Source: Escherichia coli
Lineage (GTDB): Bacteria; Pseudomonadota; Gammaproteobacteria; Enterobacterales; Enterobacteriaceae
Reading direction: 5' to 3' (one strand)
Assembly: GCF_048403405.1 (NCBI RefSeq)
Contig: NZ_CP183129.1
Length of the DNA stretch: 64,000 bases
In this document: in pieces, positions 1 through 64,000 of the stretch
Layout of the letters: each line of letters starts with the position of its first letter
How positions within the stretch are numbered: the first letter of the stretch is position 1
Translations under genes and position numbers: made by a program
The notes under the pieces: model-generated
Told to the model about the DNA's origin: nothing
The model's database searches: none
What the model saw: the letters and a program-made list of their open reading frames with translations, nothing else

Positions 1-920
1 CATACCGCCTCCAGCCGGATACCGTTATCGGCACCGTACTCTGTACCGGTGGGCAGCGTGTCGGGGAAAAACTGAGAAGAGGAAACAGAACGGGGACTGG
101 CCGGAGAAGATAAAGAAGACTCGCGCTGTTTACGGAAGGCTTTCGCCCGCTGCGCCTGTGTGGTCAGCGCCAGATGAAAACGGCGGCCCGCGCCGTCCGT
201 CACCCCCGTCACCGCGCCCGCCGCTTCCCCCTCTGCCGCCCGGTGGAAGGCCAGCGTCCGCCCGAAGCCGTCCACCACGCCCGTCAGCACCCGGTATGCG
301 GGCGGCTCCGGCGGCAGCACCTCGTCCGCCTCCGGCACCCGCTCCGGCCAGCCGAGTATCCACCACGGCCCCTGAAGGCTGTTTGTCGCCAGGTACACAT
401 GCGGGCTTAAGCGGAGACTCTCCGGCAGCACCTGCCAGAGCGCGCTTAGCGGCTGCGAACTGTGCTGCTCCGCCACCCCGCCCCTTGCCAGCCAGAACGA
501 CTCGCTGCGGCTGTAGCTTATCTCGCCGGGAAACAGCGGCTCAAAGTGAATGCTCCTGCCGCCACTGTCGTTGAGTATCAGTTCCCGCTCATGAACCTGT
601 AAGCGGATATCGAAGGGCGCTTTCCAGCCGGGACCAAACACCCCCACCGGCGCGGGTGTCCTGGTCCGGTAGCTGCTGTAGGCGCGGGAAAGAATAAACG
701 GCAACGGGCCGGGCAGCGCAAGATCCGTCTCGCCCGGCAGCACCTTCGCACCCAGTAGCGGGTTCACCGGGTTACCCTTCTGCTCCTCCACCGGGCTGTT
801 GGGACACACCGAGCAGGCCACTCCCGTCGGCGCACCTATCAGCACCCCCGCTGAACCCTGCACAATATCCAGTCCCTTGCGGGTCATATCGCCCTGTCGC
901 GCCGCCGGTTTTCCGCTCAT
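1..920 (-). CDS. Rhs family protein, N-terminal part (partial; continues beyond window start)
   Basis: Minus-strand frame opens with ATG at 918-920 and has no stop to position 1; translation MSGKPAARQGDM...GSAGVLIGAPTGVACSVC...NPVNPLLGAKVLPGETDLALPGPLPFILSRAY is the conserved Rhs N-terminus; GC-rich. Not in ORF track because it runs off the edge. Confidence 0.8.
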   Translation of the reverse strand, partial: MSGKPAARQGDMTRKGLDIVQGSAGVLIGAPTGVACSVCPNSPVEEQKGNPVNPLLGAKVLPGETDLALPGPLPFILSRAYSSYRTRTPAPVGVFGPGWKAPFDIRLQVHERELILNDSGGRSIHFEPLFPGEISYSRSESFWLARGGVAEQHSSQPLSALWQVLPESLRLSPHVYLATNSLQGPWWILGWPERVPEADEVLPPEPPAYRVLTGVVDGFGRTLAFHRAAEGEAAGAVTGVTDGAGRRFHLALTTQAQRAKAFRKQRESSLSSPASPRSVSSSQFFPDTLPTGTEYGADNGIRLEAV

Positions 921-1341
921 GGTTTATTCCTTAAATTATTTATGGTTTTATTCTGAGTGCAATCCATACTGATTCATAACCAGTGAATAAGATTTCCCCG
1001 AATAATCTATATAAATTAGCGAAGTCCTCTTCACTAATTAACCGTAAAATCCCGTACCAATGAAATATAAAAATAACCACCCACACAAATTTATTGCAAA
1101 TATTATTTATTATTGTATATACATCATTCACTGAACGTTCTCAAACTGCATACCTTAGAACCATCAATTAAAGCCACAACAAAAAAAATCGATTACTTTA
1201 TGTCGCATGACAAATATGAATTACATATTAATCAACCTTAAAAACAATCATCTCTTATAATTAACAGCATACCATGAGAAACACAAAATCAATTTACCAT
1301 GCATACCAGGAGCATAATTAACCTCTCACCGCAGGGCGAAA

Positions 1342-2478
1342 TCATGAAGGCCCGCAGCCAGCAAGGATTAGAGAAAGGTATTCATTCTTACGTCCTGCCC
1401 GCTTTTGCTTGCGTTTAATACCCGCTTTAAAGCTATTCTCTGCGGTCAGTAAATTCATCGCGATATGTCGACAAACTGCCAGATTTTCTCCCGCTTCTCC
1501 ACGAACAATCTGGCATTCATCTTCCCGCATCCCCATATCAAGTCGCCAGTGCAGTTGATTTTCTACCGACCAGTGTGCTCGTGTTGCTTCCAGGAGTTCT
1601 TTCGCCGTAAGCGTCACCGAACTTATGTAGTAGCGAAGAATACACTTCTCTGATTTCACCGCTGTTTCTCCTTCCTGTCTGCTCGCCAGCACTATTCCTA
1701 TCGTGCTCAGCTCTGACCATTCATAAGCTAAATCACCCAGAGCGGTTAAATCATGGCTCACAATGCAGCATCGTGTATCTTCCCGTCCATGCCCTTTTTC
1801 CTGCGTGCTGTAACTGTCATACCTCTCACCCAGCCACATTGTCGGCGAGTACCCGTTATCAAACGCCTCCGCTAATTTTCCCTGATTTCCTTTCAGCGCC
1901 AGCAGGTAACCGGCTTTCTTTTTCAGAATTTCACGGGCGATTATATGCTGGCAACCCATTGCATCCAGCGTGACCAGACACCCTTTTAATTCCAGCAACT
2001 GGAGCCGTTCCGGGATCGCCGTTATCTCATTCGATTTTGCCCCTGTTTTCACCTGCCCCAAAACCAGACGATTTTCTGCGCTAAAAGCACTGACCCTATG
2101 GATCACGGCATTACGTTTCGATTTATCGTAAGTACCCCGTAATGACTTACCATCAATCGCCACAACAGAGCCTTCAGACAACGTGTGACAGTCCTTCATC
2201 TACTGGATAAAAAGGGGCTGTAATTGTTTTGCTGAAATCATTCCCATCACTCGGGCAATCGTGTGATGGGAGGGGGTGCCATTTTCAAAATCACCATACA
2301 GGCGTAACCATTCCAGATGCTCCTCACCAAAATCAGCAATTTCTTCCCATCCTTCAGCGCCACCGATAATGGCGGTGATCGTCAGAAAAAGGATATCCGC
2401 CAGGCTGTAACTGGTTTTCCAGGACTGGCGATAATCGTGAATAATTGAAATTTGATCCAAAAGGCTTAGTCCGTTCAT
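1342..2478 (-). pseudogene. ISAs1-family (H-repeat-associated) transposase interrupted by in-frame amber codon
   Basis: Track ORFs 2200..2478 (92 aa) and 1342..2199 (285 aa) are in the same frame, separated only by TAG at 2200-2202; the stop sits where H-rpt homologues have Trp (..FI[NQ]WMRDCH..), so TGG->TAG. Confidence 0.8.
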
Positions 2479-2888
2479 GGTGTGCTATCCATCAAAAAGA
2501 AAGGATAAGATCACACTGAAATAAGATGGTCAAATTGATCGAAAAAAAGATCAACATGATGGGTTTTACGATAAAAGTAATGTCGCGATTTAAAAATTCA
2601 TCATTCACCAAAGTCTTGTGGGGCGCGGGCTTTCATGCTTTTTCCCTGATACGCTACCGCTCTGCCCTGATAACATGATCTGCACGGCGCTATCATATCG
2701 ACATATTTCTCTACATGCGAAAGGATGTTTTATTTTCGGATTATATTAAATTGATATTTCATATAAAAAACGAGATTACATAAATCATATAAATAATTGT
2801 ACCAACTTTAATTACCATTCATAGCAAACAAATGGATGTCCAGTTAACTACGCCAGTGATTTATTAACATTAATCTCCGGCATTATTG

Positions 2889-3495
2889 TTAAATAATGGC
2901 ATTCCTTTTTAGTATTTCTTGTAACGTTGGTATCGGACATACAGCATCAGCAATCGCACTGATATTCGCGGCATTATCTTGAAACCATTCATGCCCCGGT
3001 CCCCATATGCGCATAACGCAGAGATAAGGGTAGCTGATCGCCAAACGCATAAGGTTCAGCAGTGAGCTACGAATTCAACCAGATATAAAACGATTTTCGA
3101 TATTCAATAACATTCTTCTTTAACTGTTCGGGTGCGTCAGGAGCCCAACGCTCAGGGTAATCGGCGAAAGTGAATGTTGGATAGACATTAGCAACCAGCC
3201 AGACCAATAGCCGTTGAAACTGCTGACGTTCGGCGCGCCCAACCGGTGGCGCAAGGTCCGGGCGACGATCGAGAACCATCAATGCAATCGCCGCTGTCTC
3301 CGTCATAATCTCGTCATTTTCCAGCGCCAGTGTCGGAATCTGACACAACGGGTTCAGGGTTTTCAATAACTCGCGTGAGGTTCCCTCGTGGTCAAAACCA
3401 CTGACATCAACGAACTGATAAGGAATATCAGCCAGTGTTAGCATCAGCTCACTGATTGTAGAGCCCCATCCGGGTACGCCATACACCTTAATCAT
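2889..3495 (-). pseudogene. yncG: glutathione S-transferase-like protein YncG, disrupted (nonsense plus frameshift)
   Basis: ORF 3067..3495 gives GST N-domain MIKVYGVPGWGSTISELMLTLADIPYQF... then TAG at 3067-3069 where K-12 has Gln; downstream LTAEPYAFG..WGPGHEWFQDN..LKRNAII still readable but needs a frame change. Confidence 0.75.
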
Positions 3496-3761
3496 ATGCC
3501 CCTCACAATCTTTTAAAGATTAAGTGTAGGACAGTACACAGGTTAACCAGCAAAAGGATTTGTCATTTTTTCGTCAGTTGTATTATTCCCCTTCAGGATT
3601 GTAAGGGGATGTTTTGCATCGTTTATCGATAACGGGTAGGATGCTGCGCCGATAGTTTTATACCCATAAAGAATAATGGTGATAACTATCATCGCCAGGA
3701 TGAATAAACATTGTTCATGGCAACTTATATGACTTTTTCATTAAAGCAATCAGGGAGAGCA

Positions 3762-5261
3762 ATGAGTAAACACGACACCGACACTTCAGATCAACACGCC
3801 GCGAAACGCCGCTGGCTTAATGCCCACGAAGAGGGGTATCACAAAGCGATGGGCAATCGCCAGGTACAGATGATCGCCATTGGCGGCGCGATTGGTACGG
3901 GTTTGTTTTTAGGCGCGGGAGCCCGACTGCAAATGGCGGGGCCAGCACTGGCACTGGTCTATTTGATCTGCGGCCTGTTTTCATTTTTTATTCTGCGTGC
4001 ATTGGGTGAGCTGGTGTTACACCGCCCTTCCAGTGGCAGTTTTGTCTCTTATGCCCGTGAGTTTTTAGGAGAGAAAGCCGCTTACGTTGCAGGCTGGATG
4101 TACTTCATCAACTGGGCGATGACGGGGATTGTCGATATTACCGCCGTCGCTCTGTATATGCATTACTGGGGTGCGTTTGGCGGCGTGCCGCAGTGGGTCT
4201 TTGCGCTCGCTGCGCTGACCATCGTTGGCACCATGAATATGATCGGTGTGAAATGGTTTGCCGAGATGGAGTTCTGGTTTGCGCTTATTAAAGTGCTCGC
4301 CATTGTTACCTTTTTGGTCGTGGGTACAGTGTTCCTCGGTAGTGGTCAGCCGCTGGATGGCAACACCACTGGTTTTCATTTAATTACCGATAACGGCGGC
4401 TTCTTCCCCCACGGTTTGCTGCCTGCGCTGGTGTTGATTCAGGGCGTAGTGTTTGCTTTTGCCTCCATTGAAATGGTGGGTACAGCTGCCGGAGAATGTA
4501 AAGATCCGCAGACCATGGTGCCTAAAGCCATTAACAGTGTGATTTGGCGTATTGGCCTGTTTTACGTCGGCTCCGTGGTGTTGCTGGTTATGTTATTGCC
4601 GTGGAGCGCATATCAGGCGGGGCAAAGTCCGTTCGTGACGTTTTTCTCTAAACTGGGTGTGCCATATATCGGCAGCATTATGAACATTGTGGTGCTGACC
4701 GCTGCCCTCTCCAGCCTGAACTCAGGTCTGTACTGCACCGGACGTATTCTGCGCTCAATGGCGATGGGCGGTTCCGCACCGAGTTTTATGGCGAAAATGA
4801 GTCGTCAGCATGTGCCGTATGCCGGGATTCTGGCGACACTGGTTGTGTATGTCGTCGGCGTATTCCTCAACTATCTGGTGCCGTCGCGCGTATTTGAGAT
4901 TGTGTTGAACTTCGCGTCGCTGGGAATCATCGCCTCATGGGCGTTTATCATCGTGTGCCAGATGCGCCTGCGTAAAGCGATTAAAGAAGGCAAAGCCGCG
5001 GATGTCAGTTTTAAACTGCCTGGCGCGCCCTTCACTTCCTGGCTGACATTACTGTTTTTGCTGAGCGTCCTGGTGCTGATGGCGTTCGATTACCCGAACG
5101 GGACTTATACCATCGCGGCGCTGCCGATTATCGGTATTCTGCTGGTTATAGGCTGGTTTGGTGTGCGCAAACGCGTTGCTGAAATTCACAGCACTGCGCC
5201 AGTCGTCGAGGAAGATGAAGAACAACAGGAAATTGTGTTTAAGCCTGAAACGGCGAGTTAA
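3762..5261 (+). CDS. ansP: L-asparagine permease (APC family)
   Basis: Track ORF 3711..5261; start trimmed to ATG 3762 (MSKHDTDTSDQHAAKRRW..), 499 aa; multi-pass membrane protein with amino-acid permease motifs; position next to yncE. Confidence 0.93.
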   Translation: MSKHDTDTSDQHAAKRRWLNAHEEGYHKAMGNRQVQMIAIGGAIGTGLFLGAGARLQMAGPALALVYLICGLFSFFILRALGELVLHRPSSGSFVSYAREFLGEKAAYVAGWMYFINWAMTGIVDITAVALYMHYWGAFGGVPQWVFALAALTIVGTMNMIGVKWFAEMEFWFALIKVLAIVTFLVVGTVFLGSGQPLDGNTTGFHLITDNGGFFPHGLLPALVLIQGVVFAFASIEMVGTAAGECKDPQTMVPKAINSVIWRIGLFYVGSVVLLVMLLPWSAYQAGQSPFVTFFSKLGVPYIGSIMNIVVLTAALSSLNSGLYCTGRILRSMAMGGSAPSFMAKMSRQHVPYAGILATLVVYVVGVFLNYLVPSRVFEIVLNFASLGIIASWAFIIVCQMRLRKAIKEGKAADVSFKLPGAPFTSWLTLLFLLSVLVLMAFDYPNGTYTIAALPIIGILLVIGWFGVRKRVAEIHSTAPVVEEDEEQQEIVFKPETAS

Positions 5262-5269
5262 TTGCAAAA

Positions 5270-5292
5270 TTGCCCGGCTACGTGCCGGGCAA
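5270..5292. terminator. bidirectional hairpin terminator between convergent ansP and yncE
   Basis: Inverted repeat GCCCGGC-tacgt-GCCGGGC between the two stop codons. Confidence 0.55.
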
Positions 5293-5373
5293 ATTCAAAT
5301 TACTGACGAAGGTGCCGGATACGGCGTGATAAAAGTCAGGCAAGTCTCACCGTTTTCACCCTCGCCATATCTA

Positions 5374-6435
5374 TTACAGCGCAATACGAATCACATCATC
5401 CGGCTGGGTTGCTTCCTGCTGTTTAGTGGATTTTTGTTTCACACTGACATACAGCGTTTTACCATCGGCAGACAGCGCCAGGCTGTTCGGATGAGTCGGC
5501 GTATCGAACGTTTTCACCACTTTATAGCTTTTCGCGTCAATCACACTGACTTTACCTGCCTGACGATGCGTTACGTAGGCTTCATTACGCGCCGGGTTAA
5601 ACAGCACAGCCAGTGATTCCGGTGCCGCAACCTTCGCCAGAATATTGCCATTACGGGTATCGACCACTAACACTTCTGCGGCTTTAGAATCGGTGATAAA
5701 TGCACGCTGCCTGGCGGTATCAAGGCTAATGTTGATAAAGAAGTGCTCTTTGCCGTCATCCAGCAGCTTTTTACGGCTGAGGATTTTATTGTCGGCGGTG
5801 TCGATGGTAATCAATTCGCCGTCAGCGTTAGTGGTGTAAAGACGTTTGCCTTTGCTATCCAGCGCCAGACCGGTACTCATTTTACCGGTGTTCTGGATGG
5901 CGGTTTTCAGTTTGATATTCTCGCCATCAACGACCCAAATCACGCTCTCTTTACCAATACCACTGATGTAAACGGTGTTCGTGGCATCATCAGCTACCAG
6001 CTCACGCGGTTGCAGCGGGCGCACCTCTTCCGTGCGCTTACGATCATCCAGCACCAGACGGCCTTTCACTTCGCCCGTTTTGGCATCTATCGCCGTGACC
6101 GCGCTGTTTACAGTGTTACCAAACCACAACGTCTGAGTCGTGTTATTGATGGTGGCACCAAACGGCTTGAGATCGTTATGGATCGCCTGCGTCACTTCCA
6201 GAGTAACCGGATCAAGACGATAAACCACGCCGCCTTTATCCAGTTTGCGGCTTTGCGAAGTGGCGAGCCACAGCGCGTTCTCCTGCTGGCTATAAGCCAT
6301 TTCGTAGGCACCTTTACCTACCGCTTTACGCAGCATTTCTTCTGCAGCCTGCGTACTGAATGATGAAGCAACAAGCAATGAACCTAACAGTAATGAACCA
6401 CGCAGGCGCGATGAAAACAGATGACGTAAATGCAT
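5374..6435 (-). CDS. yncE: periplasmic beta-propeller protein YncE
   Basis: 353 aa ORF with N-terminal signal peptide (MHLRHLFSSRLRGSLLLGSLLVASSFSTQA) and repeated propeller-like segments; K-12 synteny. Confidence 0.9.
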   Translation of the reverse strand: MHLRHLFSSRLRGSLLLGSLLVASSFSTQAAEEMLRKAVGKGAYEMAYSQQENALWLATSQSRKLDKGGVVYRLDPVTLEVTQAIHNDLKPFGATINNTTQTLWFGNTVNSAVTAIDAKTGEVKGRLVLDDRKRTEEVRPLQPRELVADDATNTVYISGIGKESVIWVVDGENIKLKTAIQNTGKMSTGLALDSKGKRLYTTNADGELITIDTADNKILSRKKLLDDGKEHFFINISLDTARQRAFITDSKAAEVLVVDTRNGNILAKVAAPESLAVLFNPARNEAYVTHRQAGKVSVIDAKSYKVVKTFDTPTHPNSLALSADGKTLYVSVKQKSTKQQEATQPDDVIRIAL

Positions 6436-6522
6436 GACGACTCCCTTTGATGAACCGATATTTTTGCTGCTTCACAATGCTTCGCTAAGCGTAATCATCG
6501 TTACGCTCTTGTTATAAATGGG

Positions 6523-6541
6523 AATGGTAATCATTATTTTC
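6523..6541. promoter_or_regulatory. putative Fur box in yncE/yncD divergent promoter region
   Basis: GGGAATGGTAATCATTATT matches 15 of 19 positions of Fur consensus GATAATGATAATCATTATC; sits between a periplasmic protein gene and a TonB-dependent receptor gene. Confidence 0.4.
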
Positions 6542-6676
6542 TCAAATGTGGAGCATTTCTTGCCGTTACGACTACAATTTTCTCAATTACTTAACGTATC
6601 GTGCCGTTTCGTTTTCCATATATTTACAATTTTATTACCATGGCGGCGTTTTCCCATTCTTAACTTGGCTTTTTTC

Positions 6677-8779
6677 ATGAAGATTTTTTCCGTCCGACAG
6701 ACCGTTTTGCCCGCACTGCTTGTCCTTTCCCCCGTTGTTTTTGCCGCTGATGAACAGACCATGATTGTCAGTGCCGCACCGCAGGTGGTTTCAGAACTGG
6801 ATACCCCAGCAGCCGTGAGCGTGGTGGATGGCGAGGAGATGCGCCTGGCAACACCGCGCATTAACTTGTCCGAATCACTGACCAGCGTGCCTGGTTTGCA
6901 GGTACAAAACCGGCAGAACTATGCGCAAGATTTACAGCTGTCGATTCGCGGATTTGGCTCCCGCTCCACTTACGGAATTCGCGGTATTCGCCTGTATGTG
7001 GACGGTATTCCCGCCACCATGCCCGACGGACAAGGGCAAACATCCAACATCGATTTAAGCAGTGTACAAAATGTGGAAGTGCTGCGCGGCCCCTTCTCTG
7101 CTCTGTATGGCAACGCGTCTGGCGGTGTAATGAATGTCATCACCCAGACCGGACAACAGCCACCAACCATTGAAGCCAGTAGTTACTACGGCAGTTTTGG
7201 CAGCTGGCGCTATGGGCTGAAAGCAACAGGCGCAATGGGCGACGGCACTCAGCCTGGCGATGTCGATTACACCGTCTCAACCACGCGCTTTACGACCCAC
7301 GGCTATCGTGATCATAGTGGCGCACAGAAAAATTTAGCCAATGCCAAACTGGGCGTACGCATTGATGACGCCAGCAAATTAAGCCTGATTTTCAATAGTG
7401 TGGATATCAAAGCAGATGACCCAGGTGGGCTAACCGAAGCAGAATGGAAGGCGAATCCGCAACAAGCGCCACGCGCTGAACAGTACGACACGCGAAAAAC
7501 CATCAAGCAAACTCAGGCTGGGTTGCGCTATGAACGTAGCCTGAGCGCACAAGATGATATGAGTGTGATGATGTATGCCGGGGAGCGAGAAACGACCCAG
7601 TACCAGTCAATCCCGATGGCACCACAACTTAACCCGTCGCATGCGGGCGGCGTGATTACTCTGCAACGCCATTATCAGGGGATAGACAGCCGCTGGACAC
7701 ACCGTGGCGAGCTGGGCGTTCCGCTCACGTTCACTACCGGCCTGAACTACGAAAACATGAGTGAAAATCGCAAAGGCTACAATAACTTCCGCCTGAATAG
7801 CGGCGTGCCGGAATACGGGCAAAAAGGTGAGTTGCGCCGTGACGAACGCAATCTGATGTGGAACGTCGATCCCTATTTGCAGACACAGTGGCAGCTGAGC
7901 GAAAAACTGTCGCTGGATGCTGGCGTGCGCTACAGCTCCGTATGGTTTGATTCCAACGACCATTACGTTACTTCGGGTAACGGCGATGACAGCGGTGATG
8001 CCAGTTATCACAAATGGCTACCTGCCGGTTCGTTAAAATATGCAATGACCGATGCCTGGAATATCTATCTGGCAGCCGGGCGAGGTTTTGAAACGCCGAC
8101 GATTAATGAGCTGTCTTATCGTGCTGACGGTCAAAGCGGTATGAACTTTGGTTTAAAACCATCCACCAACGATACAATTGAGATCGGCAGTAAAACGCGT
8201 ATTGGTGATGGGCTGCTTAGTCTCGCATTGTTCCAGACCGACACCGATGATGAAATTGTAGTCGATAGCAGTAGCGGTGGGCGTACGACTTACAAAAATG
8301 CCGGAAAGACCCGTCGTCAAGGCGCTGAGCTGGCATGGGATCAACGTTTCGCGGGAGATTTTCGTGTAAAAGCGTCCTGGACCTGGCTCGATGCGACCTA
8401 TCGCAGCAATGTTTGCAATGAACAGGATTGTAACGGTAATCGGATGCCAGGGATCGCCCGTAATATGGGCTTTGCGTCGATAGGTTATGTACCGGAGGAT
8501 GGCTGGTATGCAGGTACGGAAGCGCGTTATATGGGCGATATTATGGCAGATGATGAAAATACGGCCAAAGCGCCGTCTTATACTCTCGTCGGCTTATTCA
8601 CCGGGTATAAATACAATTACCACAATTTAACTGTGGATTTATTTGGTCGTGTCGATAATTTATTCGATAAAGAATACGTTGGTTCTGTCATTGTCAATGA
8701 GTCAAACGGGCGATATTACGAACCTGCGCCCGGGCGAAATTATGGTGTCGGCATGAATATTGCATGGCGATTTGAGTAA
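6677..8779 (+). CDS. yncD: TonB-dependent outer membrane receptor YncD
   Basis: Track ORF 6518..8779; start trimmed to ATG 6677 (MKIFSVRQTVLPALLVLSPVVFA signal peptide), 700 aa; C-terminal ..AWRFE with terminal aromatic residue typical of beta-barrels. Confidence 0.9.
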   Translation: MKIFSVRQTVLPALLVLSPVVFAADEQTMIVSAAPQVVSELDTPAAVSVVDGEEMRLATPRINLSESLTSVPGLQVQNRQNYAQDLQLSIRGFGSRSTYGIRGIRLYVDGIPATMPDGQGQTSNIDLSSVQNVEVLRGPFSALYGNASGGVMNVITQTGQQPPTIEASSYYGSFGSWRYGLKATGAMGDGTQPGDVDYTVSTTRFTTHGYRDHSGAQKNLANAKLGVRIDDASKLSLIFNSVDIKADDPGGLTEAEWKANPQQAPRAEQYDTRKTIKQTQAGLRYERSLSAQDDMSVMMYAGERETTQYQSIPMAPQLNPSHAGGVITLQRHYQGIDSRWTHRGELGVPLTFTTGLNYENMSENRKGYNNFRLNSGVPEYGQKGELRRDERNLMWNVDPYLQTQWQLSEKLSLDAGVRYSSVWFDSNDHYVTSGNGDDSGDASYHKWLPAGSLKYAMTDAWNIYLAAGRGFETPTINELSYRADGQSGMNFGLKPSTNDTIEIGSKTRIGDGLLSLALFQTDTDDEIVVDSSSGGRTTYKNAGKTRRQGAELAWDQRFAGDFRVKASWTWLDATYRSNVCNEQDCNGNRMPGIARNMGFASIGYVPEDGWYAGTEARYMGDIMADDENTAKAPSYTLVGLFTGYKYNYHNLTVDLFGRVDNLFDKEYVGSVIVNESNGRYYEPAPGRNYGVGMNIAWRFE

Positions 8780-8786
8780 TTACCTT

Positions 8787-8810
8787 GATGCCCGGTATTT
8801 GCCGGGCATT
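8787..8810 (+). terminator. hairpin downstream of yncD stop (could alternatively be the IS200 left subterminal hairpin)
   Basis: GCCCGG-tattt-GCCGGGC followed by ATTTAATT. Confidence 0.4.
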
Positions 8811-8883
8811 TAATTGTGCACAGAAAACCCCCAGCTAGGCTGGGGGTTCCGGAAAGCTTTCAGCTTTAAGCCAGTTATTAAAA

Positions 8884-8952
8884 CCCCTTTTGATTTGTTA
8901 AAACACCTTGCGGTCTGGCAACTGCAAGTGTCAAACAAGAAATCAAAAGGGG
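8884..8952 (+). promoter_or_regulatory. RBS-sequestering stem-loop of IS200 tnpA
   Basis: CCCCTTTTGATTT (8884-8896) is the exact reverse complement of AAATCAAAAGGGG (8940-8952); the right arm covers the AAGGGGG Shine-Dalgarno 7 nt before ATG 8959. Confidence 0.7.
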
Positions 8953-8958
8953 GTCCCA

Positions 8959-9417
8959 ATGGGGAACGAAAAGAGCTTAGCGCACACCCGATGGAACTGT
9001 AAATATCACATAGTTTTTGCGCCAAAATACCGAAGACAGGTGTTCTACAGAGAGAAGCGTAGAGCAATAGGCAGTATTTTGAGAAAGCTGTGTGAGTGGA
9101 AAAGTGTACGGATTCTGGAAGCTGAATGCTGTGCAGATCATATCCATATGCTTGTGGAGATCCCGCCCAAAATGAGCGTATCCGGCTTTATGGGATATCT
9201 GAAAGGGAAAAGCAGTCTGATGCTTTACGAGCAGTTTGGTGATTTGAAATTCAAATACAGGAACAGGGAGTTCTGGTGCAGAGGGTACTACGTCGATACG
9301 GTGGGTAAGAACACGGCGAAGATACAGGATTACATAAAGCACCAGCTTGAAGAGGATAAAATGGGAGAGCAGTTATCGATTCCCTATCCGGGCAGCCCGT
9401 TTACGGGCCGTAAGTAA
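8959..9417 (+). CDS. tnpA: IS200 transposase TnpA (Y1 HUH transposase)
   Basis: Track ORF 8908..9417 trimmed to ATG 8959: MGNEKSLAHTRWNCKYHIVFAPKYRR...; HxH motif (HIHML) and catalytic Tyr region (RGYYVDTVG); 152 aa. Confidence 0.9.
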   Translation: MGNEKSLAHTRWNCKYHIVFAPKYRRQVFYREKRRAIGSILRKLCEWKSVRILEAECCADHIHMLVEIPPKMSVSGFMGYLKGKSSLMLYEQFGDLKFKYRNREFWCRGYYVDTVGKNTAKIQDYIKHQLEEDKMGEQLSIPYPGSPFTGRK

Positions 9418-9498
9418 CGAAGTTGGATGCAAATGTCAGATCGTGTGCGCCTGTTAGGGCGCGGCTGGTAAGAGAGCCTTATAGGCGCATTTGAAAAA

Positions 9499-9517
9499 CC
9501 TCCGGCTATGCCGGAGG
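9499..9517 (-). terminator. rho-independent terminator of mcbR
   Basis: CCTCCGGC-ata-GCCGGAGG followed on the minus strand by TTTTTC, 9 nt past the mcbR stop. Confidence 0.6.
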
Positions 9518-9525
9518 ATATTTAT

Positions 9526-10191
9526 TTAACGATTGTATTGCTGGTATAAAATAGCAATATTTTGTTGCATAATTTCAGCAAGACAATGTCTGCATCCCTC
9601 TTTGTCTTTTGCTTTTAACGCGGCGAGTAATAGACGATAGTTTTCTATACGTTCCCGTAATTCCGCTGGATTAATCGCTTCATAAAGATAATGTAAACCA
9701 GGTCCCATCCTGACCCACAGTTGCTCAATCATCTCACACAGGATGGGCATATTTGAACGATGATAAATTGCTAAGCGAAATAGCCTGTTCGCATTAATGA
9801 TTTGTTCCATGTCGCCCTTTTCTTGCGCCTGCTGTAATTTCTCGAGCAATTCCTCGAGTTCCGCCAGGTCTTGCGAGGTGAGGTTTTCAACAGCCAGAGT
9901 AACTGCCATTAATTCCAGCTCGTAGCGGATCCGATTGATTTCGTCTAATTGACGTTTCCCCACTTCCGGAACTGTAAATGCTTGCGCTGGTGCGACAGAA
10001 AGCGCATTCACCGAAACCAGACGTAATAATGCTTCACGCACAGGTGTAATACTCATACCTAATTGCTCCGCCAGATTTTTAGTAATCAGGCGTGCGCCAG
10101 GTTTTAGTGCGCCAATACTAAGCTGATGTTTCAGGTCATTCTCAACCTGCAGAGTCAAACTGACATGTTTCATTTTTTCCGTTCCAGGCAT
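9526..10191 (-). CDS. mcbR: GntR/FadR-family transcriptional regulator McbR (YncC)
   Basis: Track ORF 9526..10248 trimmed to ATG 10191 (MPGTEKMKHVSLTLQVEN..), 221 aa; N-terminal winged HTH; K-12 synteny. Confidence 0.9.
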   Translation of the reverse strand: MPGTEKMKHVSLTLQVENDLKHQLSIGALKPGARLITKNLAEQLGMSITPVREALLRLVSVNALSVAPAQAFTVPEVGKRQLDEINRIRYELELMAVTLAVENLTSQDLAELEELLEKLQQAQEKGDMEQIINANRLFRLAIYHRSNMPILCEMIEQLWVRMGPGLHYLYEAINPAELRERIENYRLLLAALKAKDKEGCRHCLAEIMQQNIAILYQQYNR

Positions 10192-10388
10192 TTTAATTCC
10201 TTCGCGTGTTTTCTGTCCAACCCTGCCTGCATGGCAGAAGGAGTTCACCTGGGGTATTAAAGTGAATAATCATAAACCACTCACCTTTATTGTTATTAGC
10301 AGCAGAACAATGACGTAGTTAGTTAATTAAAGCTGAAAATAAGCTTTTTGCCTGGATTTTTATGGCGGCTTACGCCGCCGTCGTATCT

Positions 10389-11426
10389 TTAATCATCACC
10401 CGCCACGCGGATCACCACTTTGCCGAAGTTTTTACCCTTCAGCAGGCCGATAAATGTCTGTGGCGCATTCTCTAAACCGTCAGTAATTTCTTCGCGGTAG
10501 TGGATTTTATCCTCTTTCACCCATTGCCCCATCTCCTTCTGAAACTCATGGATGCGGTGACCATAATCCTGAGCGATAATAAATCCTTGCAAGCGAATAC
10601 GTTTTTTCAGCACCGTAGCCATCAGCAGAGGTAAACGATCCGGGCCGGGTGGTAGCTCTGTAGCGTTATAGCTGCTCACTAAGCCGCAGACGGGAATGCG
10701 CGCAGATGTATTAAGTAACGGTAGCACCGCATCAAATACTTTACCGCCCACGTTTTCATAATAGATATCAACGCCTTTTGGGCACGCTTTCGCCAGTTGT
10801 TCGGCAAAATCATCCGCGTGATGGTCAAGACAAACATCGAAGCCCTGCACCTCAGTAGCATGGCGGCATTTTTCCGCGCCACCGGCCACCCCAACCACTC
10901 TACAACCTTTAAGTTTGCCGATTTGACCCACCGTCGCCCCTACTGGTCCTGTCGCCGCAGCTACCACCAGCGTTTCGCCCTCTTTAGGCTGGCCGATATC
11001 CAGTAGGCCCATATAAGCAGTAAAGCCTGGCATCCCCAGCACACCCAGCGACCACGATGGATTTTGCGGATGATCGCCAAGTTTCACCAAATCATCACCA
11101 CTGGATATGTCATAGTCCTGCCATCCACTGTAGCCCAGCACCCAGTCGCCAGGCTGATAATCAGGATGATTCGACTCCACGACACGGCTCACCGTGCCGC
11201 CGACCATCACGCCGCCAATATCAACAGGCGGTGAATAAGATGGCTCATCGCTCATACGTCCACGCATATACGGGTCCAGGGACAAATAAACTGTGCGCAG
11301 TAACACCTGTCCTTCACCCGGTGTGGCGACATCATCTTCTTCAAGACGGAAATTCTCCGGAACCGGTGCGCCATGCGGACGCGAGGCCAGAACCCAACGG
11401 CGGTTACGCTGCTTTTGTTGCCCCAT
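10389..11426 (-). CDS. curA: NADPH-dependent curcumin/dihydrocurcumin reductase (medium-chain dehydrogenase)
   Basis: Track ORF 10389..11519 trimmed to ATG 11426 (MGQQKQRNRRWVLAS..), 345 aa; Rossmann AATGPVGATVGQ motif. Confidence 0.9.
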   Translation of the reverse strand: MGQQKQRNRRWVLASRPHGAPVPENFRLEEDDVATPGEGQVLLRTVYLSLDPYMRGRMSDEPSYSPPVDIGGVMVGGTVSRVVESNHPDYQPGDWVLGYSGWQDYDISSGDDLVKLGDHPQNPSWSLGVLGMPGFTAYMGLLDIGQPKEGETLVVAAATGPVGATVGQIGKLKGCRVVGVAGGAEKCRHATEVQGFDVCLDHHADDFAEQLAKACPKGVDIYYENVGGKVFDAVLPLLNTSARIPVCGLVSSYNATELPPGPDRLPLLMATVLKKRIRLQGFIIAQDYGHRIHEFQKEMGQWVKEDKIHYREEITDGLENAPQTFIGLLKGKNFGKVVIRVAGDD

Positions 11427-11606
11427 AATGCTCTCCTGTGCTTTTGGCATGAATCCATCAATAGTAGCAGGCTCACGGGATTGGTTTTGTTTGCAGCCGT
11501 CACATCCCCTCTGCAACACGCAATAATTTCATCGAGGAATCCGTTGCTTCGGGCTGTTTTCGATAGTATTGATAACATCATCATCATTATTTTATCGAGG
11601 CCAGAC

Positions 11607-12125
11607 ATGTCCATCCGTTTTGCCCGCAAAGCCGACTGTGCTGCCATTGCGGAAATTTATAACCACGCCGTGTTGTATACGGCGGCTATCTGGAATGACC
11701 AAACGGTGGATGCAGATAACCGCATTGCCTGGTTCGAAGCGCGGACTTTAGCAGGTTATCCGGTGCTGGTGAGTGAAGAAGATGGCGTCGTTACAGGATA
11801 TGCCTCGTTTGGCGACTGGCGTAGTTTCGATGGTTTTCGCCATACCGTGGAACATTCGGTTTATGTCCATCCCGATCATCAGGGCAAAGGTCTTGGGCGT
11901 AAATTGTTAAGCCGATTGATTGATGAAGCGCGGGATTGCGGGAAGCATGTCATGGTCGCCGGGATCGAATCGCAAAATCAGGCGTCTTTGCATCTGCACC
12001 AGTCGTTGGGATTTGTCGTCACCGCACAAATGCCGCAGGTAGGCACTAAATTTGGGCGCTGGCTGGATCTGACATTTATGCAGTTGCAACTCGACGAGCG
12101 CACTGAACCGGACGCGATTGGATGA
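11607..12125 (+). CDS. mnaT: GNAT-family L-amino acid N-acyltransferase MnaT (YncA)
   Basis: Track ORF 11373..12125 trimmed to ATG 11607 (MSIRFARKADCAAIAEIYNHAV..), 172 aa; acetyl-CoA binding motif Q/HQGKGLGRKLL. Confidence 0.9.
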   Translation: MSIRFARKADCAAIAEIYNHAVLYTAAIWNDQTVDADNRIAWFEARTLAGYPVLVSEEDGVVTGYASFGDWRSFDGFRHTVEHSVYVHPDHQGKGLGRKLLSRLIDEARDCGKHVMVAGIESQNQASLHLHQSLGFVVTAQMPQVGTKFGRWLDLTFMQLQLDERTEPDAIG

Positions 12126-12571
12126 ATCAGTCGCTTACCCTTGCTTTTTTGATTGCCGCCGGAATTGGTCTGGTAGTCCAGAACACGCTGATGGTGCGCA
12201 TCACCCAGACCTCCTCTACCATTCTCATCGCCATGTTGCTGAACTCTTTGGTAGGAATTGTGCTGTTCGTTTCTATTTTATGGTTTAAACAAGGCATGGC
12301 GGGGTTTGGCGAACTGGTGTCCAGCGTGCGCTGGTGGACACTTATACCTGGCTTGCTGGGATCGTTTTTTGTCTTCGCCAGTATCAGCGGATATCAGAAT
12401 GTGGGAGCGGCGACAACTATTGCGGCACTGGTCGCCAGCCAGCTGATTGGCGGTCTGGTGCTGGATATCTTCCGCAGCCATGGCGTACCACTACGGGCGT
12501 TGATCGGCCCAATTTGTGGCGCAATTTTACTTGTGGTTGGTGCCTGGCTGGTGGCCAGGCGCACATTTTAA
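12122..12571 (+). CDS. ydcZ: inner membrane protein YdcZ (DMT-like)
   Basis: 149 aa hydrophobic ORF; start overlaps mnaT stop by 4 nt (ATGA). Confidence 0.85.
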   Translation: MNQSLTLAFLIAAGIGLVVQNTLMVRITQTSSTILIAMLLNSLVGIVLFVSILWFKQGMAGFGELVSSVRWWTLIPGLLGSFFVFASISGYQNVGAATTIAALVASQLIGGLVLDIFRSHGVPLRALIGPICGAILLVVGAWLVARRTF

Positions 12572-12805
12572 TCAGAGGATGGTGCCACCTTTGGTTAACT
12601 GTTCGTGGCGCGCTTCCATATCTTCTTTATGCTTGCGACCGTGATGGGCGATCGCTGTGCGCAGACGCTGCTGCTGGGTGTAGCGATCTTCCCGACTTAA
12701 CTCCGCGTCATCGCTCAGGGCGATTAATAATTCGTTCATATGGGCAATGACGCTCTCTTCAATCGCGGCATCCACGCGCGCGATGACTTCATCCAGATGC
12801 GACAT
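12572..12805 (-). CDS. ydcY: small protein YdcY
   Basis: 77 aa ORF MSHLDEVIARVDAAIEES..; its stop codon directly abuts the ydcZ stop. Confidence 0.8.
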   Translation of the reverse strand: MSHLDEVIARVDAAIEESVIAHMNELLIALSDDAELSREDRYTQQQRLRTAIAHHGRKHKEDMEARHEQLTKGGTIL

Positions 12806-12890
12806 ACTTTCTCCTTAGCCACTTGTGAAATTTATCGATTCATCCAAATGATATAAGTCTGCGTGGTGCCGTCAAGCCAGTGAGTAAGAT

Positions 12891-13064
12891 TTAAAACAGT
12901 GAAAACAACAGCGCCACCGGGAAACTCATCGGCCATGTTGCCCCCACCAGAAAGGCGCTTAAGAAACGGATGCGTTTCTTATCGTGAGAAAGAAACCAGG
13001 TGATAAGAAATGCGATTGCTGCCATAACCGCATAAAAAACAAGCATGTGTTGATAGAGAGACAT
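12891..13064 (-). CDS. ortT: small membrane toxin OrtT (YdcX)
   Basis: Track ORF 12891..13139 trimmed to MSLYQHMLVFYAVMAAIAFLITWFLSHDKKRIRFLSAFLVGATWPMSFPVALLFSLF, 57 aa, two predicted TM helices. Confidence 0.75.
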   Translation of the reverse strand: MSLYQHMLVFYAVMAAIAFLITWFLSHDKKRIRFLSAFLVGATWPMSFPVALLFSLF

Positions 13065-13258
13065 GTACGGGCGTCCAGCCAGATGAATAAAACGCGCGCA
13101 AATATGCGTCATTTTTTGACGTGCATCAAGTTTTATCACCAGTTTGAGAAAAAATCATCAAACAGCAACTTGCCCTTATCCATCTTCAGAATGAGTATTA
13201 TTGCGGATTTTCTTAACCCGTACTATACACATAGGGGCAATGATAAAAGGTGGCAAAA

Positions 13259-13354
13259 ATGAATGTTTCCAGTAGAACTGTAGTACTGATAAATGTCTTT
13301 GCTGCTGTTGGTTTGTTTACTCTTATCTCTATGAGATTTGGCTGGTTTATTTGA
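13259..13354 (+). CDS. yncL: small membrane protein YncL (31 aa)
   Basis: ATG 13259..TGA 13354: MNVSSRTVVLINVFAAVGLFTLISMRFGWFI; below the ORF-track size cutoff; followed by a strong terminator. Confidence 0.75.
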   Translation: MNVSSRTVVLINVFAAVGLFTLISMRFGWFI

Positions 13355-13385
13355 TGTAGTGATTTTGCACGCAGCACGTACTGTC

Positions 13386-13420
13386 AGAGAAATCAGTGCT
13401 CTGACAGTACGCAAGATCTT
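13386..13420. terminator. bidirectional terminator between yncL and patD
   Basis: Perfect 13-bp stem CGTACTGTCAGAG / CTCTGACAGTACG with 9-nt loop. Confidence 0.7.
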
Positions 13421-13450
13421 CTCATACTCTTACGATCTGCAATATTATCC

Positions 13451-14875
13451 TTAATGTTTAACCATGACGTGGCGGACGACGGTGTAATCCTCCAGCCCAT
13501 AAAGTGACATATCCTTGCCGTAACCAGAAAGTTTCTGCCCACCGTGCGGCATTTCACTTACCAGCATGAAATGGGTATTGACCCAGGTACAACCATATTG
13601 CAGCCGCGCGCTGACGCGATGCGCCCTGCCCACATCTTTCGTCCATACCGAGGATGCAAGTCCGTACTGGCTGTCATTCGCCCAGTTCACCACCTGTTCT
13701 TCGTTGTCGAAGAGCGTAACACTCACTACCGGACCAAATACCTCTTTTTGCACGATGGCATCGTCCTGTAATGCGCCAGCCAGCAACGTCGGTGCATAGT
13801 AATAGCCATTACCCTTGCGCTTTTCACCACCGGTGATCACTTTGATGTGCCCTGTCGCTTTCGCCTCTTCTACCGCCTTGCTGACGCGTTCGAGATGCGC
13901 CAGCGAGCTTAAAGGTCCAAGCTCCGTAGACTCGTCATCCGGTGCACCCGATTTTAACGTTGCCACTGCAGCACCGAGTTTTTCCACCAGCGTATCGTAA
14001 ATACCTTTTTGCGCGTAGATCCGACAAGCCGCAGTACAATCCTGTCCGGCATTGTAATAGCCAAAAGTACGTACACCTTCGACCACCGCTTCAATATCCG
14101 CATCATCAAAAACTATCACTGGCGCTTTGCCTCCAAGTTCCATATGAGTACGCTTTATGGACGGCGCGGTATGGCTGATGATGTGCTCGCCAGTGGCGAT
14201 AGAGCCCGTCAGCGACACCATCCGTACTTTGGGATGTCCGGTCAGCGGATCTCCCACCGTTTTGCCTCTGCCAAACAGTACGTTAATCACGCCTGCCGGG
14301 AAGATATCTTTCGCCAGCTCTGCCAACTTCAACGCGGTCAGCGGGGTAATTTCTGATGGTTTAAGCACTACACAGTTCCCTGCCGCCAGCGCCGGAGCCA
14401 GTTTCCACGCGGCCATCATCAGCGGATAATTCCACGGTGCGATCGAAGCCACGACCCCCAACGGATCGCGACGGATCATCGAAGTATGACCTTCAAGATA
14501 TTCACCTGCCGCCAGACCATTCAGACAGCGCGCCGCACCAGCGAAAAAGCGAAAAACATCGACAATCGCCGGGATTTCATCATTGAACGCACTATGCAGC
14601 GGTTTGCCACAATTACGGGACTCCAGTTCGGCAAAAACCTGACCATTTTCTTCGATAACATCAGCCAGTTTCAGCAGACATTCCGCACGCACTTTCGGCG
14701 TGGTTTGCCCCCATTCGGCAAATGCTGCATCTGCCGCGCGCACAGCAGCATCGACCTGCTCTGCGGATGCCTCGGCAATCTCCAGTAAAACGTCCCCCGT
14801 TGCCGGATTATAGACAGGCTGTTTTTCCCCTTCGCCGCTAACCAGTTCTCCGTTAATCAGTAACTTATGTTGCAT
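13451..14875 (-). CDS. patD: gamma-aminobutyraldehyde dehydrogenase (YdcW/Prr)
   Basis: 474 aa aldehyde dehydrogenase; catalytic Cys region GQDCTAAC and Glu region MELGGKAP; last gene of the ydcSTUV-patD cluster. Confidence 0.93.
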
Positions 14876-14896
14876 AGCATATTCCTGTATCAGTGG

Positions 14897-15691
14897 TTAT
14901 TGACCATTGTCGCCTTCGCGGGTTAGCCACCAGGCCCCCAGGATCGGCAAGGTTGTTACCAACATAACCAGCAGTGCCACCACGTTGGTTACCGGTACAT
15001 CACGCGGTCGCCCAAGCTGATTGAGCAACCACAACGGTAACGTTCGTTCATGACCTGCCGTAAAGGTCGTCACGATGATTTCATCGAACGACAAGGCAAA
15101 CGCCAGCATTCCTCCTGCCAGTAACGCCGAACTGAGATTCGGCAACACTACGTAGCGGAAGGTTTGCCAGCCATTGGCCCCAAGATCCATTGACGCCTCA
15201 ACCAGACTCCACGAGGTGCGGCGAAAACGGGCGATGACATTGTTAAACACCACAACTACACAAAAAGTCGCATGACCGACCACGATGGTGAAAAATCCCG
15301 GCTCCAGATTGATGGTTTTAAAGGCGGTTAACAACGCCAGACCAGTGACAATGCCCGGCAGCGCAATGGGCAGCAGCAGTAACAGCGAAATGGCGTTTTT
15401 GCCGAAAAAGTCTCGTCGCCACAGCGCGGCAGCGGCCAGCGTCCCTAACACCAGCGCCATTAATGTCGCCAGCGCCGCCACTTTAAGTGACAGTGTCACG
15501 GCATCAAGAATATCACTACGCTGTGCTGCCACGCTAAACCAGCGCAGCGTCAGGCCCTGCGGTGGAAAACTAAACGCCGCATCTTCAGTGTTAAACGCAT
15601 AGGCGGCGATAATCAGGATGGGAAAATGTAGGAAAACCACGCCGCCCCAGGCCGCCAGTTTGAGGAAAAACGGTGCGCGTTCAGAGTGCAT
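14897..15691 (-). CDS. ydcV: ABC transporter permease YdcV
   Basis: 264 aa polytopic membrane protein, overlaps ydcU by 11 nt. Confidence 0.9.
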
Positions 15692-16622
15692 CGAACGCTC
15701 CCAGACGTTTCACGAACGCCAGGTACAGTGCGATGAGAACAATCGGCACCAGGGTGAATGCCGCCGCCATCGGCATATTGCCAATCGCTCCCTGCTGGGA
15801 ATAAACCATATTGCCGATAAAATATCCTGGAGGGCCAACCAGCTGCGGAACAATAAAATCGCCCAGTGTGAGTGAAAAGGTAAAGATAGAGCCAGCGGCA
15901 ATACCAGGGATTGCCAGCGGCAGCACCACATAGCGAAAGGTTTGCCGTGGACGCGCGCCAAGATCAGCCGACGCCTGCAACAATGACGGCGGCAAACGCT
16001 CAAGCGCCGCCTGCACGGGCAGGATCATGAACGGCAGCCAGATATAGAGAAACACCAGAAAGCGCCCCAGCCCGGAAGTTGACAGCGTATTGCCGCCCAC
16101 CGCAGGTAATGTAAGGAACGCAGTCAGCAGTGGTTCCAGCCCAAGATGTTGTAAAAACCACTGAGCCACGCCATCTTTTGCCAGCAATAACGTCCAGGCA
16201 TAGGCTTTAACAATGTAGCTCGCCCACATCGGCAACATTACCGCAATATAAAAAAACGCTTTCATTTTCCCGCTGGTATAGCGCGCCATATACCACGCCA
16301 TTGGAAAAGCCAGAATGGCGCTGGCGATAGTGACTGCCACAGCCATAGTCAGCGTGCGGAGAATGATGTCGTAATTCGCCGGATTAAACAGCGCACGGAT
16401 ATTCGCCAGCGTCAGTTCCGGCGTTACCGACATGGTGAAATCGTCAAAGGTATAAAATCCCTGCCATAACAGTGTCAGCAGCGAGCCGAAATAGACAATG
16501 CCAAACCACATTAGCGGGCCAAGCAGCAGTAAAAACAGCCCCAGCCCCGGATTACGCCAGAAGAAACCGGACACCTTACCCAGACCTGGACGTGAAGGTG
16601 ATTGCAATACATTCATCGCCAT
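15681..16622 (-). CDS. ydcU: ABC transporter permease YdcU
   Basis: 313 aa polytopic membrane protein in operon with ydcT/ydcS. Confidence 0.9.
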
Positions 16623-17636
16623 TCACCTCTCCTCAACCAGCGGCACCATCACATCACGCGACCAGGAAACCATCACCTGTTGTCCGGGCGTGAGCGTGGC
16701 AGGCAGTTCTTCGCCTGTCATATTGGCCTGACTCACAAGCAGTTTTTCACCGCCGTTCAATTTCAGTTCAAAACGTGTTGCCGCGCCCTGATATTGCACC
16801 GCCTGGATCGTGCCATTGGTCTGCAGTTCACCAGGGGTGTTGAGGCGGATATGTTCCGGTCGCAGGGCGAAGCTTCCCGTCATGCCACAAAGTTTCTCTG
16901 CCATCAGTCCATCAAAAACGTTGGATGTCCCGACGAATCCGGCAACAAACGGCGTGCGCGGGCGCATATAGAGATCGCGCGGGGAATCGACCTGCTCAAT
17001 GCGTCCATTATTGAAAACCGCCACACGATCGGACATCGATAACGCTTCGCCCTGATCGTGGGTAACGAAGATAAAAGTGATACCGAGAGACTGTTGCAGT
17101 TTTTTCAGTTCCAGCTGCATCTGCTCACGCAATTTGAGATCCAGTGCGCCGAGCGGTTCATCCAACAGCAATACGCGCGGTTCATTCACCAATGCTCTGG
17201 CGATAGCAACCCGCTGGCGCTGACCACCAGAAAGTTGTGACGGTTTACGTTGATGTACAAACCCCAACGCCACTTTCTCCAGCGCCTCTTGCGCCATTGC
17301 GTGCCGCTGCTTTTTATTCACGCCTTTGACCATCAGCCCATAGGCGACATTGTCAAGAATCGACATATGCGGAAATAGCGCGTAGTCCTGAAAGACAGTA
17401 TTCACGTCCCGCTCCCACGGTGGCAGATTGCTGGCGGGTTTACCAAAGATAGAGATAGCCCCGCCGGAAAGCTGTTCGAAGCCAGCAATCAGGCGCAGGC
17501 AGGTGGTTTTGCCGGAGCCGGACGGCCCCAGCATAGAGAAGAACTCACCATCTTTTATCGCAATACTGACGCCATCTACTGCGCGCACGTCACCGTACAA
17601 CCGCGAGACGTTGTCAAACTCCACTGCGTACGTCAT
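16623..17636 (-). CDS. ydcT: ABC transporter ATP-binding protein YdcT
   Basis: 337 aa; Walker A GPSGSGKTT, ABC signature LSGGQRQR, Walker B LLLDEP. Confidence 0.92.
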   Translation of the reverse strand: MTYAVEFDNVSRLYGDVRAVDGVSIAIKDGEFFSMLGPSGSGKTTCLRLIAGFEQLSGGAISIFGKPASNLPPWERDVNTVFQDYALFPHMSILDNVAYGLMVKGVNKKQRHAMAQEALEKVALGFVHQRKPSQLSGGQRQRVAIARALVNEPRVLLLDEPLGALDLKLREQMQLELKKLQQSLGITFIFVTHDQGEALSMSDRVAVFNNGRIEQVDSPRDLYMRPRTPFVAGFVGTSNVFDGLMAEKLCGMTGSFALRPEHIRLNTPGELQTNGTIQAVQYQGAATRFELKLNGGEKLLVSQANMTGEELPATLTPGQQVMVSWSRDVMVPLVEER

Positions 17637-17653
17637 AAAGCACCCCAGCGAAG

Positions 17654-18799
17654 TTAGCGACCGCCCATAATGGCAATGTAATCCTGCGTCCAGCGACTGT
17701 AGGGAACAAACTTGCCCCCTTCTGCTATAGGCGTTTTCCAGAAGGCGATTTTGTCGAAATAGTTAAAACCGTTGGTTTCACAACCTTTTTCGCCTAATAA
17801 CGGACTGGCTTTACACCCTTCCGGCACTACCGGTAACGAGCCAAACCAGGCCGCCACATCGCCCTGCACTTTTGGCGTTAATGACCAGTTCATCCATTTG
17901 TAGGCGCAAACCGGATGTTTCGCTTCGCTATGCAGCATGGTGGTATCAGCCCAACCGGTAACACCCTCCTTCGGGAAAACGGTAGCAACAGGCTGGCCTT
18001 CGGCTTTCAGGGCGTTGGCCTGATAGGGCCAGGCACTGGAAGCAACCACACCCTCGTTTTTGAAATCGCTCATTTGCACGGTAGTGTCATGCCAGTAGCG
18101 ATGGATCAAACTGTGTTGAGCGCGCAGCACTTTCAGCACCGCCTGGTACTGTTCTTCGGTTAGTTGATACGGATCGCTGATGCCCAACTGCGGCTGAGTG
18201 GCTTTAACGAACAACGCAGCGTCCGCAATGTAGATAGGGCCATCATAAGCCTGAACGCGGCCTTTATTGCTCTTGCCGTCCGGCAGATTTTGCTCAACAA
18301 AAACCACTTGCCAGCTATCCGGCGGCGTCGGGAAGGTTTTAGTGTTGTACATCAGCAGGTTCGGCCCCCATTGGTAAGGTGTGCCGTAAACTTTGCCGCC
18401 AACATTAAACCAGTCGCCTTTAACCACGCGCGGATCGAGCGTTTTCCAGTTGGGAATCAAGGCGGTATTAATCGGCTGCACGCGTTTGCCCATAATCAAA
18501 CGCAGCGAGGCATCGCCGGATGCCGTAACCAGATCGTAACCCCCTTTGGTCATCAGACTGACCATTTCATCGGAAGTCGCGGCGGTTTTCACATTCACCG
18601 CGCAGCCTGTCTCTTTTTCAAATTGCGTTACCCAGTCGTATTGTTTATCAGTTTGTCCGCGTTCGATGTATCCCGGCCAGGCGATAATATCCAGTCGCCC
18701 TTCCGGTTTATCTAAATTGGTAGGTGGTTCGGCGGCGTGAGCGGTCATTATTGTCATGGTGAGCGCACACAGGCTGCTGCGGGCAAATGTCTTGCTCAT
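17654..18799 (-). CDS. ydcS: periplasmic substrate-binding protein YdcS (polyamine-type)
   Basis: 381 aa with signal peptide MSKTFARSSLCALTMTIMTAHA; first gene of the transporter operon. Confidence 0.9.
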   Translation of the reverse strand: MSKTFARSSLCALTMTIMTAHAAEPPTNLDKPEGRLDIIAWPGYIERGQTDKQYDWVTQFEKETGCAVNVKTAATSDEMVSLMTKGGYDLVTASGDASLRLIMGKRVQPINTALIPNWKTLDPRVVKGDWFNVGGKVYGTPYQWGPNLLMYNTKTFPTPPDSWQVVFVEQNLPDGKSNKGRVQAYDGPIYIADAALFVKATQPQLGISDPYQLTEEQYQAVLKVLRAQHSLIHRYWHDTTVQMSDFKNEGVVASSAWPYQANALKAEGQPVATVFPKEGVTGWADTTMLHSEAKHPVCAYKWMNWSLTPKVQGDVAAWFGSLPVVPEGCKASPLLGEKGCETNGFNYFDKIAFWKTPIAEGGKFVPYSRWTQDYIAIMGGR

Positions 18800-19043
18800 A
18801 AGGTCTTACTCCTGTCGTAATTAATTGTTCAGCCGCCGTGCCGTAAAAATATCTCCTTGTTTAACCATAGACGGCGGCTAGCAGGCACACCTTCGCCCCT
18901 GAGAAAATTTAATCAGGTTGTGAGCTACCGCGCATTATGCCGTCTGTAAGGTTATCTTCTGGAGTATAGACAAGGAGTTAGGAAATATGACTGCTATTCG
19001 AAATTCATATTACCCAACCTGAGAGGAATTTAATTAAACGCTA

Positions 19044-20450
19044 TTACAGCCGTTCTTGAATAAGTTTGCCTAATTGTTTAACCGCCTGTTCTTCACGTTC
19101 TCCCCACTGCCACGCGGTATTAAAACGGAAAAAACGTGACCAGTTTTCACCGGTAGAAAACATTTTACCCGGCGCAATACTGATATGATGCGCCAGTGCC
19201 GCCAGGCTTAATTCGCCCGCATCTAACGGTTCGGGAAGCTCCAGCCAGAGAAAATAACCGCTGTCATTATGATGAATTTTCACTTCCGCAGGCAGATAAC
19301 GCAGCAGTGCTTGCCAGGCACGTTGTTTACGTTCCGCAAGCTGGCGACGCAGGCGACGAAGATGGGCGTCGTATCGGCGCGTGGAAAGGTAATCCACCAG
19401 AGCAAGCTGCATCGGTGAGCTGGTGGAAAGCGTACTCATCAACTGCAAGCGTTGAATTTTACGTGCATGTTTTCCGGCGGCGACCCAACCAATACGAAAA
19501 CCAGGCACCAGACATTTCGAAAACGAAGAGCAATGCAAAACACCATCGTGGTGATCCCACGCTTTCGCAGGCAGCGGTTTTTCCCGTCCAAAATAAAGTT
19601 CGCTGTAAACGTCATCTTCAATCAGCGTTACGTTGTACTGATTGAGCAACGCTACCAGCCGCGCTTTTTTCTGCGGCGTTAAGGTAAATCCGAGTGGATT
19701 CTGGCTATTAGTCATCAGCCAGCACGCTTTCACCGGATACTCCTGCAACGCCAGTTCCAGCGCCTTGAGATCAATCCCTTCTTTAACGTCCGTCGCCACC
19801 GATAACGCCTTCAGCCGTAACCGCTCCAGCGCCTGCAACGCGCCGTAGAAACAAGGATTCTCTACTATCACCCAATCGCCCGGTTCAGTGACCGCTTGTA
19901 AACTGAGGTTTAATGCCTCTAACGCCCCGGCGGTAATGACAATTTCATCAGGAGAAATAGTGATGCCCTGTAAGGCATAACGACGAGCAATAGCCTGACG
20001 CAGTTCTGCGTTTCCTGGCGGTAAGTTTTCAATCACGCTCATCGCCGTGGCGGTTTTGCTTACCTGCGCCAGCGAGCGGTTTAGTTGTTGGAGGGGGAAA
20101 AGTCGCGGGTCGGGAAAGGCCGAGGCAAACGGAACTACCGACGGATCGCGACTGGCCTGCAACATATCAAAAATATAGGTGTTGATATCGACTGCTTCAT
20201 CTCGAGTGACAGGAATGACTGGCGCTTTCGGCATTTTTATTGCCTGTGGCGCAACGTAATAACCCGACTGCGGTCGAGCGATAATATGTCCCTGACTTTC
20301 GAGCAACTGATAGGCATGGCTGACAGTCATAAAGCTCATGCCAGAAAGCGCCACCTGGTCACGCAACGAAGGCAAACGATCGCCAGGTTGCCAGATACCC
20401 GACGCAATCTGCTCGCGTAATTGTTCTGCAAGCTGCTGGTATTTTTTCAT
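19044..20450 (-). CDS. ydcR: MocR-family regulator YdcR (HTH fused to PLP aminotransferase-like domain)
   Basis: 468 aa; N-terminal GntR-type HTH then aminotransferase class I fold with Lys-containing SFSKCLVPGFRIGW. Confidence 0.9.
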   Translation of the reverse strand: MKKYQQLAEQLREQIASGIWQPGDRLPSLRDQVALSGMSFMTVSHAYQLLESQGHIIARPQSGYYVAPQAIKMPKAPVIPVTRDEAVDINTYIFDMLQASRDPSVVPFASAFPDPRLFPLQQLNRSLAQVSKTATAMSVIENLPPGNAELRQAIARRYALQGITISPDEIVITAGALEALNLSLQAVTEPGDWVIVENPCFYGALQALERLRLKALSVATDVKEGIDLKALELALQEYPVKACWLMTNSQNPLGFTLTPQKKARLVALLNQYNVTLIEDDVYSELYFGREKPLPAKAWDHHDGVLHCSSFSKCLVPGFRIGWVAAGKHARKIQRLQLMSTLSTSSPMQLALVDYLSTRRYDAHLRRLRRQLAERKQRAWQALLRYLPAEVKIHHNDSGYFLWLELPEPLDAGELSLAALAHHISIAPGKMFSTGENWSRFFRFNTAWQWGEREEQAVKQLGKLIQERL

Positions 20451-20528
20451 TATCGAATCGTAATTATGTGCAGATGATTCGGCAGTCTATATCAGTTGTT
20501 AAAAATGACAACTTTTCGTTAACTGTAA

Positions 20529-20966
<438 letters not shown>

Positions 20967-20990
20967 GTCATTAACCTTTTTAATTGGCGA

Positions 20991-21167
20991 TTAACTCAAA
21001 CCGAGTTGCTTCAGGATTGCTTTACGCAATGGTTCTTTTATCTCATCACTGGGGTGACGCGGCATGACACTGCGTCGCCCTTGAAACCTGAGTTTCAAAT
21101 GGTTGCTGCCATTCGCCACATCGACGCCCTGAGATTCGAGCCAACGTCTGAACTCGCTTTGTTTCAC
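20991..21167 (-). CDS. hicA: HicA mRNA interferase toxin
   Basis: 58-codon frame from GTG 21165-21167 to TAA 20991-20993: (M)KQSEFRRWLESQGVDVANGSNHLKLRFQGRRSVMPRHPSDEIKEPLRKAILKQLGLS; below ORF-track cutoff, found by hand. Confidence 0.8.
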   Translation of the reverse strand: MKQSEFRRWLESQGVDVANGSNHLKLRFQGRRSVMPRHPSDEIKEPLRKAILKQLGLS

Positions 21168-21388
21168 ATCACCTCCCTGCCGCTGAGTATATCAACAAAG
21201 TAAACATTAGTGTTTACCTCCGTGTGTAATTTGCTCGAAAATAGCACTAAATCGCCGCAACGGCAGAATGCAATGCAAAATCAGGAAGGAAGATTCCAGA
21301 ATTTCTTTGCGCTAATTTGCAAAACTGAATAATAACCTCAAGAAACGATCGGCATCATAGCGGCAAAAGGTCAGAAAAAGGTGGTGGG

Positions 21389-21619
21389 ATGTTTTCGAAG
21401 GTGTTATCGGTTGTCTTATTAACGTGTGCGCTGTTCTCAGGACAACTCATGGCAGGGCACAAAGGACATGAATTTGTGTGGGTAAAGAATGTGGATCATC
21501 AGCTGCGTCATGAAGCGGACAGCGATGAATTGCGTGCTGTGGCGGAAGAGTCGGCGGAAGGTTTGCGCGAGCATTTTTACTGGCAAAAATCGCGCAAACC
21601 AGAAGCGGGACAGCGTTGA
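21389..21619 (+). CDS. yncJ: small secreted protein YncJ
   Basis: 76 aa ORF with signal peptide MFSKVLSVVLLTCALFSGQLMA. Confidence 0.8.
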   Translation: MFSKVLSVVLLTCALFSGQLMAGHKGHEFVWVKNVDHQLRHEADSDELRAVAEESAEGLREHFYWQKSRKPEAGQR

Positions 21620-21628
21620 GTCATTTGT

Positions 21629-21662
21629 TGCCGGATGCGGCATGACGCCTTACCCGGCAGGC
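21629..21662. repeat. REP (repetitive extragenic palindrome) element
   Basis: TGCCGGATGCGGCATGACGCCTTACCCGGCAGG closely matches REP consensus GCCGGATGCGGCGTGAACGCCTTATCCGGCCTAC; lies between convergent yncJ and ydcP. Confidence 0.6.
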
Positions 21663-21710
21663 AATATCATGCAGATTTGATGAGTTGTGAGTAACCAGAA
21701 AACTGGCGTT

Positions 21711-23672
21711 TTACCCTTTTCGCTTCGGTAAAGTTTTCAGCAGCTCATCCGGACTTACGGATGCCACTACGCTTCCCGGTAACGGCATTTTCAGTATGTG
21801 ATTTTTGATTTTGCCAATGACGTGCATCTCGCATGGGCGGCAATCAAACTTTAGCGTTAACACTTCATCACCGTTAACCAGTTGCATTGGCGTCGCCTTC
21901 CAGCTTTTGATATTGCCTTTCGCCTGTTTCGGGCACAGATTGAAGGCAAAGCGCAGACAATGCTTAGTGATCATCACCGGGACTTCGCCCTTCTCTTCAT
22001 GTGCCTCATACGCCGCGTCAATCAGCTGCACACCATAGCGATGATAAAATTCACGCGCTTTCTGGTTGTATACGTTCGCGAGGAAACTCAGATGCGTTTG
22101 CGGATAAACCGGCGCAGGATCAGCAACCGGTTTACGGCTGCCCCGCTGGTAACAGGCTAGACGTGCAGCATCCAGCATGTCGGCGGCTTCACGGCGGAAC
22201 TGGTTTAACAGACTGTTTGGTACAAACAGCGCCCCGGGCAAATTAATTTGCACATCGCGGGCGTAATAGATGGTTTGCCCCAGTTTTGCCAGACCATCCT
22301 TCAGATTGTTCATTGCTTTTTCGGCGTTATTGGCTTCGTCGAATTGCCCGTCCAGGGTATGCGTGACGCTGACACCCTCTTCACTGGTGAGGGTCAGAAT
22401 CAGTTGTTCCTGCCAGCCGCCCAGTTCAATGTCTACCGCCACCCGACGTTCGCTGGATGTTTTTGTCAGTGCCTGCTGCCAGTTATGATCAAGATTACGG
22501 TTTAGTGGGTGATGCGGGCGAATTTTGTGCAAATCTGCTGGCATTTCATTTGGCCAGACGCGGTACTGATTTTCTCCGGTTTTCTCTACCGTATTGGCAC
22601 GAAAACCGACTACTTCACGTTTAATCATCACGTTCAGGCCATCGCCATTTGCCAGTGGCTCGGTGACGGCAACATCAAGATGATCTTTCGCCACTTTCAA
22701 TACTTCACCCACCGGCAGGCCGATAAATTTCGGCGAATCGAACGCGCCAATATCGCCTTTACGGGCATTCACAAAATAATCTGTGCTACCACGGTGGAAA
22801 GTCTTTTCCGTCGATGGAACAAAGAAATGTTCAGTACGACCTGATGAAGCACGCGCCAGATCGCCACGTTCTTCAATAATGGCATCCAGCATTTGGCGAT
22901 AATGCGCGGTGATATTCTTCACGTAGCTCATATCTTTGTAACGCCCTTCAATCTTGAAGGAGCGCACGCCAGCATCAATCAGCGCGCCAAGGTTGGCAGT
23001 CTGATCGTTATCTTTCATCGACAGCAGATGTTTTTCATAAGAAACCACCCGCCCCTGATCGTCTTTCAATGTGTATGGCAAACGGCATGCCTGCGAGCAA
23101 TCGCCACGGTTGGCGCTACGCCCTGTTTGCGCATGAGAAATGTAGCACTGACCAGAATAGGCCACGCACAATGCACCATGAATAAAGAATTCAATGGTCG
23201 CGTCCGTGGCCTGGTGAATCGCGCGGATCTGCTCAAGATTCAGCTCTCGCGCTAGCACTATCTGCGTGAAACCAACATCAGAGAGGAACTTCGCTTTTTC
23301 TACTGTGCGAATATCGCACTGCGTACTGGCGTGAAGTTCAATCGGCGGAATATCAAGTTCCAGAATCCCCATATCCTGAACAATCAGCGCATCGACGCCA
23401 GTCTGGTAGAGGTCGGTAATCAGCCGTTGCGCAGGTTCCAGCTCATCATCATGCAAAATGGTGTTAAGCGTGACGAAAATTTTTGCACCATAACGATGGG
23501 CAAATGGCACCAGTTCGGCAATATCTTTCAGGCTATTACTGGCATTATGACGGGCACCAAAACCAGGGCCGCCGATATAAACAGCATCGGCACCGTGCAA
23601 AATAGCTTCGCGGGCAATGGCGGCATCGCGTGCCGGGCTTAACAGTTCAAGTCGATGAGAAGATACGGTCAC
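21711..23672 (-). CDS. ydcP: peptidase U32-family protein YdcP (RlhA)
   Basis: Track ORF 21711..23714; start provisionally GTG at 23670-23672 to give 653 aa as I recall for K-12; U32 family Cys-rich C-terminus. Confidence 0.8.
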   Translation of the reverse strand: MTVSSHRLELLSPARDAAIAREAILHGADAVYIGGPGFGARHNASNSLKDIAELVPFAHRYGAKIFVTLNTILHDDELEPAQRLITDLYQTGVDALIVQDMGILELDIPPIELHASTQCDIRTVEKAKFLSDVGFTQIVLARELNLEQIRAIHQATDATIEFFIHGALCVAYSGQCYISHAQTGRSANRGDCSQACRLPYTLKDDQGRVVSYEKHLLSMKDNDQTANLGALIDAGVRSFKIEGRYKDMSYVKNITAHYRQMLDAIIEERGDLARASSGRTEHFFVPSTEKTFHRGSTDYFVNARKGDIGAFDSPKFIGLPVGEVLKVAKDHLDVAVTEPLANGDGLNVMIKREVVGFRANTVEKTGENQYRVWPNEMPADLHKIRPHHPLNRNLDHNWQQALTKTSSERRVAVDIELGGWQEQLILTLTSEEGVSVTHTLDGQFDEANNAEKAMNNLKDGLAKLGQTIYYARDVQINLPGALFVPNSLLNQFRREAADMLDAARLACYQRGSRKPVADPAPVYPQTHLSFLANVYNQKAREFYHRYGVQLIDAAYEAHEEKGEVPVMITKHCLRFAFNLCPKQAKGNIKSWKATPMQLVNGDEVLTLKFDCRPCEMHVIGKIKNHILKMPLPGSVVASVSPDELLKTLPKRKG

Positions 23673-23744
23673 ATTCTTATCCAGTAGCTGAAAAATGGCG
23701 GCTATTTTAGCCACAAGCGCGACGTTGCGAAATAGTTTTCCCGC

Positions 23745-24281
23745 TTAACTGCGTGGGTAATGGATGAGGGAATGAAAATGTACGATTTGCTCCCCACCAT
23801 TACGATAGATATGCGTAACGTCTGCAGCAAATCGAGCGCCTTCTCCACAATTAAGGCTCTGCCATTCACCATCAACGCACAGATCAAGTTGCCCATCAAT
23901 GACGACAACATGTTCGATTACTCCCTTCTCATGGGGCGTCGATTCACTTATTGCACCAGGTGCCATCTGAATCGAGAAGTGTTCAAAGCAGAGTTGTGGA
24001 TCATAAGGAAACAGTGAAGTGATCACCATCGCCTGCTGTTGTGGATCATAAACTGAAGGCGTAGCGGACTGTGGCGGAGAAATAAATGTCGAAAATGGCA
24101 CGTTCAACCCGGTGGCAATTTTCCATAATGTCGCGACCGTCGGGCTGGATTCATTACGCTCAATCTGCCCTAACATCGCTTTAGAAACGCCCGTCGCTTC
24201 TGCCAGTCGCGAAAGACTCCAGCCGCGCTGCTGACGTAGTTGTTTAAGTGTGGTGGATAAAAAGCGAGTGAGATTTTCCAT
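23745..24281 (-). CDS. sutR: XRE-family HTH / cupin regulator SutR (YdcN)
   Basis: 178 aa; N-terminal HTH (RQQRGWSLSRLAEATGVSKAMLGQIER) and C-terminal cupin-like domain. Confidence 0.85.
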   Translation of the reverse strand: MENLTRFLSTTLKQLRQQRGWSLSRLAEATGVSKAMLGQIERNESSPTVATLWKIATGLNVPFSTFISPPQSATPSVYDPQQQAMVITSLFPYDPQLCFEHFSIQMAPGAISESTPHEKGVIEHVVVIDGQLDLCVDGEWQSLNCGEGARFAADVTHIYRNGGEQIVHFHSLIHYPRS

Positions 24282-24372
24282 GTGACTCCTCCGGCAAAGC
24301 GGAAGTTTATCACTTGTGCGTTATAACGGACAAATGCTACGGTGCCTGTATGCTATAACGCACGAGGTGACT

Positions 24373-25545
24373 ATGCGTCTGTTTTCTATTCCTCCACCCA
24401 CGCTACTGGCGGGGTTTCTGGCGGTATTAATTGGCTACGCCAGTTCAGCGGCAATAATCTGGCAAGCAGCGATTGTCGCCGGAGCCACCACTGCACAAAT
24501 CTCTGGCTGGATGACGGCGCTGGGGCTGGCAATGGGCGTCAGTACGCTGGCTCTGACATTATGGTATCGCGTACCTGTTCTCACCGCATGGTCAACGCCT
24601 GGCGCGGCTTTGTTGGTCACCGGATTACAGGGACTAACACTTAACGAAGCCATCGGCGTTTTTATTGTCACCAACGCGTTAATAGTCCTCTGCGGCATAA
24701 CGGGACTCTTTGCTCGTCTGATGCGCATTATTCCGCACTCGCTTGCGGCGGCAATGCTTGCCGGGATTTTATTACGCTTTGGTTTACAGGCGTTTGCCAG
24801 TCTGGATGATCAATTTACGTTGTGTGGCAGTATGTTGCTGGTATGGCTGGCAACCAGGGCCGTTGCGCCGCGCTATGCGGTAATTGCCGCGATGATTATT
24901 GGGATCGTCATCGTTATCGCGCAAGGTGACGTTGTCACAAATGATGTTGTCTTTAAACCCGTTCTCCCCACTTATATTACCCCTGATTTTTCGTTTGCTC
25001 ACAGTCTGAGCGTTGCACTCCCCCTTTTTCTGGTGACGATGGCATCGCAAAACGCACCGGGTATCGCAGCAATGAAAGCTGCCGGGTATTCGGCTCCTGT
25101 TTCGCCGTTGATTGTGTTTACTGGATTGCTGGCGCTTGTTTTTTCCCCTTTCGGCGTTTATTCCGTCGGTATTGCGGCAATCACCGCAGCTATTTGTCAA
25201 AGCCCGGAAGCGCATCCAGATAAAGATCAACGTTGGCTGGCAGCTGCCGTTGCCGGCATTTTTTATTTGCTCGCAGGTCTTTTTGGTAGTGCTATTACCG
25301 GGATGATGGCTGCCCTGCCCGTAAGTTGGATCCAGATGCTGGCAGGTCTGGCGCTGTTAAGTACCATTGGCGGCAGTTTGTATCAGGCGCTGCATAATGA
25401 GCGTGAGCGAGACGCGGCGGTGGTGGCATTTCTGGTAACGGCAAGTGGATTGACGCTGGTCGGGATTGGTTCTGCGTTCTGGGGATTAATTGCCGGAGGC
25501 GTTTGTTACGTGGTGTTGAATTTAATCGCTCACAGAAACCGATAA
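24373..25545 (+). CDS. ydcO: BenE-family inner membrane transporter YdcO
   Basis: Track ORF 24316..25545 trimmed to ATG 24373 (MRLFSIPPPTLLAGFLAVLIGY..), 390 aa, highly hydrophobic. Confidence 0.85.
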   Translation: MRLFSIPPPTLLAGFLAVLIGYASSAAIIWQAAIVAGATTAQISGWMTALGLAMGVSTLALTLWYRVPVLTAWSTPGAALLVTGLQGLTLNEAIGVFIVTNALIVLCGITGLFARLMRIIPHSLAAAMLAGILLRFGLQAFASLDDQFTLCGSMLLVWLATRAVAPRYAVIAAMIIGIVIVIAQGDVVTNDVVFKPVLPTYITPDFSFAHSLSVALPLFLVTMASQNAPGIAAMKAAGYSAPVSPLIVFTGLLALVFSPFGVYSVGIAAITAAICQSPEAHPDKDQRWLAAAVAGIFYLLAGLFGSAITGMMAALPVSWIQMLAGLALLSTIGGSLYQALHNERERDAAVVAFLVTASGLTLVGIGSAFWGLIAGGVCYVVLNLIAHRNR

Positions 25546-25579
25546 TAAAAAGCGCCATCTTACGATGGCGCGGCTGGAA

Positions 25580-26248
25580 TTACTTTTTGTTAACGTCAAA
25601 CATAGTGGCATCGGTCGCCATGTCATCAATAACTTGTTTAATATTTTCGAAAGCCATTGGCGTACTTTCGTTATTCAGGTCTTTACCTTCGCCCTGACGA
25701 ACGACTTTGATAACCGGTTTATTAGTCGCTGCATCAATCAGCTCACCTTCAAAATAGAGGCGAGTATCCATGGTACGGTGGCCTGTAGCCATTTGCGTCC
25801 CCGCAACCACTAATGCAACAGGAACCACTTCATAGAATTGCAGCCCTTCTTTGCTGGTATCTACACCGGTAATGGCCCCACGGAAAATCAGACTACGCGG
25901 CCCAGCGGTGGTAACCAGTGGTTTACGCTGCGCTATCGCTTCTTTCATTTCGGTGTTGGTATAGTTCAAAATTTTATCCAGAACTTTCTGCCCTACCTGG
26001 GTAGAAGGTTTTGGCACCGGATAATAAGTGATTGGGTTCCAGACGATGCTGTCATATTTGCTTTGATCAAAACTCGGGTCTACCCAACGTAAAACAGGTT
26101 TACCTGTTGCTGAGGTTGTTTCTTTTAAATCAGAGTAATTGTTTAAAAAACCAGAATATTTATCTGGCTGGGTGATTTTAGAGGCACAACCAGACAGAGC
26201 CAACAAGCCGCATAAAGCTGCAACTTTCGCAAATGATGTAGTACGCAT
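25580..26248 (-). CDS. ydcL: lipoprotein YdcL
   Basis: 222 aa with lipobox LLALSGC in the signal peptide. Confidence 0.85.
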   Translation of the reverse strand: MRTTSFAKVAALCGLLALSGCASKITQPDKYSGFLNNYSDLKETTSATGKPVLRWVDPSFDQSKYDSIVWNPITYYPVPKPSTQVGQKVLDKILNYTNTEMKEAIAQRKPLVTTAGPRSLIFRGAITGVDTSKEGLQFYEVVPVALVVAGTQMATGHRTMDTRLYFEGELIDAATNKPVIKVVRQGEGKDLNNESTPMAFENIKQVIDDMATDATMFDVNKK

Positions 26249-26550
26249 GAATAGTTTCCTGAGATGATTATATTACTTTCTAAGTTATAGCAAAAAGCGC
26301 CGCTTCGTGTTGTGGCAAAAAAAGTGTTGGTGAAAATAAATTTTTTAGCCCCTTTTCAGACGACATAGTCAATGCCGAAAAAGGGGCTAAGTCAATCATC
26401 AGTAGTTAAATTTCAGTAAGTTAAGCGGCTAAAAAACTTCGACTACTGTGATTGATTTCACATCCCTTCGATAAAAAATATGCTTACCGAAAAGAAGAAC
26501 AGTAAACCATCTCAGCGTGGGGAATTTTCACGCGCTTTGTTCTTACCGGA

Positions 26551-27144
26551 TCATTTTTTACGTGCCAGCATCGTGGCGAAACGCAGTTTAATACGATTAC
26601 CGTTGGCGTCGGTGCGGTGCAGCTCGCCGACGTCTTCATTGTATTTCACCCTCTCCCAGCCTTCGTAATATCGACGTAATTCTCCCTCTTTGAAGGCAAA
26701 CGGGAAGCCGACGGTACATGGATAATCAGCGGTATCCATCGCCGCCACAATCAGGTTGTAACCGCCAGGTTTAGTGCAACGTTGCATATTGGCAATCAGC
26801 CCTGGGATGGTTTTAGCCTCAAGGAACATCAGCACCACAGTCGAAAGAATAAAATCGTATTGCCCATCAAACGTGAGGTTATTCAGATCAACGACCCGGG
26901 TGTGTAAATTATCCAGATTTTCAATGGATTTAATGCGCTCGACGTTGGCGATACTCATGGCATTTTTATCCCATGCGTCAACTTCATAACCATTGGCTGC
27001 CAGGTAAAGACTGTTACGACCATTGCCACAGCCCAGATCCAGCGTTTTACCGGGTTTAACCACTTTCACCGCTTCCAGTACTTCAGAGTGTGTGCGGGTT
27101 AATTCATACTTATCAGTAAAATAGTTTTCGTCACGAATGATCAT
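26551..27144 (-). CDS. tehB: tellurite methyltransferase TehB (SAM-dependent)
   Basis: 197 aa; SAM motif [15 protein letters not shown]; overlaps tehA stop by 4 nt. Confidence 0.92.
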
Positions 27145-28133
27145 TCTTTGTCCTCTGCTTTCATTAAAACGGCGCGCTCGGTTCTGATTAACAATTTTCC
27201 TTGCATCAGAAGCGCAAAAGTACGGATGAGCAGTATTGCAATAATAAAATTGGTAAAGATAAACAGCGGCACCGCCAGCGTATGGAAAAATCCATTATCG
27301 CTGCCACTCCCCAGATGCAAACCGGTGGTTGCCAGTGCAGATACGCCGAACGAGAAACTCCAGAATGAAGCATTAAATGGCTGGGAGAGATACCATGGCA
27401 TCAGACGTAGCATAAACAGCAGTTGCAGCAGCCCATAACCGAAAAGCATTTTCGCCAGCGTGTCACCCTCGCCGCCGTTGACGCTCAGCCAGGCACTACA
27501 GGCCACGAGCGCAGGAGCGAGCTGAATGCCGAGTGATGTCCGCAGCGCCGTGGGTAATTCTCCCGAACTGCGCAGACGCTGCAAGATCACCGGTTCCAGG
27601 CTTAACCATGAGAAAACGCCTGCGCCTAAAAACACCAGACCGGCGTCGGTGTAGCCCAATGCACCACAGGCCATTGCGCTGATAAAGTTGTTGGCAACTG
27701 TCGGCAGATACAGTCCAGGCGTGGTAGCTTCTTCAGGGTGAGATCCGCGCCATAATCCCGCAGTTTGCCATGCGGCATAAGCCAGTTGCACCACGACACC
27801 AAAACTGAACAGGCACACCGCCAGTGGGCGAAACCACGGAACAAAACCAATCGCCACCAGCATCGTCGTTGCCGGAAACAAACTCACAAAACTGCTCAGC
27901 ACTGGATGGCGCACTTCCGCCAGCACGCTATGCGGAAAGCGTATGAGTCGGGTAATAAATGCGCCAGTCAATAATCCCCAGATGATCATCGCCAGAATCA
28001 CCAGCCCATCCCCTAACCAGTGGCTGACCTGCCAAACCTGGCTGGCATAGCGCCAGGCAAATCCCATCCCTATCGTCCCCAACACAATACCAAAATAGCC
28101 TGCCGGCAAATTGAGCACTTTATCGCTCTGCAT
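27141..28133 (-). CDS. tehA: tellurite resistance / C4-dicarboxylate transporter family protein TehA
   Basis: Track ORF 27141..28241 trimmed to ATG 28133 ([27 protein letters not shown]..), 330 aa, polytopic. Confidence 0.9.
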
Positions 28134-28256
28134 CTTCTTACTCATTTTGTTTAATTTATAAAGTATATTTGAAATGCATTTTATGGAATTTTCTCGAGCA
28201 TAGCCAGAGCCGCAGAATTTGCTACGGTTATAGTAAGTCACCTGTGGGAAAACGCT

Positions 28257-29237
28257 ATGCGCAAATATCGTCTAAGTGAAGAACAGCGAGCCTTTAGTTA
28301 TCAGGAAGATGGCACTAAAAAAAATGTGTTATTACGGCAGATTATCGCCATTAGCGATTTTAACGATGTGATAGCAGGAACCGCTGGCGGCTGGATCGAT
28401 CGCGAAACGGTGTTAGCACAGGAAGGAAATTGCTGGATTTACGACCAGAATGCTATTGCGTTCGGCGGAACGGTGATTTCCGGTAATACGCGTATCACCG
28501 GCACCAGCGTGCTGTGGGGAGAGGTTTACGCAACGGATAACGTCTGGATCGATAATAGTGAAATCAGCCAGGGTGCATATATAAGTGACAGTGTCACCAT
28601 TCATGACTCATTAGTTTACGGGCAATGTAGAATATTTGGTCACGCCTTAATTGATCAACATTCTATGATCGTCGCCGCACAAGGCTTAACGCCCGACCAT
28701 CAACTCCTGCTACAAATTTATGATCGCGCAAGGGTTAGCGCCTCGCGTATTGTTCACCAGGCACAAATTTATGGCGATGCCGTCGTCCGGTATGCTTTTA
28801 TTGAACATCGCGCCGAAGTTTTTGATTTTGCCAGCGTTGAAGGTAATGAAGAGAACAACGTCTGGCTATGCGATTGCGCTAAAGTCTACGGTCACGCGCA
28901 GGTGAAAGCTGGCATAGAAGAAGATGCCATTCCGACGATTCATTACAGTTCGCAGGTGGCGGAATATGCCATTGTGGAAGGTAATTGTGTGTTAAAACAT
29001 CATGTCTTGATTGGCGGAAATGCCGTGGTACGTGGCGGACCGATTCTGCTCGACGAGCACGTTGTAATACAAGGTGAGAGCCGTATTACAGGTGCGGTGA
29101 TAATTGAAAAACATGTGGAGTTAACCGACCACGCCGTCGTTGAAGCCTTTGATGGCGACACGGTTCATGTCCGTGGTCCAAAAGTCATTAACGGCGAGGA
29201 GCGCATTACGCGAACGCCGCTGGCAGGGTTATTGTGA
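28257..29237 (+). CDS. ydcK: uncharacterised protein YdcK (left-handed beta-helix repeats)
   Basis: 326 aa with repeated hexapeptide-like segments; K-12 synteny. Confidence 0.85.
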
Positions 29238-29768
29238 ATCGATAATACGCGCGTATAAGTTCACATCATCATAGGCATCATTCAGGAACTCAGCCTGTTT
29301 CAGACAACCTTCAAGGATAAAACCATTGCGCAAAGCGACCTGGTTGCTTTGCGGATTGTCCACCCGACATTTGATCACGAAGCGTCTAAGTTCACCAGAC
29401 TGAGCGTAATGATGAATCAATGCCTGCAGCGCCTGAGAAATGATCCCCTGCCCCTGATGAGATTCGTCCAGCCAGTAGCCGATTTCAGCGGTTTTATTCA
29501 GTGGTTCAATACGATTAAACGAGATAACGCCGATAAGTTCATCTTCTTTGAAAATCATGAACATTTTGGCATATCCGCGTTGATGCAACATTACATTGCC
29601 CTGCACCGTTTTTCGCGTGTCCTCTTCACTTTGAACAAACTGCGGCCAGTTTAGCGACTGCTGTAACCAGGTTCTATTTTTACAGATTAACTGATAAAGA
29701 GGTGTGACATGACTTTCTGCAACAGCATGTAATTCAAGTGATTCACTTACTTTTATCGTTTCGGTCAT
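29229..29768 (-). CDS. rimL: ribosomal protein L7/L12 serine N-acetyltransferase
   Basis: Track ORF 29229..29783 trimmed to ATG 29768 ([16 protein letters not shown]..), 179 aa GNAT fold. Confidence 0.9.
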
Positions 29769-29797
29769 CTTATCTCCAGTCAATCCATGCAGTTGTT

Positions 29798-29822
29798 AAA
29801 AAAGCCGCCTGGCTGGCGGCTT
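29798..29822 (-). terminator. rho-independent terminator of ydcH
   Basis: GCCGCC-tggct-GGCGGC followed on the minus strand by TTTTTT. Confidence 0.6.
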
Positions 29823-29830
29823 AGGAAAGT

Positions 29831-30061
29831 TTACACCTCTTTGACGCTCTCCTGCTGCAGGATTTTGAGCATCTCATCTTTTAACTGTAGCTTTTGTTTT
29901 TTCATGCGGACCACTTCCGCATTGTACCCTCGACCGTCGGAACCTTCCTTTCTGGCAATTTCATGATCAAGTTTATTGTGTTTATCGAACAAGGACATAA
30001 AGCGAGGATTTTCGTTTTTCAGACGGGATATTAAATCTCGGTATTCTGGAAACATACGCAC
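29831..30061 (-). CDS. ydcH: small protein YdcH (DUF465-like)
   Basis: 76-codon ORF MRMFPEYRDLISRLKNENPRF..; start may be the second Met. Confidence 0.8.
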   Translation of the reverse strand: MRMFPEYRDLISRLKNENPRFMSLFDKHNKLDHEIARKEGSDGRGYNAEVVRMKKQKLQLKDEMLKILQQESVKEV

Positions 30062-30194
30062 TCCCTGTTAGTGGCTGACAAGGTGTATCTGAAATACACA
30101 CTATCAGATTACTCATTTAACTTAGGGAAAAATGCGAGCGGGATCGTGTTTAACCAGACGGCACCTCCCGAAGAAGGTGCCGAAGAAAAAACGA

Positions 30195-31850
30195 TTAACT
30201 CATCACGCGGTCGTCAACATACTGACGTTTATCCGGCGCTGGCGGGAAATACTGATACAGCCATGTTTCACTGATAGCGTCGCCCTGACAACGCAGATAC
30301 ATCCGCATATCGACCGGATCAGTGGAGTCCGAAGTCGGATACCAGTCAAACTGAATACGATAACCATCAATGGGTTCAATATAGAGAATTTCGATTTGCT
30401 TCGCTTCCCCACTGGAAAGCGTAATCACCGGCTCAATGCCTTTTGGTGCGGCAGCTTTCAGATCACCACCAACGAAATCGACGGCAAAACGACGCGCCCA
30501 TTTTTCGGGATAGTGTTCACCTGGCGCCCAACCTTCCGGGAAACCGCCCATGCCGGTACGCGTCGCCATAACGCGCGCTAATGGGCAATGAACAGGCGGT
30601 TGCGCACTCCAGTACAGACGATACTGGAATGCAAACTCATCACCCGCTTTTACAGCTTTTTCTGGCTGCCAGAAGCAGACAATGTTATCCAGCGTTTCGC
30701 CCGTTGTTGGGATTTCCATCAGGCCGATGGTGCCCTTACCCCACTTGTTACGCGGTTCCACCCACAGACTTGGGCGTTTGTTATACCAGCCCATAATGTC
30801 CTGATAATGAGAGAAATCACGATCCAGTTGCAATAGACCAAACCCTTTCGGGTTGTTGTCGGTGTAAGCATTGAACTGCAATTTTTGCGGATTATTCAGC
30901 GGACGGCAAATCCACTCGCCATTGCCCCGCCACATGGACAGACGATCTGAGTCATGGATTTGCGGATGAATGGTGTCGCACATCCGACGTTCATTAGTAC
31001 CGCAGCTGAACATGCTGGTCATCGGCGCAATGCCCAGCTGTTTAATGTCTTTGCGCGCATACAGGTGATTTTCCACATCCATAATCACCTGACTTTTCTC
31101 ACAATGGATAGTGAACTTATAGGCACCAGTAATGCTGGCGCTATCGAGCAACGCATAAACGGTAAAGGTGGTTGCCCCCGGTTTTACCGTATCAAACCAG
31201 AAGGCAGTAAAGTCGGGGAACTCTTCTTTACTGTCGGTGTAAGTGTCGATCGCCAGGCCGCGAGCCGACAAACCGTATTGATATGTATCATCAACCGCGC
31301 GGAAATAACTCGCGCCGAGGAATGATACGACATCACGGCGCGCCAGTTCGGGGGCTTTAAACACGCGAAAACCGGCAAAACCGAGATCGCTTTGCCCTTC
31401 TAATTGTTTGGTATCAACACCCGCATCGTTGTATTTGAACAACTCCGGGCGAAAGTGAATTTCACGCGCCAGATGTGTTGCGGGATCAACAGAAAACATA
31501 CGAACGCGGCGACGGAATCCCATTCCCATATGGAAGAACTGAGCGTCCAGTTGACGGTTCTCAACGTTATGCCAGAGCGATTTTTCGGCGTCGTATTGAA
31601 TACTGTTATAAGCCTGCGGCGTCATTGTCGCCAGAGTGTCAGGTAACGGACGCGGCGCACCACGCCACGCGGTTTGCGCTAAGTCGTGCGCCATTGACTG
31701 TAGAATGGAGAAGTCAAAACGCTGGGTTTGCCCGTCGGCGATATCAGAATCTGCCGCGAATGCCGCCTGAGAAAAAAGAGAAGCAATGCCGCTGGTACCG
31801 CACACGGCGGCCATAGCCATTGAACCTTTAATAAATCGTCTACGATCCAT
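30195..31850 (-). CDS. opgD: glucans biosynthesis protein D (periplasmic, Tat-exported)
   Basis: 551 aa; twin-arginine signal [32 protein letters not shown]. Confidence 0.92.
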
Positions 31851-32074
31851 ACCTGAAAGTGAGTCCTTCTGGTGTTGTGAATGGTCCCGCGCTGGTCGTT
31901 TTCAGCGGCAAGAAAGTGCTTATTTATGACCGCTCACTCTAGACAATATTTATTAATAATCCAATTGTTGAACTCAGAGAATATGCATTAATCGGCAATT
32001 TTTTTATGTCGATGGGATGAGCCTGATTCGTTTGTAAAATCAGGCAAATTTTTGCAAAGGCGGATGGTCAGAAT

Positions 32075-33418
32075 TTAAAGCAAACCACAGCGACGTTTAC
32101 TGCGATCTTCCGCTTCCTGATAAAGCTGGAACTCATCCAAAACCGGGCAGCCCAACGCCTGCTCAAATGTTTCGCGACTGGCATTACCGTGACTGCGTGC
32201 CTGCGTTTCATTACCCAGATTTGACTGGAAGATCCCCGCCGCGCTAACGGGCAAGAAATCTTCATAGGTAATGGGTTGCGCCACTATCCAACCACGTTCA
32301 ATTAAGGGCTGTGGATCGTCTCCGGGATGAATCGCCTGACGATGCGCCTCACCTGAAGGCGTCAGACGGTACCGGAACCATGCCAACCCTTGCTGACGCA
32401 TTAAAAACTCACTGTCAGGAAAAGTGCGGAAGGTTTCCTGTAAATGCATTTGGTGAGTGAGATTATCCTGCCCGGTTCCAGCGTTACGCAGAAGATCATC
32501 ATACAGTTGTCGCCCTTTCGGCGTTAATGCCACACCACGCTGCTCTATTTCACCAAAGCGCGCGGTATGCGTACCCTGTTTCTGCCCTGCAAACAACACC
32601 GTCTCTTCCAGTGCTTTAAAGCTGGTCTGGCGTAGTAAAATCGGTACCTCGCGGCGCGGCGGCCCTTCGATCAGAATTTTGGGTTCAATCCCGCATTCAG
32701 GCATCATCGACTGCACCCGGTCAATATCCAGCGTACGTGGCGTCAGGTGGTTGATATGGCATCCAGGAAAACAGACCACATCAGCAATCAACCGATGTTC
32801 GTTGTGCAAGGCGCGATAGGTTTCTTCATCTACCGTTGCTGACTGGTGCCAACGAAACGTTTCCAGGGCTTCCTGCACAAACTCCTGTGCGTGTGTTTCG
32901 TTAAAACCGCCCCGCTGCTCATATTCCTCTAACAGTTGTCGACAACGTGGGGTGAAGATATCGCGCTGACGCAGAATCTCCTCCGCTTTCTGGCGCAAAA
33001 TTTCGTTCTCGATAAGCTCAAGGCGGAGTAATGAAGTAAAAACGCGGAAGGGATTACGCGCCAGAGAAGCATCATCAATGGGCCGAAATGCTGTCGAATG
33101 TACCGGCACCCCCGCCCGCGAGAGATCGTAATAGCTCACCGGGTACATCCCCATAATGGCAAACATCCGCCGAAGAGTAGCAAGCTCTTGTGCAGTCCCA
33201 ACACGAATCGCCCCATGACGTTCAACATTCAGTCGCGCCAGCTCGTCTGCATTTACCATTTTTTCGTGCAGTTGAGGATTGTTTTCCAGCACAGCCAGAT
33301 TCACATCAGCTACCAGTTCCAGCAGCGTGCCGTACTGCGGAACTTCTTGCTGGTACATGGCTGACATTGCCTGCGAAAACTGTTCCCGAATCTCATCCGC
33401 CGTGATGCTGTTCGCCAT
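32075..33418 (-). CDS. ydcJ: uncharacterised protein YdcJ (DUF1338 / VOC-like)
   Basis: 447 aa ORF; K-12 synteny between opgD and ydcI. Confidence 0.88.
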   Translation of the reverse strand: MANSITADEIREQFSQAMSAMYQQEVPQYGTLLELVADVNLAVLENNPQLHEKMVNADELARLNVERHGAIRVGTAQELATLRRMFAIMGMYPVSYYDLSRAGVPVHSTAFRPIDDASLARNPFRVFTSLLRLELIENEILRQKAEEILRQRDIFTPRCRQLLEEYEQRGGFNETHAQEFVQEALETFRWHQSATVDEETYRALHNEHRLIADVVCFPGCHINHLTPRTLDIDRVQSMMPECGIEPKILIEGPPRREVPILLRQTSFKALEETVLFAGQKQGTHTARFGEIEQRGVALTPKGRQLYDDLLRNAGTGQDNLTHQMHLQETFRTFPDSEFLMRQQGLAWFRYRLTPSGEAHRQAIHPGDDPQPLIERGWIVAQPITYEDFLPVSAAGIFQSNLGNETQARSHGNASRETFEQALGCPVLDEFQLYQEAEDRSKRRCGLL

Positions 33419-33634
33419 AGTGTCTGCCTCCAGTGGTCAGTAATCTGGAGTGTAGGTAACCGCATTCACTCCGGCGGGAAGAATTTACAAACTGTGATCT
33501 CGCCGCTAAAACATCAATATTATCCATTTTGCTGTAACATAATTGCTTTAATTGTTAATAATATTTTGCAATCAAGTTATCATAATCAAACAACTTCACT
33601 TGTCAGCGACACCGCTTCGTTTTTAACATCGCTT

Positions 33635-34558
33635 ATGGAAAAAAATAGTCTGTTTAGTCAGCGCATCCGTTTGCGCCACCTTCATACATTCGTAGCTGTC
33701 GCACAACAAGGAACTTTGGGGCGCGCGGCTGAAACCCTTAATTTGAGTCAACCTGCGCTCTCTAAGACATTGAATGAACTGGAGCAGCTGACGGGCGCTC
33801 GCTTGTTTGAGCGTGGTCGTCAGGGGGCGCAACTTACCTTACCCGGCGAACAATTTTTAACGCATGCAGTCAGAGTTCTTGACGCCATCAACACTGCCGG
33901 ACAGTCGCTTCATCGTAAAGAAGGTCTTAATAATGATGTCGTCAGGGTTGGTGCACTACCTACTGCGGCACTGGGGATATTACCTTCGGTTATAGGTCAG
34001 TTTCATCAGCAACAAAAAGAGACGACCTTGCAAGTTGCGACAATGAGTAACCCTATGATTCTTGCGGGTTTAAAAACCGGGGAAATCGATATCGGCATTG
34101 GTCGGATGTCAGATCCTGAACTGATGACCGGACTTAATTACGAACTGCTGTTTCTTGAATCGCTGAAGCTGGTCGTCCGCCCTAATCACCCGCTACTTCA
34201 GGAGAACGTAACGCTAAGCCGGGTGCTGGAATGGCCGGTCGTTGTATCACCAGAAGGCACTGCGCCACGCCAGCATTCAGATGCATTAGTGCAGAGCCAG
34301 GGCTGTAAAATTCCTTCGGGTTGTATCGAAACGCTGTCTGCTTCGCTATCTCGTCAACTTACGGTTGAATACGACTACGTGTGGTTTGTCCCTTCTGGCG
34401 CTGTAAAAGACGACCTGCGTCATGCCACGCTGGTGGCCCTGCCTGTTCCAGGGCATGGTGCAGGCGAACCGATTGGAATACTGACCCGCGTAGATGCGAC
34501 GTTCTCTTCTGGTTGCCAGTTGATGATTAACGCTATTCGAAAATCAATGCCGTTCTGA
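33635..34558 (+). CDS. ydcI: LysR-family transcriptional regulator YdcI
   Basis: Track ORF 33494..34558 trimmed to ATG 33635 (MEKNSLFSQRIRLRHLHTFVAVAQQGTLGRAAE..), 307 aa, LysR HTH. Confidence 0.88.
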   Translation: MEKNSLFSQRIRLRHLHTFVAVAQQGTLGRAAETLNLSQPALSKTLNELEQLTGARLFERGRQGAQLTLPGEQFLTHAVRVLDAINTAGQSLHRKEGLNNDVVRVGALPTAALGILPSVIGQFHQQQKETTLQVATMSNPMILAGLKTGEIDIGIGRMSDPELMTGLNYELLFLESLKLVVRPNHPLLQENVTLSRVLEWPVVVSPEGTAPRQHSDALVQSQGCKIPSGCIETLSASLSRQLTVEYDYVWFVPSGAVKDDLRHATLVALPVPGHGAGEPIGILTRVDATFSSGCQLMINAIRKSMPF

Positions 34559-34563
34559 AAGGT

Positions 34564-34585
34564 GAAGGGATCTGTCGATCCCTCC
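34564..34585. terminator. bidirectional hairpin between convergent ydcI and trg
   Basis: AAGGGATC-tgtc-GATCCCTCC right after the ydcI stop. Confidence 0.5.
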
Positions 34586-34595
34586 TTGAACATTT

Positions 34596-36236
34596 TCACA
34601 CTGTAGCGAAACTAACTGGTTCACCCGCTCCGCGAGGTTCTGCCGACACAGAATGTTTGTTCAGACGGAATACGTCCACCGCCTCAGTTAATCGTGCCGC
34701 CTGTTCTTCAAGGGACACCGCCGCCGCTGAGGCCTCTTCTACCAGAGAAGCATTCTGTTGCGTCACCTTATCCATTTCAGAAATCGCCTGGCTAACCTGA
34801 GTTATGCCTCTGCTTTGTTCATCCGAGGCAGCGGCGATTTCCTGCATGATATGTGTGACACTCGCGACGGCATCAACAATAGTGCTCATGGTTTTCCCTG
34901 CCATTGCCACCTCATCCGACCCCAGGTCAATTAACCTGACTGATTCACTGATCAAGCCTTCAATCTCTTTCGTCGCCTGAGCGCTGCGGCTTGCGAGTGT
35001 CCGTACTTCGCTGGCGACAACGGCAAATCCACGCCCTTGCTCACCCGCTCGCGCGGCTTCAACGGCAGCATTCAGTGCCAGAATATTCGTCTGGAAAGCA
35101 ATACTGTTGATGACGGAAGTGATCTCGGAAATTTTCTTCGAACTCGTGGAGATAGCGCCCATCGTTTTTACTACACCGGAAACCGTCTGCCCGCCATCGC
35201 TGGCTTTAATAGAAGCCTCCTGCGCCAGTTTGCTGGCATGATGCGCGTTATCCGCATTCTGTTTCACCGTCGCAGTGAGTTGCTCCATGCTGGCGGCAGT
35301 TTGTTCAATTGCCGCCGCTTGTTCTTCGGTGCGAGATGACAGGTCCGCATTGCCAGAGGAAATTTCGCTGGTGCCACGATAAATCTCTTCCGCGCCCTGT
35401 CGAACGGTCCCTACTGTCATCCCCAGTGAATGCTGCATTTGCTGTAAATGACGACTTAAGCGACCGATTTCATTACGACCTGCCGGATCATCATTCATCG
35501 TCAGATCGCCACTGGCGATTTTTTCAATCCGTTGTGCGGCATGTTGCAGTGGACGAATGACGATCCGACGTAGCACTATAAATGTTATCAGCGTCATGAC
35601 CAGGGCAAGCACAAACGCGCCAATCATGAACATCCCACCCAGGCGGGTGCGCTGATGGGCCAGTTCCGCCAGTTGGTTGGCTCTGGTGCTACGTATCTTA
35701 ACGGCTTTGCTCAAAATATCGGTATAAGCATTATCCAGCGGTCGGATCTGCTCACTTTCATGATTGATAATCGCTTCAAACATGCCATTTTTGGCATATT
35801 TCAACATCGGTTGCATACCCGTGATATAAGCCTGGAAGCGTTGATTTAATTCAGTGTCGAGGGCTTCATCAGCAGGTGTTTTCACCGACCGATTCTGATA
35901 AGCACGATAACCTTGCTGCGACTGTTTAATCTCCGATTCGGCTTGCGCAATATTTCGCTTCATTGCTTCCATTTCAGCAATACGACTCGCAGCACCAGCC
36001 TGAATCATATTGATCCGGGCTGAACGCAAAAAATCTGAACTGTTCGCTAACCCGGTCCGAATCTCAATCTCCGCAGTAACATCACGCTGATCGCGATCGG
36101 CCTGCCAAAGGAAATAGCCGGCCAGGGCTGAACTTAATGCGAATAGAACTAAGATACCGCCAAGAATGCAGGCAAATAACGGAACCAGCCTGATGTGATG
36201 CAAAAAACCTAATCGCTGTGAGGGAGTTGTATTCAT
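34596..36236 (-). CDS. trg: methyl-accepting chemotaxis protein III (ribose/galactose sensor)
   Basis: 546 aa; two TM segments flanking a periplasmic domain, HAMP, and the conserved MCP signalling segment (..[21 protein letters not shown]..). Confidence 0.93.
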
Positions 36237-36274
36237 TACCGTTGTCTCTCTTCCAGGTTTACTCCTGATAGAAA

Positions 36275-36304
36275 GTCATCGGCACTTGACGGTAATTTCT
36301 TACG
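36275..36304 (-). promoter_or_regulatory. putative sigma-28 (FliA) promoter of trg
   Basis: Minus strand reads TAAGAAAT-N11-GCCGATGA, close to sigma-28 consensus TAAAGTTT-N11-GCCGATAA, about 40 nt upstream of the trg ATG. Confidence 0.4.
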
Positions 36305-36611
36305 ACCAAAAACCTCTTTGCGTCACATTTTTACAACAATTATGGCAGAGAAGAATAATGCCATTGGAATGAAGAGAGTAACGAATGATTAAACTGGCTA
36401 AACCGAATGACGAAAAATTCTGGAAAACAGCACGCAATTTCGTGAAGTGATTATTTTCGTCCCTAAGGAAACCTCATAGGATGCCTGCGGGTGCCTGAGA
36501 CTTTCTGTTTTCAGGCTAACCGGGAATCAGAAAGACGAAGGCCCCGACCGATATTTCTATCAACTGTACTGCACCCATTTTGTTGGACGATGAAATGGAA
36601 TAGCCCCTAAT

Positions 36612-37133
36612 ATGTCAAAGCCAAAATACCCTTTTGAAAAGCGCCTTGAAGTCGTGAATCACTACTTCACAACTGATGATGGTTACAGGATCATCTCGGC
36701 ACGTTTTGGTGTCCCCCGAACCCAGGTCAGGACATGGGTTGCCCTCTATGAAAAACATGGAGAAAAAGGTTTAATTCCCAAACCTAAAGGCGTTAGTGCT
36801 GATCCAGAGTTGCGTATTAAGGTCGTGAAAGCTGTGATCGAGCAGCACATGTCCCTTAATCAGGCTGCTGCTCACTTTATGCTTGCTGGTAGTGGTTCTG
36901 TAGCCAGGTGGCTGAAGGTCTATGAAGAGCGCGGAGAAGCTGGTTTACGCGCGCTCAAGATTGGCACCAAAAGAAACATTGCAATATCAGTTGATCCAGA
37001 AAAAGCGGCATCAGCATTGGAGCTGTCAAAAGACCGACGCATTGAGGATCTTGAAAGGCAAGTTCGATTTCTTGAAACGCGGCTTATGTATCTAAAAAAG
37101 CTGAAAGCCTTAGCTCATCCCACGAAAAAGTAA
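36612..37133 (+). CDS. insJ: IS150 OrfA (InsJ), HTH DNA-binding protein
   Basis: 173 aa MSKPKYPFEKRLEVVNHYFTTDDGYRIISARFGVPRTQVRTWV..; slippery heptamer A_AAA_AAG at 37094-37100 near its 3' end. Confidence 0.9.
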   Translation: MSKPKYPFEKRLEVVNHYFTTDDGYRIISARFGVPRTQVRTWVALYEKHGEKGLIPKPKGVSADPELRIKVVKAVIEQHMSLNQAAAHFMLAGSGSVARWLKVYEERGEAGLRALKIGTKRNIAISVDPEKAASALELSKDRRIEDLERQVRFLETRLMYLKKLKALAHPTKK

Positions 37134-37981
37134 AAGTACTCAACGAGCTAAGGCAGTTTTATCCTCTTGATGAGCTTCTCAGGGCTGCGGAGATACCGCG
37201 CAGTACGTTTTATTACCATCTAAAGGCTCTCAGCAAGCCTGACAAGTATGCGGACGTTAAAAAGCGTATTGGTGAGATTTATCACGAGAATAGAGGCCGA
37301 TACGGATACCGTAGGGTAACGCTGTCTCTTCATCGAGAAGGGAAACAGATTAACCATAAAGCTGTTCAGCGCCTGATGGGAACCCTCTCACTTAAAGCAG
37401 CGATTAAGGTCAAGCGATACCGCTCTTACAGAGGAGAGGTAGGGCAAACCGCCCCTAATGTTCTCCAAAGAGATTTCAAGGCTACGCGGCCAAACGAGAA
37501 GTGGGTTACCGATGTTACTGAATTTGCAGTCAATGGGCGCAAGCTGTATTTGTCTCCAGTAATAGATCTCTTCAACAACGAAGTTATTTCTTACAGCCTT
37601 TCGGAAAGACCAGTGATGAACATGGTTGAGAATATGCTCGATCAGGCATTCAAAAAGCTTAATCCTCACGAGCATCCTGTTCTGCACTCTGACCAGGGAT
37701 GGCAGTATCGTATGAGAAGATATCAAAATATCCTTAAAGAACATGGTATTAAACAAAGCATGTCCAGAAAAGGCAATTGTCTGGATAATGCTGTGGTGGA
37801 GTGTTTCTTTGGAACCTTAAAGTCGGAGTGTTTTTATCTTGATGAGTTCAGTAATATAAGCGAACTGAAGGATGCTGTTACGGAATATATTGAATACTAC
37901 AACAGCAGAAGAATTAGCCTGAAATTAAAAGGTCTGACTCCAATTGAATATCGGAATCAGACCTATATGCCTCGTGTTTAA
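37130..37981 (+). CDS. insK: IS150 OrfB (InsK), DDE transposase; made as OrfAB fusion by -1 frameshift
   Basis: Open -1 frame from the slippery site to 37981 (..[60 protein letters not shown]..); the track shows only the part after the first Met (37376). Confidence 0.8.
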
Positions 37982-38023
37982 CTGTCCAACTTTTTGGGGT
38001 CAGTACACAACCGAGGCCAACGA

Positions 38024-38231
<208 letters not shown>

Positions 38232-38302
38232 GGGCAAGCGCGGGGATTTTCCCCGCGCATCTGACTAGCAGATTCATTTTCTCATGGCACCCCTTTTACA
38301 CT

Positions 38303-38476
38303 TCAGTTAGTGCATGTTTTTTTCGATGCACTAATAGAACCATCATTACAGACAAATTTGCCGCCTGCCGTACAGTGTGAGATCCCCCCTTTCGAACCAG
38401 AACAGGGTTTGCGCCCGGCATCGGCATAAAAGGAAACAAGCGTTCCCATAAACAAGATAAGTGCCAGTTTTTTCAT
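38303..38476 (-). CDS. ydcA: small secreted protein YdcA
   Basis: 57 aa MKKLALILFMGTLVSFYADAGRKPCSGSKGGISHCTAGGKFVCNDGSISASKKTCTN with signal peptide; below ORF-track cutoff. Confidence 0.8.
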   Translation of the reverse strand: MKKLALILFMGTLVSFYADAGRKPCSGSKGGISHCTAGGKFVCNDGSISASKKTCTN

Positions 38477-38647
38477 ATAACCTCCATGGTTTATCGAATC
38501 TTATGTTCGATTTGAACGTTATACGCTGGTTTATTTTGATACCGTTGATGAGATCAAAGATCGGGCGAATTGATTAAAGATAAGCCAGATGGACGTATGG
38601 ATAAGGATTATGGTTTTATTTGTCATACAAATAAATATAATAGGCGC

Positions 38648-38711
38648 TTCCGATGTAGACCCGTATTCTTCGCCTGTACCACGGGTCGGTTTTAGTACAG
38701 GCGTTTTCTTT
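38648..38711 (+). ncRNA. rydC: RydC small regulatory RNA (Hfq-dependent)
   Basis: CTTCCGATGTAGACCCGTATTCTTCGCCTGTACCACGGGTCGGTTTTAGTACAGGCGTTTTCTT recognised from memory as RydC; TATAAT at 38634-38639 upstream; ends in GCCTGTAC..GTACAGGC hairpin plus U-run. Confidence 0.8.
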
Positions 38712-38720
38712 AAATATCCT

Positions 38721-39251
38721 TCAGGAACGTTTACGCGGCATCATGCGTAGAAGTGTGTTGTCCTTCCAGAAATAGTGGTGTGCCAGTGCAGCCGCAGCGT
38801 GCAACCCGATGACAAAATATCCCAGATTCGCCAGCATTTCATGCCACGACTTTAAGCTATCAACCCGTTCGAAATTGGCCTCTGATGCATAAGGCATCGT
38901 CAAACCAAACGCAAACCACGGGTTGCCTCGGTTATACATCATCACCAAACCAATCACTGGCAGCGCAATAAACAGGAGATAAATCACCAAATGTCCCAAA
39001 TGCGCCAGTCCCGTCATCATCGGTTTTGGCTTAGGTATAATCGGCGGGGTTGGGTATTTCAGCCTTAACAAAAGACGAACGACCATCAGCACGAGAATTG
39101 ATATGCCACAGGAAACATGAATCATGTTGATGAGTGGCCGATCGCTACGTGGGAAGAAACCCCGAAACTCCATTGCGCAATACGCTGCGATAACCAGCAT
39201 AAAGACCAGCCAGTGAATGCTGATTTGTAACCTTGAGTATTTATTTCCCAT
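38721..39251 (-). CDS. cybB: cytochrome b561
   Basis: Track ORF 38721..39287 trimmed to ATG 39251 (MGNKYSRLQISIHWLVF..), 176 aa, four TM helices with conserved His. Confidence 0.9.
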   Translation of the reverse strand: MGNKYSRLQISIHWLVFMLVIAAYCAMEFRGFFPRSDRPLINMIHVSCGISILVLMVVRLLLRLKYPTPPIIPKPKPMMTGLAHLGHLVIYLLFIALPVIGLVMMYNRGNPWFAFGLTMPYASEANFERVDSLKSWHEMLANLGYFVIGLHAAAALAHHYFWKDNTLLRMMPRKRS

Positions 39252-39439
39252 AACATTTCCTGCTTTAACATAATTTTCCGTTAACATAACGGGCTTTTCT
39301 TAAAATTTCATTAAATATTGTTCACCCGTTTTCAGTACGTTACGTTTCACGGCAAGAATGTAGATTGCCCATCCCGCCATCGTGGTCTAAGCCTGGAAAG
39401 GATCAATTTTCATCCGAACGTTCCTGACAGGAGAAGACC

Positions 39440-40441
39440 ATGAGTAAAGTTGGTATTAATGGTTTTGGTCGTATCGGTCGACTGGTGTTGCGTCGATTAC
39501 TTGAAGTCAAAAGCAACATAGACATTGTTGCTATTAATGATCTCACTTCCCCAAAAATTCTCGCCTACCTGTTGAAACATGATTCAAACTACGGACCGTT
39601 CCCCTGGAGCGTTGATTTTACGGAAGATTCACTTATCGTTGATGGAAAAAGTATCGCGGTTTACGCCGAAAAAGAGGCTAAAAATATTCCGTGGAAAGCG
39701 AAAGGCGCAGAAATCATTGTCGAATGTACTGGCTTTTATACCTCCGCCGAGAAATCGCAGGCGCATCTTGATGCTGGTGCGAAGAAGGTGTTGATTTCCG
39801 CCCCTGCCGGTGAAATGAAAACCATCGTTTATAACGTCAATGACGACACACTGGATGGCAACGACACCATTGTTTCCGTGGCGTCATGCACCACTAATTG
39901 TCTTGCACCGATGGCCAAAGCCTTGCACGACAGTTTCGGAATAGAAGTCGGCACGATGACGACCATTCATGCCTATACCGGCACTCAGTCACTGGTGGAT
40001 GGCCCGCGTGGTAAAGATCTACGCGCTTCACGTGCAGCGGCAGAAAATATCATTCCCCACACTACGGGGGCGGCAAAAGCCATTGGTCTGGTGATCCCAG
40101 AACTGAGCGGCAAACTGAAAGGTCATGCACAACGCGTACCCGTGAAAACCGGTTCGGTGACTGAACTGGTGTCTATTCTTGGAAAAAAAGTGACTGCCGA
40201 AGAGGTGAACAACGCGCTTAAAAACGCGACAAACAATAACGAGTCATTTGGTTATACCGATGAAGAAATAGTCTCTTCCGATATCATTGGCAGCCATTTC
40301 GGTTCGGTGTTTGATGCCACGCAAACCGAAATTACCGCCGTGGGCGATTTACAACTGGTGAAAACGGTCGCCTGGTACGATAACGAATATGGCTTCGTCA
40401 CGCAGCTTATTCGCACCCTCGAAAAATTCGCTAAACTCTGA
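39440..40441 (+). CDS. gapC: glyceraldehyde-3-phosphate dehydrogenase GapC, full length
   Basis: 333 aa uninterrupted ORF with NAD-binding INGFGRIGR and active-site SCTTNCLAP; good Shine-Dalgarno (AGGAGAA) before ATG 39440. Confidence 0.9.
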
Positions 40442-40448
40442 CGCGCAC

Positions 40449-40472
40449 AGGCGGAGGAAAAAACCTCCGCCT
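40449..40472. terminator. bidirectional terminator between convergent gapC and aldA
   Basis: AGGCGGAGG-aaaaaa-CCTCCGCCT. Confidence 0.6.
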
Positions 40473-40482
40473 CTTTCACTCA

Positions 40483-41922
40483 TTAAGACTGTAAATAAAC
40501 CACCTGGGTCTGCAGATATTCATGCAGGCCATGTTTACCATCTGCGCCGCCAATACCGGATTTACGCCATCCGGCGTGGAAGCCTTGCATAGCTTCGAAG
40601 TTTTCACGGTTGATGTAAGTTTCACCAAACTTCAGCCCTTTAATGGCTTTCATCGCGACGTTCAGATTTTGGGTATAGATTGATGAGGTCAGGCCGTAAT
40701 CACTGTCATTCGCCATTGCGATAGCATCTTCCAGCGTGTCAAATGCGACCACCGGCAGAACCGGGCCAAAGGTTTCCTCATGCATAATCGACATTTCCTG
40801 GCGAACATCCAGCAGCAATGTCGGCGGATAATAATATCCTTTCCCCTCTACCGCTTTGCCACCCAACGCCACTCTCGCCCCTTCTTCTACTGCGCGCGCC
40901 ACTTTTTGCTCGACCCTTTCCAGCGCCGCGGCGTTAATCAACGGCCCCATCGCAATGTCGTTGCGTTCTGCGGGGTTACCAAATTGAACCGCCTGCAACG
41001 CTTCACCCAGCCGATTGACGAACTGATCATAAATGCCTTTCTGTACATAAACACGTTCTGCACAGTTACACACTTGCCCACTATTAATGACGCGTGAATC
41101 AACGATGGCTTTGACTGCCAGTTCAAGATCGGCATCGTCCATTACGATAGCTGGTGCTTTACCCCCCAATTCCAGGCACACTTTGGTGATGTTTTTCGCC
41201 GCAGTCGCCATGATCTTTTCACCTGCAGAGACGCTGCCTGTCATACTGACCATTGCGACCTTTGGGTTACCCGCCAGTTCTTGCCCAACGGTTTCACCAC
41301 GCCCCAGAACAAGGTTAAACACGCCGCGCGGAAGGCCTATTTCATCGACGATTTTGGCGAATGCAATCGCATTGTTTGGCGTAAATTCACTGGGTTTAAT
41401 GACAATGGTATTACCAGTCAAAAGAGCGGGAGCCATTTTGCGGGCAATGAGGAAGAACGGGAAGTTCCACGGCAGAATGCCGGTAGTCACACCAAGCGCA
41501 CGTTTAAACAGAAGAATATTTTCTCCTGGACGATCGCTTTGAATAATCTCGCCCTCGTAACGCCGTGCCCACTCCGCCATGTAATCGATATAGTCCGCAG
41601 TAAAAGCCACTTCGACTTCAGCCAGCTGCTGGATCTTGCCCCCTTCTTCAACAATCAGCGCACTGATTTCACTGGCGCGTTCGCGGATCCCGACGGAGAT
41701 TTTGCGCAACCAACTGGCGCGTTCAATAGCAGGCAACGCTTCCCATTCTGGTTGTGCACGTTCTGCTGCATCGATTGCCTTACGGGCATCCTCGGCCTGA
41801 CCATCGGGAATGCGGGAAATGACAGCCTCTGTAGCAGGGTTTACCACATCAATCCATGCGTCTCCACGCCAGGTAACAAACTGTCCATCAATATACATAG
41901 GATGTTGAACGGGTACTGACAT
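40483..41922 (-). CDS. aldA: lactaldehyde dehydrogenase (NAD-dependent aldehyde dehydrogenase A)
   Basis: 479 aa; ALDH motifs LELGGKAP and catalytic Cys region SGQVCNCAER. Confidence 0.95.
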   Translation of the reverse strand: MSVPVQHPMYIDGQFVTWRGDAWIDVVNPATEAVISRIPDGQAEDARKAIDAAERAQPEWEALPAIERASWLRKISVGIRERASEISALIVEEGGKIQQLAEVEVAFTADYIDYMAEWARRYEGEIIQSDRPGENILLFKRALGVTTGILPWNFPFFLIARKMAPALLTGNTIVIKPSEFTPNNAIAFAKIVDEIGLPRGVFNLVLGRGETVGQELAGNPKVAMVSMTGSVSAGEKIMATAAKNITKVCLELGGKAPAIVMDDADLELAVKAIVDSRVINSGQVCNCAERVYVQKGIYDQFVNRLGEALQAVQFGNPAERNDIAMGPLINAAALERVEQKVARAVEEGARVALGGKAVEGKGYYYPPTLLLDVRQEMSIMHEETFGPVLPVVAFDTLEDAIAMANDSDYGLTSSIYTQNLNVAMKAIKGLKFGETYINRENFEAMQGFHAGWRKSGIGGADGKHGLHEYLQTQVVYLQS

Positions 41923-42118
41923 GAGCGGCTCCTGTGATTTATATGTTTGTTTTTGGTAAATACATTGTTAATTAACATCAATCATCAGAGAGACGGCATC
42001 ATGAAAGGACAATTCTGTGAAGGGCTTCATAAAAACAAGTGTAAAAGGAATAAGAGGCAGAAATAAAAGGCAGGAGTTATGCCCGTTTGCAAACAAGTGG
42101 TTCACAAACGGGCAATTT

Positions 42119-42919
42119 TTAACGTAACGAGCGACTTTCCATCGCCTCGATGAGCACCGCATCGTGTTTCAGCGTTTGCCATGCATGGATGACTTCTGCC
42201 GGAAAATCAACGTGAACGATAAAATCTCGCCCGCGGGGACCGTAGCCATCGCTATCATCGCGTAAACGCGGCAGCTCGCCAGTGAGTAGTGAGAGATAAC
42301 GCTCAACCGGCCATAATCCTTGCAACGGATTAACAAAGATTACACTGTCTGCGTTGTTTCCTAGCTGAGGAACGAATCCGGGATAACTTAACCAGCGAGG
42401 TGCATCTGGATTGTCCCCGGTCATACGGCGGAACGTCGCCATCGTGCGCCGCTGCATGGTGGGGTCCTGAACAACGATAGCCGTATGAACTCGTTCTACG
42501 GCCTGATTCAATAGCGCGATGCTAAAGCGTGCGTTTTCACCGCAGTTTGTTGACTGGTCTTCAATCCAGATTTTTTCATGCGGAATATGCCAGAACTGAT
42601 GAGCGATATCGGCCAGGATGGTGGCTTCTGCTCTGCCAGTGGTGCGGATAGTGTTGTAGTGCGGATGCTGTGCGATAGCGCTATACAAAAAAGTTGTCGA
42701 GTGACCGATACCACCACTAATCAGTAGAGGAATTTGCTGATCGCGGGCAATCTTACATGCCGCATCGATAGTCGGCATAACCGCATTGCCTGCAAGGATC
42801 ACGCAATCGGCCTGATACGGCATCTCACCGGAGAAATCATCCTGCGCCAGCCACTGTCCGATAACATTTATGGCATCTATAGTTGCCGTCGAAAGCGTCG
42901 GAAACGGGGTAATGTTCAT
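42119..42919 (-). CDS. ydcF: DUF218-family protein YdcF
   Basis: 266 aa ORF; strong Shine-Dalgarno (AAGGAGGAACC) before ATG; K-12 synteny next to aldA. Confidence 0.9.
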
Positions 42920-43034
42920 GGTTCCTCCTTATCGTTCCCTTAAGAATACTGCGTGAGATAATAATGAGAAGCGGAGCACTCTGAAAGGAAGATGATGCTT
43001 TTTCTACCTCGCCATCGCGAACCAGACACTGGTT

Positions 43035-64000: not shown

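Follow-up and report, generated by a model that had tools for sequence, protein, structure and literature searches.

The upstream spacers of all four full-length rhs genes of Escherichia coli K-12 are AT-rich (28–37% GC), with values of 28.4% for the 430 bp in front of rhsD, 35.5% for rhsC, 35.1% for rhsB and 37.0% for rhsA. The 78 described "promoter islands" include the ybbP/rhsD spacer, which is marked as bound by H-NS in every ChIP-chip set (Panyukov & Ozoline, 2013, PMC3661553), and genomic SELEX with the RpoD holoenzyme located H-NS-marked sites in ybbP>rhsD as well as in yncH>rhsE (Shimada et al., 2014, PMC3946193). Putative targets of BglJ-RcsB include rhsA and rhsB (PMC3950696). In Salmonella, the P1 promoter upstream of full-length rhs is inactive and SPI-6 is H-NS-silenced (PMC7043789).

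The DNA analysed here is a 64-kb stretch of E. coli sequence (hereafter the window) that includes the site occupied by rhsE in K-12, yncG...pptA. A full-length Rhs gene at this site is preceded by an AT-rich spacer and, further upstream, by a defective H-rpt insertion sequence (IS), all three on the minus strand (Table 1). On the minus strand the Rhs start reads MSGKPAARQGDMTRKGLDIVQGSAG... (MSGKPAARQGDMTRKG... at the start codon). The first 13 kb of the window are 99.99% identical to a locus of strain 266917_2 (L001), in which PGAP starts a 1403-aa "RHS element core protein" at the same base as the window Rhs ATG, annotates a pentapeptide-repeat gene downstream of it, labels the counterpart of the H-rpt "ISAs1 family transposase, internal stop" and places no feature between transposase and Rhs gene. 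In the lineage of the window, PGAP also flags yncG as a pseudogene, with a frameshift and an internal stop.

Table 1. Features around the AT-rich spacer, in window coordinates.
Feature	Position	Size	Strand	Remarks
Rhs core (toxin) gene, 5' part of a full-length gene	1–920		minus	ATG at 920–918; continues past the left window end
Conserved Rhs 5' leader, AAGGAATAAACC then ATG	921–932		minus	Shine-Dalgarno AAGGA at 932–928
Interval from Rhs ATG to H-rpt stop	921–1341	421 bp		Minus-strand genes on both sides; from ORF calls and translations
Unique AT-rich non-coding spacer	933–1331	399 bp	minus	Outside the IS end and the conserved Rhs leader
ORF63	940–1131	63 codons + TAA	minus	GTG start; longest spacer ORF; unsupported as a gene
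Hairpin AATTAGTGAAG-AGGA-CTTCGCTAATT	1014–1039	11-bp stem	minus	From RNA fold; no function claimed
Best sigma70-like candidate	1116–1144		minus	TTGAGA (1144–1139), 17-nt gap, TATATA (1121–1116); top matrix score 9.5
Outer part of right IS terminal inverted repeat	1332–1341	10 nt	minus	IS sequence, outside the spacer
Defective ISAs1-family H-rpt element	1332–2648	1317 bp	minus	From terminal inverted repeats, ORFs and alignment of a relative
H-rpt transposase ORF	2478–1342		minus	In-frame TAG at 2202–2200

The original prediction had described the interval 921–1341 as a spacer of roughly 25% GC with long A/T tracts, located between the 3' end of the H-rpt and the Rhs ATG. Its placement is confirmed by the transposase TGA at 1344–1342 and the Rhs ATG at 920–918. 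The composition has to be corrected, as the measured GC content is 30.9% (A166 C88 G42 T125); values of 27–28% occur only in the best 200–300-bp windows of the interval, and 20–26% in some 50-bp windows. A/T-only runs of 17, 14, 13 and 11 nt are present and are modest in extent. The low GC is no chance effect: nowhere in the 64-kb window (mean GC 49.3%) does a 421-bp stretch have a lower GC content, 0.04% of such windows being equally low. In this respect the interval has the form of an H-NS-bound promoter island or xenogeneic-silencing target, namely an AT-rich tract of at least ~300 bp well under genome GC. The transition at the Rhs ATG is abrupt, GC dropping from 0.64 to 0.28 within ~50 bp; the 5' part of the Rhs gene has 60–74% GC and the Rhs core ~65%. 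Elsewhere in the window, a second AT-rich patch lies between the IS and yncG (2628–3003 and 3067–3495; minimum 30.7% GC per 300 bp), and 43926–44239 is the sole further stretch that falls below 33% GC in 300-bp windows.

On the Rhs side, the edge of the spacer is set by conservation. DNA similarity to the Rhs copies of 2,914 other genomes sets in either at the ATG or 12 nt before it, and the spacer was rejected as part of the conserved Rhs element since 933–1341 is not common to other Rhs copies, which share at most the 12-nt leader. The identical 12 nt precede the Rhs ATG in another E. coli lineage (L026), whose Rhs 5' end is the nearest to that of the window (94.9%).

On the H-rpt side, the edge is set by the IS itself. 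An imperfect inverted repeat, CAGGGnnAAAnCATGAAnGCCCGC, has 20/24 matches between the sequences reading from 1332 and from 2648. The nearest H-rpt relative outside E. coli, found in a Tolumonas metagenome-assembled genome (83% protein and 77% DNA identity), aligns end to end with the window IS (1–1317), the alignment ending exactly at 1332, and has a perfect 10-bp target duplication, CGCATAAACC, on either side. Together, the inverted repeats and this duplication-flanked Tolumonas copy put the IS end at 1332, which dismisses the idea that the spacer is IS sequence enclosed by CAGGG...CCCTG repeats; nor did the spacer travel with the IS, as the flanks of the Tolumonas relative are unrelated. Around the window IS there is no target-site duplication (flanks GGTAGCGTAT and CGGTGAGAGG; 1322–1331, 2649–2658), so the flanks did not start out as neighbors and a rearrangement created the junction. 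The original prediction overlooked this rearrangement junction at the IS end, in view of which the spacer may have a purely historical origin and there may be read-through from the IS.

The IS is defective. When the transposase is aligned to K-12 ydcC, the amber TAG stands at a conserved Trp codon (...INWMRDC... in YdcC against ...IQ-stop-MKDC... in the window), a position that is intact in the Tolumonas relative, which makes the window transposase gene a pseudogene. The amber-bearing copy is near-identical across roughly 140 carrier genomes, and this H-rpt variant is single-copy and found in essentially the same genomes as the spacer only.

The spacer itself occurs once per genome, at ≥99% identity and always on the chromosome, in 144 of 5,426 complete E. 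coli genomes, and is unannotated in every record among the matches listed. This restricted distribution, together with its position next to an Rhs gene and an IS, associates it with horizontally acquired DNA. A search able to detect about 65–70% identity returned no distant relatives in E. coli. Plasmid, phage and other-species origins were considered and dropped, with no plasmid or phage match to the spacer; one spacer 20-mer, a probe that detects near-identical copies only, was absent from 100,044 species representatives. Membership in a known RNA family was likewise set aside, with no match to Rfam 15 covariance models (E up to 1) over 700–3100 on both strands.

Among described regions, the K-12 ybbP-rhsD spacer is the closest counterpart in architecture. 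Both lie directly 5' of the ATG of a full-length, horizontally acquired Rhs gene, are of similar length (430 bp in K-12, 421 bp in the window) and GC content (28.4% and 30.9%), and, on one and the same weight matrix, have a similarly high density of sigma70-like sites. They differ in that they show no sequence similarity, occupy different chromosomal loci and have different neighbors, the K-12 spacer adjoining the housekeeping gene ybbP and the window spacer the end of an IS; binding of H-NS and of RNA polymerase has been measured at the former and is predicted for the latter. The K-12 yncH-rhsE spacer is the positional counterpart, as it lies at the same yncG-pptA locus, is likewise AT-rich with 36% GC, and contains one of the H-NS-marked RpoD SELEX sites. 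K-12 rhsE, however, is a truncated pseudogene without an upstream H-rpt, and the K-12 locus and the window have just 37 bp in common, an island on the side of yncG that stops exactly at the left end of the IS. Homology was found neither to the yncH-rhsE spacer nor to any other K-12 rhs upstream spacer. The Salmonella SPI-6 P1 region resembles the window spacer as the lab-silent upstream region of a full-length Rhs gene within an H-NS-silenced island, although the Salmonella gene is inside a type VI secretion cluster. Where an Rhs gene comes after vgrG within an operon for type VI secretion (L025), the gap is only 75 bp, so a long AT-rich leader goes with stand-alone Rhs genes.

Promoter prediction gave a divided answer on the promoter that had been proposed for this region. 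A strict consensus scan found 1 sigma70 site in the spacer against 1.8 expected and no sigma70 promoter on the Rhs strand, whereas under a lenient weight matrix sigma70-like hexamer pairs are denser here than anywhere else in the window, at 23 over 421 bp (4–5 times the average) when the window was scanned as a whole, and 21, or 50/kb against a window average of 13/kb, when the segment was scanned alone. With the same matrix, which is our own, the published promoter islands having been defined with PlatProm, the density was 67/kb for ybbP-rhsD and 30/kb for yncH-rhsE, placing the window spacer between these two K-12 regions on measures of composition and density of promoter-like sites. On the Rhs strand, the top-scoring candidate lies ~195 nt before the ATG; it fails the consensus scan and is mediocre.

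For each trait associated with H-NS binding, the spacer ranks at or near the top of the window. The spacer has the most TpA steps in the 64-kb window, and the H-NS motif TCGATAAATT has five matches with 2 mismatches against 0.64 expected from the window average, with no match at ≤1 mismatch. All these enrichments (TpA, hexamer pairs and H-NS motif) follow from the AT content of 69% alone. A-tract and TpA counts equal the expectation from base composition, and intrinsic curvature or A-tract phasing was rejected, with no 10–11-bp signal. Given these values and the lack of a motif match with ≤1 mismatch, it is by composition alone that the spacer would count as an H-NS target.

With its anatomy, boundaries, composition, uniqueness and lack of coding support established, the spacer is best read as an AT-rich non-coding upstream region of the Rhs gene, probably bound by H-NS, to which we assign a probability of roughly 0.55. 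The interpretation as an H-NS-silenced promoter is reasonable in view of composition and the K-12 precedent, since the spacer resembles the H-NS-bound regions mapped upstream of K-12 rhs genes, and silencing by H-NS is plausible on this analogy; H-NS occupancy, a working promoter and silencing at the spacer itself are what we infer from it. Under this reading, 933–1331 would be a lineage-specific junction segment between the right end of a dead H-rpt and the Rhs leader, most likely acting as the Rhs upstream region. Its 69% AT would supply many weak sigma70-like sites and, by the same composition, a patch on which the xenogeneic silencer H-NS could nucleate, and the Rhs gene would thereby be held off in ordinary growth, as has been reported of rhsD and rhsE in K-12 and of full-length rhs in Salmonella. 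The segment probably arrived through an IS-associated rearrangement, a route suggested because the IS lacks a target duplication, and may descend from decayed AT-rich Rhs-array DNA.

That possible descent leads to the first of the other explanations, in which the spacer is a decayed relic of an Rhs array, either a displaced toxin tip or an immunity "dsORF", with no dedicated regulatory role, any H-NS binding being a by-product of its composition. Two other E. coli lineages (L026 and L024) have the order H-rpt, AT-rich DNA and Rhs ATG, and there the AT-rich DNA is coding material. In L026 (931–1512), an interval of 33.8% GC holds dsORF-h1, a reading frame of 149 aa with a signal-peptide-like N-terminus, followed by AAGGAATAAACC-ATG, the same leader as in the window; in L024, a toxin-tip-like fragment and a DUF3969 fragment lie between two tandem Rhs elements (5979–7000). 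Order, orientation and AT-richness of the interval (34–38% GC) are thus alike. In addition, the junction is secondary, given that no target duplication flanks the window IS, and the longest spacer reading frame, ORF63, ends 19 nt from the Rhs ATG. However, the L026 and L024 intervals hold recognizable genes or fragments, while the window spacer holds none and has no similarity to them. Neither at the protein nor at the DNA level was similarity of the spacer to any dsORF, immunity or orphan toxin-tip sequence found, position alone being what matches; ORF63 matches only itself and not dsORF-h1, tblastx of the spacer against all fetched loci returned nothing, and the other spacer frames are full of stops. 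We regard a relic without regulatory role as possible but unlikely. As a statement of origin alone, the spacer is plausibly decayed Rhs-array DNA moved beside the IS by rearrangement, with no homology found that would prove it, and such an origin is compatible with the regulatory reading.

Two more features of the wider locus fit this origin. In strain YP3, the left end of a different, truncated ISEc1-like H-rpt lies 5 nt past the flank GGTAGCGTAT (8700–9000 of that locus, corresponding to ~2649 in the window), with genes for PAAR and VgrG coming next. An H-rpt end recurs at the boundary facing yncG, and in certain strains a type VI secretion auxiliary cluster occupies this locus. In strain 266917_2, the Rhs gene and the pentapeptide-repeat gene are bracketed by two H-rpts in direct orientation (6171–6989 and 12412–13728), a layout that resembles a composite element, the two H-rpts having diverged to 67–83% DNA identity. 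The yncG-pptA site is a mosaic with recurring H-rpt ends.

A second alternative denies that the spacer is a promoter region and has the Rhs gene read through from the H-rpt gene or from further upstream, leaving 933–1331 as a long 5' untranslated leader. The H-rpt gene, which is upstream, and the Rhs gene point the same way, and between them there is no more than a weak terminator-like hairpin at the IS end, a strong terminator having been looked for and rejected, so that read-through could supply Rhs transcripts. The lack of a consensus promoter on the Rhs strand points the same way, as does the leader folding slightly better than shuffled sequences, although this is not significant (1110–906; z=-1.92, with 10 of 200 shuffles equally stable) and a structured leader was rejected. 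Against this alternative, transcripts through the amber-bearing transposase pseudogene would be exposed to Rho-dependent polarity. Nor is there an evident outward promoter at the IS end, where no hybrid promoter scored above threshold in the lenient-matrix scan, and K-12 rhs spacers bind RNA polymerase on their own (PMC3946193). Transcription of Rhs by read-through across the whole spacer is improbable.

Coding potential in the spacer centers on ORF63, and the view of the original prediction that no ORF is supported holds. A reading frame of this length is reached in 13% of dinucleotide shuffles (P about 0.13), and ORF63 was rejected as a gene on these grounds and for its lack of homologues: among 5.8 billion clustered proteins it retrieved only itself, and an exhaustive HMMER search of 1.84 billion representatives had the same outcome. 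With no Pfam or NCBIfam match and no BLASTP similarity, a yncH-like, DUF3969-like or dsORF-h1-like small gene was set aside, and a disrupted longer gene was discarded in view of the stop codons filling the remaining five frames and of the empty tblastx comparison with the fetched loci. The hairpin listed in Table 1 sits within ORF63, some 95 nt before the start of the Rhs gene.

Two bolder ideas build on these elements. Either ORF63 is a newly arisen lineage-specific membrane protein translated with the Rhs toxin, or the junction of dead IS and spacer serves as a switch; taken together, we consider them very improbable. IS insertions relieve silencing at bgl, and by analogy read-through, or the GC-richer IS disrupting an H-NS filament, could partly relieve Rhs silencing in carriers. 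Very improbable, too, is ORF63 as a real lineage-restricted small membrane protein co-expressed with Rhs, for which its 63 codons in 31% GC DNA, a hydrophobic segment (FVWVVIFIFHWYGILRLI; 19-residue Kyte-Doolittle means reaching 1.8), its termination close to the Rhs ATG and its listing as a hypothetical protein in two depositors' annotations can be cited, but which has against it the chance-level length, the missing homologues and family matches, a GTG start without a clear Shine-Dalgarno sequence, a best promoter candidate that would initiate downstream of the ORF63 start codon, the absence of any RefSeq annotation under the spacer among the matches listed, and copies that at ≥99% identity are too alike to gauge selection.

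Overall, the spacer is unremarkable AT-rich, non-coding DNA carried by a minority lineage of E. coli. If H-NS silences it, this would explain a quiet full-length Rhs toxin separated from any vgrG/PAAR partner, and would add one more case of AT-rich upstream tracts linked to rhs genes. The more useful result is the structure, in which the spacer is bounded exactly by the end of the IS (1332) and by the conserved leader of the Rhs gene (932); beyond annotation, the significance is small. A rearrangement junction with recurring H-rpt ends helps to reconstruct the shuffling of Rhs arrays at the yncG-pptA site.

A further rearrangement is visible in one genome, that of strain NMBU_W05E18, in which an IS1 is joined to the spacer at ~1124/1125 of the window, the Rhs side is lost and the H-rpt lies between two IS1 copies, an IS1-mediated rearrangement within the AT-rich spacer.

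Follow-up and report, generated by a model that had tools for sequence, protein, structure and literature searches.

We found that positions 2889-3495 on the minus strand of the window (the whole 64,000-nucleotide stretch of Escherichia coli DNA analysed here) almost certainly hold a non-functional remnant of yncG, which arose by a deletion and then a stop codon, has been inherited clonally and continues to decay in some carriers. The region was read on both strands, its open reading frames were tabulated and it was translated in three frames; the features are listed in Table 1. The 5′ reading frame starts with an ATG at 3495, and its translation, MIKVYGVPGWGST...SFYIWLNS, stops at the TAG at 3069-3067. 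Past this TAG, the three-frame translation shows that the same frame reads LTAEPYAFGDQLPLSLRYAHMGTGA* and that the similarity to YncG is gone. The C-terminal sequence of YncG (...WGPGHEWFQDNAANISAIADAV...KRNAII*) is found only in another frame that ends at 2889; the C-terminal part in this second frame reads ...MRIWGPGHEWFQDNAANISAIADAVCPIPTLQEILKRNAII*, with the normal stop codon at 2889-2891. The offset between the two reading frames is 445 nt, and since 445 mod 3 = 1, a frame change is needed to pass from one to the other.

Table 1. Features of the yncG remnant and its downstream flank (window coordinates).
Feature	Position	Strand	Remarks
yncG pseudogene, whole	2889..3495	-	607 nt, compared with 618 nt when intact; from alignment to K-12, MS1050 and PT62, and PGAP
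5′ remnant ORF, 142 codons	3070..3495	-	the whole GST N-terminal (thioredoxin-like) domain and the alpha-helical C-domain up to about its midpoint
Premature TAG, codon 143	3067..3069	-	CAG or CAA in intact alleles; plus strand CTA; changed base is 3069
Junction of net 11-nt deletion	~3026..3032	-	relative to intact alleles; about 30 nt downstream of the TAG
3′ remnant	2889..3025	-	in the shifted frame only; approximately YncG residues 161-205 plus the original stop codon
Flank downstream of yncG, common to other alleles	2649..2888		ends of blastn blocks; six changes private to the window allele

Megablast showed that 4,616 of 5,426 complete E. coli genomes match the region, which is annotated as yncG throughout, while no yncG match was found in the other 810. 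Nucleotide identity to yncG was 88-94% in more than 4,500 genomes, with full-length alignments that extend the homology to the whole gene. The annotation of identical and related genomes places the same neighbours around the remnant as around yncG of K-12, with ansP divergent upstream, followed by yncE and pqqU. The synteny is thus that of a yncG orthologue, bordering a variable Rhs/T6SS island in divergent orientation to ansP, and the listing of Jackson et al. (PMC2935791) contains an Rhs locus flanked by yncG (Rhs locus 6). The K-12 gene (b1454; WP_000598857.1, a putative glutathione S-transferase of 205 aa) has the same chromosomal position as the window copy, both being divergent from ansP and followed by the Rhs region, and it is 93.9% identical to our 681-nt query across the first 640 nt. 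The ansP neighbour, the alignments and the genome annotation therefore bear out the gene name given in the preliminary description. Within residues 1-91, K-12 YncG and the window copy differ by two amino acids. Unlike K-12, the window copy has the TAG at codon 143 and the net 11-nt deletion at codons 156-160, and further non-synonymous changes relative to K-12 are L136F, E153D, T167I, Q191P, K194T and V198I. Downstream of yncG lies yncH in K-12, whereas in the window an ISAs1 pseudogene lies beside an Rhs core gene. This ISAs1-family (H-repeat) transposase gene (1342-2478, minus strand) has an internal stop at 2199/2200 that leaves reading frames of 285 aa and 92 aa; it sits directly downstream of yncG and before the Rhs core gene (1-920), and PGAP lists it as a pseudogene in identical genomes.

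The preliminary description, made from the letters of the window, held that a CAG to TAG change at 3067-3069 limits the product to 142 aa, that the C-terminal sequence can be read only after a frame change, and that alignment with intact yncG would reveal this. When the window was aligned with K-12, MS1050 and PT62, both lesions were seen: the reading frames and the intact 618-nt alleles confirmed the nonsense codon and the 142-aa product, and the three-frame translation together with an 11-nt gap in the alignment confirmed the frame change. At the deletion junction, the PT62 sequence CAGCTAACCCTGGTGGACTGTTATC has become CAGCTACCCTTATC in the window allele, which strips codons T156-L157-V158-D159 and shifts the frame. 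Two deletions, of 1 nt and 10 nt, would account for the loss without any substitution; a single 11-nt deletion would do so equally well if two bases were also substituted. No convincing direct repeat for slippage was found at the deletion, where microhomology amounts to just a 1-nt ambiguity (T) at the 10-nt junction. When the 11 nt and the C of codon 143 were put back into the window allele, it encoded a 205-aa protein that aligns to YncG throughout.

One might suppose that the gene is really intact and that errors of sequencing or assembly account for the TAG and the frameshift, given that indels are a common type of error in long-read assemblies; nothing else was found in favour of this reading. 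What is seen, a substitution together with an 11-nt gap in sequence without repeats, does not have the form of a homopolymer error, and the same 3′ segment recurs in 141 complete genomes that were sequenced independently, by many laboratories and from many hosts. A sequencing artefact was thus ruled out by 141 complete genomes with the matching segment, and its probability is negligible. An intact frame on re-sequencing was to have overturned the preliminary description; instead, the 141 assemblies are concordant. Disabling lesions relative to intact orthologues are therefore reproduced in independent assemblies, as is characteristic of a pseudogene. It could also be argued that full-length YncG is still made by programmed recoding, with stop-codon read-through followed by ribosomal frameshifting. 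Nothing speaks in favour of this: two separate events would be needed, and the 11 nt that encode a conserved motif would still be missing; in addition, other lineages break yncG at unrelated sites, and the intact alleles need no recoding. We regard programmed recoding as extremely improbable.

We compared the 142-aa product with intact YncG using Pfam. GST_N_2 scored 34.3 bits in both proteins alike, and GST_N_3 and GST_N differed between them by no more than 0.2 bits. In the 142-aa product these three domains cover residues 2-79, all above their gathering cut-offs, and GST_N domains alone were detected, while intact YncG showed a sub-threshold match to GST_C_2 at residues 135-162. The near-unchanged scores agree with the earlier statement that the GST N-domain is intact. 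With respect to the GST_N plus GST_C architecture, the 142-aa product contains the N-terminal thioredoxin-like domain, but a complete alpha-helical C-terminal domain in one frame (~205 codons) is absent, owing to the stop at codon 143 and the net loss of 11 nt. The missing residues 143-205 form the last third of the C-domain, and the truncation cuts through the middle of that domain rather than falling at a domain boundary.

The nearest solved structures are the beta-class GSTs P. mirabilis GST B1-1 (1PMT) and E. coli Gst (1A0F), which are distant paralogues. They align over residues 3-201 of intact YncG, with E-values of 5.5e-13 and 3.9e-11, respectively, and the window copy lacks the C-terminal third that aligns in both. 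Since the solved homologues align over residues 3-201, residues 143-205 are integral to the GST fold. The T-x-x-D motif at the start of alpha-6 is TVAD in 1PMT and TLVD in intact YncG, where G-E-Q-L-T-L-V-D-C-Y-L aligns with G-D-H-F-T-V-A-D-A-Y-L of 1PMT. We take the TLVD of YncG (T156-D159) to be the S/T-x-x-D motif conserved among GSTs, which caps helix alpha-6 of the C-domain at its start and is important for folding. As judged from the alignments, the 142-aa fragment, which lacks residues 143-205 and helices alpha-6 to alpha-8, would be unable to form a normal GST fold or a substrate-binding (H) site. Because there are two independent disabling lesions, we infer that YncG function has probably been lost.

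The dead allele is not confined to one strain. At an identity of 99% or more, the 216-nt 3′ segment occurs in 141 of the 5,426 complete E. coli genomes, and 141 genomes carry at least 80% of the first 12 kb of the window, a haplotype that comprises the Rhs core, the ISAs1 pseudogene, the yncG remnant, ansP, yncE, pqqU and onward. Two of the approximately 141 carriers, 28Eco12 and 266917_2, are described as ST38 in a published paper (PMC6963479), from which the ST38 assignment is taken. The yncG remnant is already annotated publicly as a pseudogene: in 100%-identical genomes, PGAP marks the equivalent of 2889-3495 as "frameshifted; internal stop". CA897_RS12350 of CFSAN061763 and H7R47_RS12750 of WP9-S17-ESBL-11 are 100% identical to the window allele with like coordinates, and are thus the same allele. 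Across these roughly 141 complete genomes, ST38 strains among them, the dead allele has very probably been passed on clonally, along with the ISAs1/Rhs island next to it. The preliminary description had the gene decaying in this strain; the decay is confirmed but reaches further, the allele being fixed across a lineage of about 141 genomes, ST38 strains included.

Related alleles indicate the order of the lesions. Among the matches listed, five genomes were one base closer by identity score to the intact PT62 allele, and two of these sequences were fetched and compared. GMF054 differs from the window allele by a single base, having CAG instead of TAG, and keeps the deletion and the other substitutions; accordingly, PGAP annotates its copy as "frameshifted" only. 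Since GMF054 has the deletion with CAG still present, the frameshift is the older lesion and the nonsense codon the younger. A nonsense-only intermediate (TAG with the 11 nt retained) was not found among the matches listed. These alleles are most economically read as a deletion followed by a nonsense mutation in a gene that was already dead. Decay has continued in relatives of the window allele. In AF40 the 3′ end is broken in the same way and codon 143 is CAG; its 5′ half is of another, PT62-like type, and 7 bp more are deleted at codons 132-134. In 21AH007, an IS3 insertion splits the window allele further.

The 3′ end of yncG is much more divergent than the 5′ end. Compared with MS1050, the window allele has 4 differences in the 426 positions of the 5′ part and 31 in the 182 of the 3′ part. 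Its nearest 3′ relative is PT62, with 9-10 differences in the last 182 nt; the PT62-type intact allele was found in 10 genomes among the matches listed, and an intact copy with the window-specific 3′ changes was absent from these matches. When private changes of the window allele were scored against four other alleles over 2.65 kb, nearly all lay within 3090-2661. One was found in the upstream 2.2 kb; codons 1-135 have none, and the ansP-yncG intergenic region is unchanged. The private changes of the intact MS1050 and K-12 alleles crowd into the same 3′ zone. Homology to PT62, MS1050 and MS1170 stops at 2649, 240 bp past the yncG stop codon, where the variable Rhs/ISAs1 island starts. Beyond this point, MS1050 and MS1170 carry T6SS PAAR/VgrG genes, PT62 carries small hypothetical genes, and K-12 carries yncH-rhsE. 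Because the intact alleles share the clustering and homology ends at 2649, the 3′ end of yncG belongs to a border zone that is prone to recombination, next to the Rhs island, and most of the additional 3′ divergence is a property of this zone. The broken 3′ end of AF40 together with its different 5′ half likewise indicates recombination within yncG. Uniform decay in situ as the sole cause of the 3′ divergence was ruled out by the 3′ clustering in the intact alleles and by the AF40 mosaic.

We also asked how the changes divide between non-synonymous and synonymous sites. Relative to the nearest intact allele, codons 136-205 show 7 non-synonymous changes, the stop among them, and 2 synonymous ones, compared with 7:15, 9:21 and 8:18 over the whole gene in pairs of intact alleles (Fisher p = 0.02-0.04); this contrast involves just 9 changes, sets codons 136-205 against the whole gene, and uses intact-allele comparisons that are not independent of one another. 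The excess of non-synonymous changes fits relaxed constraint, with small numbers. The ratio, the 7-bp deletion of AF40 and the IS3 insertion of 21AH007 are all features of relaxed constraint and continued decay.

These observations bear on the reading that the locus is shortened but not dead, the 142-aa product being a retained, functional stand-alone protein. The 142-codon frame and its upstream region are identical in 141 genomes, with no private substitution in codons 1-135, and the N-domain scores are essentially unchanged. However, the carriers are closely related, as the single private change in the upstream 2.2 kb indicates, and a stretch of 400 nt should then hold about 0.2 private changes, so that zero is uninformative on selection; because the lineage is young and clonal, the absence of private changes in codons 1-135 says nothing about selection. 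In addition, the lesions of AF40 and 21AH007 fall inside the 142-codon frame, the older form of the allele (GMF054) would give a different, frameshifted tail, and the truncation point lies away from a domain boundary. A retained stand-alone protein is thus very unlikely. There is an equally slim chance that the fragment is expressed from the unchanged ansP-yncG promoter region and has been kept in the ST38-type lineage with a new function, in which case it would be a small thioredoxin-fold protein with a role unlike that of full-length YncG.

The preferred reading, a non-functional remnant, can be set out as a sequence of events. Intact yncG encodes a beta-class-like glutathione S-transferase homologue. 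In an ancestor of the lineage, the gene lost a net 11 nt in codons 156-160, and with them the T-L-V-D cap and the reading frame; a later C to T change made codon 143, until then CAG, a TAG. Since then, the maximum translatable product has been the 142-aa fragment with a complete N-domain and without residues 143-205. The dead allele was passed on clonally with the ISAs1/Rhs island, decaying further in some carriers.

Inactivation of yncG has also occurred elsewhere. In the MS1170 type, yncG likewise carries a frameshifted annotation, but this copy of the gene was inactivated independently: the frame shifts upstream, near codon 58, 1 nt is deleted near codon 179, and both the TAG at codon 143 and the 11-nt deletion are lacking. 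The MS1170 type and the window allele have two 3′ substitutions in common (T167I and GGG>GGA), and the downstream island of MS1170, with its T6SS PAAR/VgrG genes, differs from that of the window. The MS1170-type segment, which is 1 nt shorter, was found in at least 13 genomes among the matches listed. Because of the independent lesions and the 810 of 5,426 genomes that have no match, we conclude that yncG is dispensable and has been lost repeatedly in E. coli.

Several other features of the window were noted. An IS200C-type tnpA lies between pqqU and mcbR (8959-9417), according to the annotation of WP9-S17-ESBL-11. This genome and the window agree in every base up to 16919; from ~16920 onward there are dense substitutions, and overall identity is 99.17% over 49.4 kb, which suggests a recombination boundary in or near ydcT/ydcS at ~16920. 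A 7.1-kb segment between azoR and pdxI (49365-56470), with reading frames of 463, 585, 298, 203 and 770 aa, is missing from WP9-S17-ESBL-11. These reading frames may be the counterparts of ynbA-D and ydbD of K-12; if so, the difference is a deletion in WP9-S17-ESBL-11 and not an insertion in the window. An intact 333-codon frame at 39440-40441 (plus strand) is annotated in a related genome as a type I glyceraldehyde-3-phosphate dehydrogenase ('gap'). We take its K-12 counterpart to be gapC, a pseudogene; a gap gene intact here and dead in K-12 would be the reverse of the yncG situation. Beside hokB, at 36612-37981 (plus strand), are two reading frames that a related genome annotates as an IS150-like IS3-family transposase with a programmed frameshift.

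What is known of intact yncG comes from an H2O2 screen (PMC8228696), in which its overexpression led to a five-fold higher H2O2 MIC. As a rule, knocking out a candidate gene made the cells slightly more sensitive to H2O2, with a highly significant effect for the katE knockout only, and the Keio yncG knockout had a weak H2O2 phenotype (PMC8228696). According to a study as cited in that paper, YncG had no GSH-dependent activity in a cell-free system. The weak knockout effect and the lack of GSH-dependent activity fit a gene whose loss is easily tolerated, and the loss of yncG was probably tolerated because the gene is dispensable. The yncG pseudogene is an ordinary, lineage-wide case that matters little, YncG being a protein without an established biochemical function, and could at best mark the lineage of ST38-type strains. 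The pseudogene offers a small example of how genes edging a variable Rhs/T6SS island gather recombination mosaics and lesions, and the ordered lesions (the deletion, the nonsense codon, then a further deletion or an IS in sub-lineages) could serve as phylogenetic characters.

Follow-up and report, generated by a model that had tools for sequence, protein, structure and literature searches.

The segment 6514..6538 of the window, a 64,000-nucleotide stretch of an Escherichia coli chromosome, is almost certainly a real Fur operator, already described, that serves the yncE promoter and is composed of two overlapping 19-bp boxes placed 6 bp apart. This is the usual arrangement of a Fur hexamer array. 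Published data mapped onto the window demonstrate that Fur occupies the operator and that expression of yncE depends on Fur; the segment matches the Fur consensus and is conserved across Enterobacteriaceae. The earlier note had proposed iron regulation by Fur at this promoter, and the published ChIP and fur-mutant expression data, in which such regulation was already documented, bear this out. The divergent gene pqqU (formerly yncD) is not a regular Fur target and is regulated either not at all or marginally.

The yncE/pqqU locus and its Fur box

Several E. coli chromosomes carry the region 5300..8800 with 100% identity, and 5413 of 5426 complete genomes contain it. The gene names yncE and yncD used in the earlier note agree with the annotation. 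The intergenic region between them (6436..6676) is 241 bp long, as it is in K-12; there the counterparts are pqqU at 1520963..1523065 (minus strand) and yncE at 1523307..1524368 (plus strand). The strain differs from K-12 by six intergenic substitutions, all located in the pqqU-proximal half, while the yncE-proximal half is identical. YncE is a seven-bladed beta-propeller protein that carries a Sec signal peptide and is exported by the Sec route. For pqqU, an ORF start at 6518 was rejected as merely an in-frame upstream ATG, the start of the gene being 6677. The genes and the Fur-like sequences between them are as follows:

5374..6435, minus strand: yncE, identified from the ORF, its translation and the RefSeq annotation; 353 aa, ATG at 6435
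6677..8779, plus strand: pqqU (formerly yncD), annotated; 700 aa, ATG at 6677; TonB-dependent PQQ importer, divergent from yncE
6520..6538, no strand assigned: primary Fur box, GGGAATGGTAATCATTATT; 15/19 against the consensus GATAATGATAATCATTATC; 85-103 bp upstream of the yncE ATG
6514..6532, no strand assigned: second Fur site, overlapping the first with a 6 bp offset, ATAAATGGGAATGGTAATC
6525..6539, no strand assigned: best 7-1-7 inverted repeat, TGGTAATCATTATTT; 11/14 against TGATAATnATTATCA; centre C6532

A Fur-box-like sequence is thus present in the yncE/yncD intergenic region, as had been noted, but it lies 3 bp away from the position first given. The 19-mer at 6523..6541 (AATGGTAATCATTATTTTC), which had been credited with a 15/19 match, scores 12/19 against the consensus on either strand. 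This interval shares the centre C6532 with the best 7-1-7 repeat, so the core of the element was covered. The primary box, identical in K-12 (NC_000913.3 1523204-1523222) and situated 139 bp from the pqqU ATG, is the only site in the 64 kb window that matches the consensus at 15 or more of 19 positions. Per window, dinucleotide shuffles yield 0.18 sites of this quality; when the intergenic region alone is shuffled, 0.2% of the shuffles get to 15/19. The three-hexamer NATWAT sum of the operator is 12/15.

A 19-bp Fur matrix (19.4 bits) was built from the best site of each of 17 classical K-12 Fur-controlled promoters, with yncE excluded; the training promoter regions were picked using published ChIP-exo coordinates. 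With this matrix, 6520..6538 scores 14.6 bits and 6514..6532 scores 14.0 bits, ranking second and third in the window. The leave-one-out scores of the 17 training sites range from 6.2 to 24.3 bits with a median of about 19, so the yncE site is a mid-to-weak yet typical member of this set. The 14.6-bit score alone is not significant window-wide: whole-window shuffles yield 0.77 sites of at least 14.6 bits per 64 kb, and because this many equal matches are expected, the score by itself proves nothing. When only the intergenic region, which is AT-rich, is shuffled, P is 0.012 for the best score and 0.00025 (0.025% of shuffles) for two sites of at least 14 bits. In the Fur matrix scan that had been suggested as a check, the site thus stands out from the background locally but not over the whole window.

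The top matrix match in the window lies elsewhere, at 47807..47825 (GGAAGTGATAATGATTTTT, 20.5 bits), inside an hrpA-like helicase ORF of 1300 aa (44591..48493, minus strand), where it encodes the KIIITSAT helicase motif (IIITSAT). The published MG1655 ChIP-exo peak list contains no peak at this hrpA position, and the match is a coding-sequence decoy. The matrix score alone was rejected as proof of a Fur site, given both the number of matches expected by chance and this stronger decoy.

A further Fur-like site (3672..3690; 14/19, 10.2 bits) is located just upstream of an ansP-like ORF (3711..5261, plus strand) that is convergent with yncE. According to published fur-mutant data, ansP decreases in MG1655 (log2 -1.39) and in strain W (-2.23), but not in W3110; the decrease possibly arises from this site or from read-through interference by derepressed yncE.

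Fur binding, expression and conservation

Binding of Fur upstream of yncE has been found by ChIP (PMC4676285), including in CFT073 and MG1655 (PMC7157518). A nine-strain ChIP-exo study lists an MG1655 peak at v2 coordinates 1521238-1521250 (PMC10164565), which converts to approximately 6516..6528 of the window, inside the composite Fur box. The assignment of the peak rests on the v2-to-v3 conversion, for which an offset of 1976 was used and checked against the fhuE and yddA sites. Coordinates and not labels are needed here, as the gene labels on the MG1655 sheet of Dataset 2 of that study are shifted by one row from P37 on; the peak at the tonB position carries the label acnA, and P44, the intergenic yncE peak, that of adhP. 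Fur peaks between yncD and yncE are also listed for W3110 and EC042 (PMC10164565). A second MG1655 peak (v2 1520944-1520980, approximately 6786..6822 of the window) falls inside pqqU, where there is no matrix match above 4 bits, and was treated as a flanking shoulder like those at fhuA, entC and cirA.

Expression data agree with the binding. In fur mutants, yncE is up in eight of nine strains, with log2 changes of 3.10, 8.14, 5.30, 5.51, 5.22, 4.20, 3.65 and 5.07; the range from 3.10 in MG1655 to 8.14 in W3110 corresponds to 9- to 280-fold. The increase in the strain W fur mutant is 42-fold, and iron limitation induces yncE 16-fold. The two kinds of data that the earlier note had named as a check, Fur ChIP and fur-mutant expression, thus show binding at the box and derepression of yncE. 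The Fur site of yncE is credited to McHugh et al. 2003 by Wang 2015 and PMC8896160; yncE is not mentioned in Chen 2007 or in Revisiting Fur Regulon 2023.

The conservation of the box was assessed by scanning one genome per species, which gave 80 yncE loci from genera including Escherichia, Citrobacter, Salmonella, Enterobacter, Klebsiella, Raoultella, Leclercia, Lelliottia, Kluyvera and Atlantibacter. Upstream sequence of at least 150 bp was available for 77 loci, and in 70 of them, spanning more than 20 genera, the best matrix match in the 300 bp upstream is located at -84..-97 from the yncE ATG. The seven exceptions are one Pseudescherichia locus and two others at -43 to -47, one Trabulsiella locus at -212, and three of five Kluyvera loci at about -267. 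Upstream scores of orthologues reach 24.5 bits, as in GATAATGAGAATAATAATC, and the variants shift towards the Fur consensus; in many orthologues the register of 6514..6532 is the better one, also with scores of up to 24.5 bits. As a control, the best match in 900 bp of yncE coding sequence does not exceed 7.2 bits in any locus except one. In a 79-sequence alignment, column conservation is 0.95 for the box versus 0.57 for the upstream flank and 0.68 for the downstream flank. Within E. coli, a 71-bp segment is present in 5410 of 5426 genomes.

In 67 of the loci, divergent pqqU is found 229-281 bp away. Nine Citrobacter loci (L025, L026, L028, L030, L033, L035, L036, L040 and L094) have no pqqU/yncD, and all nine keep the Fur box at an unchanged distance from yncE; in L026, an mcbR-like GntR gene (581..1246) is located directly upstream and ends about 250 bp upstream of yncE. 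Because the box is kept at the same distance where pqqU is absent, the operator is assigned to yncE.

Promoter, leader and direction of control

The promoter scan gave no minus-strand match for yncE at its threshold. A candidate promoter below that threshold, TCCACA-17 nt-TACCAT, has an 8/12 match:

6547..6552, minus strand: candidate -35 hexamer of yncE, TCCACA, lying in the conserved block GAAATGCTCCACAT
6524..6529, minus strand: candidate -10 hexamer of yncE, TACCAT, lying inside the Fur box

Of 78 upstream regions of orthologues, 42 contain the pattern nCCACA, 16-18 nt, TAnnAT; in each of them the first hexamer reads TCCACA and the spacer is 17 nt. Both the candidate -10 (6529..6524) and the spacer of this conserved TCCACA-17-TACyAT arrangement fall under the Fur box. 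From the position of the hexamers, transcription would probably start near 6517, giving a leader of about 82 nt. The block GAAATGCTCCACATT (6545..6560, minus strand), just upstream of the Fur box, is conserved about as well as the box and holds the candidate -35; the rest of the block may serve as an UP element or be bound by an activator, MarA being listed for yncE.

The following mode of control is proposed. When iron is sufficient, Fe2+-Fur dimers would occupy 6514..6538, and since the operator covers the probable -10, the spacer and the transcription start of yncE, RNA polymerase would be excluded and yncE repressed. When iron is scarce, Fur would leave and yncE would be transcribed 9- to 280-fold more, with RyhB, itself freed from Fur control, adding about 3-fold via the yncE leader. 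We infer steric occlusion as the mode of repression, together with the exact hexamers and the transcription start.

The operator might also act in both directions, repressing pqqU directly and placing PQQ import under iron control, but this is improbable. It would account for the rise of pqqU in fur mutants of W3110 (log2 +2.95, p=2.7e-51) and EC042 (+2.02), both of which are listed with the shared intergenic peak; on the other hand, pqqU is unchanged in MG1655 (+0.12) and strain W (-0.10), although yncE is up 42-fold in the latter, and only two of the nine strains have it as a responding member of the regulon. A weak sigma-70-like plus-strand match, TTCACA-16-AATCAT (6471..6498), would give a pqqU start near 6505, so that the box, at about +10..+34, could act as a roadblock, but a match of this quality is at chance level (0.9 expected). 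The pair yncD/yncE appears in a review's list of head-to-head pairs co-purified in MAPS, possibly via overlapping UTRs. Structural and uptake papers, in contrast, describe YncD, which is the PQQ importer PqqU, as unresponsive to Fur (PMC7193533; bioRxiv 2022.06.07.495086). The distance of 139 bp between the box and the pqqU ATG, the conserved pqqU-proximal blocks (approximately 6588-6642) that do not overlap the box, and the nine Citrobacter loci likewise argue against control in both directions.

The neighbouring TonB-dependent receptor, which the earlier note had taken as a clue to iron regulation, was therefore misleading. The data do not bear out a Fur-regulated iron transporter: expression of pqqU does not change in the MG1655 and strain W mutants and rises modestly in those of W3110 and EC042 only, and the substrate reported for it is PQQ and not an iron-containing compound. 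According to the literature, pqqU does not contribute to growth when iron is limiting.

Two observations concern the surroundings of pqqU. The TTCACA-16-AATCAT match lies inside the yncE leader and faces pqqU, so that, if it is used, the 5' UTRs of pqqU and yncE overlap. The pqqU-proximal conserved blocks CTTAACGTAT, ATATTTACAA and ATTACCAT (6588..6642, plus strand) lie at a distance of 50-100 bp from the Fur box; the pqqU promoter may be among them, for example with TACAAT at about 6625..6630.

That the box arose by chance in an AT-rich promoter, its conservation stemming from the -10 and spacer or from a site of another regulator such as MarA, is highly improbable: equal matrix scores are indeed expected about once per 64 kb, the hrpA coding sequence holds a better match, overlap with the inferred -10 means that promoter constraint could contribute to conservation, and MarA is listed beside Fur for yncE, but this reading is already contradicted by the published ChIP-exo/ChIP-seq peaks at the box in several strains and by the large changes of yncE expression in fur mutants, and it is also opposed by the 6-bp register of the two sites and by orthologue variants that move towards the Fur consensus.

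Downstream of the Fur operator, the putative leader of yncE carries two conserved elements:

6488..6507, minus strand: conserved hairpin of the yncE 5' leader; 7 bp, stem AGCGTAA, loop CGATGA, TTACGCT
6467..6483, minus strand: RyhB-complementary leader block, GAAGCATTGTGAAGCAG; -48..-32 from the ATG; complementary to the RyhB core (CACAUUGCUUCC)

All seven pairs of the hairpin show compensatory changes across 38 Enterobacteriaceae, and the loop is mostly conserved and of the CCATGA type. Of its cells, 91% are paired, whereas shuffles reach 70.7% and slid partners 35-53%. The excess of G-U/U-G cells (33) over A-C/C-A cells (7) speaks for an RNA of yncE sense orientation. A search of 6380..6720 against Rfam gave no family matches.

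The duplex of the 6467..6483 block with RyhB nt 31-62 has a predicted energy of -23.1 kcal/mol, and 1.15% of shuffles are as good. In most orthologues sampled the position of the block is unchanged, with a median of -25 kcal/mol. RyhB is known from published work to activate yncE, and the complementarity suggests that this block is the likely pairing site for that activation; according to a review, CopraRNA ranked the RyhB-yncE interaction poorly. The Citrobacter loci without pqqU also retain the GCTCCACAT block, together with the hairpin and the RyhB-complementary block. An anti-antisense model, in which a conserved inhibitory helix would form between the RyhB site and the start of yncE, was rejected, as RNAalifold gave no consensus pairs. 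Only tentatively, and rather doubtfully, may the hairpin and the RyhB block be regarded as an undescribed cis-regulatory RNA module for the activation of yncE by RyhB, with the operator forming, in some strains, a roadblock to pqqU transcription begun in the leader and so coupling PQQ uptake to iron.

Comparison with known systems

The yncE Fur operator is real, conserved and ordinary, and it is not new; beyond annotation, its significance is slight. The case illustrates that a genuine Fur operator can be spotted from sequence alone, even though the TonB-dependent receptor next door misled. Of the E. coli proteins induced by iron starvation, YncE is one of the more strongly induced, and it is a vaccine or diagnostic antigen in Escherichia and Salmonella. 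The retention of a control region with Fur, RyhB and hairpin elements across Enterobacteriaceae points to an iron-linked role of YncE still to be found.

Like the classical E. coli Fur operators (fhuA, fepA-fes, fepB-entC, cirA, fiu, fhuF, sufA and ryhB), the yncE operator has a 19-bp box of the GATAATGATAATCATTATC type in overlapping copies with a 6-bp register. Like them, it controls an iron-starvation gene, is occupied by Fur in iron-replete cells and loses repression in fur mutants; it would overlap the core promoter if the candidate hexamers of yncE are the right ones. It differs from most of them in being weaker (14.6 bits versus the leave-one-out median of about 19), and, unlike classical Fur targets, yncE encodes a product without a demonstrated role in iron uptake.

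The combination of Fur repression and RyhB activation, with a conserved RyhB-complementary block in the leader, resembles the coherent control of cirA and shiA by Fur plus RyhB. A point of difference is that RNAalifold shows no conserved pairing in yncE by which the RyhB site and the region around the start codon would form an inhibitory helix.

The operator is the same element as the recorded Fur site of yncE (McHugh et al. 2003, as credited; Seo 2014 and Gao 2023, ChIP-exo; Beauchene 2015; Banerjee 2020): the K-12 sequence is identical over the yncE-proximal half of the intergenic region, the published peak lies inside the box, and the two do not differ in substance.

Follow-up and report, generated by a model that had tools for sequence, protein, structure and literature searches.

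An insertion stands between pqqU (formerly called yncD) and mcbR in this Escherichia coli chromosome, and the locus raises the question of which element it is, where exactly it begins and ends, which of the hairpins beside it belong to it and how it came to lie there. The window, i.e. the whole stretch of 64,000 nucleotides that was analysed, contains a single copy of an IS200C-like element, at positions 8816-9526. We consider it very probable (about 95%) that this is a complete, apparently functional copy of IS200C on the plus strand, which was integrated once and inherited clonally since, both neighbouring coding sequences being intact. IS200C is the E. coli member of the IS200 group, within the IS200/IS605 family. 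The neighbouring genes and the features of the element, apart from those of its left end, are as follows.

6677-8779, plus strand: pqqU (yncD), TonB-dependent receptor gene, upstream of and co-oriented with tnpA (RefSeq annotation of the 100%-identical locus L002)
8788-8809: chromosomal hairpin ATGCCCGG-tatttg-CCGGGCAT, not part of the IS (8-bp perfect inverted repeat; empty sites)
8810-8815, plus strand: T-rich tail TTAATT (TTACTT in empty sites), the target tract, with the IS directly 3' of the last TT (empty-site alignment)
8816-9526, plus strand: IS200C, complete, 711 bp, GTGCACAG...GGATATTTATT
8959-9417, plus strand: tnpA, intact, 152 aa, Y1/HUH transposase with HIH motif and C-terminal YI tyrosine (NF033573)
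9446-9489, plus strand: internal inverted repeat TGCGCCTGTTAGG / CCTTATAGGCGCA between the tnpA stop and the right-end hairpin (13-nt arms, 85% complementary)
9499-9517: right-end subterminal hairpin CCTCCGGC-tat-GCCGGAGG, with extended arms at 9494-9522 (inverted-repeat search)
9518-9526, plus strand: right-end tail ATATTTATT, ending in the putative right cleavage site (cleavage logic of PMC3201880)
9526-10191, minus strand: mcbR, intact coding sequence, whose stop TAA (9528-9526) abuts or overlaps the right end of the IS (ORF list, RefSeq annotation)

Identity and ends of the element

An IS200-type element had been recognised here in an earlier note on the same DNA, and comparison with annotated genomes bears this out. 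Many complete E. coli genomes match a query of 751 nucleotides with 100% identity; between pqqU and mcbR, PGAP annotates in them an 'IS200/IS605-like element IS200C family transposase'. The 711 nucleotides of the element itself were 100% identical to copies carrying the TnpA WP_000526135.1, also named IS200C by PGAP. The name used here rests on this PGAP/RefSeq naming and on PMC6963479, where the same insertion is called IS200C in the IS table for the ST38 strain 28Eco12; the insertion is thus already catalogued, and the element is an ordinary one of the IS200 group. It is very improbable that another member of the family, such as IS1541 or a different iso-form of IS200, occupies the site. IS1541A from Yersinia pestis does align over the full length (87.4%), and the remaining copies in 28Eco12 reach no more than 96-97% identity and bear a generic annotation, but neither observation outweighs the complete identity over 711 nt to PGAP-named IS200C copies and the published naming of exactly this insertion.

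The organisation of the element is that of the IS200 group. Within about 0.7 kb (711 bp), tnpA is the sole annotated gene and tnpB is missing; the termini (GTGCAC.../...TTTATT) are not inverted repeats of each other, and subterminal hairpins are present at both ends. The region 8780-9530 has one substantial open reading frame on the plus strand, from the ATG at 8959 to 9417, and its 152-aa product matches the NCBIfam equivalog NF033573 (transpos_IS200, 'IS200/IS605 family transposase') with 147.7 bits against a cut-off of 55 (1.9e-43). The protein also matches the solved Y1 transposases 2ec2, 2f4f, 2a6m (IS608 TnpA, 3.9e-19) and 2xm3 (ISDra2 TnpA); its HIH motif and C-terminal tyrosine align with those of the solved enzymes, giving the combination of HUH motif and single catalytic tyrosine that defines the Y1 class.

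The ends of the element, which had been regarded as uncertain, were fixed by comparison with empty sites and with other copies. In K-12, which has no IS at this position, as the earlier note had said, the stop codons of mcbR and pqqU are 35 nt apart and the alignment shows a single inserted block of about 711 nt. When the joined flanks (8716-8815 plus 9527-9626) were searched against all complete genomes, the best empty sites, including that of E. coli 042, matched without gaps at 99.5%, the sole difference being a C in place of the A at 8813. The empty site reads GGGCATTTAC-TT|TAACG and the filled site GGGCATTTAA-TT[GTGCAC...ATATTTATT]TAACG. Apart from the one flanking substitution, the filled site is the empty site plus 711 nt, so the expectation that this family makes no target duplication is upheld.

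Fourteen further copies were compared, thirteen from E. coli (on chromosomes, in a prophage and on a plasmid) and IS1541A on the Y. pestis plasmid pMT. All of them share exactly the sequence GTGCAC...GGATATTTATT (...TTTATT), which is always preceded by TT on the left and followed by variable sequence on the right. According to the rule established for IS608, the last bases of the element form the right cleavage site, and the target stays in place to the left of the element (PMC3201880); applied to the shared sequence, this rule places the ends at 8816 and 9526 and gives a length of 711 bp. By the same rule, the TT found on both sides in 14/14 copies would be the target TT on the left and the terminal TT of the element on the right, and not a duplication. 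In PMC6963479 the insertion is listed as 2442570..2443280 of NZ_CP038505, which corresponds to window positions 8815-9525 and agrees within one base. The limits proposed previously, 8811-9520, were off by 5-6 nt at each end. The locus offers a worked example of how IS200 ends can be fixed from empty sites.

Two hairpins next to the genes could then be assigned. The first, at 8788-8809, is unchanged in the empty sites of K-12, locus L003 and E. coli 042, and because every empty site has it, it is chromosomal and represents the shared 3' hairpin of the convergent genes pqqU and mcbR. This settles a point that the earlier note had left undecided, namely whether a hairpin seen at 8787-8810 belonged to yncD or to the IS; the insertion lies directly past the T-rich tail.

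The second hairpin was assigned the other way. The structure at 9499-9517 had been taken for the terminator of mcbR, and it does exist: its core occupies 9499-9517, its extended arms pair 9494-9506 with 9510-9522, and it is terminator-like on both strands. A reading in which the IS stops before 9499 and mcbR keeps a native terminator has in its favour that the hairpin is placed directly 3' of the gene and that, on the mcbR strand, its 8 bp (7 of them G-C) are followed by TTTTT. No such hairpin occurs between the closely spaced stop codons of the empty sites in K-12, L003 and E. coli 042, and an identical one closes every other IS200C copy and IS1541A at unrelated loci. Because it is missing from the empty sites and present in all 14 copies elsewhere, the structure is the right-end hairpin of the IS, and the alignment with empty sites refutes a native terminator.

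The two end hairpins are alike (left, GAAAA-CCCCCAGC-tag-GCTGGGGG; right, GAAAAA-CCTCCGGC-tat-GCCGGAGG), a likeness that would be expected for two binding sites of one transposase (PMC3201880). The internal inverted repeat at 9446-9489 is conserved in Y. pestis IS1541A. A match to the Rfam family Ysr202 on the minus strand (9494-9593) was rejected as a chance or terminator match: its score of 30.5 bits falls far short of the gathering threshold (315), and the alignment takes in nothing but the terminator-like right-end hairpin.

The element has entered within the stop codon of mcbR (TT|T AACG on the plus strand), where its final T, at 9526, restores TTA, so that mcbR still ends in TAA. The 3' flank of the gene has been replaced completely by IS sequence. 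Past the stop codon, empty sites have the chromosomal hairpin and then CAAGG, without a U tract on the mcbR strand, and the filled site has CCTCCGGC-ata-GCCGGAGG-TTTTTC. The right-end hairpin, a canonical hairpin with U5, probably now terminates mcbR. The annotation of the hairpin adjacent to mcbR should be corrected to IS-derived, which is relevant to studies of mcbR 3' ends or McbR levels in ST38.

Left-end structures and silencing of tnpA

When nt 1 of published IS200 is set at position 8815, the published landmarks coincide with the features observed at the left end.

8826-8848, plus strand: left-end perfect palindrome, the terminator inverted repeat of published IS200 nt 12-34 (inverted-repeat search, folding; PMC4513863)
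8853-8867, plus strand: small second hairpin AAAGCT-ttc-AGCTTT at the reported tnpA start (Rfam STnc490 helix; centroid fold)
about 8854: tnpA transcription start, published about nt 40 (PMC4513863)
8884-8952, plus strand: 5'UTR stem-loop whose 13-bp basal stem hides the Shine-Dalgarno sequence (inverted-repeat search, folding; PMC4513863)
8883-8952: position of the published Shine-Dalgarno-sequestering inverted repeat, nt 69-138 (PMC4513863)
8947-8954, plus strand: Shine-Dalgarno sequence AAGGGGGT of tnpA, within the 3' arm of the stem, upstream of the ATG at 8959
8967/8968: art200 5' ends, published nt 153/154, at the end of codon 3 (PMC4513863)
8879-8968, minus strand: predicted art200 (STnc490) antisense RNA, a stem-loop followed by UUUU (coordinates from PMC4513863)

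The arms of the palindrome (8826-8835 and 8839-8848) are 10 nt each, 100% complementary and separated by a loop of 3 nt; in the 64-kb window the 23-mer is found a single time, and in none of 100 shuffles. A perfect palindrome had been noticed at 8828-8846, which corresponds to the inner 8 bp of this structure: its existence stands, and its extent has to be enlarged by two pairs. The stem proposed to occlude the Shine-Dalgarno sequence (8884-8896 with 8940-8952) was recovered as such by both inverted-repeat search and folding, with 13 perfect base pairs, or 16 nt at 94% when taken as 8884-8899 with 8937-8952. Folding of the RNA 8816-8975 reproduces the stem and the palindrome structures at -60.5 kcal/mol (z = -5.26), and 0 of 200 shuffles were as stable. 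The Shine-Dalgarno sequence is identical to the published AAGGGGGU (PMC4513863), and the two left-end structures do match those reported for IS200 silencing, as had been claimed (PMC4513863).

In the Salmonella system, the stem, the antisense RNA art200 and Hfq have each been found experimentally to block 30S binding to tnpA, and the left-end palindrome, reported as a bidirectional terminator against read-in, to guard against impinging transcription (PMC4513863). These silencing functions come from the literature and are assigned to the copy in the window because its sequence is the same as in that system. As in Salmonella IS200, the palindrome would terminate transcription arriving from upstream, here from pqqU, the 5'UTR stem would conceal the Shine-Dalgarno sequence, and art200 would act as an antisense RNA starting at the third codon, all three serving to keep tnpA silent. 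As modelled, tnpA would be doubly insulated at this locus, transcription from pqqU meeting the chromosomal hairpin and then the IS palindrome. By analogy within the family, the palindrome may also be the left subterminal hairpin that is bound by TnpA in single-stranded DNA (PMC3201880).

On the minus strand, folding of the region 8968-8872 gives a stem-loop with UUUU after it (-35.5 kcal/mol, z = -4.66), and the predicted fold suits an antisense RNA of about 90 nt that ends at its own terminator. The scan for sigma-70-like promoters found none for tnpA or art200 at its threshold in 8600-9800, which agrees with the 'weak/undefined promoter' described for IS200 (PMC4513863). A putative art200 promoter may be seen on the minus strand, with a -35-like TTTACA (9003-8998) and a weak -10-like TAAGCT (8979-8974), together 8/12 matches.

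The Rfam family RF01405 (STnc490) matches 8826-8949 over 124/124 model positions, with 146 bits against a gathering threshold of 56. This match lies on the tnpA-sense strand and begins at the terminator palindrome, and STnc490/art200 is described as antisense (PMC4513863); the match marks the locus and not the transcript. It was observed in addition that both the strand and the limits of the RF01405 model differ from the mapped transcript, which is antisense and is described as starting at nt 154 and reaching back to about nt 65. The 5'UTR stems are invariant among 15 copies including Y. pestis IS1541A, so a covariation test is uninformative either way.

The same left end bears on whether the copy is a silent passenger. 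An sRNA derived from 5'tnpA, art200 or the right-end terminator might regulate the host or alter McbR levels. In favour of such effects, the 5'UTR and the antisense region have the same sequence and the same fold as in the characterised system, invF and further regulons are regulated by 5'tnpA in Salmonella (PMC5435999, PMC12594629), and the 3' flank of mcbR is wholly replaced. Against this, invF and SPI-1 are absent from E. coli, no E. coli target is known, and the genome has about 9-12 such copies, so that one more adds little dosage. We regard a regulatory role for this copy as rather improbable, and a copy silenced as in Salmonella is the reading retained.

Target choice and history of the insertion

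In analogy with IS608, IS200C would have integrated as a single-stranded circle directly 3' of ..CTT in the T-rich tail; the empty target reads GGGCATTTACTT|TAACG, the tail that follows the shared pqqU/mcbR hairpin. The transposition route through a single-stranded circular intermediate is transferred from IS608 (PMC3201880). Whether such a tail was met by chance can be judged from the other copies. Left flanks were examined in the window (8788-8815) and at loci L005-L007, L009-L016 and L018. All 14 independent IS200C/IS1541A copies start within the T tract of a GC-rich hairpin, 5-7 nt beyond its foot on the 3' side; folding of the left-hand 40 nt gives a mean energy of -16.9 kcal/mol, that of the right-hand 40 nt -6.6. 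Wherever a gene is annotated immediately upstream of the left end, tnpA has the orientation of that gene; examples are yncD/pqqU, araE, nuoN, fdnI, kdsA, icd, cof, brnQ and others.

The element thus seems to target structures that resemble intrinsic terminators and not just T-rich DNA. The stricter rule, that IS200C and IS1541 integrate specifically in the T tract 5-7 nt 3' of intrinsic-terminator hairpins and in the orientation of the terminated gene, is put forward tentatively, with a low probability. Chance landing in AT-rich intergenic DNA, with no structural targeting, is improbable. PMC6963479 describes the sites only as 'T-rich regions', and an A-rich guide 5' of the left hairpin might by itself explain a T-run target (PMC3201880); the regular spacing from a GC-rich hairpin in 14/14 copies, the difference in fold energy between the two sides and the uniform co-orientation with the upstream gene speak against chance, as does a preprint in which terminator-like sequences are enriched upstream of IS200/IS605 elements (10.1101/2025.07.22.666184). 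In the more recent literature considered, the rule appears only in statistical, family-wide form, in one 2026 preprint, and no claim of novelty is made.

Two possible bases for a preference for terminators may be proposed. The host 'hairpin + T-rich tail' might mimic the right end of the element itself; alternatively, TnpA might dock on the host hairpin, with the GAAAA guide 5' of the left hairpin reading the T tract. The GAAAA tract 5' of both hairpins sits where the guide sequences of IS608 sit. Under either mechanism, the element would always land in a transcriptionally insulated spot. Here integration also rebuilt the mcbR stop codon and probably supplied mcbR with a new canonical terminator. 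The pattern is a candidate for a systematic census, the 5,426 genomes holding roughly 13,000 IS200-like left junctions.

Two side observations concern location and orientation. Strain 28Eco12 (NZ_CP038505.1, 3058443-3061129) has a pair of equally oriented IS200C copies separated by 1.6 kb, one by icd and one near ymgL, each following a near-identical hairpin (AAACGGGCG...CGCCCGTTGTTT); the two target hairpins look like duplicated sequence. In the window, GC skew is negative over almost the whole length (1-64000), and the locus is near the replication terminus (K-12 1.52 Mb). With this negative skew, the plus-strand tnpA appears head-on to replication, an orientation that would run counter to the lagging-strand-template bias reported for the IS200/IS605 family (PMC5027513).

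The filled site was found in 141 of 5,426 complete E. coli genomes with a 200-nt left-junction query (coverage >=80%), and the K-12 empty-site query covered 5,255 of the 5,426; at least 2,056 genomes have a full-length IS200C-like copy somewhere. The genomes with the filled site include 28Eco12 and 266917_2, both of which are ST38 (PMC6963479), and the 30 filled-site matches listed are 100% identical over 751 nt. Position 8813, 3 nt left of the IS end, is A in filled sites and C in every empty site; no empty site with A and no filled site with C was found in the 5,426 genomes, the best being 99.5% and 98.8%, respectively, with one mismatch each. The C-to-A change might be either a SNP linked to the insertion or a by-product of the integration itself.

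The distribution is consistent with a single integration in an ancestor of a lineage that includes ST38, followed by clonal inheritance. The insertion is a clean lineage marker, present in 141/5,426 complete genomes, all with the linked A at 8813. A shorter, 80-nt left-junction query had returned 422 genomes at >=80% coverage, and the excess over 141 was rejected as a sign of wider occupancy: it consists of IS200 copies elsewhere whose flanking hairpins look alike (88-90% identity), with no pqqU under the match.

Three further observations concern the species as a whole. Some E. coli genomes (H152, H154) have 27-36 IS200-like places against a median of 2, which suggests that an element generally regarded as almost immobile has expanded in particular lineages. 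In E. coli E2348/69 (B2; NZ_CP059840.2, 2527677-2528441), the neighbour of pqqU is annotated as a GntR-family pseudogene, incomplete in sequence. In about 1,040 genomes the identity to the K-12 empty site is only 80-90%, and mcbR appears to have been degraded or replaced across much of the species.

Comparison with known IS200 and IS608 systems

Among the closest known systems is IS200 of Salmonella enterica (707 bp; work of Beuzon/Casadesus and Ellis/Haniford, PMC4513863). Both elements have a single tnpA, the terminator palindrome at nt 12-34, the stem at nt 69-138, the Shine-Dalgarno sequence AAGGGGGU and the art200 start at nt 153/154, all of which coincide when nt 1 is set at 8815. The element in the window differs in being the E. 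coli iso-form IS200C, with 711 bp. This comparison rests on the published coordinates and on the Rfam STnc490 model, which was built on the Salmonella left end; among the plasmid matches sampled, none was a Salmonella IS200 copy.

Other E. coli copies of IS200C are 96-100% identical over 711 nt and have the same ends and the same kind of target; only the location described here is specific to a lineage. IS1541A of Y. pestis, 87.4% identical over its full length, has identical left and right hairpins and an identical Shine-Dalgarno stem, and is likewise inserted 3' of a hairpin and T tract. It differs in its host and by many synonymous changes in tnpA; conservation is higher at the non-coding ends than in the coding sequence.

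IS608 of Helicobacter pylori serves as the mechanistic model (PMC3201880, PMC5027513). It shares with IS200C a Y1/HUH TnpA, subterminal hairpins at both ends, the lack of inverted terminal repeats and of target duplication, and a position 3' of a short target, which becomes the left flank. In contrast to the element in the window, IS608 carries tnpB, targets TTAC and has its left cleavage site 19 nt from the foot of the hairpin, whereas IS200C is devoid of tnpB, has a spacer of 10 nt (8816-8825), lies in the T tract of a terminator-like hairpin as its target and has the A-rich tract GAAAA before both of its hairpins.

Follow-up and report, generated by a model that had tools for sequence, protein, structure and literature searches.

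Zero spacing between the convergent genes ydcZ and ydcY of Escherichia coli: a compact junction whose 3'-end signals probably lie within coding sequence

The convergent genes ydcZ and ydcY of Escherichia coli meet end to end, which raises the question of where their transcripts finish when no DNA is left between them, and of whether an overlap of these transcripts has any regulatory meaning. The stretch of DNA analysed here, referred to as the window, is 64 kb long and belongs to the E. coli chromosome. According to its list of open reading frames (ORFs), ydcZ occupies positions 12122-12571 on the plus strand, encodes 149 amino acids and ends with TAA at 12569-12571; ydcY runs from 12805 to 12572 on the minus strand, encodes 77 amino acids and ends with TGA at 12574-12572, which reads TCA on the plus strand at 12572-12574. 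Positions 12560-12579 were read directly as cgcacatttTAATCAgagga. The junction at 12569-12574 is TAATCA, that is two abutting stop codons with an intergenic distance of zero, and sequence, ORF list and RefSeq annotation all bore out what a first reading made from the sequence alone (the sequence-only reading) had asserted on this point.

Both genes belong to recognised families. YdcZ is a membrane protein of the DMT family and matched Pfam DMT_YdcZ (E 4e-24) over profile positions 2-140 out of 140, and Pfam DUF2526 (E 1e-46) spans residues 1-77 of the 77 residues of YdcY. The C-terminus of YdcZ, GAWLVARRxF followed by the stop, kept a constant stop position in 72 enterobacterial genomes, with K in place of the first R in a few species and W in place of F in two; the stop position of YdcY was likewise constant among these 72 genomes. 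As the Pfam matches are full-length and the C-termini conserved, both stops are genuine, and the different true stop positions on which the sequence-only reading would have foundered were not encountered in any of the genera compared. The region is 100% identical to that of strain CFSAN061763 and is matched in 5,415 out of 5,426 complete genomes. RefSeq displays identical abutting CDS ends in CFSAN061763, in a K-12-like strain and in MG1655, where ydcY is located at 1517648-1517881 (plus strand) and ydcZ at 1517882-1518331 (minus strand).

That the abutment is illusory, one of the stops being an annotation artefact rather than a real gene end, can be dismissed with near certainty. No positive support for such an artefact was found, both genes being merely small and poorly characterised. 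Against it stand the full-length family matches of both proteins, the preservation of C-termini and stop positions in up to 72 genomes from more than 20 genera, the detection of YdcY as a protein by SDS-PAGE (PMC4344625), and the recurrence of the same annotation in MG1655 and in RefSeq rows sampled from the 5,415 matching E. coli genomes. This reading was rejected, as the conservation of both ends already refutes it.

A spacing of exactly zero is by itself nothing special. The 11 annotated convergent pairs of the window, together with published excludon statistics, served as yardstick for ordinary spacing. Gaps within these pairs were 112, 108, 0, 96, 91, 34, -9, 38, -23, 41 and 113 nt, and three out of 11 were thus equal to or below zero. 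The two other pairs concerned were ydcK (plus) and rimL (minus), which overlap by 9 nt at 29229-29237, and hokB (plus) and yncP (minus), which overlap by 23 nt at 36763-36785. Like ydcZ/ydcY, they are convergent CDS pairs with a spacing of zero or less from the same 64 kb; these two, however, have truly overlapping coding sequences and figure among the published excludons, whereas ydcZ and ydcY only abut and are not listed.

The tight ydcZ/ydcY junction is ancestral and conserved. Eighty genome loci carrying YdcY were retrieved, of which 72 displayed a convergent ydcZ. The spacing was zero in all eight Escherichia loci and ranged from -4 to +9 nt in 45 of the 72 loci, a group that includes Enterobacter, Salmonella, Klebsiella, Leclercia, Kosakonia, Trabulsiella and Atlantibacter. 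Citrobacter, Kluyvera and Pseudescherichia displayed REP-like palindromic inserts of 26-176 nt at the junction, and a few loci contained still larger insertions, so that the range of tolerated spacers extends from 26 to 1349 nt.

The REP-like palindromes, of the GCCGGATAAG and GCCTGATAAGCG...CATCAGGC types, were located between ydcY and ydcZ in Citrobacter, Pseudescherichia and some Kluyvera. They were encountered just past position 3234 of each locus concerned (loci L009-L016, L019, L035, L037, L054 and L060 of the comparative set). Citrobacter amalonaticus (L011) displayed three tandem REP-like copies totalling 176 nt, and Kosakonia cowanii (L057) a canonical terminator (hairpin + T7) in place of the REP-like insert. 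Elsewhere in the window, an IS200C transposase gene (8959-9417) was found between pqqU and mcbR, and the left end harbors an ISAs1 transposase pseudogene (1341-2477), a frameshifted yncG pseudogene (2889-3495) and a gene for an RHS core protein (1-919).

All transcript data considered here stem from K-12 and were carried over to the window strain (97.7% identical, no indels), to which we infer that they apply; coordinates of transcription start sites (TSSs) were transferred through a gap-free alignment. In MG1655, SMRT-Cappable-seq placed the TSS of ydcY at 1517611 on the plus strand (PMC6131387), which corresponds to about position 12842 of the window. A promoter scan of the window predicted TTGACG-16-TATCAT at 12875-12848 on the minus strand, in agreement with the mapped start, promoter and TSS together covering 12842-12875. 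The same SMRT-Cappable-seq study also reports an ortT-ydcY read-through unit (PMC6131387).

At the other extremity, Term-seq of MG1655 mapped a 3' end at 1517918 (plus strand), classified as 'primary ydcY, antisense ydcZ' and represented by 17,670 and 1,884 reads in two listings (Adams 2021, PMC7815308, Supplementary file 1). Transferred to the window, this end is found at 12535, 37 nt past the ydcY stop. The mapping of 3' ends by which the sequence-only reading proposed to check the junction was therefore already available for K-12, and it puts the end of ydcY 37 nt inside ydcZ. The resulting 3' UTR of 37 nt (12535-12571, minus strand) is wholly antisense to the 3' end of the ydcZ coding sequence; its folding energy was -14.3 kcal/mol in K-12 and -15.2 kcal/mol for the window equivalent. 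From the mapped TSS and 3' end, a ydcY mRNA of about 308 nt was deduced.

Termination on this strand extends further downstream. A bicyclomycin-sensitive Rho termination region antisense to ydcZ was reported at 1518196 (plus strand) of MG1655, with a Rho score of 15.8 and a p value of 2e-25 (PMC7815308, Supplementary file 2). Its peak is situated about 315 nt past the ydcY stop, near position 12257 of the window. The C/G ratio downstream amounted to 1.4-1.5 in the first 100 nt and to 1.8-2.4 at +200 to +340. The C-rich, G-poor antisense-ydcZ RNA at 12234-12371 (minus strand), with a C/G ratio of 1.8-2.4 around the Rho peak, is a probable rut site and Rho zone for ydcY read-through.

A further 3' end of the K-12 Term-seq data, labelled 'orphan', is located at 1517357 (plus strand), 32 nt upstream of the start of ortT (12891-13064) and at about 13096 of the window (minus strand). 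This end may reflect attenuation or processing within the 5' UTR of the toxin gene; an ORF of 82 amino acids starting from GTG at 13139 also spans it.

Where two genes leave no room between them, any signal for a 3' end has to be sought within the codons of the partner. A terminator-like scan and folding identified a GC-rich inverted repeat at 12540-12562, within the last codons of ydcZ (G-A-W-L-V-A-R-R), which gives a stem-loop on both RNA strands: -19.6 kcal/mol on the plus strand (z -3.2) and -15.2 kcal/mol on the minus strand (z -3.15). Counted from the scan-defined stem, the mapped 3' end of ydcY comes 5 nt later; counted from the final base pair of a separate fold, it comes 3 nt later. 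The tail past the stem on the ydcY strand, CAACCACAAG, is devoid of a U tract. On the ydcZ strand, a stem of 10 bp with seven G-C pairs is followed by ACAUUUUAAU and passed a consensus terminator scan; its U tract is short, with four consecutive U. The tail ACATTTTAAT (12563-12572, plus strand), in which the U run is formed by a Phe codon and the stop, accordingly marks a putative leaky intrinsic terminator of mnaT-ydcZ. It is the consensus scan that suggests terminator activity here, since a ydcZ-strand 3' end is absent from the Term-seq tables of Adams 2021 (PMC7815308), as it is from the SMRT-Cappable-seq files (PMC6131387), both for K-12; this absence may be due to low expression. The leakiness, in turn, is suggested by a double-stranded RNA (dsRNA) duplex recorded downstream. 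Searched against Rfam (E <= 1), positions 11300-13500 returned no match, and no known structured RNA family is thus indicated at the locus.

The stem differs between E. coli strains. Positions 12541-12563 of the window displayed five substitutions in 23 nt relative to K-12 (four synonymous, one Thr to Ser), the background divergence between both strains being 2.3% over 1301 nt. The window allele forms a perfect stem, at the -19.6 kcal/mol given above, and the K-12 allele one with a C·A mismatch (-12.1 kcal/mol). The former is a minority allele: 275 of the 5,426 genomes carry it in identical form, compared with 3,004 for that of K-12. Rare AGA/AGG codons for Arg might have betrayed selection for pairing, but this idea was dropped: one mismatch remains with AGA, the commonest codon, as it does with CGG, and the stem is perfect with AGG only.

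The partner transcript starts upstream of mnaT (11607-12125, plus strand; RefSeq, Pfam Acetyltransf_1), which encodes a GNAT N-acetyltransferase and is the first gene of the mnaT-ydcZ operon. SMRT-Cappable-seq reports an operon composed of b1448 and b1447 with a TSS at 1518873 (minus strand) of MG1655 (PMC6131387), equivalent to about position 11580 of the window. The mnaT stop overlaps the ydcZ start in ATGA (12122-12125), the usual signature of translational coupling.

Evidence that this transcription reaches ydcY was provided by dsRNA. Table S3 of Huang 2020 (PMC7373196) contains a perfect duplex of 22 nt recovered from both strands (296 and 602 reads) at U00096.2 1515860-1515884; duplexes of this kind were captured by p19 and display 2-nt overhangs (PMC7373196). 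Its sequence, TTAACTGTTCGTGGCGCGCTTC, was found at 12595-12616 of the window, and the RNase III duplex as a whole corresponds to 12593-12617, inside the 3' end of the ydcY coding sequence and 22-46 nt beyond the ydcZ stop. Some transcription of the ydcZ strand must therefore cross the junction. In Table S1b of the same study, p19 dsRNA amounted to 27-71 reads per million (RPM) on ydcY and 36-89 RPM on ydcZ, compared with 3-19 RPM on mnaT and 2-10 RPM on ortT, hence roughly ten-fold above these flanking genes. Table S1c gives 10.1 RPM sense and 11.8 RPM antisense for ydcZ, and 112 RPM sense and 1.3 RPM antisense for ydcY. The antisense density over ydcZ represented 5.5% of ydcY sense density in the wild type and 9-10% in rnc mutants; the antisense density over ydcY represented 26% of ydcZ sense density in the wild type and 22-23% in rnc mutants. 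The strand column of Table S1c seems inverted for ydcZ, mnaT, curA, mcbR and pqqU (b1447-b1451) with respect to Table S1b and the annotation, so that the sense and antisense labels of ydcZ carry some doubt. Most E. coli genes yield dsRNA (Huang 2020, PMC7373196), and the abundance of the ydcZ/ydcY duplex was modest (3.5-7 RPM).

Since the ydcY end is located inside ydcZ and the duplex inside ydcY, the two transcripts overlap and form dsRNA. The statement of the sequence-only reading that the 3' UTRs must overlap was thus right as to the transcripts and needs correction as to the UTRs, which are situated on opposite sides of the junction, each over the coding end of the partner gene.

Taken together, the data are best explained, with good though not full confidence, by an ordinary compact convergent junction, in which Rho and a protective stem-loop embedded in coding sequence set the end of ydcY, the same palindrome is a leaky terminator of mnaT-ydcZ, and dsRNA is a by-product. 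Transcription of ydcY starts from a sigma-70 promoter of its own (TSS at about 12842), and RNA polymerase continues past the ydcY stop into antisense ydcZ, where the untranslated, C-rich RNA would let Rho terminate some 300 nt downstream. Exonucleases would then presumably trim the RNA back to the stem-loop at 12540-12562, leaving a stable ydcY mRNA of about 308 nt with its 37-nt 3' UTR. For transcription of the ydcZ strand, this palindrome and the UUUUAAU behind it (Phe codon and stop) would constitute a leaky intrinsic terminator, and some mnaT-ydcZ transcripts extend at least 45 nt into ydcY. The complementary transcript ends pair, and RNase III cuts the duplex. Any effect on expression is expected to be small.

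Two other explanations of the overlap were weighed, and both appeared unlikely. The zero spacing might be the product of selection for mutual antisense regulation, as in an excludon: ydcY and mnaT-ydcZ would each repress the other when expressed, by interfering with its transcription and by exposing the paired 3' ends to RNase III. Overlap and dsRNA are indeed documented (PMC7815308, PMC7373196), the tight junction was retained in 45 of the 72 genomes, and excludon pairs in general display short intergenic distances and raised synteny (PMC12288877). The sense density of ydcZ, which was only 0.29 of that of its upstream operon partner mnaT, would also fit repression; in one rnc mutant this ratio rose, however, to no more than 0.36 and in another to no more than 0.48, each value coming from a single data set. 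The pair is moreover missing from the 165 convergent excludons that recur in 50% or more of 58 E. coli transcriptomes (PMC12288877), several lineages tolerate a spacer of 26-1349 nt or the loss of the neighbour, and YdcY and YdcZ are not known to be functionally linked. As to the antisense interference which the sequence-only reading held to be allowed by the junction, dsRNA and an RNase III duplex are on record; a regulatory effect is not supported by these data, with rnc mutants changing little and the pair being off the excludon list.

The remaining explanation, to which we would give about the same low credence, dispenses with Rho and with a U tract: polymerases coming from either gene would pause at the stem-loop and be released by head-on and trailing collisions, which would generate overlapping 3' ends. 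The hairpin does sit where the two convergent transcripts coincide, the 3' end of ydcY is found just past it in the absence of a U tract, and such a model has been described for convergent pairs of E. coli numbering in the hundreds (10.1101/2022.10.23.513370). Yet termination downstream on the ydcY strand is strong and bicyclomycin-sensitive, and the class of Ju 2019 is described as Rho-independent. Expression of mnaT-ydcZ is weak (10 RPM versus 112 RPM for ydcY), so that collisions should be rare, and a mapped 3' end exists for the ydcY side only. Given the Rho dependence of the ydcY strand and the weak expression of mnaT-ydcZ, collision is a weaker alternative than a junction set by Rho and a stem-loop.

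The junction thus interpreted, with Rho and a protective stem-loop at the ydcY end, could be compared with known kinds. Dar and Sorek (2018) described Rho-dependent transcripts with precise 3' ends after stable stem-loops without U tracts, followed by RNA with C in excess of G, and some of the protective stem-loops were located inside downstream coding sequences (PMC6061677). In published K-12 data, ydcY likewise displays a stem-loop before its end, no U tract, C>G downstream and read-through upon bicyclomycin treatment. The resemblance extends to the position of the end, a few nt past the stem-loop, to the Rho-sensitive region downstream, and to a stem-loop that lies within the coding sequence of the gene beyond. 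It differs from that class in that its stem-loop is opposite the last codons of a convergent gene, where zero spacing forces it to be, and in that the palindrome may double as terminator of the partner.

The overlapping bidirectional terminators of Ju 2019 and Wang 2022 likewise have one palindrome common to converging units and one mapped 3' end just beyond it. The ydcZ/ydcY hairpin differs from them by being intragenic, by the Rho dependence downstream on the ydcY strand and by an A tract and a U tract that flank one orientation only, the U run being restricted to the ydcZ strand. The ydcY 3' end agrees with the shared-hairpin overlap described in Ju 2019, but the presence of a Rho-dependent region further downstream speaks against counting the junction as a strict member. 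With the convergent excludons (165 overlapping pairs in the E. coli catalogue of ExcludonFinder, PMC12288877), ydcY/ydcZ have in common transcripts overlapping at their 3' ends, a 22-nt duplex from both strands that is processed by RNase III in K-12, and a short (zero) intergenic distance; they differ by their absence from this core list and by an overlap within coding sequence rather than intergenic UTRs. Five other pairs of the window were found on the excludon list, namely ydcK/rimL, hokB/yncP, trg-ydcI, rlhA-yncJ and patD-yncL. The ydcZ/ydcY junction, although uncharacterised, is an ordinary case of kinds already known, combining convergent overlapping transcription with a Rho-dependent 3' end and a protective stem-loop.

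What appeared new here is a link between spacing and the embedded stem-loop, which is more stable at abutting junctions than at those with REP-like or terminator DNA between the genes. The last 36 nt of ydcZ were folded for the 72 genomes, and loci with a spacing of at most 9 nt (n=45) were compared to those with at least 20 nt (n=27). Median folding energies were -16.2 versus -10.4 kcal/mol on the ydcZ strand (one-sided Mann-Whitney test, p 1e-4) and -17.0 versus -6.0 kcal/mol on the ydcY strand (p 5e-6, same test). Relative to 300 synonymous recodings, the mean percentile was 0.21 for the tightly spaced loci and 0.56 for the others. After averaging at genus level (17 versus 9 groups), a procedure that is not a formal phylogenetic correction, the effect persisted in each of the three measures (p about 0.01). 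Exceptions were Atlantibacter, with a weak stem though its genes overlap by 4 nt, and Klebsiella indica and one Citrobacter, with a strong stem though a spacer is present.

These comparisons of sequence suggest that the stem may be kept through synonymous sites where no spacer exists and may be relaxed where extragenic palindromes are present. It is conceivable, though we would hold it only tentatively, that the stem-loop is a selected 3'-end element shared by both genes and held at synonymous sites only while they abut, and that it decays after insertion of a REP-like element or terminator, its 3'-end function passing from coding to intergenic DNA. As a corollary, termination on the ydcZ strand 7-9 nt past the stem would fall within the ydcZ stop (12569-12571) and could, judging from these positions, produce some non-stop mRNAs.

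The junction by itself is of little importance, its arrangement being ordinary and already visible in published data. It illustrates how, in convergent genes devoid of a spacer, the determinants of 3' ends shift into the codons of the neighbour, with overlap and dsRNA as unavoidable companions. Where the genes abut, the coding-embedded stem is stronger than in synonymous recodings, and where a REP-like element or terminator is present it is no better than random. If this proved true across many junctions in phylogenetic testing, it would reveal selection on mRNA 3'-end structure through synonymous sites, and REP insertions would gain a measurable role at convergent junctions.

Follow-up and report, generated by a model that had tools for sequence, protein, structure and literature searches.

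The minus-strand open reading frame at 20991-21167 of the E. coli DNA analysed here, a stretch of 64,000 nucleotides referred to as the window, is almost certainly the chromosomal E. coli hicA gene, which encodes the toxin half of HicA-HicB, a type II toxin-antitoxin pair. Its identity, intactness and synteny were established in this study, as was the conservation of its catalytic residue, of its regulatory sequence and, across genera, of its GTG start. The gene is the orthologue of K-12 hicA, a system that is already known, and no departure from that system was found.

Results

Direct reading of the minus strand showed that the GTG at 21167-21165 opens a frame of 58 sense codons followed by TAA, and the product is MKQSEFRRWLESQGVDVANGSNHLKLRFQGRRSVMPRHPSDEIKEPLRKAILKQLGLS. 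Since 41 ORFs of at least 30 aa lie within the surrounding 3.5 kb, an ORF of this size is within chance, and the case for hicA as a gene is therefore one of homology. The product matched the Pfam profile HicA_toxin (PF07927) with 34.5 bits (gathering cutoff, 27; E = 2.2e-8), residues 5-57 of HicA corresponding to positions 3-58 of the 58 in the profile, and it matched PHROG 353 ('toxin') with an E-value of 2e-11. A PDB search gave chain A of 6HPB ('mRNA interferase toxin HicA') as the sole match (E = 8.8e-34, residues 1-58). Assignment to the dsRBD fold (alpha-beta-beta-beta-alpha) comes by sequence alone, through identity at 56 of 58 residues across the whole crystallised chain 6HPB_A. Hundreds of homologues were found for this minus-strand frame. 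In the identical genome TUM14771, the RefSeq hicA product WP_000813797.1 maps exactly onto 20991..21167, with ydcR on one side of hicA/hicB and yncJ and rlhA on the other; the order rlhA-yncJ-hicA-hicB-ydcR is the K-12 arrangement (hicA b4532, hicB b1438). Several E. coli chromosomes carry the 1-kb hicA region with 100% identity, and 5,416 of the 5,426 complete E. coli genomes have a match to it. Neither HicA nor HicB was matched by an NCBIfam model, and PADLOC gave no match for HicA and just marginal HTH-type matches for HicB. The missing matches are gaps in the libraries and not contrary evidence; the PADLOC outcome gives no support for listing hicA as a catalogued defence system.

An earlier note on this DNA had proposed a HicA frame of 58 codons with a GTG start upstream of hicB. 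The coordinates, Pfam, PDB 6HPB_A and the RefSeq CDS all agree with that proposal, and hicA does directly precede hicB on the strand they share, with the refinement that this is the minus strand. Alignment to K-12 HicA covers 58 of 58 columns with zero gaps, and the frame disruption that the note had named as the refuting outcome is absent. The note had also stated that hicA is missing from the ORF track, and the sole reason for this is that 58 codons fall below the default 60-aa cutoff. Its more general remark, that small toxin genes fall below the 60-aa display, holds for hicA, the only gene for which it could be verified. At this default, the only ORF listed over hicA is one of 65 aa in antisense orientation, which overlaps it by 162 nt (Table 1).

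Table 1. Positions of hicA, hicB and neighbouring sequence features in the window
Feature	Position	Strand	Remarks
hicA CDS, 58 codons + TAA; type II toxin, mRNA interferase	20991..21167	-	ORF, RefSeq CDS, Pfam, PDB
hicA start GTG	21165..21167	-	First start after in-frame TGA; same in K-12; Met1 conserved
SD region GGGAGGTGAT	21168..21177	-	Abuts GTG directly; GGAGG core ends 4 nt before start
-10 element TATACT of proximal HicB-repressed promoter P2, putative position	21186..21191	-	5/6 match to TATAAT
Perfect inverted repeat GTAAACA-N4-TGTTTAC, putative hicO overlapping P2 -35 region	21200..21217		Identical in K-12
Candidate CRP-S (CRP-Sxy) site of distal promoter P1, low confidence	21303..21324		Best 22-mer in leader
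hicA-hicB spacer, 45 nt	20946..20990	-	Identical to K-12; holds alternative in-frame ATG 20966
hicB CDS, 138 aa; antitoxin + repressor	20529..20945	-	RefSeq WP_001270286.1
Spurious 65-aa ORF, TTG start	21006..21203	+	Antisense to hicA; no annotation in identical genome

An in-frame TGA at 21194-21192 stands 9 codons upstream of the GTG. No start codon occurs between the two, which makes this GTG the earliest possible start of hicA, and the K-12 annotation of hicA begins at the same GTG. We aligned 34 HicA sequences: besides those of the window and K-12, the set comprises 32 relatives, among them proteins of Escherichia, Citrobacter, Salmonella, Klebsiella, Serratia, Xenorhabdus, Photorhabdus, Pantoea, Yersinia and Variovorax. 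In this alignment the N-terminal residues MKQSEF are conserved without N-terminal extension, and Met1, Glu5, Arg8, Leu10, Gly14 and Val15 are its invariant N-terminal residues. Within the SD region, the 9 nt GGAGGTGAT match the reverse complement of the 16S rRNA 3' end (TAAGGAGGTGATC). K-12 has GGAGGCGAT where the window has GGAGGTGAT, and contiguous anti-SD complementarity is 5 in K-12 and 9 in the window; this SD base is the sole leader difference from K-12 within ~200 nt upstream of the GTG.

The start is GTG in six of the seven loci compared across genera. The five loci from other genera start with GTG in Citrobacter freundii, Salmonella enterica, Serratia marcescens and a Variovorax-like contig and with ATG in the Klebsiella-type locus, and GGAGG ends 4-5 nt before the start in all five; these starts are gene-caller calls, though in agreement with the conserved N-terminus. 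On the compared loci, the GTG start is a trait common to this HicA clade and no peculiarity of the window. In the window and in K-12, the sequence GATGTGA also places an out-of-frame ATG-TGA start-stop over the GTG, its ATG 2 nt upstream. None of the Citrobacter, Salmonella, Serratia and Variovorax-like loci, all of which start with GTG, has this overlap, and because it is unconserved in other genera it is regarded as incidental.

TATACT, found in a relaxed -10 search, ends 19 nt before the hicA GTG, and from its position the P2 transcript would be expected to start at about 21180-21178, on the edge of the SD (21177-21172). The perfect inverted repeat upstream of it is likely to be hicO, because of its position and the published statement that P2 contains hicO (PMC11594946). 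GTAAGCA-N4-TGCTTAC (or TGTTTAC) occurs at the same place in the Citrobacter, Salmonella and Klebsiella-type loci. Neither TATACT nor the operator-like repeat differs from K-12, and their positions agree with the literature (PMC6957337, PMC7167474). The -35 region of P2 is poor, and a simple promoter/terminator scan (sigma-70) of the locus called neither P2 nor P1 and zero terminators.

The candidate CRP-S site of P1 is weak, matching 12 of 20 specified positions of a CRP-S consensus; it carries TGCGC on the plus strand, which resembles the conserved half-site TGCGA (motif: PMC6728893). A 16-mer search of the leader for CRP-S found none at 7 of 10 core matches save a spurious one over the SD, and hicA is unmentioned in Cameron and Redfield 2006 and in Sondberg 2019. 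Between the SD and a point ~200 nt upstream of the GTG the window equals K-12, with three differing positions further upstream, so any CRP-S site within that identical stretch is retained. The fold of the leader RNA had no extra stability relative to shuffled sequence (z = -0.41), so that, apart from the operator hairpin, nothing points to a structured leader, and around the hicA locus Rfam yielded only sub-threshold matches. Inside hicA, at 21081-21098 (codons 24-29), the sequence TTGAAAC-TCAG-GTTTCAA forms a second perfect inverted repeat of the 7-N4-7 kind. It has the geometry of the operator repeat with a different sequence, and the H29 codon of K-12 (CAT) shortens it by one pair; this repeat is probably a coincidence.

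HicB is identical to K-12 HicB at 138 of 138 residues. It scored above the Pfam cutoffs for PF15919 (HicB_lk_antitox) in its N-terminal part and PF01381 (HTH_3) in its C-terminal part, and its PDB matches were 6HPB_B/6HPC (138 aa) and 6U0I (145-aa form). The longest ORF of hicB begins at ATG 20966, which is preceded by AAGG, and encodes 145 aa (MRETVEIMRYPV...), whereas RefSeq and K-12 annotate ATG 20945 (138 aa). The Pfam HicB domain starts at residue 10 of the 145-aa form, and in Citrobacter freundii, too, an in-frame ATG precedes the hicB start by seven codons (MRAFTEIM). The start of hicB is ambiguous, the 138-aa and 145-aa forms having both been crystallised. No terminator-like hairpin was found in the hicA-hicB spacer of the window.

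The window and K-12 share 98% column identity over ~900 nt of DNA, without indels in hicA or hicB. Eight nucleotide differences in the 177 nt of hicA affect six codons, four synonymously and two non-synonymously, and seven differences in the 417 nt of hicB affect seven codons, all synonymously. Such a synonymous bias is what coding sequence shows when purifying selection acts on it. At the protein level, HicA is identical to K-12 HicA at 56 of 58 residues without gaps; the two substitutions are H29Q and C40S, and His23 is kept. His23 is invariant in all 34 aligned HicA proteins, and the window allele retains all 16 invariant columns. Position 29 is freely variable in the alignment (Q, H, R, K, N, G), Gln29 being found in the Citrobacter, Serratia, Pseudidiomarina and Variovorax relatives. 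All 32 relatives have Ser or Gly at position 40, and within the alignment Cys40 occurs in K-12 alone. This pattern places the window allele nearer to the family consensus than the K-12 allele.

When 5,426 complete E. coli genomes were searched with the hicA ORF at a word size of 11, hicA DNA was found in 4,253 (78%) and none in 1,173 (~22%). Among those with hicA DNA, 811 (~15% of the 5,426) fall in a class with a 155-nt span in the 80-90% identity band, and at most 3,442 (~63%) carry a full-length hicA, an upper bound because the 155-nt class was the one lesion class separated from it. A 70-mer K-12 probe and a 40-nt junction probe for the 22-nt deletion class gave 3,269 and 199 genomes; since megablast requires an exact word of 28 nt, these counts are too low, and they are superseded by the word-11 search. 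All eight sampled rows of the 80-90% band are annotated only as 'mRNA interferase', and the one fetched genome of the 155-nt class is flagged as frameshifted, with a 22-nt deletion. In K-12-type alleles a direct repeat, TGCG, flanks this deletion, and at the first copy of the repeat the window allele has AGTG. HicB of the one frameshift genome examined has the same protein accession as that of the window. In the one aligned example of the class lacking hicA, a deletion of ~445 bp runs from the operator repeat into hicB, taking out hicA, its operator and the 5' part of hicB and leaving a 3' hicB fragment. The two lesion loci lie at L003:892-1046 and L004:730-966 in fetched coordinates, equivalent to ~20768-21212 in the window. 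Six sampled genomes with partial coverage of the locus have 56% coverage each and hicA unannotated. The hicA allele of the window occurs at >=99% DNA identity in 182 of the 5,426 genomes. The window thus has an intact copy of a locus that E. coli as a species can dispense with.

Other RNA features were also recorded in the window. An Rfam 'sok antitoxin' match at 36489-36641 (+), with 72.4 bits and above gathering, lies between trg and a copy of IS150; the entries for this sok-like region are 36489-36641 (+) and 36612-37133 (+). No Hok-type ORF was found near the sok-like RNA and no hok is annotated in identical strains, and the locus looks like a hok/sok remnant disrupted by IS150. The small RNAs STnc490 (8826-8949 (+), 146 bits) and RydC (38647-38710 (+), 92.5 bits) are both above Rfam gathering. 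A sub-threshold Rfam match to naRNA4 (24.9 bits, E = 0.067) at 21620-21659 (-) is located just downstream of yncJ; judged by its sequence (GCCGGATGCGGC...CCGGCAGGC), it resembles a palindromic element of the REP type.

Discussion

According to Jorgensen 2009 as cited in PMC11594946, K-12 HicA has RNase activity, arrests growth and is neutralised by HicB; when expressed ectopically it is bacteriostatic, inhibits translation and induces cleavage of the ompA, dksA and rpoD mRNAs and tmRNA. His23 is the sole known catalytic residue of HicA, and in an A2B2 complex it is covered by the folded antitoxin HicB (PMC8138530, PMC11594946). In the accounts given in PMC11594946 and PMC10865869, P2 holds the operator hicO, HicB alone represses and excess HicA derepresses. 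The K-12 literature also describes an increase of hicAB transcription upon amino-acid starvation. By analogy with the K-12 allele, the RNase activity, toxicity, neutralisation and two-promoter logic would apply to the window. HicA would then be a 58-residue RNase of the dsRBD fold that halts growth and whose cutting of mRNAs and tmRNA does not depend on translation, and HicB would bind HicA, hide His23 and repress the proximal promoter through its C-terminal HTH. The Q29/S40 allele would be expected, from the alignment, to be as active as K-12 HicA.

The output of the toxin appears to be kept low at three levels. At the level of translation, we infer that the GTG start, with the SD core only 4 nt upstream, is probably sub-optimal and weakly translated. 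At the second level, the P2 transcript of K-12 begins at the ribosome-binding site and gives HicB without HicA, as summarised from Turnbull and Gerdes 2017 in PMC6957337 and PMC7167474; the window sequence is identical there and a P2 transcript would presumably do the same. At the third level, only the mRNA of the distal promoter P1 would be translatable into both proteins; published accounts describe a CRP-S site in P1, its activation by CRP-Sxy and translation of its mRNA into both HicA and HicB (PMC11594946 and PMC8138530).

ORFs of the size of hicA are common by chance, and the antisense ORF is both longer than hicA and listed by default, so one may ask whether hicA is a chance open frame and the 65-aa ORF the true feature. 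The probability of this is negligible, because the Pfam, PDB and RefSeq support and the hundreds of homologues all favour the minus-strand frame, whereas the plus-strand ORF starts with TTG and is unannotated in the identical genome; the antisense ORF is a shadow ORF outside the hicAB system. That translation of hicA begins elsewhere is also extremely unlikely. GTG is weaker than ATG as a start, GATGTGA puts an ATG 2 nt before the hicA GTG and a TGA directly after it, so that the start-stop might capture initiation, and hicA contains an internal in-frame GTG (codon 17) and ATG (codon 35). However, residues 1-16 are among the most conserved of the family and are included in the crystallised 58-residue protein, and this conserved N-terminus makes initiation at codon 17 or 35 implausible. 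The sequence has a strong SD directly before the hicA GTG and none before codons 17 or 35, and the ATG-TGA overlap is missing in the four other-genus loci that keep GTG.

It is very unlikely, too, that hicA is present but dead in the window, with H29Q and C40S inactivating the toxin in a decaying locus as in many E. coli. The loss or breakage of hicA in ~37% of complete E. coli genomes indicates that loss is tolerated, and hicA diverges from K-12 more than hicB does (8/177 nt vs 7/417 nt). Both substituted positions nevertheless also vary in relatives that carry an intact annotation, the frame is open, His23 and all 16 invariant columns are kept, and the nucleotide changes are mostly synonymous. 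The preferred reading is therefore an intact hicA translated from its GTG. As a speculation that we consider rather unlikely, hicA is being lost by two lesions and the unchanged HicB of the one frameshift genome examined might reflect selection for an orphan HicB, acting as a repressor or as a guard against plasmid or phage HicA, and the window allele, without the TGCG repeat and with a stronger SD, could be a stabler and more translated toxin variant.

The biological weight of these findings is small, since the genetic, biochemical and structural characterisation of E. coli hicA/hicB goes back to 2009 and the window copy is intact and near-reference. The ~63% retention of full-length hicA provides context for the dispensability of this toxin-antitoxin system. 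In practical terms, the 60-aa cutoff conceals a genuine annotated toxin gene and displays a spurious antisense ORF instead; scans near antitoxin-like genes should therefore lower the cutoff or add a homology step.

Comparison with known systems

The HicA proteins of Citrobacter, Salmonella, Klebsiella and Serratia and those of phages and plasmids are 57-58 aa long and 77-88% identical, with hicA before hicB. The modules in other Enterobacterales share the close GGAGG SD, mostly a GTG start, and an upstream repeat of the GTAARCA-N4-TGYTTAC type; the combination of GTG, GGAGG and operator-like repeat is common to the Citrobacter, Salmonella, Serratia and Variovorax-like loci. Their contexts differ, however, hicA of other genera being adjacent to a gene for the small subunit of terminase, an ORF6N-domain gene or KwaA (Kiwa system), whereas E. 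coli hicA stands among housekeeping genes, unlike these phage- or defence-flanked close relatives. Mobile and defence-associated contexts have been proposed for HicA domains, and the neighbours in other genera are consistent with this (PMC10865869).

A GC-rich hairpin (e.g. CCAGCCCTCCGGGGCTGG) is present in the hicA-hicB spacer of the Salmonella, Klebsiella-type, Serratia and Variovorax-like loci, in contrast to the E. coli and Citrobacter chromosomal loci, which are without it. In the coordinates of the fetched loci these hairpins lie at L006:578-627, L007:575-623, L008:575-631 and L009:578-671. One study (PMC11878559) reportedly described a noncanonical intrinsic terminator within a plasmid hicAB operon, and the spacer hairpins of the relatives may be linked to it.

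The closest known system is K-12 hicA (b4532, formerly yncN; NP_415954.2; PDB 6HPB chain A), with which the window has locus, synteny, length, GTG start, spacer and HicB in common. Systems with an RHH-type HicB, such as Yersinia pestis HicA3B3 and those found in Burkholderia pseudomallei and in Streptococcus pneumoniae, share the HicA fold family, the catalytic His and an antitoxin placed over the active site (PMC11594946, PMC8138530). HicB of the window carries an HTH (PF01381) and not an RHH, and it is of the A2B2 heterotetramer type described for E. coli.

Follow-up and report, generated by a model that had tools for sequence, protein, structure and literature searches.

The IS-free ydcO-ydcL spacer of an Escherichia coli strain is an unoccupied, most likely ancestral, IS609 insertion site

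Background

In Escherichia coli K-12, the convergent genes ydcO and ydcL are separated by a copy of the insertion sequence IS609, whereas in the 64-kb stretch of E. coli DNA analysed here (called the window throughout) they are separated by a short spacer. This raises the question whether the spacer is the site as it was before IS609 arrived or as it is after IS609 left. IS609 belongs to the IS200/IS605 family, whose members are mobilized in single-stranded form ("peel and paste"). It is established for IS200/IS605 elements that they insert next to a motif, do not duplicate the target and excise without a scar (bioRxiv 10.1101/2023.03.14.532601). A literature search on IS609 and InsQ/TnpB turned up no work on how IS609 chooses its targets or on the activity of InsQ. 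The locus had been picked out in an earlier reading of the window (the sequence-only reading), which placed IS609 (insQ/ydcM) between ydcL and ydcO of K-12 and proposed that the window carries the empty site.

Results

The ydcO-ydcL locus in the window

The features of the locus are as follows.

24316..25545, plus strand: ydcO open reading frame, 409 aa, from the ORF listing
24334..25545, plus strand: ydcO coding sequence, BenE-family transporter, equal to RefSeq CDS 20019..21230 of the GN02461 locus
25546..25579, no strand: IS-free spacer between convergent ydcO and ydcL, 34 bp, taaaaagcgccatcttacgatggcgcggctggaa
25580..26248, minus strand: ydcL, 222 aa, DUF3313 lipoprotein, WP_001261013.1 in GN02461 and b1431 in MG1655
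25542..25571, minus strand: intrinsic-terminator-like element of ydcL, from terminator scan and RNA fold

The convergent arrangement and the 34-bp gap at 25546-25579 had been given in the sequence-only reading, and the ends of the open reading frames place the gap at exactly these coordinates. The ydcO product was assigned to the BenE family by a match to TIGR00843 (723 bits); its stop codon TAA occupies 25543-25545, and the protein ends in NLIAHRNR. Both gene names are those used by RefSeq in GN02461, a complete genome that is 99.98% identical to the window over 41.9 kb. The gene pair is flanked by sutR and rlhA to one side and by tehB and tehA to the other. The 34-bp gap is also present in LF82, O157:H7 Z852, ATCC 25922 and 2009C-3133.

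Most of the spacer is taken up by a hairpin that begins 8 nt past the ydcL stop. In the terminator scan it extends over 25571..25552 and consists of an 8-bp stem (GCGCCATC/GATGGCGC), in which six of eight pairs are G-C, and a GTAA loop; beyond it, at 25551..25542, comes the tail TTTTTATTAT, which overlaps the stop codon of ydcO. The centroid of the RNA fold is the same hairpin (-16.2 kcal/mol, z = -2.8). With its stem-loop and T-run, the element is a predicted Rho-independent terminator of ydcL, and it probably works as one. A search of the window and of the MG1655 IS609 locus with Rfam at the gathering score found no family in the spacer, in IS609 or at its right end.

IS609 in K-12 and the exact insertion point

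In MG1655 (NC_000913.3), the feature "insertion sequence:IS609" is annotated at 1503161..1504908 (1748 bp) between ydcL (b1431) and ydcO (b1433), in agreement with the sequence-only reading. Its genes are insQ (b1432) and yncK (b4578), a pseudogene of tnpA, and a second, K-12-like genome shows the same layout. Alignment with the K-12 ydcL-ydcO region, which the sequence-only reading had named as the check on its proposal, put insQ at no other K-12 position. When the 64-kb window was searched with K-12 IS609 by blastn, only chance matches of at most 25 bases were found.

At base level, the match of the window to the ydcO side of K-12 stops at 25544 and the match to the ydcL side begins at 25545, with neither overlap nor missing bases. 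The K-12 junctions show no target duplication and no scar, and in the window there is neither a target-site duplication nor a scar nor any leftover IS sequence. Its sequence is exactly that expected of an unoccupied site, which bears out the proposal of an empty site. The insertion point lies between bases 25544 and 25545 and so splits the stop codon of ydcO (TA/A). The locus had thus been named correctly, but the point itself is one base upstream of the interval 25546-25579 in which the insertion had been placed.

The flanks in the window are orthologous to those of this documented IS609 copy. Aligned to the two K-12 sides, they are 98-99% identical, and in a second comparison the flanks diverge by 3.4% on one side and 2.0% on the other (96.6-98.0% identity). 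Flanking genes and orientation are the same, so that the window equals K-12 minus the 1748-bp element, apart from three substitutions among the 34 spacer positions (loop TTAC in the window and TAAC in K-12; GGCTGG and GTCTGG; AAT and AAC). The end of ydcO differs, however: the window uses the gene's own TAA, whereas the K-12 frame runs on into IS bases (CGA TAT TGA) and YdcO ends in DRNRY, one residue later than in the window. A further difference is at position 25529, where YdcO has His in the window and Asp in K-12, four residues before the C-terminus.

A TTTAT motif abuts the right-hand flank

The target motif lies on the strand of ydcL, within the T-tract of the terminator-like hairpin.

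25545..25549, minus strand: unoccupied IS609 attachment motif 5'-TTTAT-3'; the K-12 IS609 left end joins directly 3' of it

Copies of IS609 at four different loci (K-12; O157:H7 493/89, in a TetR-family gene; B1.H1.39, in a DUF3251 gene; GPT24-02, between tam and lsrG) all read ...TTTAT/CCGGTGCGCC...GATGTCAA/, where the slash marks a junction. TTTAT is thus found directly 5' of the left end in 4/4 independent copies, and because it precedes all copies at unrelated loci, with the same ends, it is the target-adjacent motif of IS609. In the orientation of the element, the K-12 junctions are gcgcTTTTTAT/CCGGTGCGCC...GGAGGATGTCAA/tatcggtttctgtcagcg. The minus strand of the window reads gcgcTTTTTAT/TATCGGTTTCTGTGAGCG at the site (also written GCGCTTTTTAT/TATCGG and GCGCTTTTTAT/TATCGGTTTC); the motif is intact and abuts the right-hand flank on the top strand of the element.

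IS609 thus inserts directly 3' of the minus-strand TTTAT without target duplication, and a genome that lacks the element shows the bare motif abutting the right-hand flank, as the window does. Both genes retain their native 3' ends in the window strain; K-12 retains the hairpin, but its ydcO stop is rebuilt from the IS end, with one tyrosine added.

The layout, in which the motif abuts the flank with no duplication and no scar, is that of the "donor joint" or homologous empty sites of IS608, ISDra2 and ISGst, and TTTAT is identical to the motif given for ISGst TnpB2 (Meers et al., bioRxiv 10.1101/2023.03.14.532601). Unlike these donor joints, the window site gave no evidence of an origin by excision.

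Frequency of the empty and occupied states

The state of the site was surveyed in 5426 complete E. coli genomes.

Empty junction: 2044/5426 (~38%); 121-bp probe across the empty junction, at least 80% matched
IS609 at the site: 3251/5426 (~60%); IS609 plus 600 bp of each flank, at least 80% matched
IS200C at the site: 90/5426 (1.7%); IS200C plus about 300 bp of each flank, query from elppa5
Other or unresolved state: about 40/5426; the remainder

The site is empty in, for example, LF82, ATCC 25922 ("Seattle 1946") and O157:H7, and occupied by IS609 in K-12 derivatives, BL21, O111:NM and O103:H2. Going by the phylogroups that we presume for these named strains, IS609 seems to be present in A/B1 and absent in B2 and E. 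Presence or absence of IS609 at this site is an already known, ordinary strain-to-strain polymorphism.

An empty junction could also be produced by an assembly that collapses an IS609 copy present in the strain. We found no point in support of such an artefact, which is extremely improbable: the junction is clean and matches 2044 complete genomes in register, nine independent complete genomes are 100.0% identical to the window over the surrounding 9 kb, and a collapsed repeat would break the contig and not yield a perfect empty site.

Identity to the window of at least 99% was found in 248 of the 5388 matching genomes over the 121-bp junction and in 11 of 5426 over 9 kb; with so few close matches, the window strain belongs to a sparsely sampled lineage, together with GN02461, MS 69-1, NRZ14408 and their relatives. 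The 9-kb region also shows a 36-bp length difference in many genomes. It was considered as a possible feature of the IS609 junction and rejected, since it is located in the ydcL-tehB intergenic region, which measures 302 bp in the window (26249-26550) and 338 bp in 2009C-3133.

IS200C at the same spacer, and other elements of the window

A second element is found in the spacer of other genomes.

25547..25550, no strand: IS200C insertion position in 90 other E. coli genomes, the exact base being ambiguous within an A-run; IS200C is absent there in the window

In elppa5 (NZ_CP083503.1), the IS200C junctions read CGATAATAAA/TATCCTCC...GTGCACA/AAAAAGCGCC and lie within about 5 bases of the IS609 insertion point. 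Like IS609, IS200C is a member of the IS200/IS605 family and sits in the same A/T-rich stretch beside the ydcL hairpin; unlike IS609, it is an element of about 0.7 kb with tnpA only.

The window itself carries IS200C at 8814-9526, between pqqU and mcbR, in a copy 100% identical to that in the elppa5 spacer. A 1443-bp IS150 with a target duplication of 3-4 bp is found at about 36565-38007; compared with MG1655, it has inserted into the toxin-antitoxin locus sokB/mokB-hokB. The sequence-only reading had viewed the empty site as consistent with an IS complement different from that of K-12, citing these two elements. Both are real. K-12 also carries one copy of IS150 (PMC5009759, Table 1), so the two strains differ only in where IS150 sits and in whether IS200 is present.

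Only three Rfam matches were obtained in the window. STnc490 (8826-8949) lies inside IS200C. The "sok" match (36489-36641) spans the left junction of IS150, and hokB follows just downstream of that element. The RydC small RNA (38647-38710; 92.5 bits, gathering score 48) is next to cybB, as in K-12.

Decay of IS609 in place and retention of insQ

Four copies that occupy the site were examined, namely those of a K-12-like genome (locus L001, 5273-6914), A34 (L048, 834-2474), BE2-5 (L049, 834-2541) and O111:NM (L053, 2638-4355). In all four tnpA is dead, and in all four insQ is intact (402 codons). The tnpA lesions are as follows.

K-12: nonsense mutation, codon 96
BE2-5: nonsense mutation, codon 76
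A34: frameshift
O111:NM: frameshift and stop

Between lineages, the copies at the site diverge by ~1.7%. This divergence and the differing tnpA lesions indicate an old insertion that was inherited and decayed in place. In K-12 mutation-accumulation lines, IS609 never moved (PMC5009759). Pairwise dN/dS of insQ among the four copies is 0.18-0.36, with small counts, and suggests that selection may maintain the TnpB-like insQ after loss of the transposase.

Was the site ever occupied in the window lineage?

To place the empty state relative to other species, species-representative genomes were scanned with a pattern for the YdcL C-terminus, which yielded 39 loci from other enterobacterial genomes. 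Homologues of InsQ or of the IS609 TnpA were found in none of the 39. The 34-bp IS-free gap with the same hairpin is present in E. whittamii, in Escherichia sp. E1V33 and in the GTDB representatives E69 and SCPM-O-B-8794. In place of the E. coli AAAAAG, these outgroups have CAGAAG, CCGAAG or AAGAAG; the TTTAT motif was therefore acquired later.

One other Escherichia lineage retains a trace of IS609. Escherichia sp. MOD1-EC7003 (L028, 263-308) carries a 46-bp hybrid of the right-end and left-end hairpins of IS609 at the same TTTAT beside the ydcL terminator, and it has lost most of sutR and ydcO. A similar loss of sutR-ydcO is seen in E. albertii, which has no IS remnant. The remnant implies either repeated hits at the site or a hit that predates the A/B1 lineages. 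Within E. coli no solo 46-bp remnant was found, the 12 apparent matches being left ends of full-length IS609 beside ydcL.

The flanking DNA of 12 genomes (3.4 kb) was used for a neighbour-joining tree (163 variable sites, recombination ignored). The four occupied genomes are grouped in it and the window is at the base of E. coli, falling outside the smallest clade of the four in 188/200 bootstraps. A clean clade of IS609-bearing genomes was not obtained: strict monophyly of the occupied four has weak support (87-93/200), since O157:H7, which is empty, often falls within their group. We thus relied only on the exclusion of the window. Flanks and occupancy are also imperfectly linked, as the spacer allele of the window (TTAC loop, GGCTGGAAT) is found beside IS609 in A34 and BE2-5.

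This sharing of the allele and the nesting of O157:H7 speak for a secondary loss, in which an ancestor of the window strain would have carried IS609 and TnpA, its own or acting in trans, would have excised it precisely and restored the original sequence. Excision in the family is scarless (bioRxiv 10.1101/2023.03.14.532601), an intact IS609 tnpA exists in E. coli (e.g. in O157:H7 493/89), and tnpA at the site decayed independently in each lineage and so was once functional there. Such a loss is nevertheless unlikely in view of the position of the window outside the occupied clade (188/200), the empty outgroup species, the lack of any IS609 copy within the 64-kb window, and the immobility of IS609 in the mutation-accumulation lines (PMC5009759).

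The empty ydcO-ydcL segment might instead have been regained by homologous recombination with DNA of an empty-site strain. The poorly resolved local tree fits regional recombination, and only 11 of the 5426 genomes reach 99% identity with the window in this region. However, over 42 kb the window and GN02461 are 99.98% identical and no mosaic boundary is visible close to the site, the two sides diverge from K-12 to a similar extent (3.4% and 2.0%), and nothing specifically calls for allele replacement, which we regard as very unlikely. Even taken together, scarless excision and allele replacement in the window lineage are improbable.

We infer that the window lineage was never occupied by IS609. 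Scarless excision leaves an identical sequence, so the site by itself is no proof of this. Overall, the 34-bp spacer is, with a probability of about 0.88, the unoccupied and most likely ancestral state of the site that holds IS609 in K-12 and in ~60% of sequenced E. coli.

Discussion

The empty state is common to over a third of sequenced E. coli; it is not special to the window strain and has little importance in itself. What the site does provide are the boundaries of IS609 and its TTTAT target at base resolution, from which the extra C-terminal tyrosine of K-12 YdcO and its stop codon are recognized as products of IS609.

A more tentative proposal concerns the site itself. Single-strand transposons may land repeatedly in the T-tract of the ydcL terminator, where IS609 is found in 60% of genomes and IS200C in 1.7%, and where another Escherichia lineage has a remnant of IS609; the empty allele may also be a natural target of a K-12-type InsQ (TnpB) nuclease. 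We consider this combined proposal unlikely. The repeated use of the site by two family members lends indirect support to its putative competence for TnpA insertion or InsQ cleavage. Speculatively, and on the model of TnpB systems already characterized (bioRxiv 10.1101/2023.03.14.532601), K-12 InsQ would take its guide from the right-end flank TATCGGTTTCTGTCAGCG, and TTTAT would serve as the adjacent motif; the empty site of the window (TTTAT, then TATCGGTTTCTGTGAGCG) matches the K-12 right-end flank (...TGTCAGCG) at 17/18 positions.

An active InsQ would cut empty alleles and favour their conversion to the IS-bearing allele when DNA is exchanged between lineages. Such cutting, if it does occur, could explain why insQ is intact (dN/dS 0.18-0.36) while tnpA has decayed independently. 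The window offers a natural empty-site sequence with which K-12 InsQ/TnpB may be tested as an RNA-guided nuclease.

Follow-up and report, generated by a model that had tools for sequence, protein, structure and literature searches.

Locus and features of the tehB–ydcL spacer

The window (the whole 64,000-nt stretch analysed, from Escherichia coli assembly GCF_048403405.1, contig NZ_CP183129.1) carries the tellurite-resistance genes tehA and tehB, together with ydcL, on the minus strand, flanked on the plus strand by ydcO and ydcK. Transcription of tehAB runs from right to left, towards ydcL, and tehB and ydcL are separated by a spacer of 302 bp (26550–26249) that contains the hairpin under study, here called HP3 (Table 1). 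This spacer is 100% identical to that of strain 2012C-4221 and 97–100% identical to those of 5393 other complete genomes. No feature was annotated within it in any RefSeq record inspected, K-12 MG1655 included; the K-12 counterpart of the hairpin lies at 1502315–1502360 (U00096.3).

The 82-bp block adjoining ydcL is almost invariant, and its conservation lies far above that of the remaining spacer. Judged from its sequence, the block would be the ydcL promoter and leader, with TGCTATAAC as a putative extended −10 and a TATAAT. A genomic-SELEX peak of RpoS holoenzyme was reported in the tehB>ydcL spacer (Shimada et al. 2017, PMC5493296), which fits a near-invariant block carrying TGCTATAAC. On the far side of ydcL, K-12 has IS609 (insQ/tnpB with a tnpA pseudogene) inserted before ydcO (1503161–1504908); the window strain lacks IS609 and has nothing but a short convergent terminator (25552–25571) between these two genes (compared stretch 25546–25579).

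Table 1. Positions in the window of the genes, RNA structures and sequence elements at the tehB–ydcL junction.
Feature	Position	Strand	Description
tehB	26551–27144	minus	upstream gene; Pfam TehB, E 2.8e-109; stop codon 160 nt 5′ of the hairpin
HP1	26463–26495	minus	13-bp hairpin in the tehB-proximal 3′UTR
CRP-consensus core	26447–26462		TGTGA-N6-TCACA, TGTGATTGATTTCACA; overlaps HP2 and the closing helix
HP2	26392–26455	minus	long imperfect hairpin just upstream of HP3; arms 26455–26442 and 26406–26392
HP3 (hairpin)	26345–26390	minus	RNA on the tehB/ydcL sense strand; 19 bp, 5-nt loop
HP3 outer stem	26390–26378 with 26357–26345	minus	13 bp, including one U-G
HP3 inner stem	26377–26372 with 26366–26361	minus	6 bp, CGGCAU/AUGUCG, G-U pairs included
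HP3 apical loop	26371–26367	minus	5 nt
HP3 bulge	26360–26358	minus	3 nt
Tail after stem	26331–26344	minus	AAAA-TTT-A-TTTT-CA; no terminator-type U-tract directly 3′ of the stem
C-rich, G-poor stretch	26259–26336	minus	78 nt directly downstream of the hairpin; possible rut-like region
Putative ydcL promoter and leader block	26249–26330	minus	82 bp; 94–100% identity across Escherichia including E. albertii
TGCTATAAC	26292–26284	minus	extended −10 with −13C, sigma-S-like; inside the ydcL block
TATAAT	26272–26267	minus	inside the ydcL block
ydcL	25580–26248	minus	downstream gene; DUF3313 lipoprotein; ATG 96 nt 3′ of the hairpin

Structure of the hairpin and its 3′ flank

The hairpin had been noticed in a sequence-only reading as a perfect 12-bp stem in the tehB–ydcL spacer, and this description was exact: the arms TTAGCCCCTTTT (26345–26356) and AAAAGGGGCTAA (26379–26390) are 100% complementary and flank a stretch of 22 nt. 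In the window, three loci carry a perfect 12-bp inverted repeat with a spacer of 3–30 nt, where 200 dinucleotide shuffles gave an expectation of 0.13. One of the other perfect repeats of at least 12 bp, ACGTACTGTCAGAG-N9-CTCTGACAGTACGC at 13376–13411, has no T-run after it and is thus a U-less hairpin as well; the third, ACAAAAGGGAAA-N6-TTTCCCTTTTGT at 56437–56466, is flanked by an A-run and a T-rich tail and looks like a bidirectional terminator. The 22-nt loop proposed for HP3 stands for perfect Watson–Crick pairing only, because in minus-strand RNA 12 of these 22 bases are paired and the apical loop shrinks to the size given in Table 1. Folding (66 nt) gave −25.7 kcal/mol (z −5.9) for the minus strand and −19.3 kcal/mol (z −4.5) for the plus strand.

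It had also been claimed that no T-run flanks the stem on either side, which was incorrect: TTTTTT at 26341–26346 overlaps the left arm, so that the sense RNA consists of the hairpin followed by an A-run and reads hairpin-AAAAAAUUUAUUUU. On the sense strand the A-run is followed 3′ by TTTATTTT (26340–26333), giving hairpin-AAAAAA-UUUAUUUU overall. Like an intrinsic terminator, HP3 offers a stable sense-strand stem-loop that contains G+C and lies after a gene (−25.7 kcal/mol, 160 nt past the tehB stop codon); a U-rich tract of 7–8 nt directly after the stem was found on neither strand. With a d'Aubenton-Carafa-type score, the window tail AAAAUUUAUUUU obtained nT ~0.5 and d ~−60, and the Escherichia hairpins altogether nT 0.1–1.6 and d −50 to −73. 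The terminator consensus scan did not call the hairpin, and the view that it is not a classic terminator was thus borne out by the missing U-tract on both strands, the silent scan and the strongly negative score.

A terminator on the plus strand was rejected, given the T-run on the 5′ side, the weaker fold and an incompatible wobble pattern. The Rfam 15 search of 25000–28000 returned chance matches only, the best overlapping one reaching 17.8 bits against a threshold of 70 (a Tetrahymena snoRNA model). A small open reading frame across the hairpin (39 codons, 26280–26399, minus strand) was likewise discarded; it has no Shine–Dalgarno sequence and is frameshifted in O157:H7, in lineage L005 and in E. 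albertii.

Conservation and alleles in Escherichia

Conservation across strains had been named as a check by the sequence-only reading: of 5426 E. coli genomes 5406 carry the hairpin, as does every Escherichia lineage sampled. It occupies a median of one place per genome (5406 genomes), and matches on plasmids turned out to be mislabelled chromosomes. A REP/BIME, another dispersed repeat, a MITE or a mobile element was rejected, the sequence being single-copy. Like the REP/BIME stabilisers found between cistrons, the hairpin is an extragenic palindrome of a kind able to stall 3′ exonucleases and to mark mRNA ends between co-directional genes; unlike them, it occurs once per genome, lacks the REP consensus and belongs to no repeat family.

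The perfect 12-bp stem of the window is a minority allele (exact in 1668 of the 5406 genomes), the majority being formed by the K-12 allele with CTGA in place of CTAA (exact in 2998 of 5406). CTGA pairs as a U-G wobble in the sense RNA and would leave an A-C mismatch in RNA of the opposite strand. Nine variants were aligned (the E. coli alleles, lineages L003–L006, two of which are labelled Escherichia sp. and two E. coli, and E. albertii), and the outer stem was paired in 93% of the cells of this alignment. One outer-stem pair was seen as UA, UG and CG, and the remaining one-sided changes lead to U-G on the sense strand. Covariation among the nine variants was no better than in shuffles, because the divergence within Escherichia is too low. 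The 18-nt stem core retained 89–100% identity to the window across Escherichia, compared with 60–80% for the tehB-proximal spacer; taken alone, a core conserved in sequence would suit a DNA site too. The inner stem in the form seen in the window is specific to E. coli, and the other lineages have GAC/GUC at this place.

Tandem apical duplications of 21 and 36 nt were found in some E. coli (strains AHB3, L088, and 200164, L089, and the matches H81–H85, with APEC O2-211 among the carriers); the stem is retained in them and the enlarged hairpins fold with −31 and −32 kcal/mol. The pattern resembles slippage at a hairpin. In Escherichia sp. MOD1-EC7003 (L003, 2827–3000) the spacer is only 174 nt long, with ~130 bp deleted relative to window positions 26407–26540. 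This deletion removes HP1, half of HP2 and the CRP-consensus core; the hairpin and the ydcL promoter block are retained.

The same junction in other Enterobacteriaceae

For comparison, 80 ydcL loci from different species were used. The sequence-only reading had missed that the hairpin lies exactly where related genera have the terminator of the upstream gene, and that it is the last of three sense-strand hairpins in a highly structured tehB 3′UTR. A hairpin ending ~100 nt before the ydcL ATG was a constant of the junction in the 80 loci (96–99 nt for the Escherichia hairpin). Loci with an SBP_bac_5 gene upstream (Enterobacter, Klebsiella, Leclercia, Raoultella, Lelliottia) have a canonical terminator here, formed by a G+C stem with a T-run after it. 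With tehB upstream, canonical terminators (stem, then T-run) were found in Yokenella, Pseudenterobacter and Enterobacter sp. ENT03, borderline ones in Trabulsiella (a weaker form) and Kluyvera, and strong hairpins without a U-tract in Citrobacter, Salmonella and Escherichia. The canonical terminators upstream of ydcL have nT values of 2.6–5.6 and end 100–107 nt from the ATG; by the d'Aubenton-Carafa-type score, same-position hairpins of other genera were near or above zero and those of Escherichia strongly negative.

The Escherichia hairpin resembles the canonical intrinsic terminators that precede ydcL in Enterobacter, Klebsiella, Leclercia, Yokenella and others in position, strand and comparable stem stability, and the same role, closing of the upstream transcription unit, is proposed for it. 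It differs from them in lacking the U-tract, having an A-run of 4–6 after the stem instead, and in its long stem (19 bp with a bulge) with A-U-rich segments.

The U-less hairpins directly abut a conserved motif upstream of ydcL (AAAATTGTGC in Citrobacter, AATTTGTGC in Enterobacter, AAAATTTATTTTC in E. coli). As an observation on the flank, a motif of the form AATTTGTGC ... CATTTTTTG(T/C)CACAAC follows right after the terminator or hairpin, ~60–100 nt before the ydcL ATG (L008–L082), and is conserved in many genera irrespective of the upstream gene. It is probably a ydcL regulatory site or an UP-like element.

In Citrobacter and Salmonella the hairpin at this position has another sequence than that of Escherichia and is likewise devoid of a U-tract. 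Ten of its 13 pairs have changed on both sides, and 25 cells show this double change where 6.6 would be expected; the covariation score was reached by none of 500 shuffles, and the signal collapsed in slid registers. Many cells are U-G and G-U and compatible with the sense strand only. These compensatory changes show that RNA-level pairing is under selection at the junction even without a U-tract.

Surroundings in the tehB 3′UTR

On the sense strand the tehB 3′UTR (26325–26497, 173 nt) folds into three consecutive hairpins, of which HP3 is the last, and a closing helix (−59 kcal/mol, z −7.2, well-defined minimum free energy structure); the same 173 nt on the antisense (plus) strand gave −43.3 kcal/mol (z −4.1). 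No compensatory changes were found in the helices of HP1 and HP2. A part of ~130 bp (HP1, the 5′ arm of HP2 and the CRP core) is specific to Escherichia.

The pattern TGTGA-N6-TCACA has a single match in the window, against 0.08 expected. Its half-sites are invariant in the long-spacer lineages (E. coli, L004–L006, E. albertii), the N6 and the flanks being variable; L003 and other genera lack the core. Annotation shows neither a CRP site nor a promoter there, and no literature on it was found. When a promoter of class I or class II was sought on both strands, no placement combined a credible −10 with standard spacing. Either CRP binding or RNA pairing may account for the invariant half-sites. 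Two further elements on the plus strand are consensus matches only: a promoter-like TTCACA-16-TATGCT (26457–26484), whose −35 lies within the CRP core, and ~30 nt after it a terminator-like hairpin GCGTGGGGAATTTTCACGC GCTTTGTTCT with a U-rich tail (26515–26543), antisense to the end of tehB and poorly conserved in other Escherichia.

Transcripts across the junction in K-12

Transcript data were taken from directional RNA-seq assemblies of seven K-12 samples (Li, Dong and Su 2013, PMC3734233). According to the supplements, a unit confined to b1429–b1430 (tehAB) was assembled in the three heat-shock samples, b1429–b1431 units in LB and MOPS 0 h, and b1429–b1432 units in MOPS 2 h and 4 h. Since tehAB–ydcL read-through units exist, the hairpin is no efficient stop. 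Two sense fragments called 'predicted ncRNA' in that study (1500249–1500396 and 1500354–1500400, U00096.2; ncRNAs were called in 51–73% of intergenic regions) were converted with an offset of +1978 to 1502227–1502374 and 1502332–1502378 (U00096.3). Their 3′ boundaries, which are coverage-based and of low resolution, fall 14–18 nt past the stem, at about 26331–26327 of the window; an intrinsic terminator would be expected to leave an RNA 3′ end 7–9 nt past it. The data are taken solely to indicate that the hairpin lies within sense RNA, that coverage tends to end shortly beyond it and that read-through into ydcL depends on conditions. The literature on ydcL and on tehB with CRP, Rho or small RNAs yielded nothing specific beyond the RpoS SELEX study and the assemblies of Li et al.

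Interpretation

The asymmetry of the hairpin fold, the wobbles tolerated on one strand and the asymmetric fold of the whole tehB 3′UTR point to an RNA element of the tehB/ydcL sense strand. Of the two options offered by the sequence-only reading, an RNA element and a protein-binding palindrome, the first is therefore supported by the fold and the wobble pattern, and the second is disfavoured, wobble compatibility being confined to one strand and the Citrobacter/Salmonella hairpin having a different sequence with compensatory changes.

It appears moderately probable to us that the hairpin is the 3′-terminal stem-loop of the tehA–tehB mRNA, a U-less counterpart of an intrinsic terminator in position and probably also in evolution, which acts as a barrier to 3′ exonucleases. 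RNA polymerase would pass the tehB stop codon and the RNA would fold into the 19-bp hairpin, at which, for want of a U-tract, the polymerase would mostly stay on. Transcripts would then continue into ydcL or end further downstream, most likely by the action of Rho on the C-rich, G-poor untranslated stretch. Those ended downstream would be trimmed in the 3′ to 5′ direction by PNPase or RNase II back to the hairpin base, where the hairpin would stop digestion and leave a defined, stable tehAB 3′ end at ~26331–26345; the tehAB mRNA may be stabilised in this way. The C/G ratio of 26336–26259 reaches 1.8, which places it at the 95th percentile of the window or higher, with C making up only 23% of an AT-rich stretch; since the stretch is also the ydcL promoter, its composition may be unrelated to Rho.

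Protective 3′ stem-loops on Rho-dependent transcripts are reportedly a hypothesis of Peters and colleagues from 2012. In E. coli, Rho-dependent transcripts have been described whose steady-state 3′ ends carry stable stem-loops without U-rich tails; these stem-loops were indistinguishable from terminator hairpins and showed C>G enrichment downstream, and it was noted that terminators could change type merely through the downstream uridine content (Dar and Sorek 2018, NAR, PMC6061677). The tehAB hairpin shares with these stem-loops its stability, its location on the sense strand downstream of a coding gene, a folding energy typical of terminator hairpins, the absence of both a U-rich tail and an upstream A-tract, an excess of C over G just downstream and transcript boundaries near its 3′ side. 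It differs from them in that Rho dependence and trimming at tehAB are inferred, in that the boundaries are coarse and lie 14–18 nt past the stem, and in that the C-rich stretch after the hairpin doubles as the ydcL promoter.

The main rival, to which we give a distinctly smaller probability, is that the hairpin is a weak factor-assisted intrinsic terminator or attenuator of the NusA/NusG type, with release in UUUAUUUU and a leakiness that sets the read-through into ydcL; it differs from the 3′-terminal stem-loop only in the point at which polymerase is released. The position shared with the canonical terminators of other genera, the RNA-seq fragments ending just past UUUAUUUU (14–18 nt after the stem) and the occurrence of both tehAB-only and tehAB–ydcL units in published assemblies agree with such a terminator, and inefficient intrinsic terminators backed by Rho have been discussed as transition states (Dar and Sorek, PMC6061677). 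Yet the U-rich stretch begins 5 nt past the stem and is interrupted, the consensus scan did not call it, the tail scores of 0.1–1.6 in Escherichia (d −50 to −73) fall short of the 2.6–5.6 of canonical terminators at the same position, and the Citrobacter tail GA(A/T)AAAATTGTGC has still fewer U's.

We consider it improbable that a discrete, stable RNA of ~150 nt, unannotated and specific to Escherichia, ends at the hairpin; it would be transcribed or processed from the structured tehB 3′UTR (HP2 and HP3), perhaps be linked to the CRP core, and end without a U-tail. Such a 3′UTR-derived or CRP-linked small RNA would accumulate independently of the tehAB mRNA. It would match the longer predicted ncRNA of K-12 (148 nt, sense, 1502227–1502374 in U00096.3), which covers HP2 and HP3 (Li et al., PMC3734233), as well as the low z-score (−7.2) and well-defined fold of the 173-nt region and the restriction to Escherichia of the ~130-bp block with its invariant TGTGA-N6-TCACA. 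Against it, the prior is weak in view of the share of intergenic regions in which that study called ncRNAs, no convincing promoter could be placed by scan and manual inspection, Rfam gave no match, a U-tail for Hfq binding is lacking and HP1 and HP2 have no compensatory changes; the hairpin is also older than the block, being present without it in Citrobacter and L003.

Another improbable reading is that of a decaying terminator relic, now functionless and retained merely through short divergence times, as might be suspected from the non-significant covariation in Escherichia, the duplications within the hairpin in some E. coli lineages and the existence of read-through units. Its stem core, however, is much better conserved than the adjoining spacer, the stem was spared by the duplications and by the 130-bp deletion, and the strong compensatory evolution of the U-less counterpart in Citrobacter and Salmonella implies selection for pairing. 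Least probable is a palindrome acting as duplex DNA, to which a regulator (dimer or tetramer) would bind about −68 to −113 from the inferred ydcL start. In its favour, the half-site core GCCCCTTTT/AAAAGGGGC hardly varies within Escherichia, the palindrome lies upstream of a conserved promoter, and ATTGACT is present twice and invariant. Against it, the changes affect the two strands differently (U-G in the sense RNA, A-C in the other), half-sites of this kind rarely have their centres 34 bp apart, sister genera retain the pairing and not the sequence, and the RNA fold is much better on one strand.

Read as the 3′-terminal stem-loop of the tehAB mRNA, the hairpin would best be counted as an unannotated case of a known mRNA 3′-end structure without a U-tract, involving no new mechanism. 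Its practical value is modest and lies in annotation, as it would mark where the tehAB unit ends and how this unit is insulated from the ydcL promoter of RpoS type. For the family, one syntenic junction presents canonical terminators, borderline ones and U-less hairpins in different genera, and offers a clean comparative example of a point made in the literature on E. coli 3′ ends, namely that terminators can drift between intrinsic and U-tract-less (Rho/exonuclease-type) forms by a change of the tail alone, with selection on pairing persisting after the U-tract has been lost.

Follow-up and report, generated by a model that had tools for sequence, protein, structure and literature searches.

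The window, by which we mean the whole 64,000-nucleotide stretch of Escherichia coli DNA that was analysed, very probably carries a sokB::IS150 allele, in which an intact IS150 occupies a repeatedly struck site of the hokB/sokB locus, the toxin mRNA is uncoupled, a chimeric Sok RNA is kept, and the position of the element reflects a target preference. An insertion of this kind is already known, as a common natural allele of a well-known class, and PGAP already places IS150 beside hokB in hundreds of genomes. Of remaining interest are the proposed targeting of type I toxin-antitoxin loci by IS150, anchored to a motif and specific in orientation, and the predicted chimeric, functional Sok RNA.

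An intact IS150 within the hokB/sokB locus

The inserted element (36565-38007, + strand) is 1443 bp long and is identified as IS150, of the IS3 family, from its near-identity to the K-12 copy, with 3 mismatches in 1443 positions (at 568, 652 and 707) relative to the IS150 annotated beside hokA in K-12 MG1655. Its left (36565-36588) and right (37984-38007) ends form imperfect inverted repeats, TGTACTG...CAGTACA, which agree at 18 of the first 24 positions in a script check. The orfA frame (36612-37133, + strand) is intact and encodes a 173-aa InsA, the exact protein being present in many IS150 copies. The A AAA AAG -1 frameshift site (37094-37100, + strand) is likewise intact and leads into the orfB part of the OrfAB transposase, with its rve/DDE domain (37100-37981, + strand, within an open frame spanning 37076-37981). 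The resulting 456-aa OrfAB fusion scores 414 bits against the NCBIfam IS3 family transposase model NF033516 (cutoff 160), precomputed Pfam hits place PF00665 (rve) on an identical 201-aa C-terminal product, and PGAP labels the gene ‘IS3-like element IS150 family transposase’ in identical genomes. Structural features of the IS150 group were found, namely the length and identity, the TG...CA repeats, a DDE transposase made by -1 frameshifting and a duplication of 3-4 bp. An earlier sequence-only reading of the window had described an element of exactly 1443 bp with imperfect terminal repeats, intact orfA and orfB and an A_AAA_AAG frameshift site, and this description held in every part once the ends were compared, the frames read and the fusion scored. 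Every part of this IS150 copy is intact, and the genomes that carry the insertion have IS150 at several places.

The element is flanked by CAAC on the left (36561-36564) and on the right (38008-38011), as established by reading the sequence, by script and by alignment to K-12. The sequence-only reading had taken these flanks for a 4-bp target duplication and had proposed comparison with an uninterrupted trg-hokB interval as a check. The empty site was reconstructed in silico by deleting IS150 together with one CAAC. The reconstructed site aligns colinearly with trg-hokB of K-12 (98% identity), CAAC occurring once, and over 289 nt it matches strain CFSAN061763 at every position (100% identity). 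As the empty sites in these two strains are colinear with the window and hold a single CAAC, the 4-bp duplication is genuine. The right end of IS150 (38007) lies 16 bp from the mokB ATG (38024), again as first read.

The insertion divides the locus, leaving the probable hokB promoter and the tac/ucb segment to the left of IS150 and SD-mok, mokB, hokB, fbi and the probable sokB promoter to the right. Rfam model RF01794, which represents the hok leader from its 5' end through to the hok ATG, gives one contiguous match of 109.7 bits on the hokB strand of K-12. In the window it gives two partial matches flanking IS150 (72.4 and 43.7 bits), with model positions 1-84 at 36489-36564 and the remainder at 38008-38087, so that hokB here lacks a contiguous structured 5' leader. 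The 5' part of the leader (36489-36564, + strand), comprising the tac-ucb stem and most of hairpin 2, is identical to K-12 and is now detached from mok/hok. Just upstream of its 5' end at 36489 is a putative hokB promoter (36454-36482, + strand; -35 TTTTCG, 17-nt spacer, -10 TAGGAT), which is assigned by position and was not flagged by the consensus scan. The expectation that the hokB promoter and 5' leader would lie to the left of the element agrees with these positions, directly for the leader and putatively for the promoter. The tac element at the extreme 5' end of the hokB mRNA (36489-36517, + strand) pairs with fbi, its 3' fold-back partner (38256-38293, + strand; core TCTCATGGCACCC), in duplex and fold computations. 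The tac-fbi duplex has an energy of -31.2 kcal/mol, compared with a shuffle mean of -19.4 (sd 3.1), and the minimum free energy fold of the reconstructed 365-nt hokB mRNA closes the 5' end on the 3' end. These two complementary sequences are now 1.8 kb apart in the window.

Both reading frames downstream of the insertion are intact. mokB (55 codons; 38024-38191, + strand) is colinear with the annotated K-12 gene, and hokB (49 aa; 38082-38231, + strand) differs from K-12 by H3R and matches the Hok family toxin model NF007279 with 100.3 bits (cutoff 73). The window therefore retains a Hok-family frame of about 50 aa with an overlapping mok frame, and the toxin frame is undamaged, as the sequence-only reading had it. 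A small open reading frame at 36491-36610 that runs into IS150, and Rfam matches to SNORA29 and mir-15, were dismissed as chance.

The antisense gene is interrupted. In K-12, sokB is annotated as a 57-nt antisense RNA that starts 10 nt within mokB and ends 46 nt before the mokB ATG. When mapped onto the window, it runs from 38034 (5' end) to 36531 (3' end), with IS150 inserted after nucleotide 27 of 57. Native SokB folds into a hairpin of 14 bp, preceded by 16 single-stranded nt at the 5' end and followed by a U-rich tail, and IS150 lies in the 5' arm of the hairpin. The retained 27 nt (38008-38034, - strand) comprise the single-stranded 16-nt tail and 11 nt of the 5' stem arm and are now fused to IS150 antisense sequence; the detached 3' part (36531-36564, - strand) holds the 3' arm of the terminator hairpin and the U-rich tail. 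The window accordingly has no intact antisense sok with its own terminator, the gene being split in the terminator stem. sokB had been thought to be cut or displaced, and of these two it is cut. From the start given by the K-12 sokB annotation (38034), we infer a sokB promoter at 38042-38070 (- strand), with hexamers read off the sequence (-35 TTGCCT, 17-nt spacer, -10 TAACAT). The insertion point is between the second leader hairpin and the Sok-target hairpin, 4 bp before CGAGGCC (38012-38018, + strand), which forms SD-mok and the base of the Sok-target hairpin and is an instance of the motif YGRGGC.

Predicted toxin and antitoxin expression

In this arrangement, transcription from the hokB promoter would run through 76 nt of leader and then into IS150, and the normal hokB mRNA of about 365 nt, with paired 5' and 3' ends, could no longer be made. 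hokB transcription would be possible only through read-through of the 1.4 kb IS150, and because hokB would be reached in this way alone, the locus probably yields less toxin or none. The sokB promoter would still fire, into the right end of IS150; the predicted product is a chimeric SokB RNA, roughly 110 nt in length, whose first 27 nt remain complementary to the start codon and SD region of mokB. This RNA may end within the element, where a terminator-like scan found a 15-bp hairpin followed by UUUUAAUUU (37930-37964, - strand), a candidate terminator for transcripts from the sokB promoter; the same hairpin is also obtained when the chimeric RNA is folded computationally. As the chimeric RNA would hold both the 27 nt and IS150 antisense sequence, a read-through transcript would still be confronted with an antisense RNA complementary to it throughout. 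These effects, namely hokB silencing, formation of the chimeric SokB RNA and the ending of that RNA within IS150, are predictions from this model, in which the most likely net effect is that toxin expression would be lost or strongly reduced, rather than freed from Sok control. Some read-through into mokB/hokB may nevertheless occur, with the hokB promoter, the IS150 promoter and hokB all pointing in the same direction. By analogy, sok::IS150 alleles need not be neutral, as the phenotype of sokE::IS150 is reversed by sokE+ (PMC11551753).

The opposite outcome, in which the insertion activates hokB through IS150 read-through or a hybrid promoter at the right end, and more toxin is made without the inhibitory leader or a functional SokB, leading for example to more persisters, appears quite improbable. 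Its attraction is that IS150 is co-directional with hokB, that the scan found no terminator-like site on the + strand between orfB and mokB, that a transcript without tac/ucb would be unable to form the closed tac-fbi structure, that SokB is deprived of its terminator, and that sokE::IS150 does have a phenotype. The consensus scan, however, found nothing promoter-like directed outward from the right end of IS150, and the sokB promoter and 27-nt 5' segment are kept, so that the chimeric antisense would be fully complementary to any read-through RNA. The proposal of the sequence-only reading that outward transcription from the element could drive mok/hok without Sok control thus found no support. 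Stable carriage in more than 500 genomes and repeated rise in evolving cultures also fit poorly with the release of a membrane toxin. Under the preferred reading, with toxin expression lost or strongly reduced, the insertion would be tolerated and would recur mainly through the preference of IS150 for its target, YGRGGC following the 3-4 bp duplication on the side of the right inverted repeat.

Recurrence of the insertion and the IS150 target

Among 5,426 complete E. coli genomes, the hokB locus is uninterrupted in 4,490, and 562 contain the entire arrangement of 2,071 nt at a single place with coverage of at least 80%, these and the following genome counts reflecting clonal expansion rather than the number of insertion events. 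A 40-nt right-junction probe with CAAC, as in the window, matched 11 genomes, and the corresponding probe with AAC, representing a 3-bp duplication, matched 520. The left-junction probe matched 941 genomes, which exceeds the number of hokB carriers because paralogous hok leaders also match it. In 13 genomes IS150 lies inverted in the hokB leader, with the duplication ACC; here the element is shifted upstream by 15 bp and immediately follows GGCCCCG, which is the second arm of the palindrome in the terminator, and seen from the element the right end is followed by GGT and then CGGGGCC.

At least four combinations of flank and IS150 haplotype were found among the carriers compared. Window-type flanks with the window variant of IS150 occur with a 4-bp duplication in six genomes that are 100% identical to the window, and with a 3-bp duplication in NMBU_W05E18 (one extra SNP in IS150) and others. 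K-12-like flanks with canonical IS150 occur with a 3-bp duplication in CP53 and with a 4-bp duplication in 21AR0133 and PSS-04, and a third flank haplotype, with canonical IS150 carrying two further SNPs, occurs with a 4-bp duplication in E189 and 4314.

The same place is struck outside hokB. The position homologous to the hokB site is occupied by IS150 in hokA, hokC, hokE and plasmid hok, including the R1-type locus. With IS150 placed in its own orientation, and each junction given as the duplication followed by the flank after the right end, the sequences are ACC and CGAGGCC at hokC, AAG and TGAGGCC or TGAGGCT at hokA, CCC and TGGGGCT at hokE, ACC and CGAGGCC at plasmid hok, and CCA and CGAGGCA at R1-type plasmid hok (L147). 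Further junctions were read in the tac element of R1-type hok (CGCT, TGAGGCT), at chaA-ldr (CCGG, TGAGGCG), in a prophage (GAA, TGAGGCT) and in a receptor gene (GTT, TGGGGCT); loci L141 (AAA, TGGCGCC) and L146 (TCTG, GGGGGCT) fit more loosely, and the motif is absent at radC and L148. In the hok cases at these other loci IS150 is co-directional with hok, apart from the rearranged K-12 hokA copy. YGRGGC directly follows the duplication on the right-repeat side at nearly all sites read, which number about 15 distinct sites, many of them leaders of hok paralogues, which are alike in sequence through common ancestry. At non-hok sites the exact motif is present in 3 of 7, against a chance expectation of about 1 per thousand positions, which argues, in this small sample, for a real target preference. 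Sok terminators of hok-family loci are palindromic and carry the motif on both arms, as CGAGGCC and CGGGGCC, and further copies lie in the tac element of R1-type hok (TGAGGCT) and at the ldr locus (TGAGGCG).

We consider it about an even chance that IS150 has a previously undescribed sequence-specific, oriented target, in which its right end is followed by a 3-4 bp duplication and YGRGGC(Y), and that type I toxin-antitoxin loci are built-in traps for it. Searches of the searchable literature found no published target consensus for IS150, and the YGRGGC motif immediately after the duplication on the right-end side is possibly new. A scan with the 20-nt IS150 right end returned, among the matches listed, Streptococcus and other Gram-positives, none with YGRGGC, and such matches are therefore uninformative on E. 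coli IS150. As a separate observation, the motif form TGGGGCY resembles TGGGGTC within the right repeat of IS150; the idea that the target resembles the whole terminal repeat was set aside as speculation, the likeness being limited to a short TGGGG core. At the main site, an insertion would remove the toxin promoter, keep the Sok promoter and the 5' recognition segment, and supply an IS150 hairpin as a substitute terminator, and on this model would amount to a safe disarming of the locus.

Two other accounts of the recurrence can be set against repeated targeted insertion. A single ancestral insertion could have spread by homologous recombination, with the 3- and 4-bp junctions produced by a later 1-nt indel, and genomes with flanks and IS150 variant identical to the window do show either AAC or CAAC. 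This applies to the window lineage alone, within which either a 1-nt indel or a separate insertion may account for the two junctions. Across the carriers as a whole such an origin is highly improbable: distinct IS150 variants go with distinct flank haplotypes, the 4-bp junction is found on at least three backgrounds, new trg/mokB insertions arise de novo in the laboratory (PMC5419217), and flank SNPs lie within 12-24 bp of IS150, which makes several independent insertions far likelier than one insertion spread by recombination. The recurrence could instead reflect selection for loss of the toxin-antitoxin system, with IS150 inserting anywhere and only the harmless or beneficial position surviving. 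Authors of evolution studies read such insertions as inactivation of redundant functions or as targets of selection (PMC5419217, 10.1101/027086, 10.1101/527788), and insertions that remove Sok while leaving hok expressed would be counter-selected. We nevertheless regard selection as an unlikely explanation, as inactivation would accept many positions and both orientations, whereas the left junction is the same to the nucleotide across haplotypes, the homologous position is used in five hok paralogues, and both palindrome arms are used, each in the orientation predicted by the motif. Moreover, non-hok sites carry the same motif, and identical IS150 mutations arise in mutation-accumulation lines too (PMC5419217).

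The allele has practical consequences. As the same junction arises independently many times, it is homoplasic and calls for caution in association studies. For annotation, sokB should be marked as disrupted in carrier genomes, and in studies of persistence the hokB of carriers should not be assumed equal to the K-12 gene. If true, oriented motif targeting of hok, ldr and plasmid hok would explain the frequent IS inactivation of chromosomal hok loci.

Comparison with known systems

Independent lines evolved from an E. coli B derivative repeatedly acquire IS150 at trg/mokB, hokC/nhaA and hokE, and the authors point out that the IS150 mutations are the same in different lines and appear also in mutation-accumulation experiments (PMC5419217). 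bioRxiv 10.1101/027086, citing Woods et al. 2006, describes hokB/sokB as a common target in the LTEE. The insertions of the LTEE and of the anaerobic and fluctuating REL4536 lines, matched to the window by gene names, resemble it in being recurrent and in placing IS150 in trg/mokB or hokB/sokB; they differ in having arisen in the laboratory in strain B, whereas the allele in the window has become fixed in lineages from nature. Mobile-element insertions were surveyed in bioRxiv 10.1101/527788, where four hok/sok homologues lie near E. coli hot spots and an IS150 insertion is assigned to trg; the latter is plausibly an event at the hokB site.

The closest relatives of the window allele are the disrupted sok genes. 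sokE::IS150 is carried by XL1-Blue and by over 400 isolates from nature, can revert precisely, and has a phenotype that is reversed by sokE+ (PMC11551753). The same paper, citing Pedersen and Gerdes 1999, describes MG1655 sokA as also disrupted by IS150. The supplements of PMC11708052 and PMC11551753 contain nothing on hok. Like these two alleles, the window has IS150 inside the sok of a chromosomal hok locus, just upstream of SD-mok and with the hok frame untouched, although sokE and sokA belong to paralogous loci. At the hokE and hokA sites that were read, IS150 points in the same direction as hok and sits at the equivalent place in the leader, where a 3-bp duplication precedes TGGGGCT or TGAGGCC. 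The K-12 hokA copy, in contrast, is inverted and without a duplication, and about 45 bp of mokA 5' sequence is lost.

A second type of disruption is provided by IS186, which lies downstream of K-12 hokC (gef) and hokE and is thought to disable the long-range folding of the mRNA (PMC3562002). As in the window, the element is near the hok reading frame and not within it. A different IS acts there at the other end of the mRNA and removes fbi, whereas in the window the promoter, tac and ucb are separated from the gene and sok is cut. The hok/sok system of plasmid R1 has the same architecture as hokB, with a tac-ucb stem, overlapping mok and hok, antisense Sok over the mok start and tac-fbi closure. 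It differs as a plasmid system of post-segregational killing, whereas hokB is chromosomal and, in the window, physically interrupted.

Preference for palindromic or inverted-repeat-like targets is a feature of other IS3-family elements, with IS1397 and ISKpn1 inserting in the palindromic units of BIMEs and IS911 next to sequences that resemble its inverted repeats. IS150 at the hokB/sokB site is like these elements, as an IS3-family insertion at a fixed place beside a short GC-rich motif in hairpin-forming sequence.

Sequence differences and reading frames at the IS150 right end

Four positions distinguish the window from K-12 in the hokB stretch to the right of the IS. Reading rightward, these fall at nucleotide 4 of SokB (38031), in the inferred sokB -10 hexamer (38044; TAACAT in the window versus TAAGAT in K-12), in the inferred sokB -35 hexamer (38065; TTGCCT versus TTGCCG) and in hokB codon 3, which encodes arginine in the window and histidine in K-12 (38089). 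Within the element itself, a 15-bp hairpin followed by a U-run lies on the minus strand at 37930-37964, antisense to orfB and some 45 nt in from the right end, and was present in all IS150 copies examined. This hairpin could stop transcription that enters IS150 from the right flank. On the plus strand, the right repeat of IS150 contains a TTG codon in the mokB frame that would lengthen mokB by 10 codons, to a 65-amino acid open reading frame (37994-38191); this extension is probably without significance. The right junction is also seen in a rearranged carrier, strain PSS-04, which keeps the CAAC right junction of the hokB IS150 and has IS1 in place of the left flank; the hokB leader and the trg side are lost or rearranged in this strain.

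Neighboring genes and small RNAs

Two small RNAs in the window reached the Rfam gathering level, both on the plus strand. RydC (38647-38710; 92.5 bits, full-length model) is flanked by ydcA and cybB, as it is in K-12, and the only further match was the Hfq-binding STnc490 (8826-8949; 146 bits). The plus-strand gapC (39440-40441) is an intact open reading frame of 333 amino acids, whereas it is annotated as a pseudogene in K-12; IS150 carriers are mixed in this respect, with gapC intact in some and frameshifted in others.

Insertion sites of elements with an IS150-like end

Among the matches listed for the last 20 nt of IS150 (L016-L135; mostly Streptococcus and Granulicatella, with one Alistipes MAG), Gram-positive genomes have elements that terminate in the identical sequence. 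Of the 116 right flanks listed, 61 contain five or more consecutive T residues within 30 nt, as opposed to 7% at random positions of the same loci, and this sequence enrichment suggests that these elements insert into terminators. The YGRGGC motif was found in none of their listed right flanks.

IS150 at other type I toxin loci

At hokA, the K-12 IS150 (2634-4076 of locus L002) is inverted relative to the gene and has no target duplication, and the mokA 5' region is short of about 45 bp there. Three other strains (L008, L138, L140) carry a clean, co-directional IS150 at the hokA hot spot with an AAG duplication. In the psiA-hok region of IncF-like plasmids, IS150 was found in the R1-type hok tac element, the very 5' end of the hok mRNA (L153; duplication CGCT, then TGAGGCT). 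A second such insertion occupies the Sok-terminator site in an R1-type hok/sok locus (L147; CCA, then CGAGGCA). Finally, an IS150 copy in the ldr type I toxin region of the chaA-kdsA interval (L144), with the 4-bp duplication CCGG followed by TGAGGCG, agrees with the IS150 insertions at chaA/ldrC reported in evolved lines (PMC5419217).

Follow-up and report, generated by a model that had tools for sequence, protein, structure and literature searches.

The segment at 38647-38710 on the plus strand is almost certainly an intact rydC gene, the same as the copy of E. coli K-12 and provided with its own sigma-70 promoter, a YieP operator, a terminator, a pseudoknot fold and a seed that pairs with cfa (Table 1; all positions refer to the window, i.e. 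the whole 64-kb stretch of E. coli DNA that was analyzed). We observed directly the identity to K-12, the synteny, the promoter and operator sequence, the covariation of the pseudoknot and the complementarity between the seed and its target. RydC is a characterized regulator of membrane lipid modification (through cfa) and in this DNA it is an ordinary, already described feature, whose relevance here lies mostly in correct annotation. What the analysis adds is that the published YieP motif is explicitly located, as a perfect copy, in the promoter of rydC, together with the observation that the operator allele of K-12 is an imperfect one, carried by a minority of E. coli genomes.

Identification of rydC

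In order to identify structured RNAs, the entire 64-kb window was scanned with Rfam 15 at the gathering thresholds. The RydC family (RF00505) matched 38647-38710 (+) over the full model (positions 1-64 of 64), scoring 92.5 bits (E = 5.2e-17) where the gathering threshold is 48. Only three families, RydC being one of them, were at or above their gathering score across the 64 kb, which places this match far beyond chance. The sequence concerned, CUUCCGAUGUAGACCCGUAUUCUUCGCCUGUACCACGGGUCGGUUUUAGUACAGGCGUUUUCUU, is identical at 64 of 64 nucleotides to rydC (b4597) of K-12 MG1655, and the two genes also share the start site, the −10 box, the pseudoknot, the U-tail, the flanking genes ydcA and cybB, and the orientation. 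In K-12 the gene is annotated with a length of 65 nt (NC_000913.3, 1491442-1491506), which corresponds to 38647-38711 of the window. We found no evidence in the sequence against the identification of rydC.

A preliminary description of this DNA had proposed that a RydC gene, with a visible TATAAT box and a visible terminator, lies between ydcA and cybB at 38648-38711. The presence of the RNA gene and its location were borne out by the Rfam match and by the comparison with the curated K-12 gene, and both signals could be read in the sequence (Table 1). The proposed 3′ end is the one annotated in K-12, but the 5′ end had been set one base too late, since the Rfam match begins at 38647. The stop codon of cybB lies 10 nt past the 3′ end of RydC, and both the order ydcA-rydC-cybB and the convergence of the last two genes are those of K-12.

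Of 5426 complete E. coli genomes, 5415 carry the 126-nt region around rydC, each of them in a single copy. The only polymorphism within the RNA among the sampled E. coli was A13G, which turns the A13-U40 pair into G13-U40, thereby keeping the pairing of helix 1, and which also keeps the pairing with the corresponding U of cfa. Purifying selection on the RNA is strong. The PGAP-annotated records of the closest strains carry no feature between ydcA and cybB; automated routine annotation thus overlooks a real gene, which the Rfam scan restores.

Table 1. Position and basis of the features of the rydC locus and its surroundings
Feature	Position	Strand	Basis
sokB remnants	about 36531-36564, 38008-38034	-	Comparison with K-12
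hokB CDS	38082-38231	+	
ydcA, 57 aa, divergent from rydC, with the YieP operator in the intergenic region between the two	38303-38476	-	ORF; annotated in the identical strain and in K-12; listed YieP target
Predicted YieP operator, perfect 15-bp palindrome ATTTGTCATACAAAT, −29 to −15	38618-38632	.	Published motif; conservation in 12 loci
rydC sigma-70 −10 box TATAAT, without recognizable −35	38636-38641	+	Read in the sequence; TATANT in 12 of 12 aligned loci
rydC, 64-nt Hfq-dependent small RNA (65 nt in K-12, end at 38711)	38647-38710	+	RF00505 over full length; identity to K-12 b4597
Single-stranded 5′ seed, of which nt 3-13 (38649-38659) are complementary to the cfa leader	38647-38659	+	Complementarity; nt 1-10 invariant
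Pseudoknot helix 1, 5′ arm, nt 11-18, AGACCCGU	38657-38664	+	Pairs with 38681-38688; helix in the Rfam model
U23/U24, loop 1, Hfq lateral rim contact	38669-38670	+	Invariant in the alignment; contact and requirement for stability from PMC4337610
Helix 2, 5′ arm, nt 25-33, CGCCUGUAC, also terminator stem	38671-38679	+	Pairs with 38695-38703
Helix 1, 3′ arm, nt 35-42, ACGGGUCG, within the loop of helix 2	38681-38688	+	Pair counting
U46/U47, loop 3, second Hfq lateral rim contact	38692-38693	+	Aligned columns invariant; PMC4337610
Helix 2, 3′ arm, nt 49-57, GUACAGGCG	38695-38703	+	Folding, pair counting
3′ U-tail UUUUCUU, terminator U run and Hfq proximal-face site	38704-38710	+	UUUUCU invariant in homologues; PMC4337610
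cybB (cytochrome b561/superoxide oxidase), convergent with rydC	38721-39251	-	Annotation, gene order of K-12

Promoter and YieP operator

The TATAAT box of rydC ends 5 nt before the start nucleotide, C38647. A two-hexamer scan for sigma-70 promoters, which requires a −35 hexamer, reported no promoter at rydC. This null result does not speak against a promoter, as that of rydC has been published as having a perfect −10 box and no obvious −35 (PMC11340327).

The palindrome located immediately upstream of the box was found only once in the window. On the opposite strand it reads ATTTGTATGACAAAT and agrees at 15 of 15 positions with the motif atTTGTaTGAcaAAT, determined by ChIP-exo for the GntR/FadR-type regulator YieP, with both rydC and ydcA among the targets (PMC7642389). 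The possibility that the palindrome represents a new operator was therefore rejected. The same palindromic motif and repression by YieP are shared by the yohJK, ykgEFG and adiY promoters (PMC7642389); these promoters drive protein-coding operons, whereas the rydC operator occupies the spacer of a small RNA promoter and also faces the divergent ydcA. A genetic study has put the repression by YieP at 20-fold for the rydC of E. coli and at 7.5-fold for that of Salmonella, with no site being named (PMC11340327). Placing the operator in the rydC promoter ties the ChIP-exo motif of 2020 to this genetic result of 2024, and the position across the promoter spacer suggests that repression is exerted via occlusion of RNA polymerase.

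The operator match by itself is statistically weak within 64 kb (24 of 100 shuffles yielded a site with at most one mismatch), and the weight of the assignment is carried by the published motif and by conservation across species. We aligned 12 loci, originating from Escherichia, Citrobacter, Klebsiella indica and metagenomes, in which upstream conservation is confined to the palindrome and the −10 box. Upstream of about −31 the sequences are unrelated, and the palindrome keeps a distance of 3 bp from the −10 box in unrelated genomic contexts. The operator copies of Citrobacter are the exact reverse complement, with the half-sites retained and the centre flipped, and the copies of Citrobacter and K. 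indica have TATACT in place of TATAAT.

One metagenomic, Citrobacter-like rydC (L058, 191-260, minus strand) has lost the left half of the operator and carries a terminator-like hairpin, aaaacccgcctcggcgggttttt, instead, with the −10 box and the RNA kept. Judging from its upstream region, this copy may be naturally derepressed.

Operator polymorphism

The operator differs from that of K-12 at position 38622, where the G of the window completes the perfect palindrome and the A of K-12 (ATTTATCATACAAAT) introduces a mismatch into one half-site; a few further substitutions lie farther upstream. Allele-specific 35-nt searches of 5426 E. coli genomes revealed the perfect allele in at least 3994 (approx. 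74%) and the K-12 type in 1237 (approx. 23%). The K-12 operator allele is a minority variant in E. coli, and the perfect allele is also present in other genera.

The published E. coli data on the repression of rydC by YieP were obtained with K-12 (PMC11340327). We tentatively put forward, as a possibility with the odds still against it, that the G/A polymorphism tunes repression by YieP, in which case natural isolates and K-12 would differ in the basal level of RydC and in the threshold for cfa activation. If this were true, all of the published E. coli measurements of the YieP-rydC interaction would come from a minority allele with a weaker operator.

It might also be supposed that rydC, although intact, is effectively silent in this strain, i.e. 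that the perfect operator imposes tighter repression than in K-12 and that RydC contributes little under most conditions. The perfect palindrome, compared with the single mismatch of K-12, and the finding that even K-12 RydC is detectable only upon deletion of yieP (PMC11340327) are both consistent with such silencing. We nevertheless consider it improbable, because the perfect allele is the one held by the majority of E. coli genomes and common to other genera, which points to the normal regulated state rather than to a silencing mutation, and because purifying selection acts strongly on the RNA itself.

Pseudoknot, terminator and Hfq contacts

RydC is known to form an H-type pseudoknot, in which helix 1 (nt 11-18 with 35-42) is interleaved with a hairpin of nt 25-33 and 49-57, as seen in the crystal structure on Hfq (PMC4337610). 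The hairpin, our helix 2, is also the terminator: the 9-bp stem formed by CGCCUGUAC and GUACAGGCG is followed by UUUUCUU and constitutes the minimum-free-energy structure. Nested folding recovered this 3′ hairpin only (−14.4 kcal/mol, z = −0.48); the z value is uninformative, since nested folding cannot score a pseudoknot, and explicit pair counting was used instead. A terminator scan, restricted to loops of 3-8 nt, reported a short internal hairpin (38672-38686) and not the true terminator, because helix 2 encloses 15 nt.

Homologues for the pair counting were gathered with patterns that mostly fixed unpaired positions, namely the seed, the loop CUU and the U-tail; the patterns of the metagenome scan also fixed five bases of the 5′ arm of helix 2. 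The scan of the genome collection returned 43 chance matches without the helices and 4 true homologues; the E. coli representative was absent from these matches, despite the exact match of the pattern to the window and to K-12. Salmonella-type copies were probably missed owing to a 1-nt loop insertion, such as that present in L055 and L062. The true homologues comprise those of E. albertii, Escherichia sp., C. koseri and K. indica, several Citrobacter-like metagenomic copies, and two lineages with 1-nt loop insertions.

The resulting set for covariation is small (9 distinct sequences from Escherichia, Citrobacter, Klebsiella indica and two metagenomic lineages), and in it 98.0% of the cells of the pseudoknot pairing are standard pairs, compared with 25-47% when the partners are slid by 1-3 columns. 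In helix 1, 95.8% of the cells are paired and two pairs have changed on both sides; in helix 2, the corresponding values are 100% and four pairs. The covariation score given by these six compensatory changes was reached in 0 of 500 shuffles. Positions A11 and G42, unpaired in E. coli, are replaced by an A-U pair in 6 of the 9 sequences. Both helices of the pseudoknot are thus supported by the diverged homologues at the level of sequence.

The sequence elements through which Hfq is bound are all present. In the crystal structure the 3′ tail of RydC lies in the central channel of Hfq, which binds this tail and two UU steps, and mutation of G37 and G39 in helix 1 destabilizes RydC in vivo (PMC4337610). 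Nucleotides 1-10 of the seed, U23/U24, U46/U47 and the U-tail are invariant in the 9 homologues, where invariance of the seed, the loop CUU and the tail follows from their having been fixed by the search patterns; the U46/U47 columns are numbered T45/T46 in the alignment, whose loop is shifted by one.

RydC of other Enterobacteriaceae (Salmonella, Citrobacter koseri, Klebsiella; PMC11340327, PMC4337610) has the same seed, CUUCCGAUGU, the same two helices, UU steps and U-tail, and a YieP-type palindrome. The differences consist of the six compensated helix pairs, the 1-nt loop insertions in two lineages, and other flanking genes.

These comparisons bear on two further readings of the locus. Two plus-strand ORFs overlap rydC (38589-38750, 53 aa, starting with ATG, and 38570-38695, 41 aa, starting with TTG), which might indicate a small protein-coding gene rather than an RNA gene. 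However, L055 and L062 carry two separate 1-nt insertions within the element that would shift any frame, the variation at paired positions takes the form of compensatory double changes and not of changes at third codon positions, and homology ends at about −31, so that neither ORF start (−58 and −77) falls within the conserved part; moreover, the curated annotation of K-12 is that of an ncRNA. The insertions, the compensatory variation and the upstream loss of homology effectively refute a coding function.

It is just as far-fetched that the element merely serves as the terminator or 3′ UTR of the convergent cybB, a role brought to mind by the 10 nt separating the RydC 3′ end from the cybB stop codon and by the GC-rich helix 2, readable from either strand: read on the cybB strand, the hairpin precedes AAGAAUA instead of a U run, the −10 box, the operator and the invariant 5′ seed are kept in genomes whose sequence downstream of the element has no relation to that of E. 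coli, rydC adjoins frmR in C. koseri and lies between ecr and yebY in K. pneumoniae (PMC11340327), and the 64-nt RNA has been detected experimentally (PMC11340327, PMC4337610). A function restricted to cybB termination is excluded by the promoter and operator that rydC retains away from cybB and by the missing U-tract on the cybB strand.

Seed, cfa target and proposed mechanism

The RNA begins with the seed, CUUCCGAUGU (38647-38656), which is invariant in the 9 aligned homologues, all of them found with search patterns that required it. RydC nt 3-13 (UCCGAUGUAGA) and positions −109 to −99 of the K-12 cfa mRNA form 11 contiguous pairs, including one G-U, with an energy of −17.1 kcal/mol; a duplex as good as this was obtained with 5 of 500 shuffled cfa leaders. 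The cfa sequence used was that of K-12, the cfa, yieP and hfq genes of this strain lying outside the window. Of 5426 E. coli genomes, 5424 contain a 71-nt segment of the cfa leader, 4306 of them in identical form.

RydC activates cfa by pairing, which stabilizes the cfa mRNA and counteracts Rho-dependent termination (PMC11340327). Further confirmed direct targets are pheA and trpE, on which repression is modest (PMC11340327), and RydC has also been reported to lower the expression of csgD (PMC3985669).

Since the RNA is identical to that of K-12, the same mechanism is expected in this strain. According to this proposal, (i) rydC would be expressed from a sigma-70 promoter of its own, in which a perfect TATAAT stands without a −35 element, (ii) YieP bound at −29 to −15 would, as its position implies, block RNA polymerase and keep RydC low until the repressor is released, (iii) transcription would stop at helix 2 and the U-tail, (iv) the 64-nt RNA would adopt the H-type pseudoknot, leaving the 5′ end single-stranded, (v) Hfq, as described in the literature, would grip the RNA at the 3′ U-tail and the two UU steps, and (vi) seed nt 3-13 would pair with the long cfa leader at −109 to −99, an interaction that, also from the literature, would stabilize the mRNA, prevent Rho-dependent termination and raise the level of cyclopropane fatty acid synthase.

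IS150 insertion and other features of the region

The neighbourhood of rydC differs from that of K-12 by the presence of an IS150 within sokB and by an intact gapC. The preliminary description had mentioned a nearby IS150, and comparison with K-12 indeed revealed an insertion of exactly 1443 bp (36565-38007), for which the ends TGTACTG...CAGTACA and a CAAC duplication were read directly. In the annotation of the strain identical here, the insertion figures as a transposase of the IS150 family with a programmed frameshift. A repeat search with a seed of 9 did not recover the terminal inverted repeats of IS150, which are imperfect.

The insertion point corresponds to K-12 positions 1492142-1492145, inside sokB (1492119-1492175) and upstream of mokB/hokB. 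The element splits the sokB antisense RNA gene and parts the mokB/hokB frames from their upstream leader and promoter region; from this arrangement, the hokB/sokB type I toxin-antitoxin locus has probably been inactivated. IS150 is separated from rydC by 640 bp and leaves it untouched. The earlier statement on the conservation of non-coding content in the region despite IS150 thus holds for rydC, but not for the neighbouring sokB. Among 5426 complete E. coli genomes, up to 812 share the left junction of IS150, which indicates that the insertion is a common polymorphism.

Several other features of the region were recorded. An Rfam match to the sok family (36489-36641, plus strand) extends from the hok leader into the left end of IS150, where the alignment degrades. 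The 22-aa gene yncP (38209-38277, minus strand), annotated in K-12 and in the identical strain, lies between hokB and ydcA and overlaps the 3′ end of hokB in the antisense orientation. On the other side of rydC, gapC (39440-40441, plus strand) is an intact ORF of 333 aa, which is annotated as type I glyceraldehyde-3-phosphate dehydrogenase in the identical strain and is a pseudogene in K-12.

Farther away, a match to the Rfam family STnc490 (8826-8949, plus strand, 146 bits) was located at the end of an IS200C-family element adjoining pqqU (yncD). This position identifies it as an IS200-associated RNA and not a small RNA of the chromosomal core. The site of the IS200C-family insertion near pqqU is common to only 141 genomes at a coverage of at least 80%.
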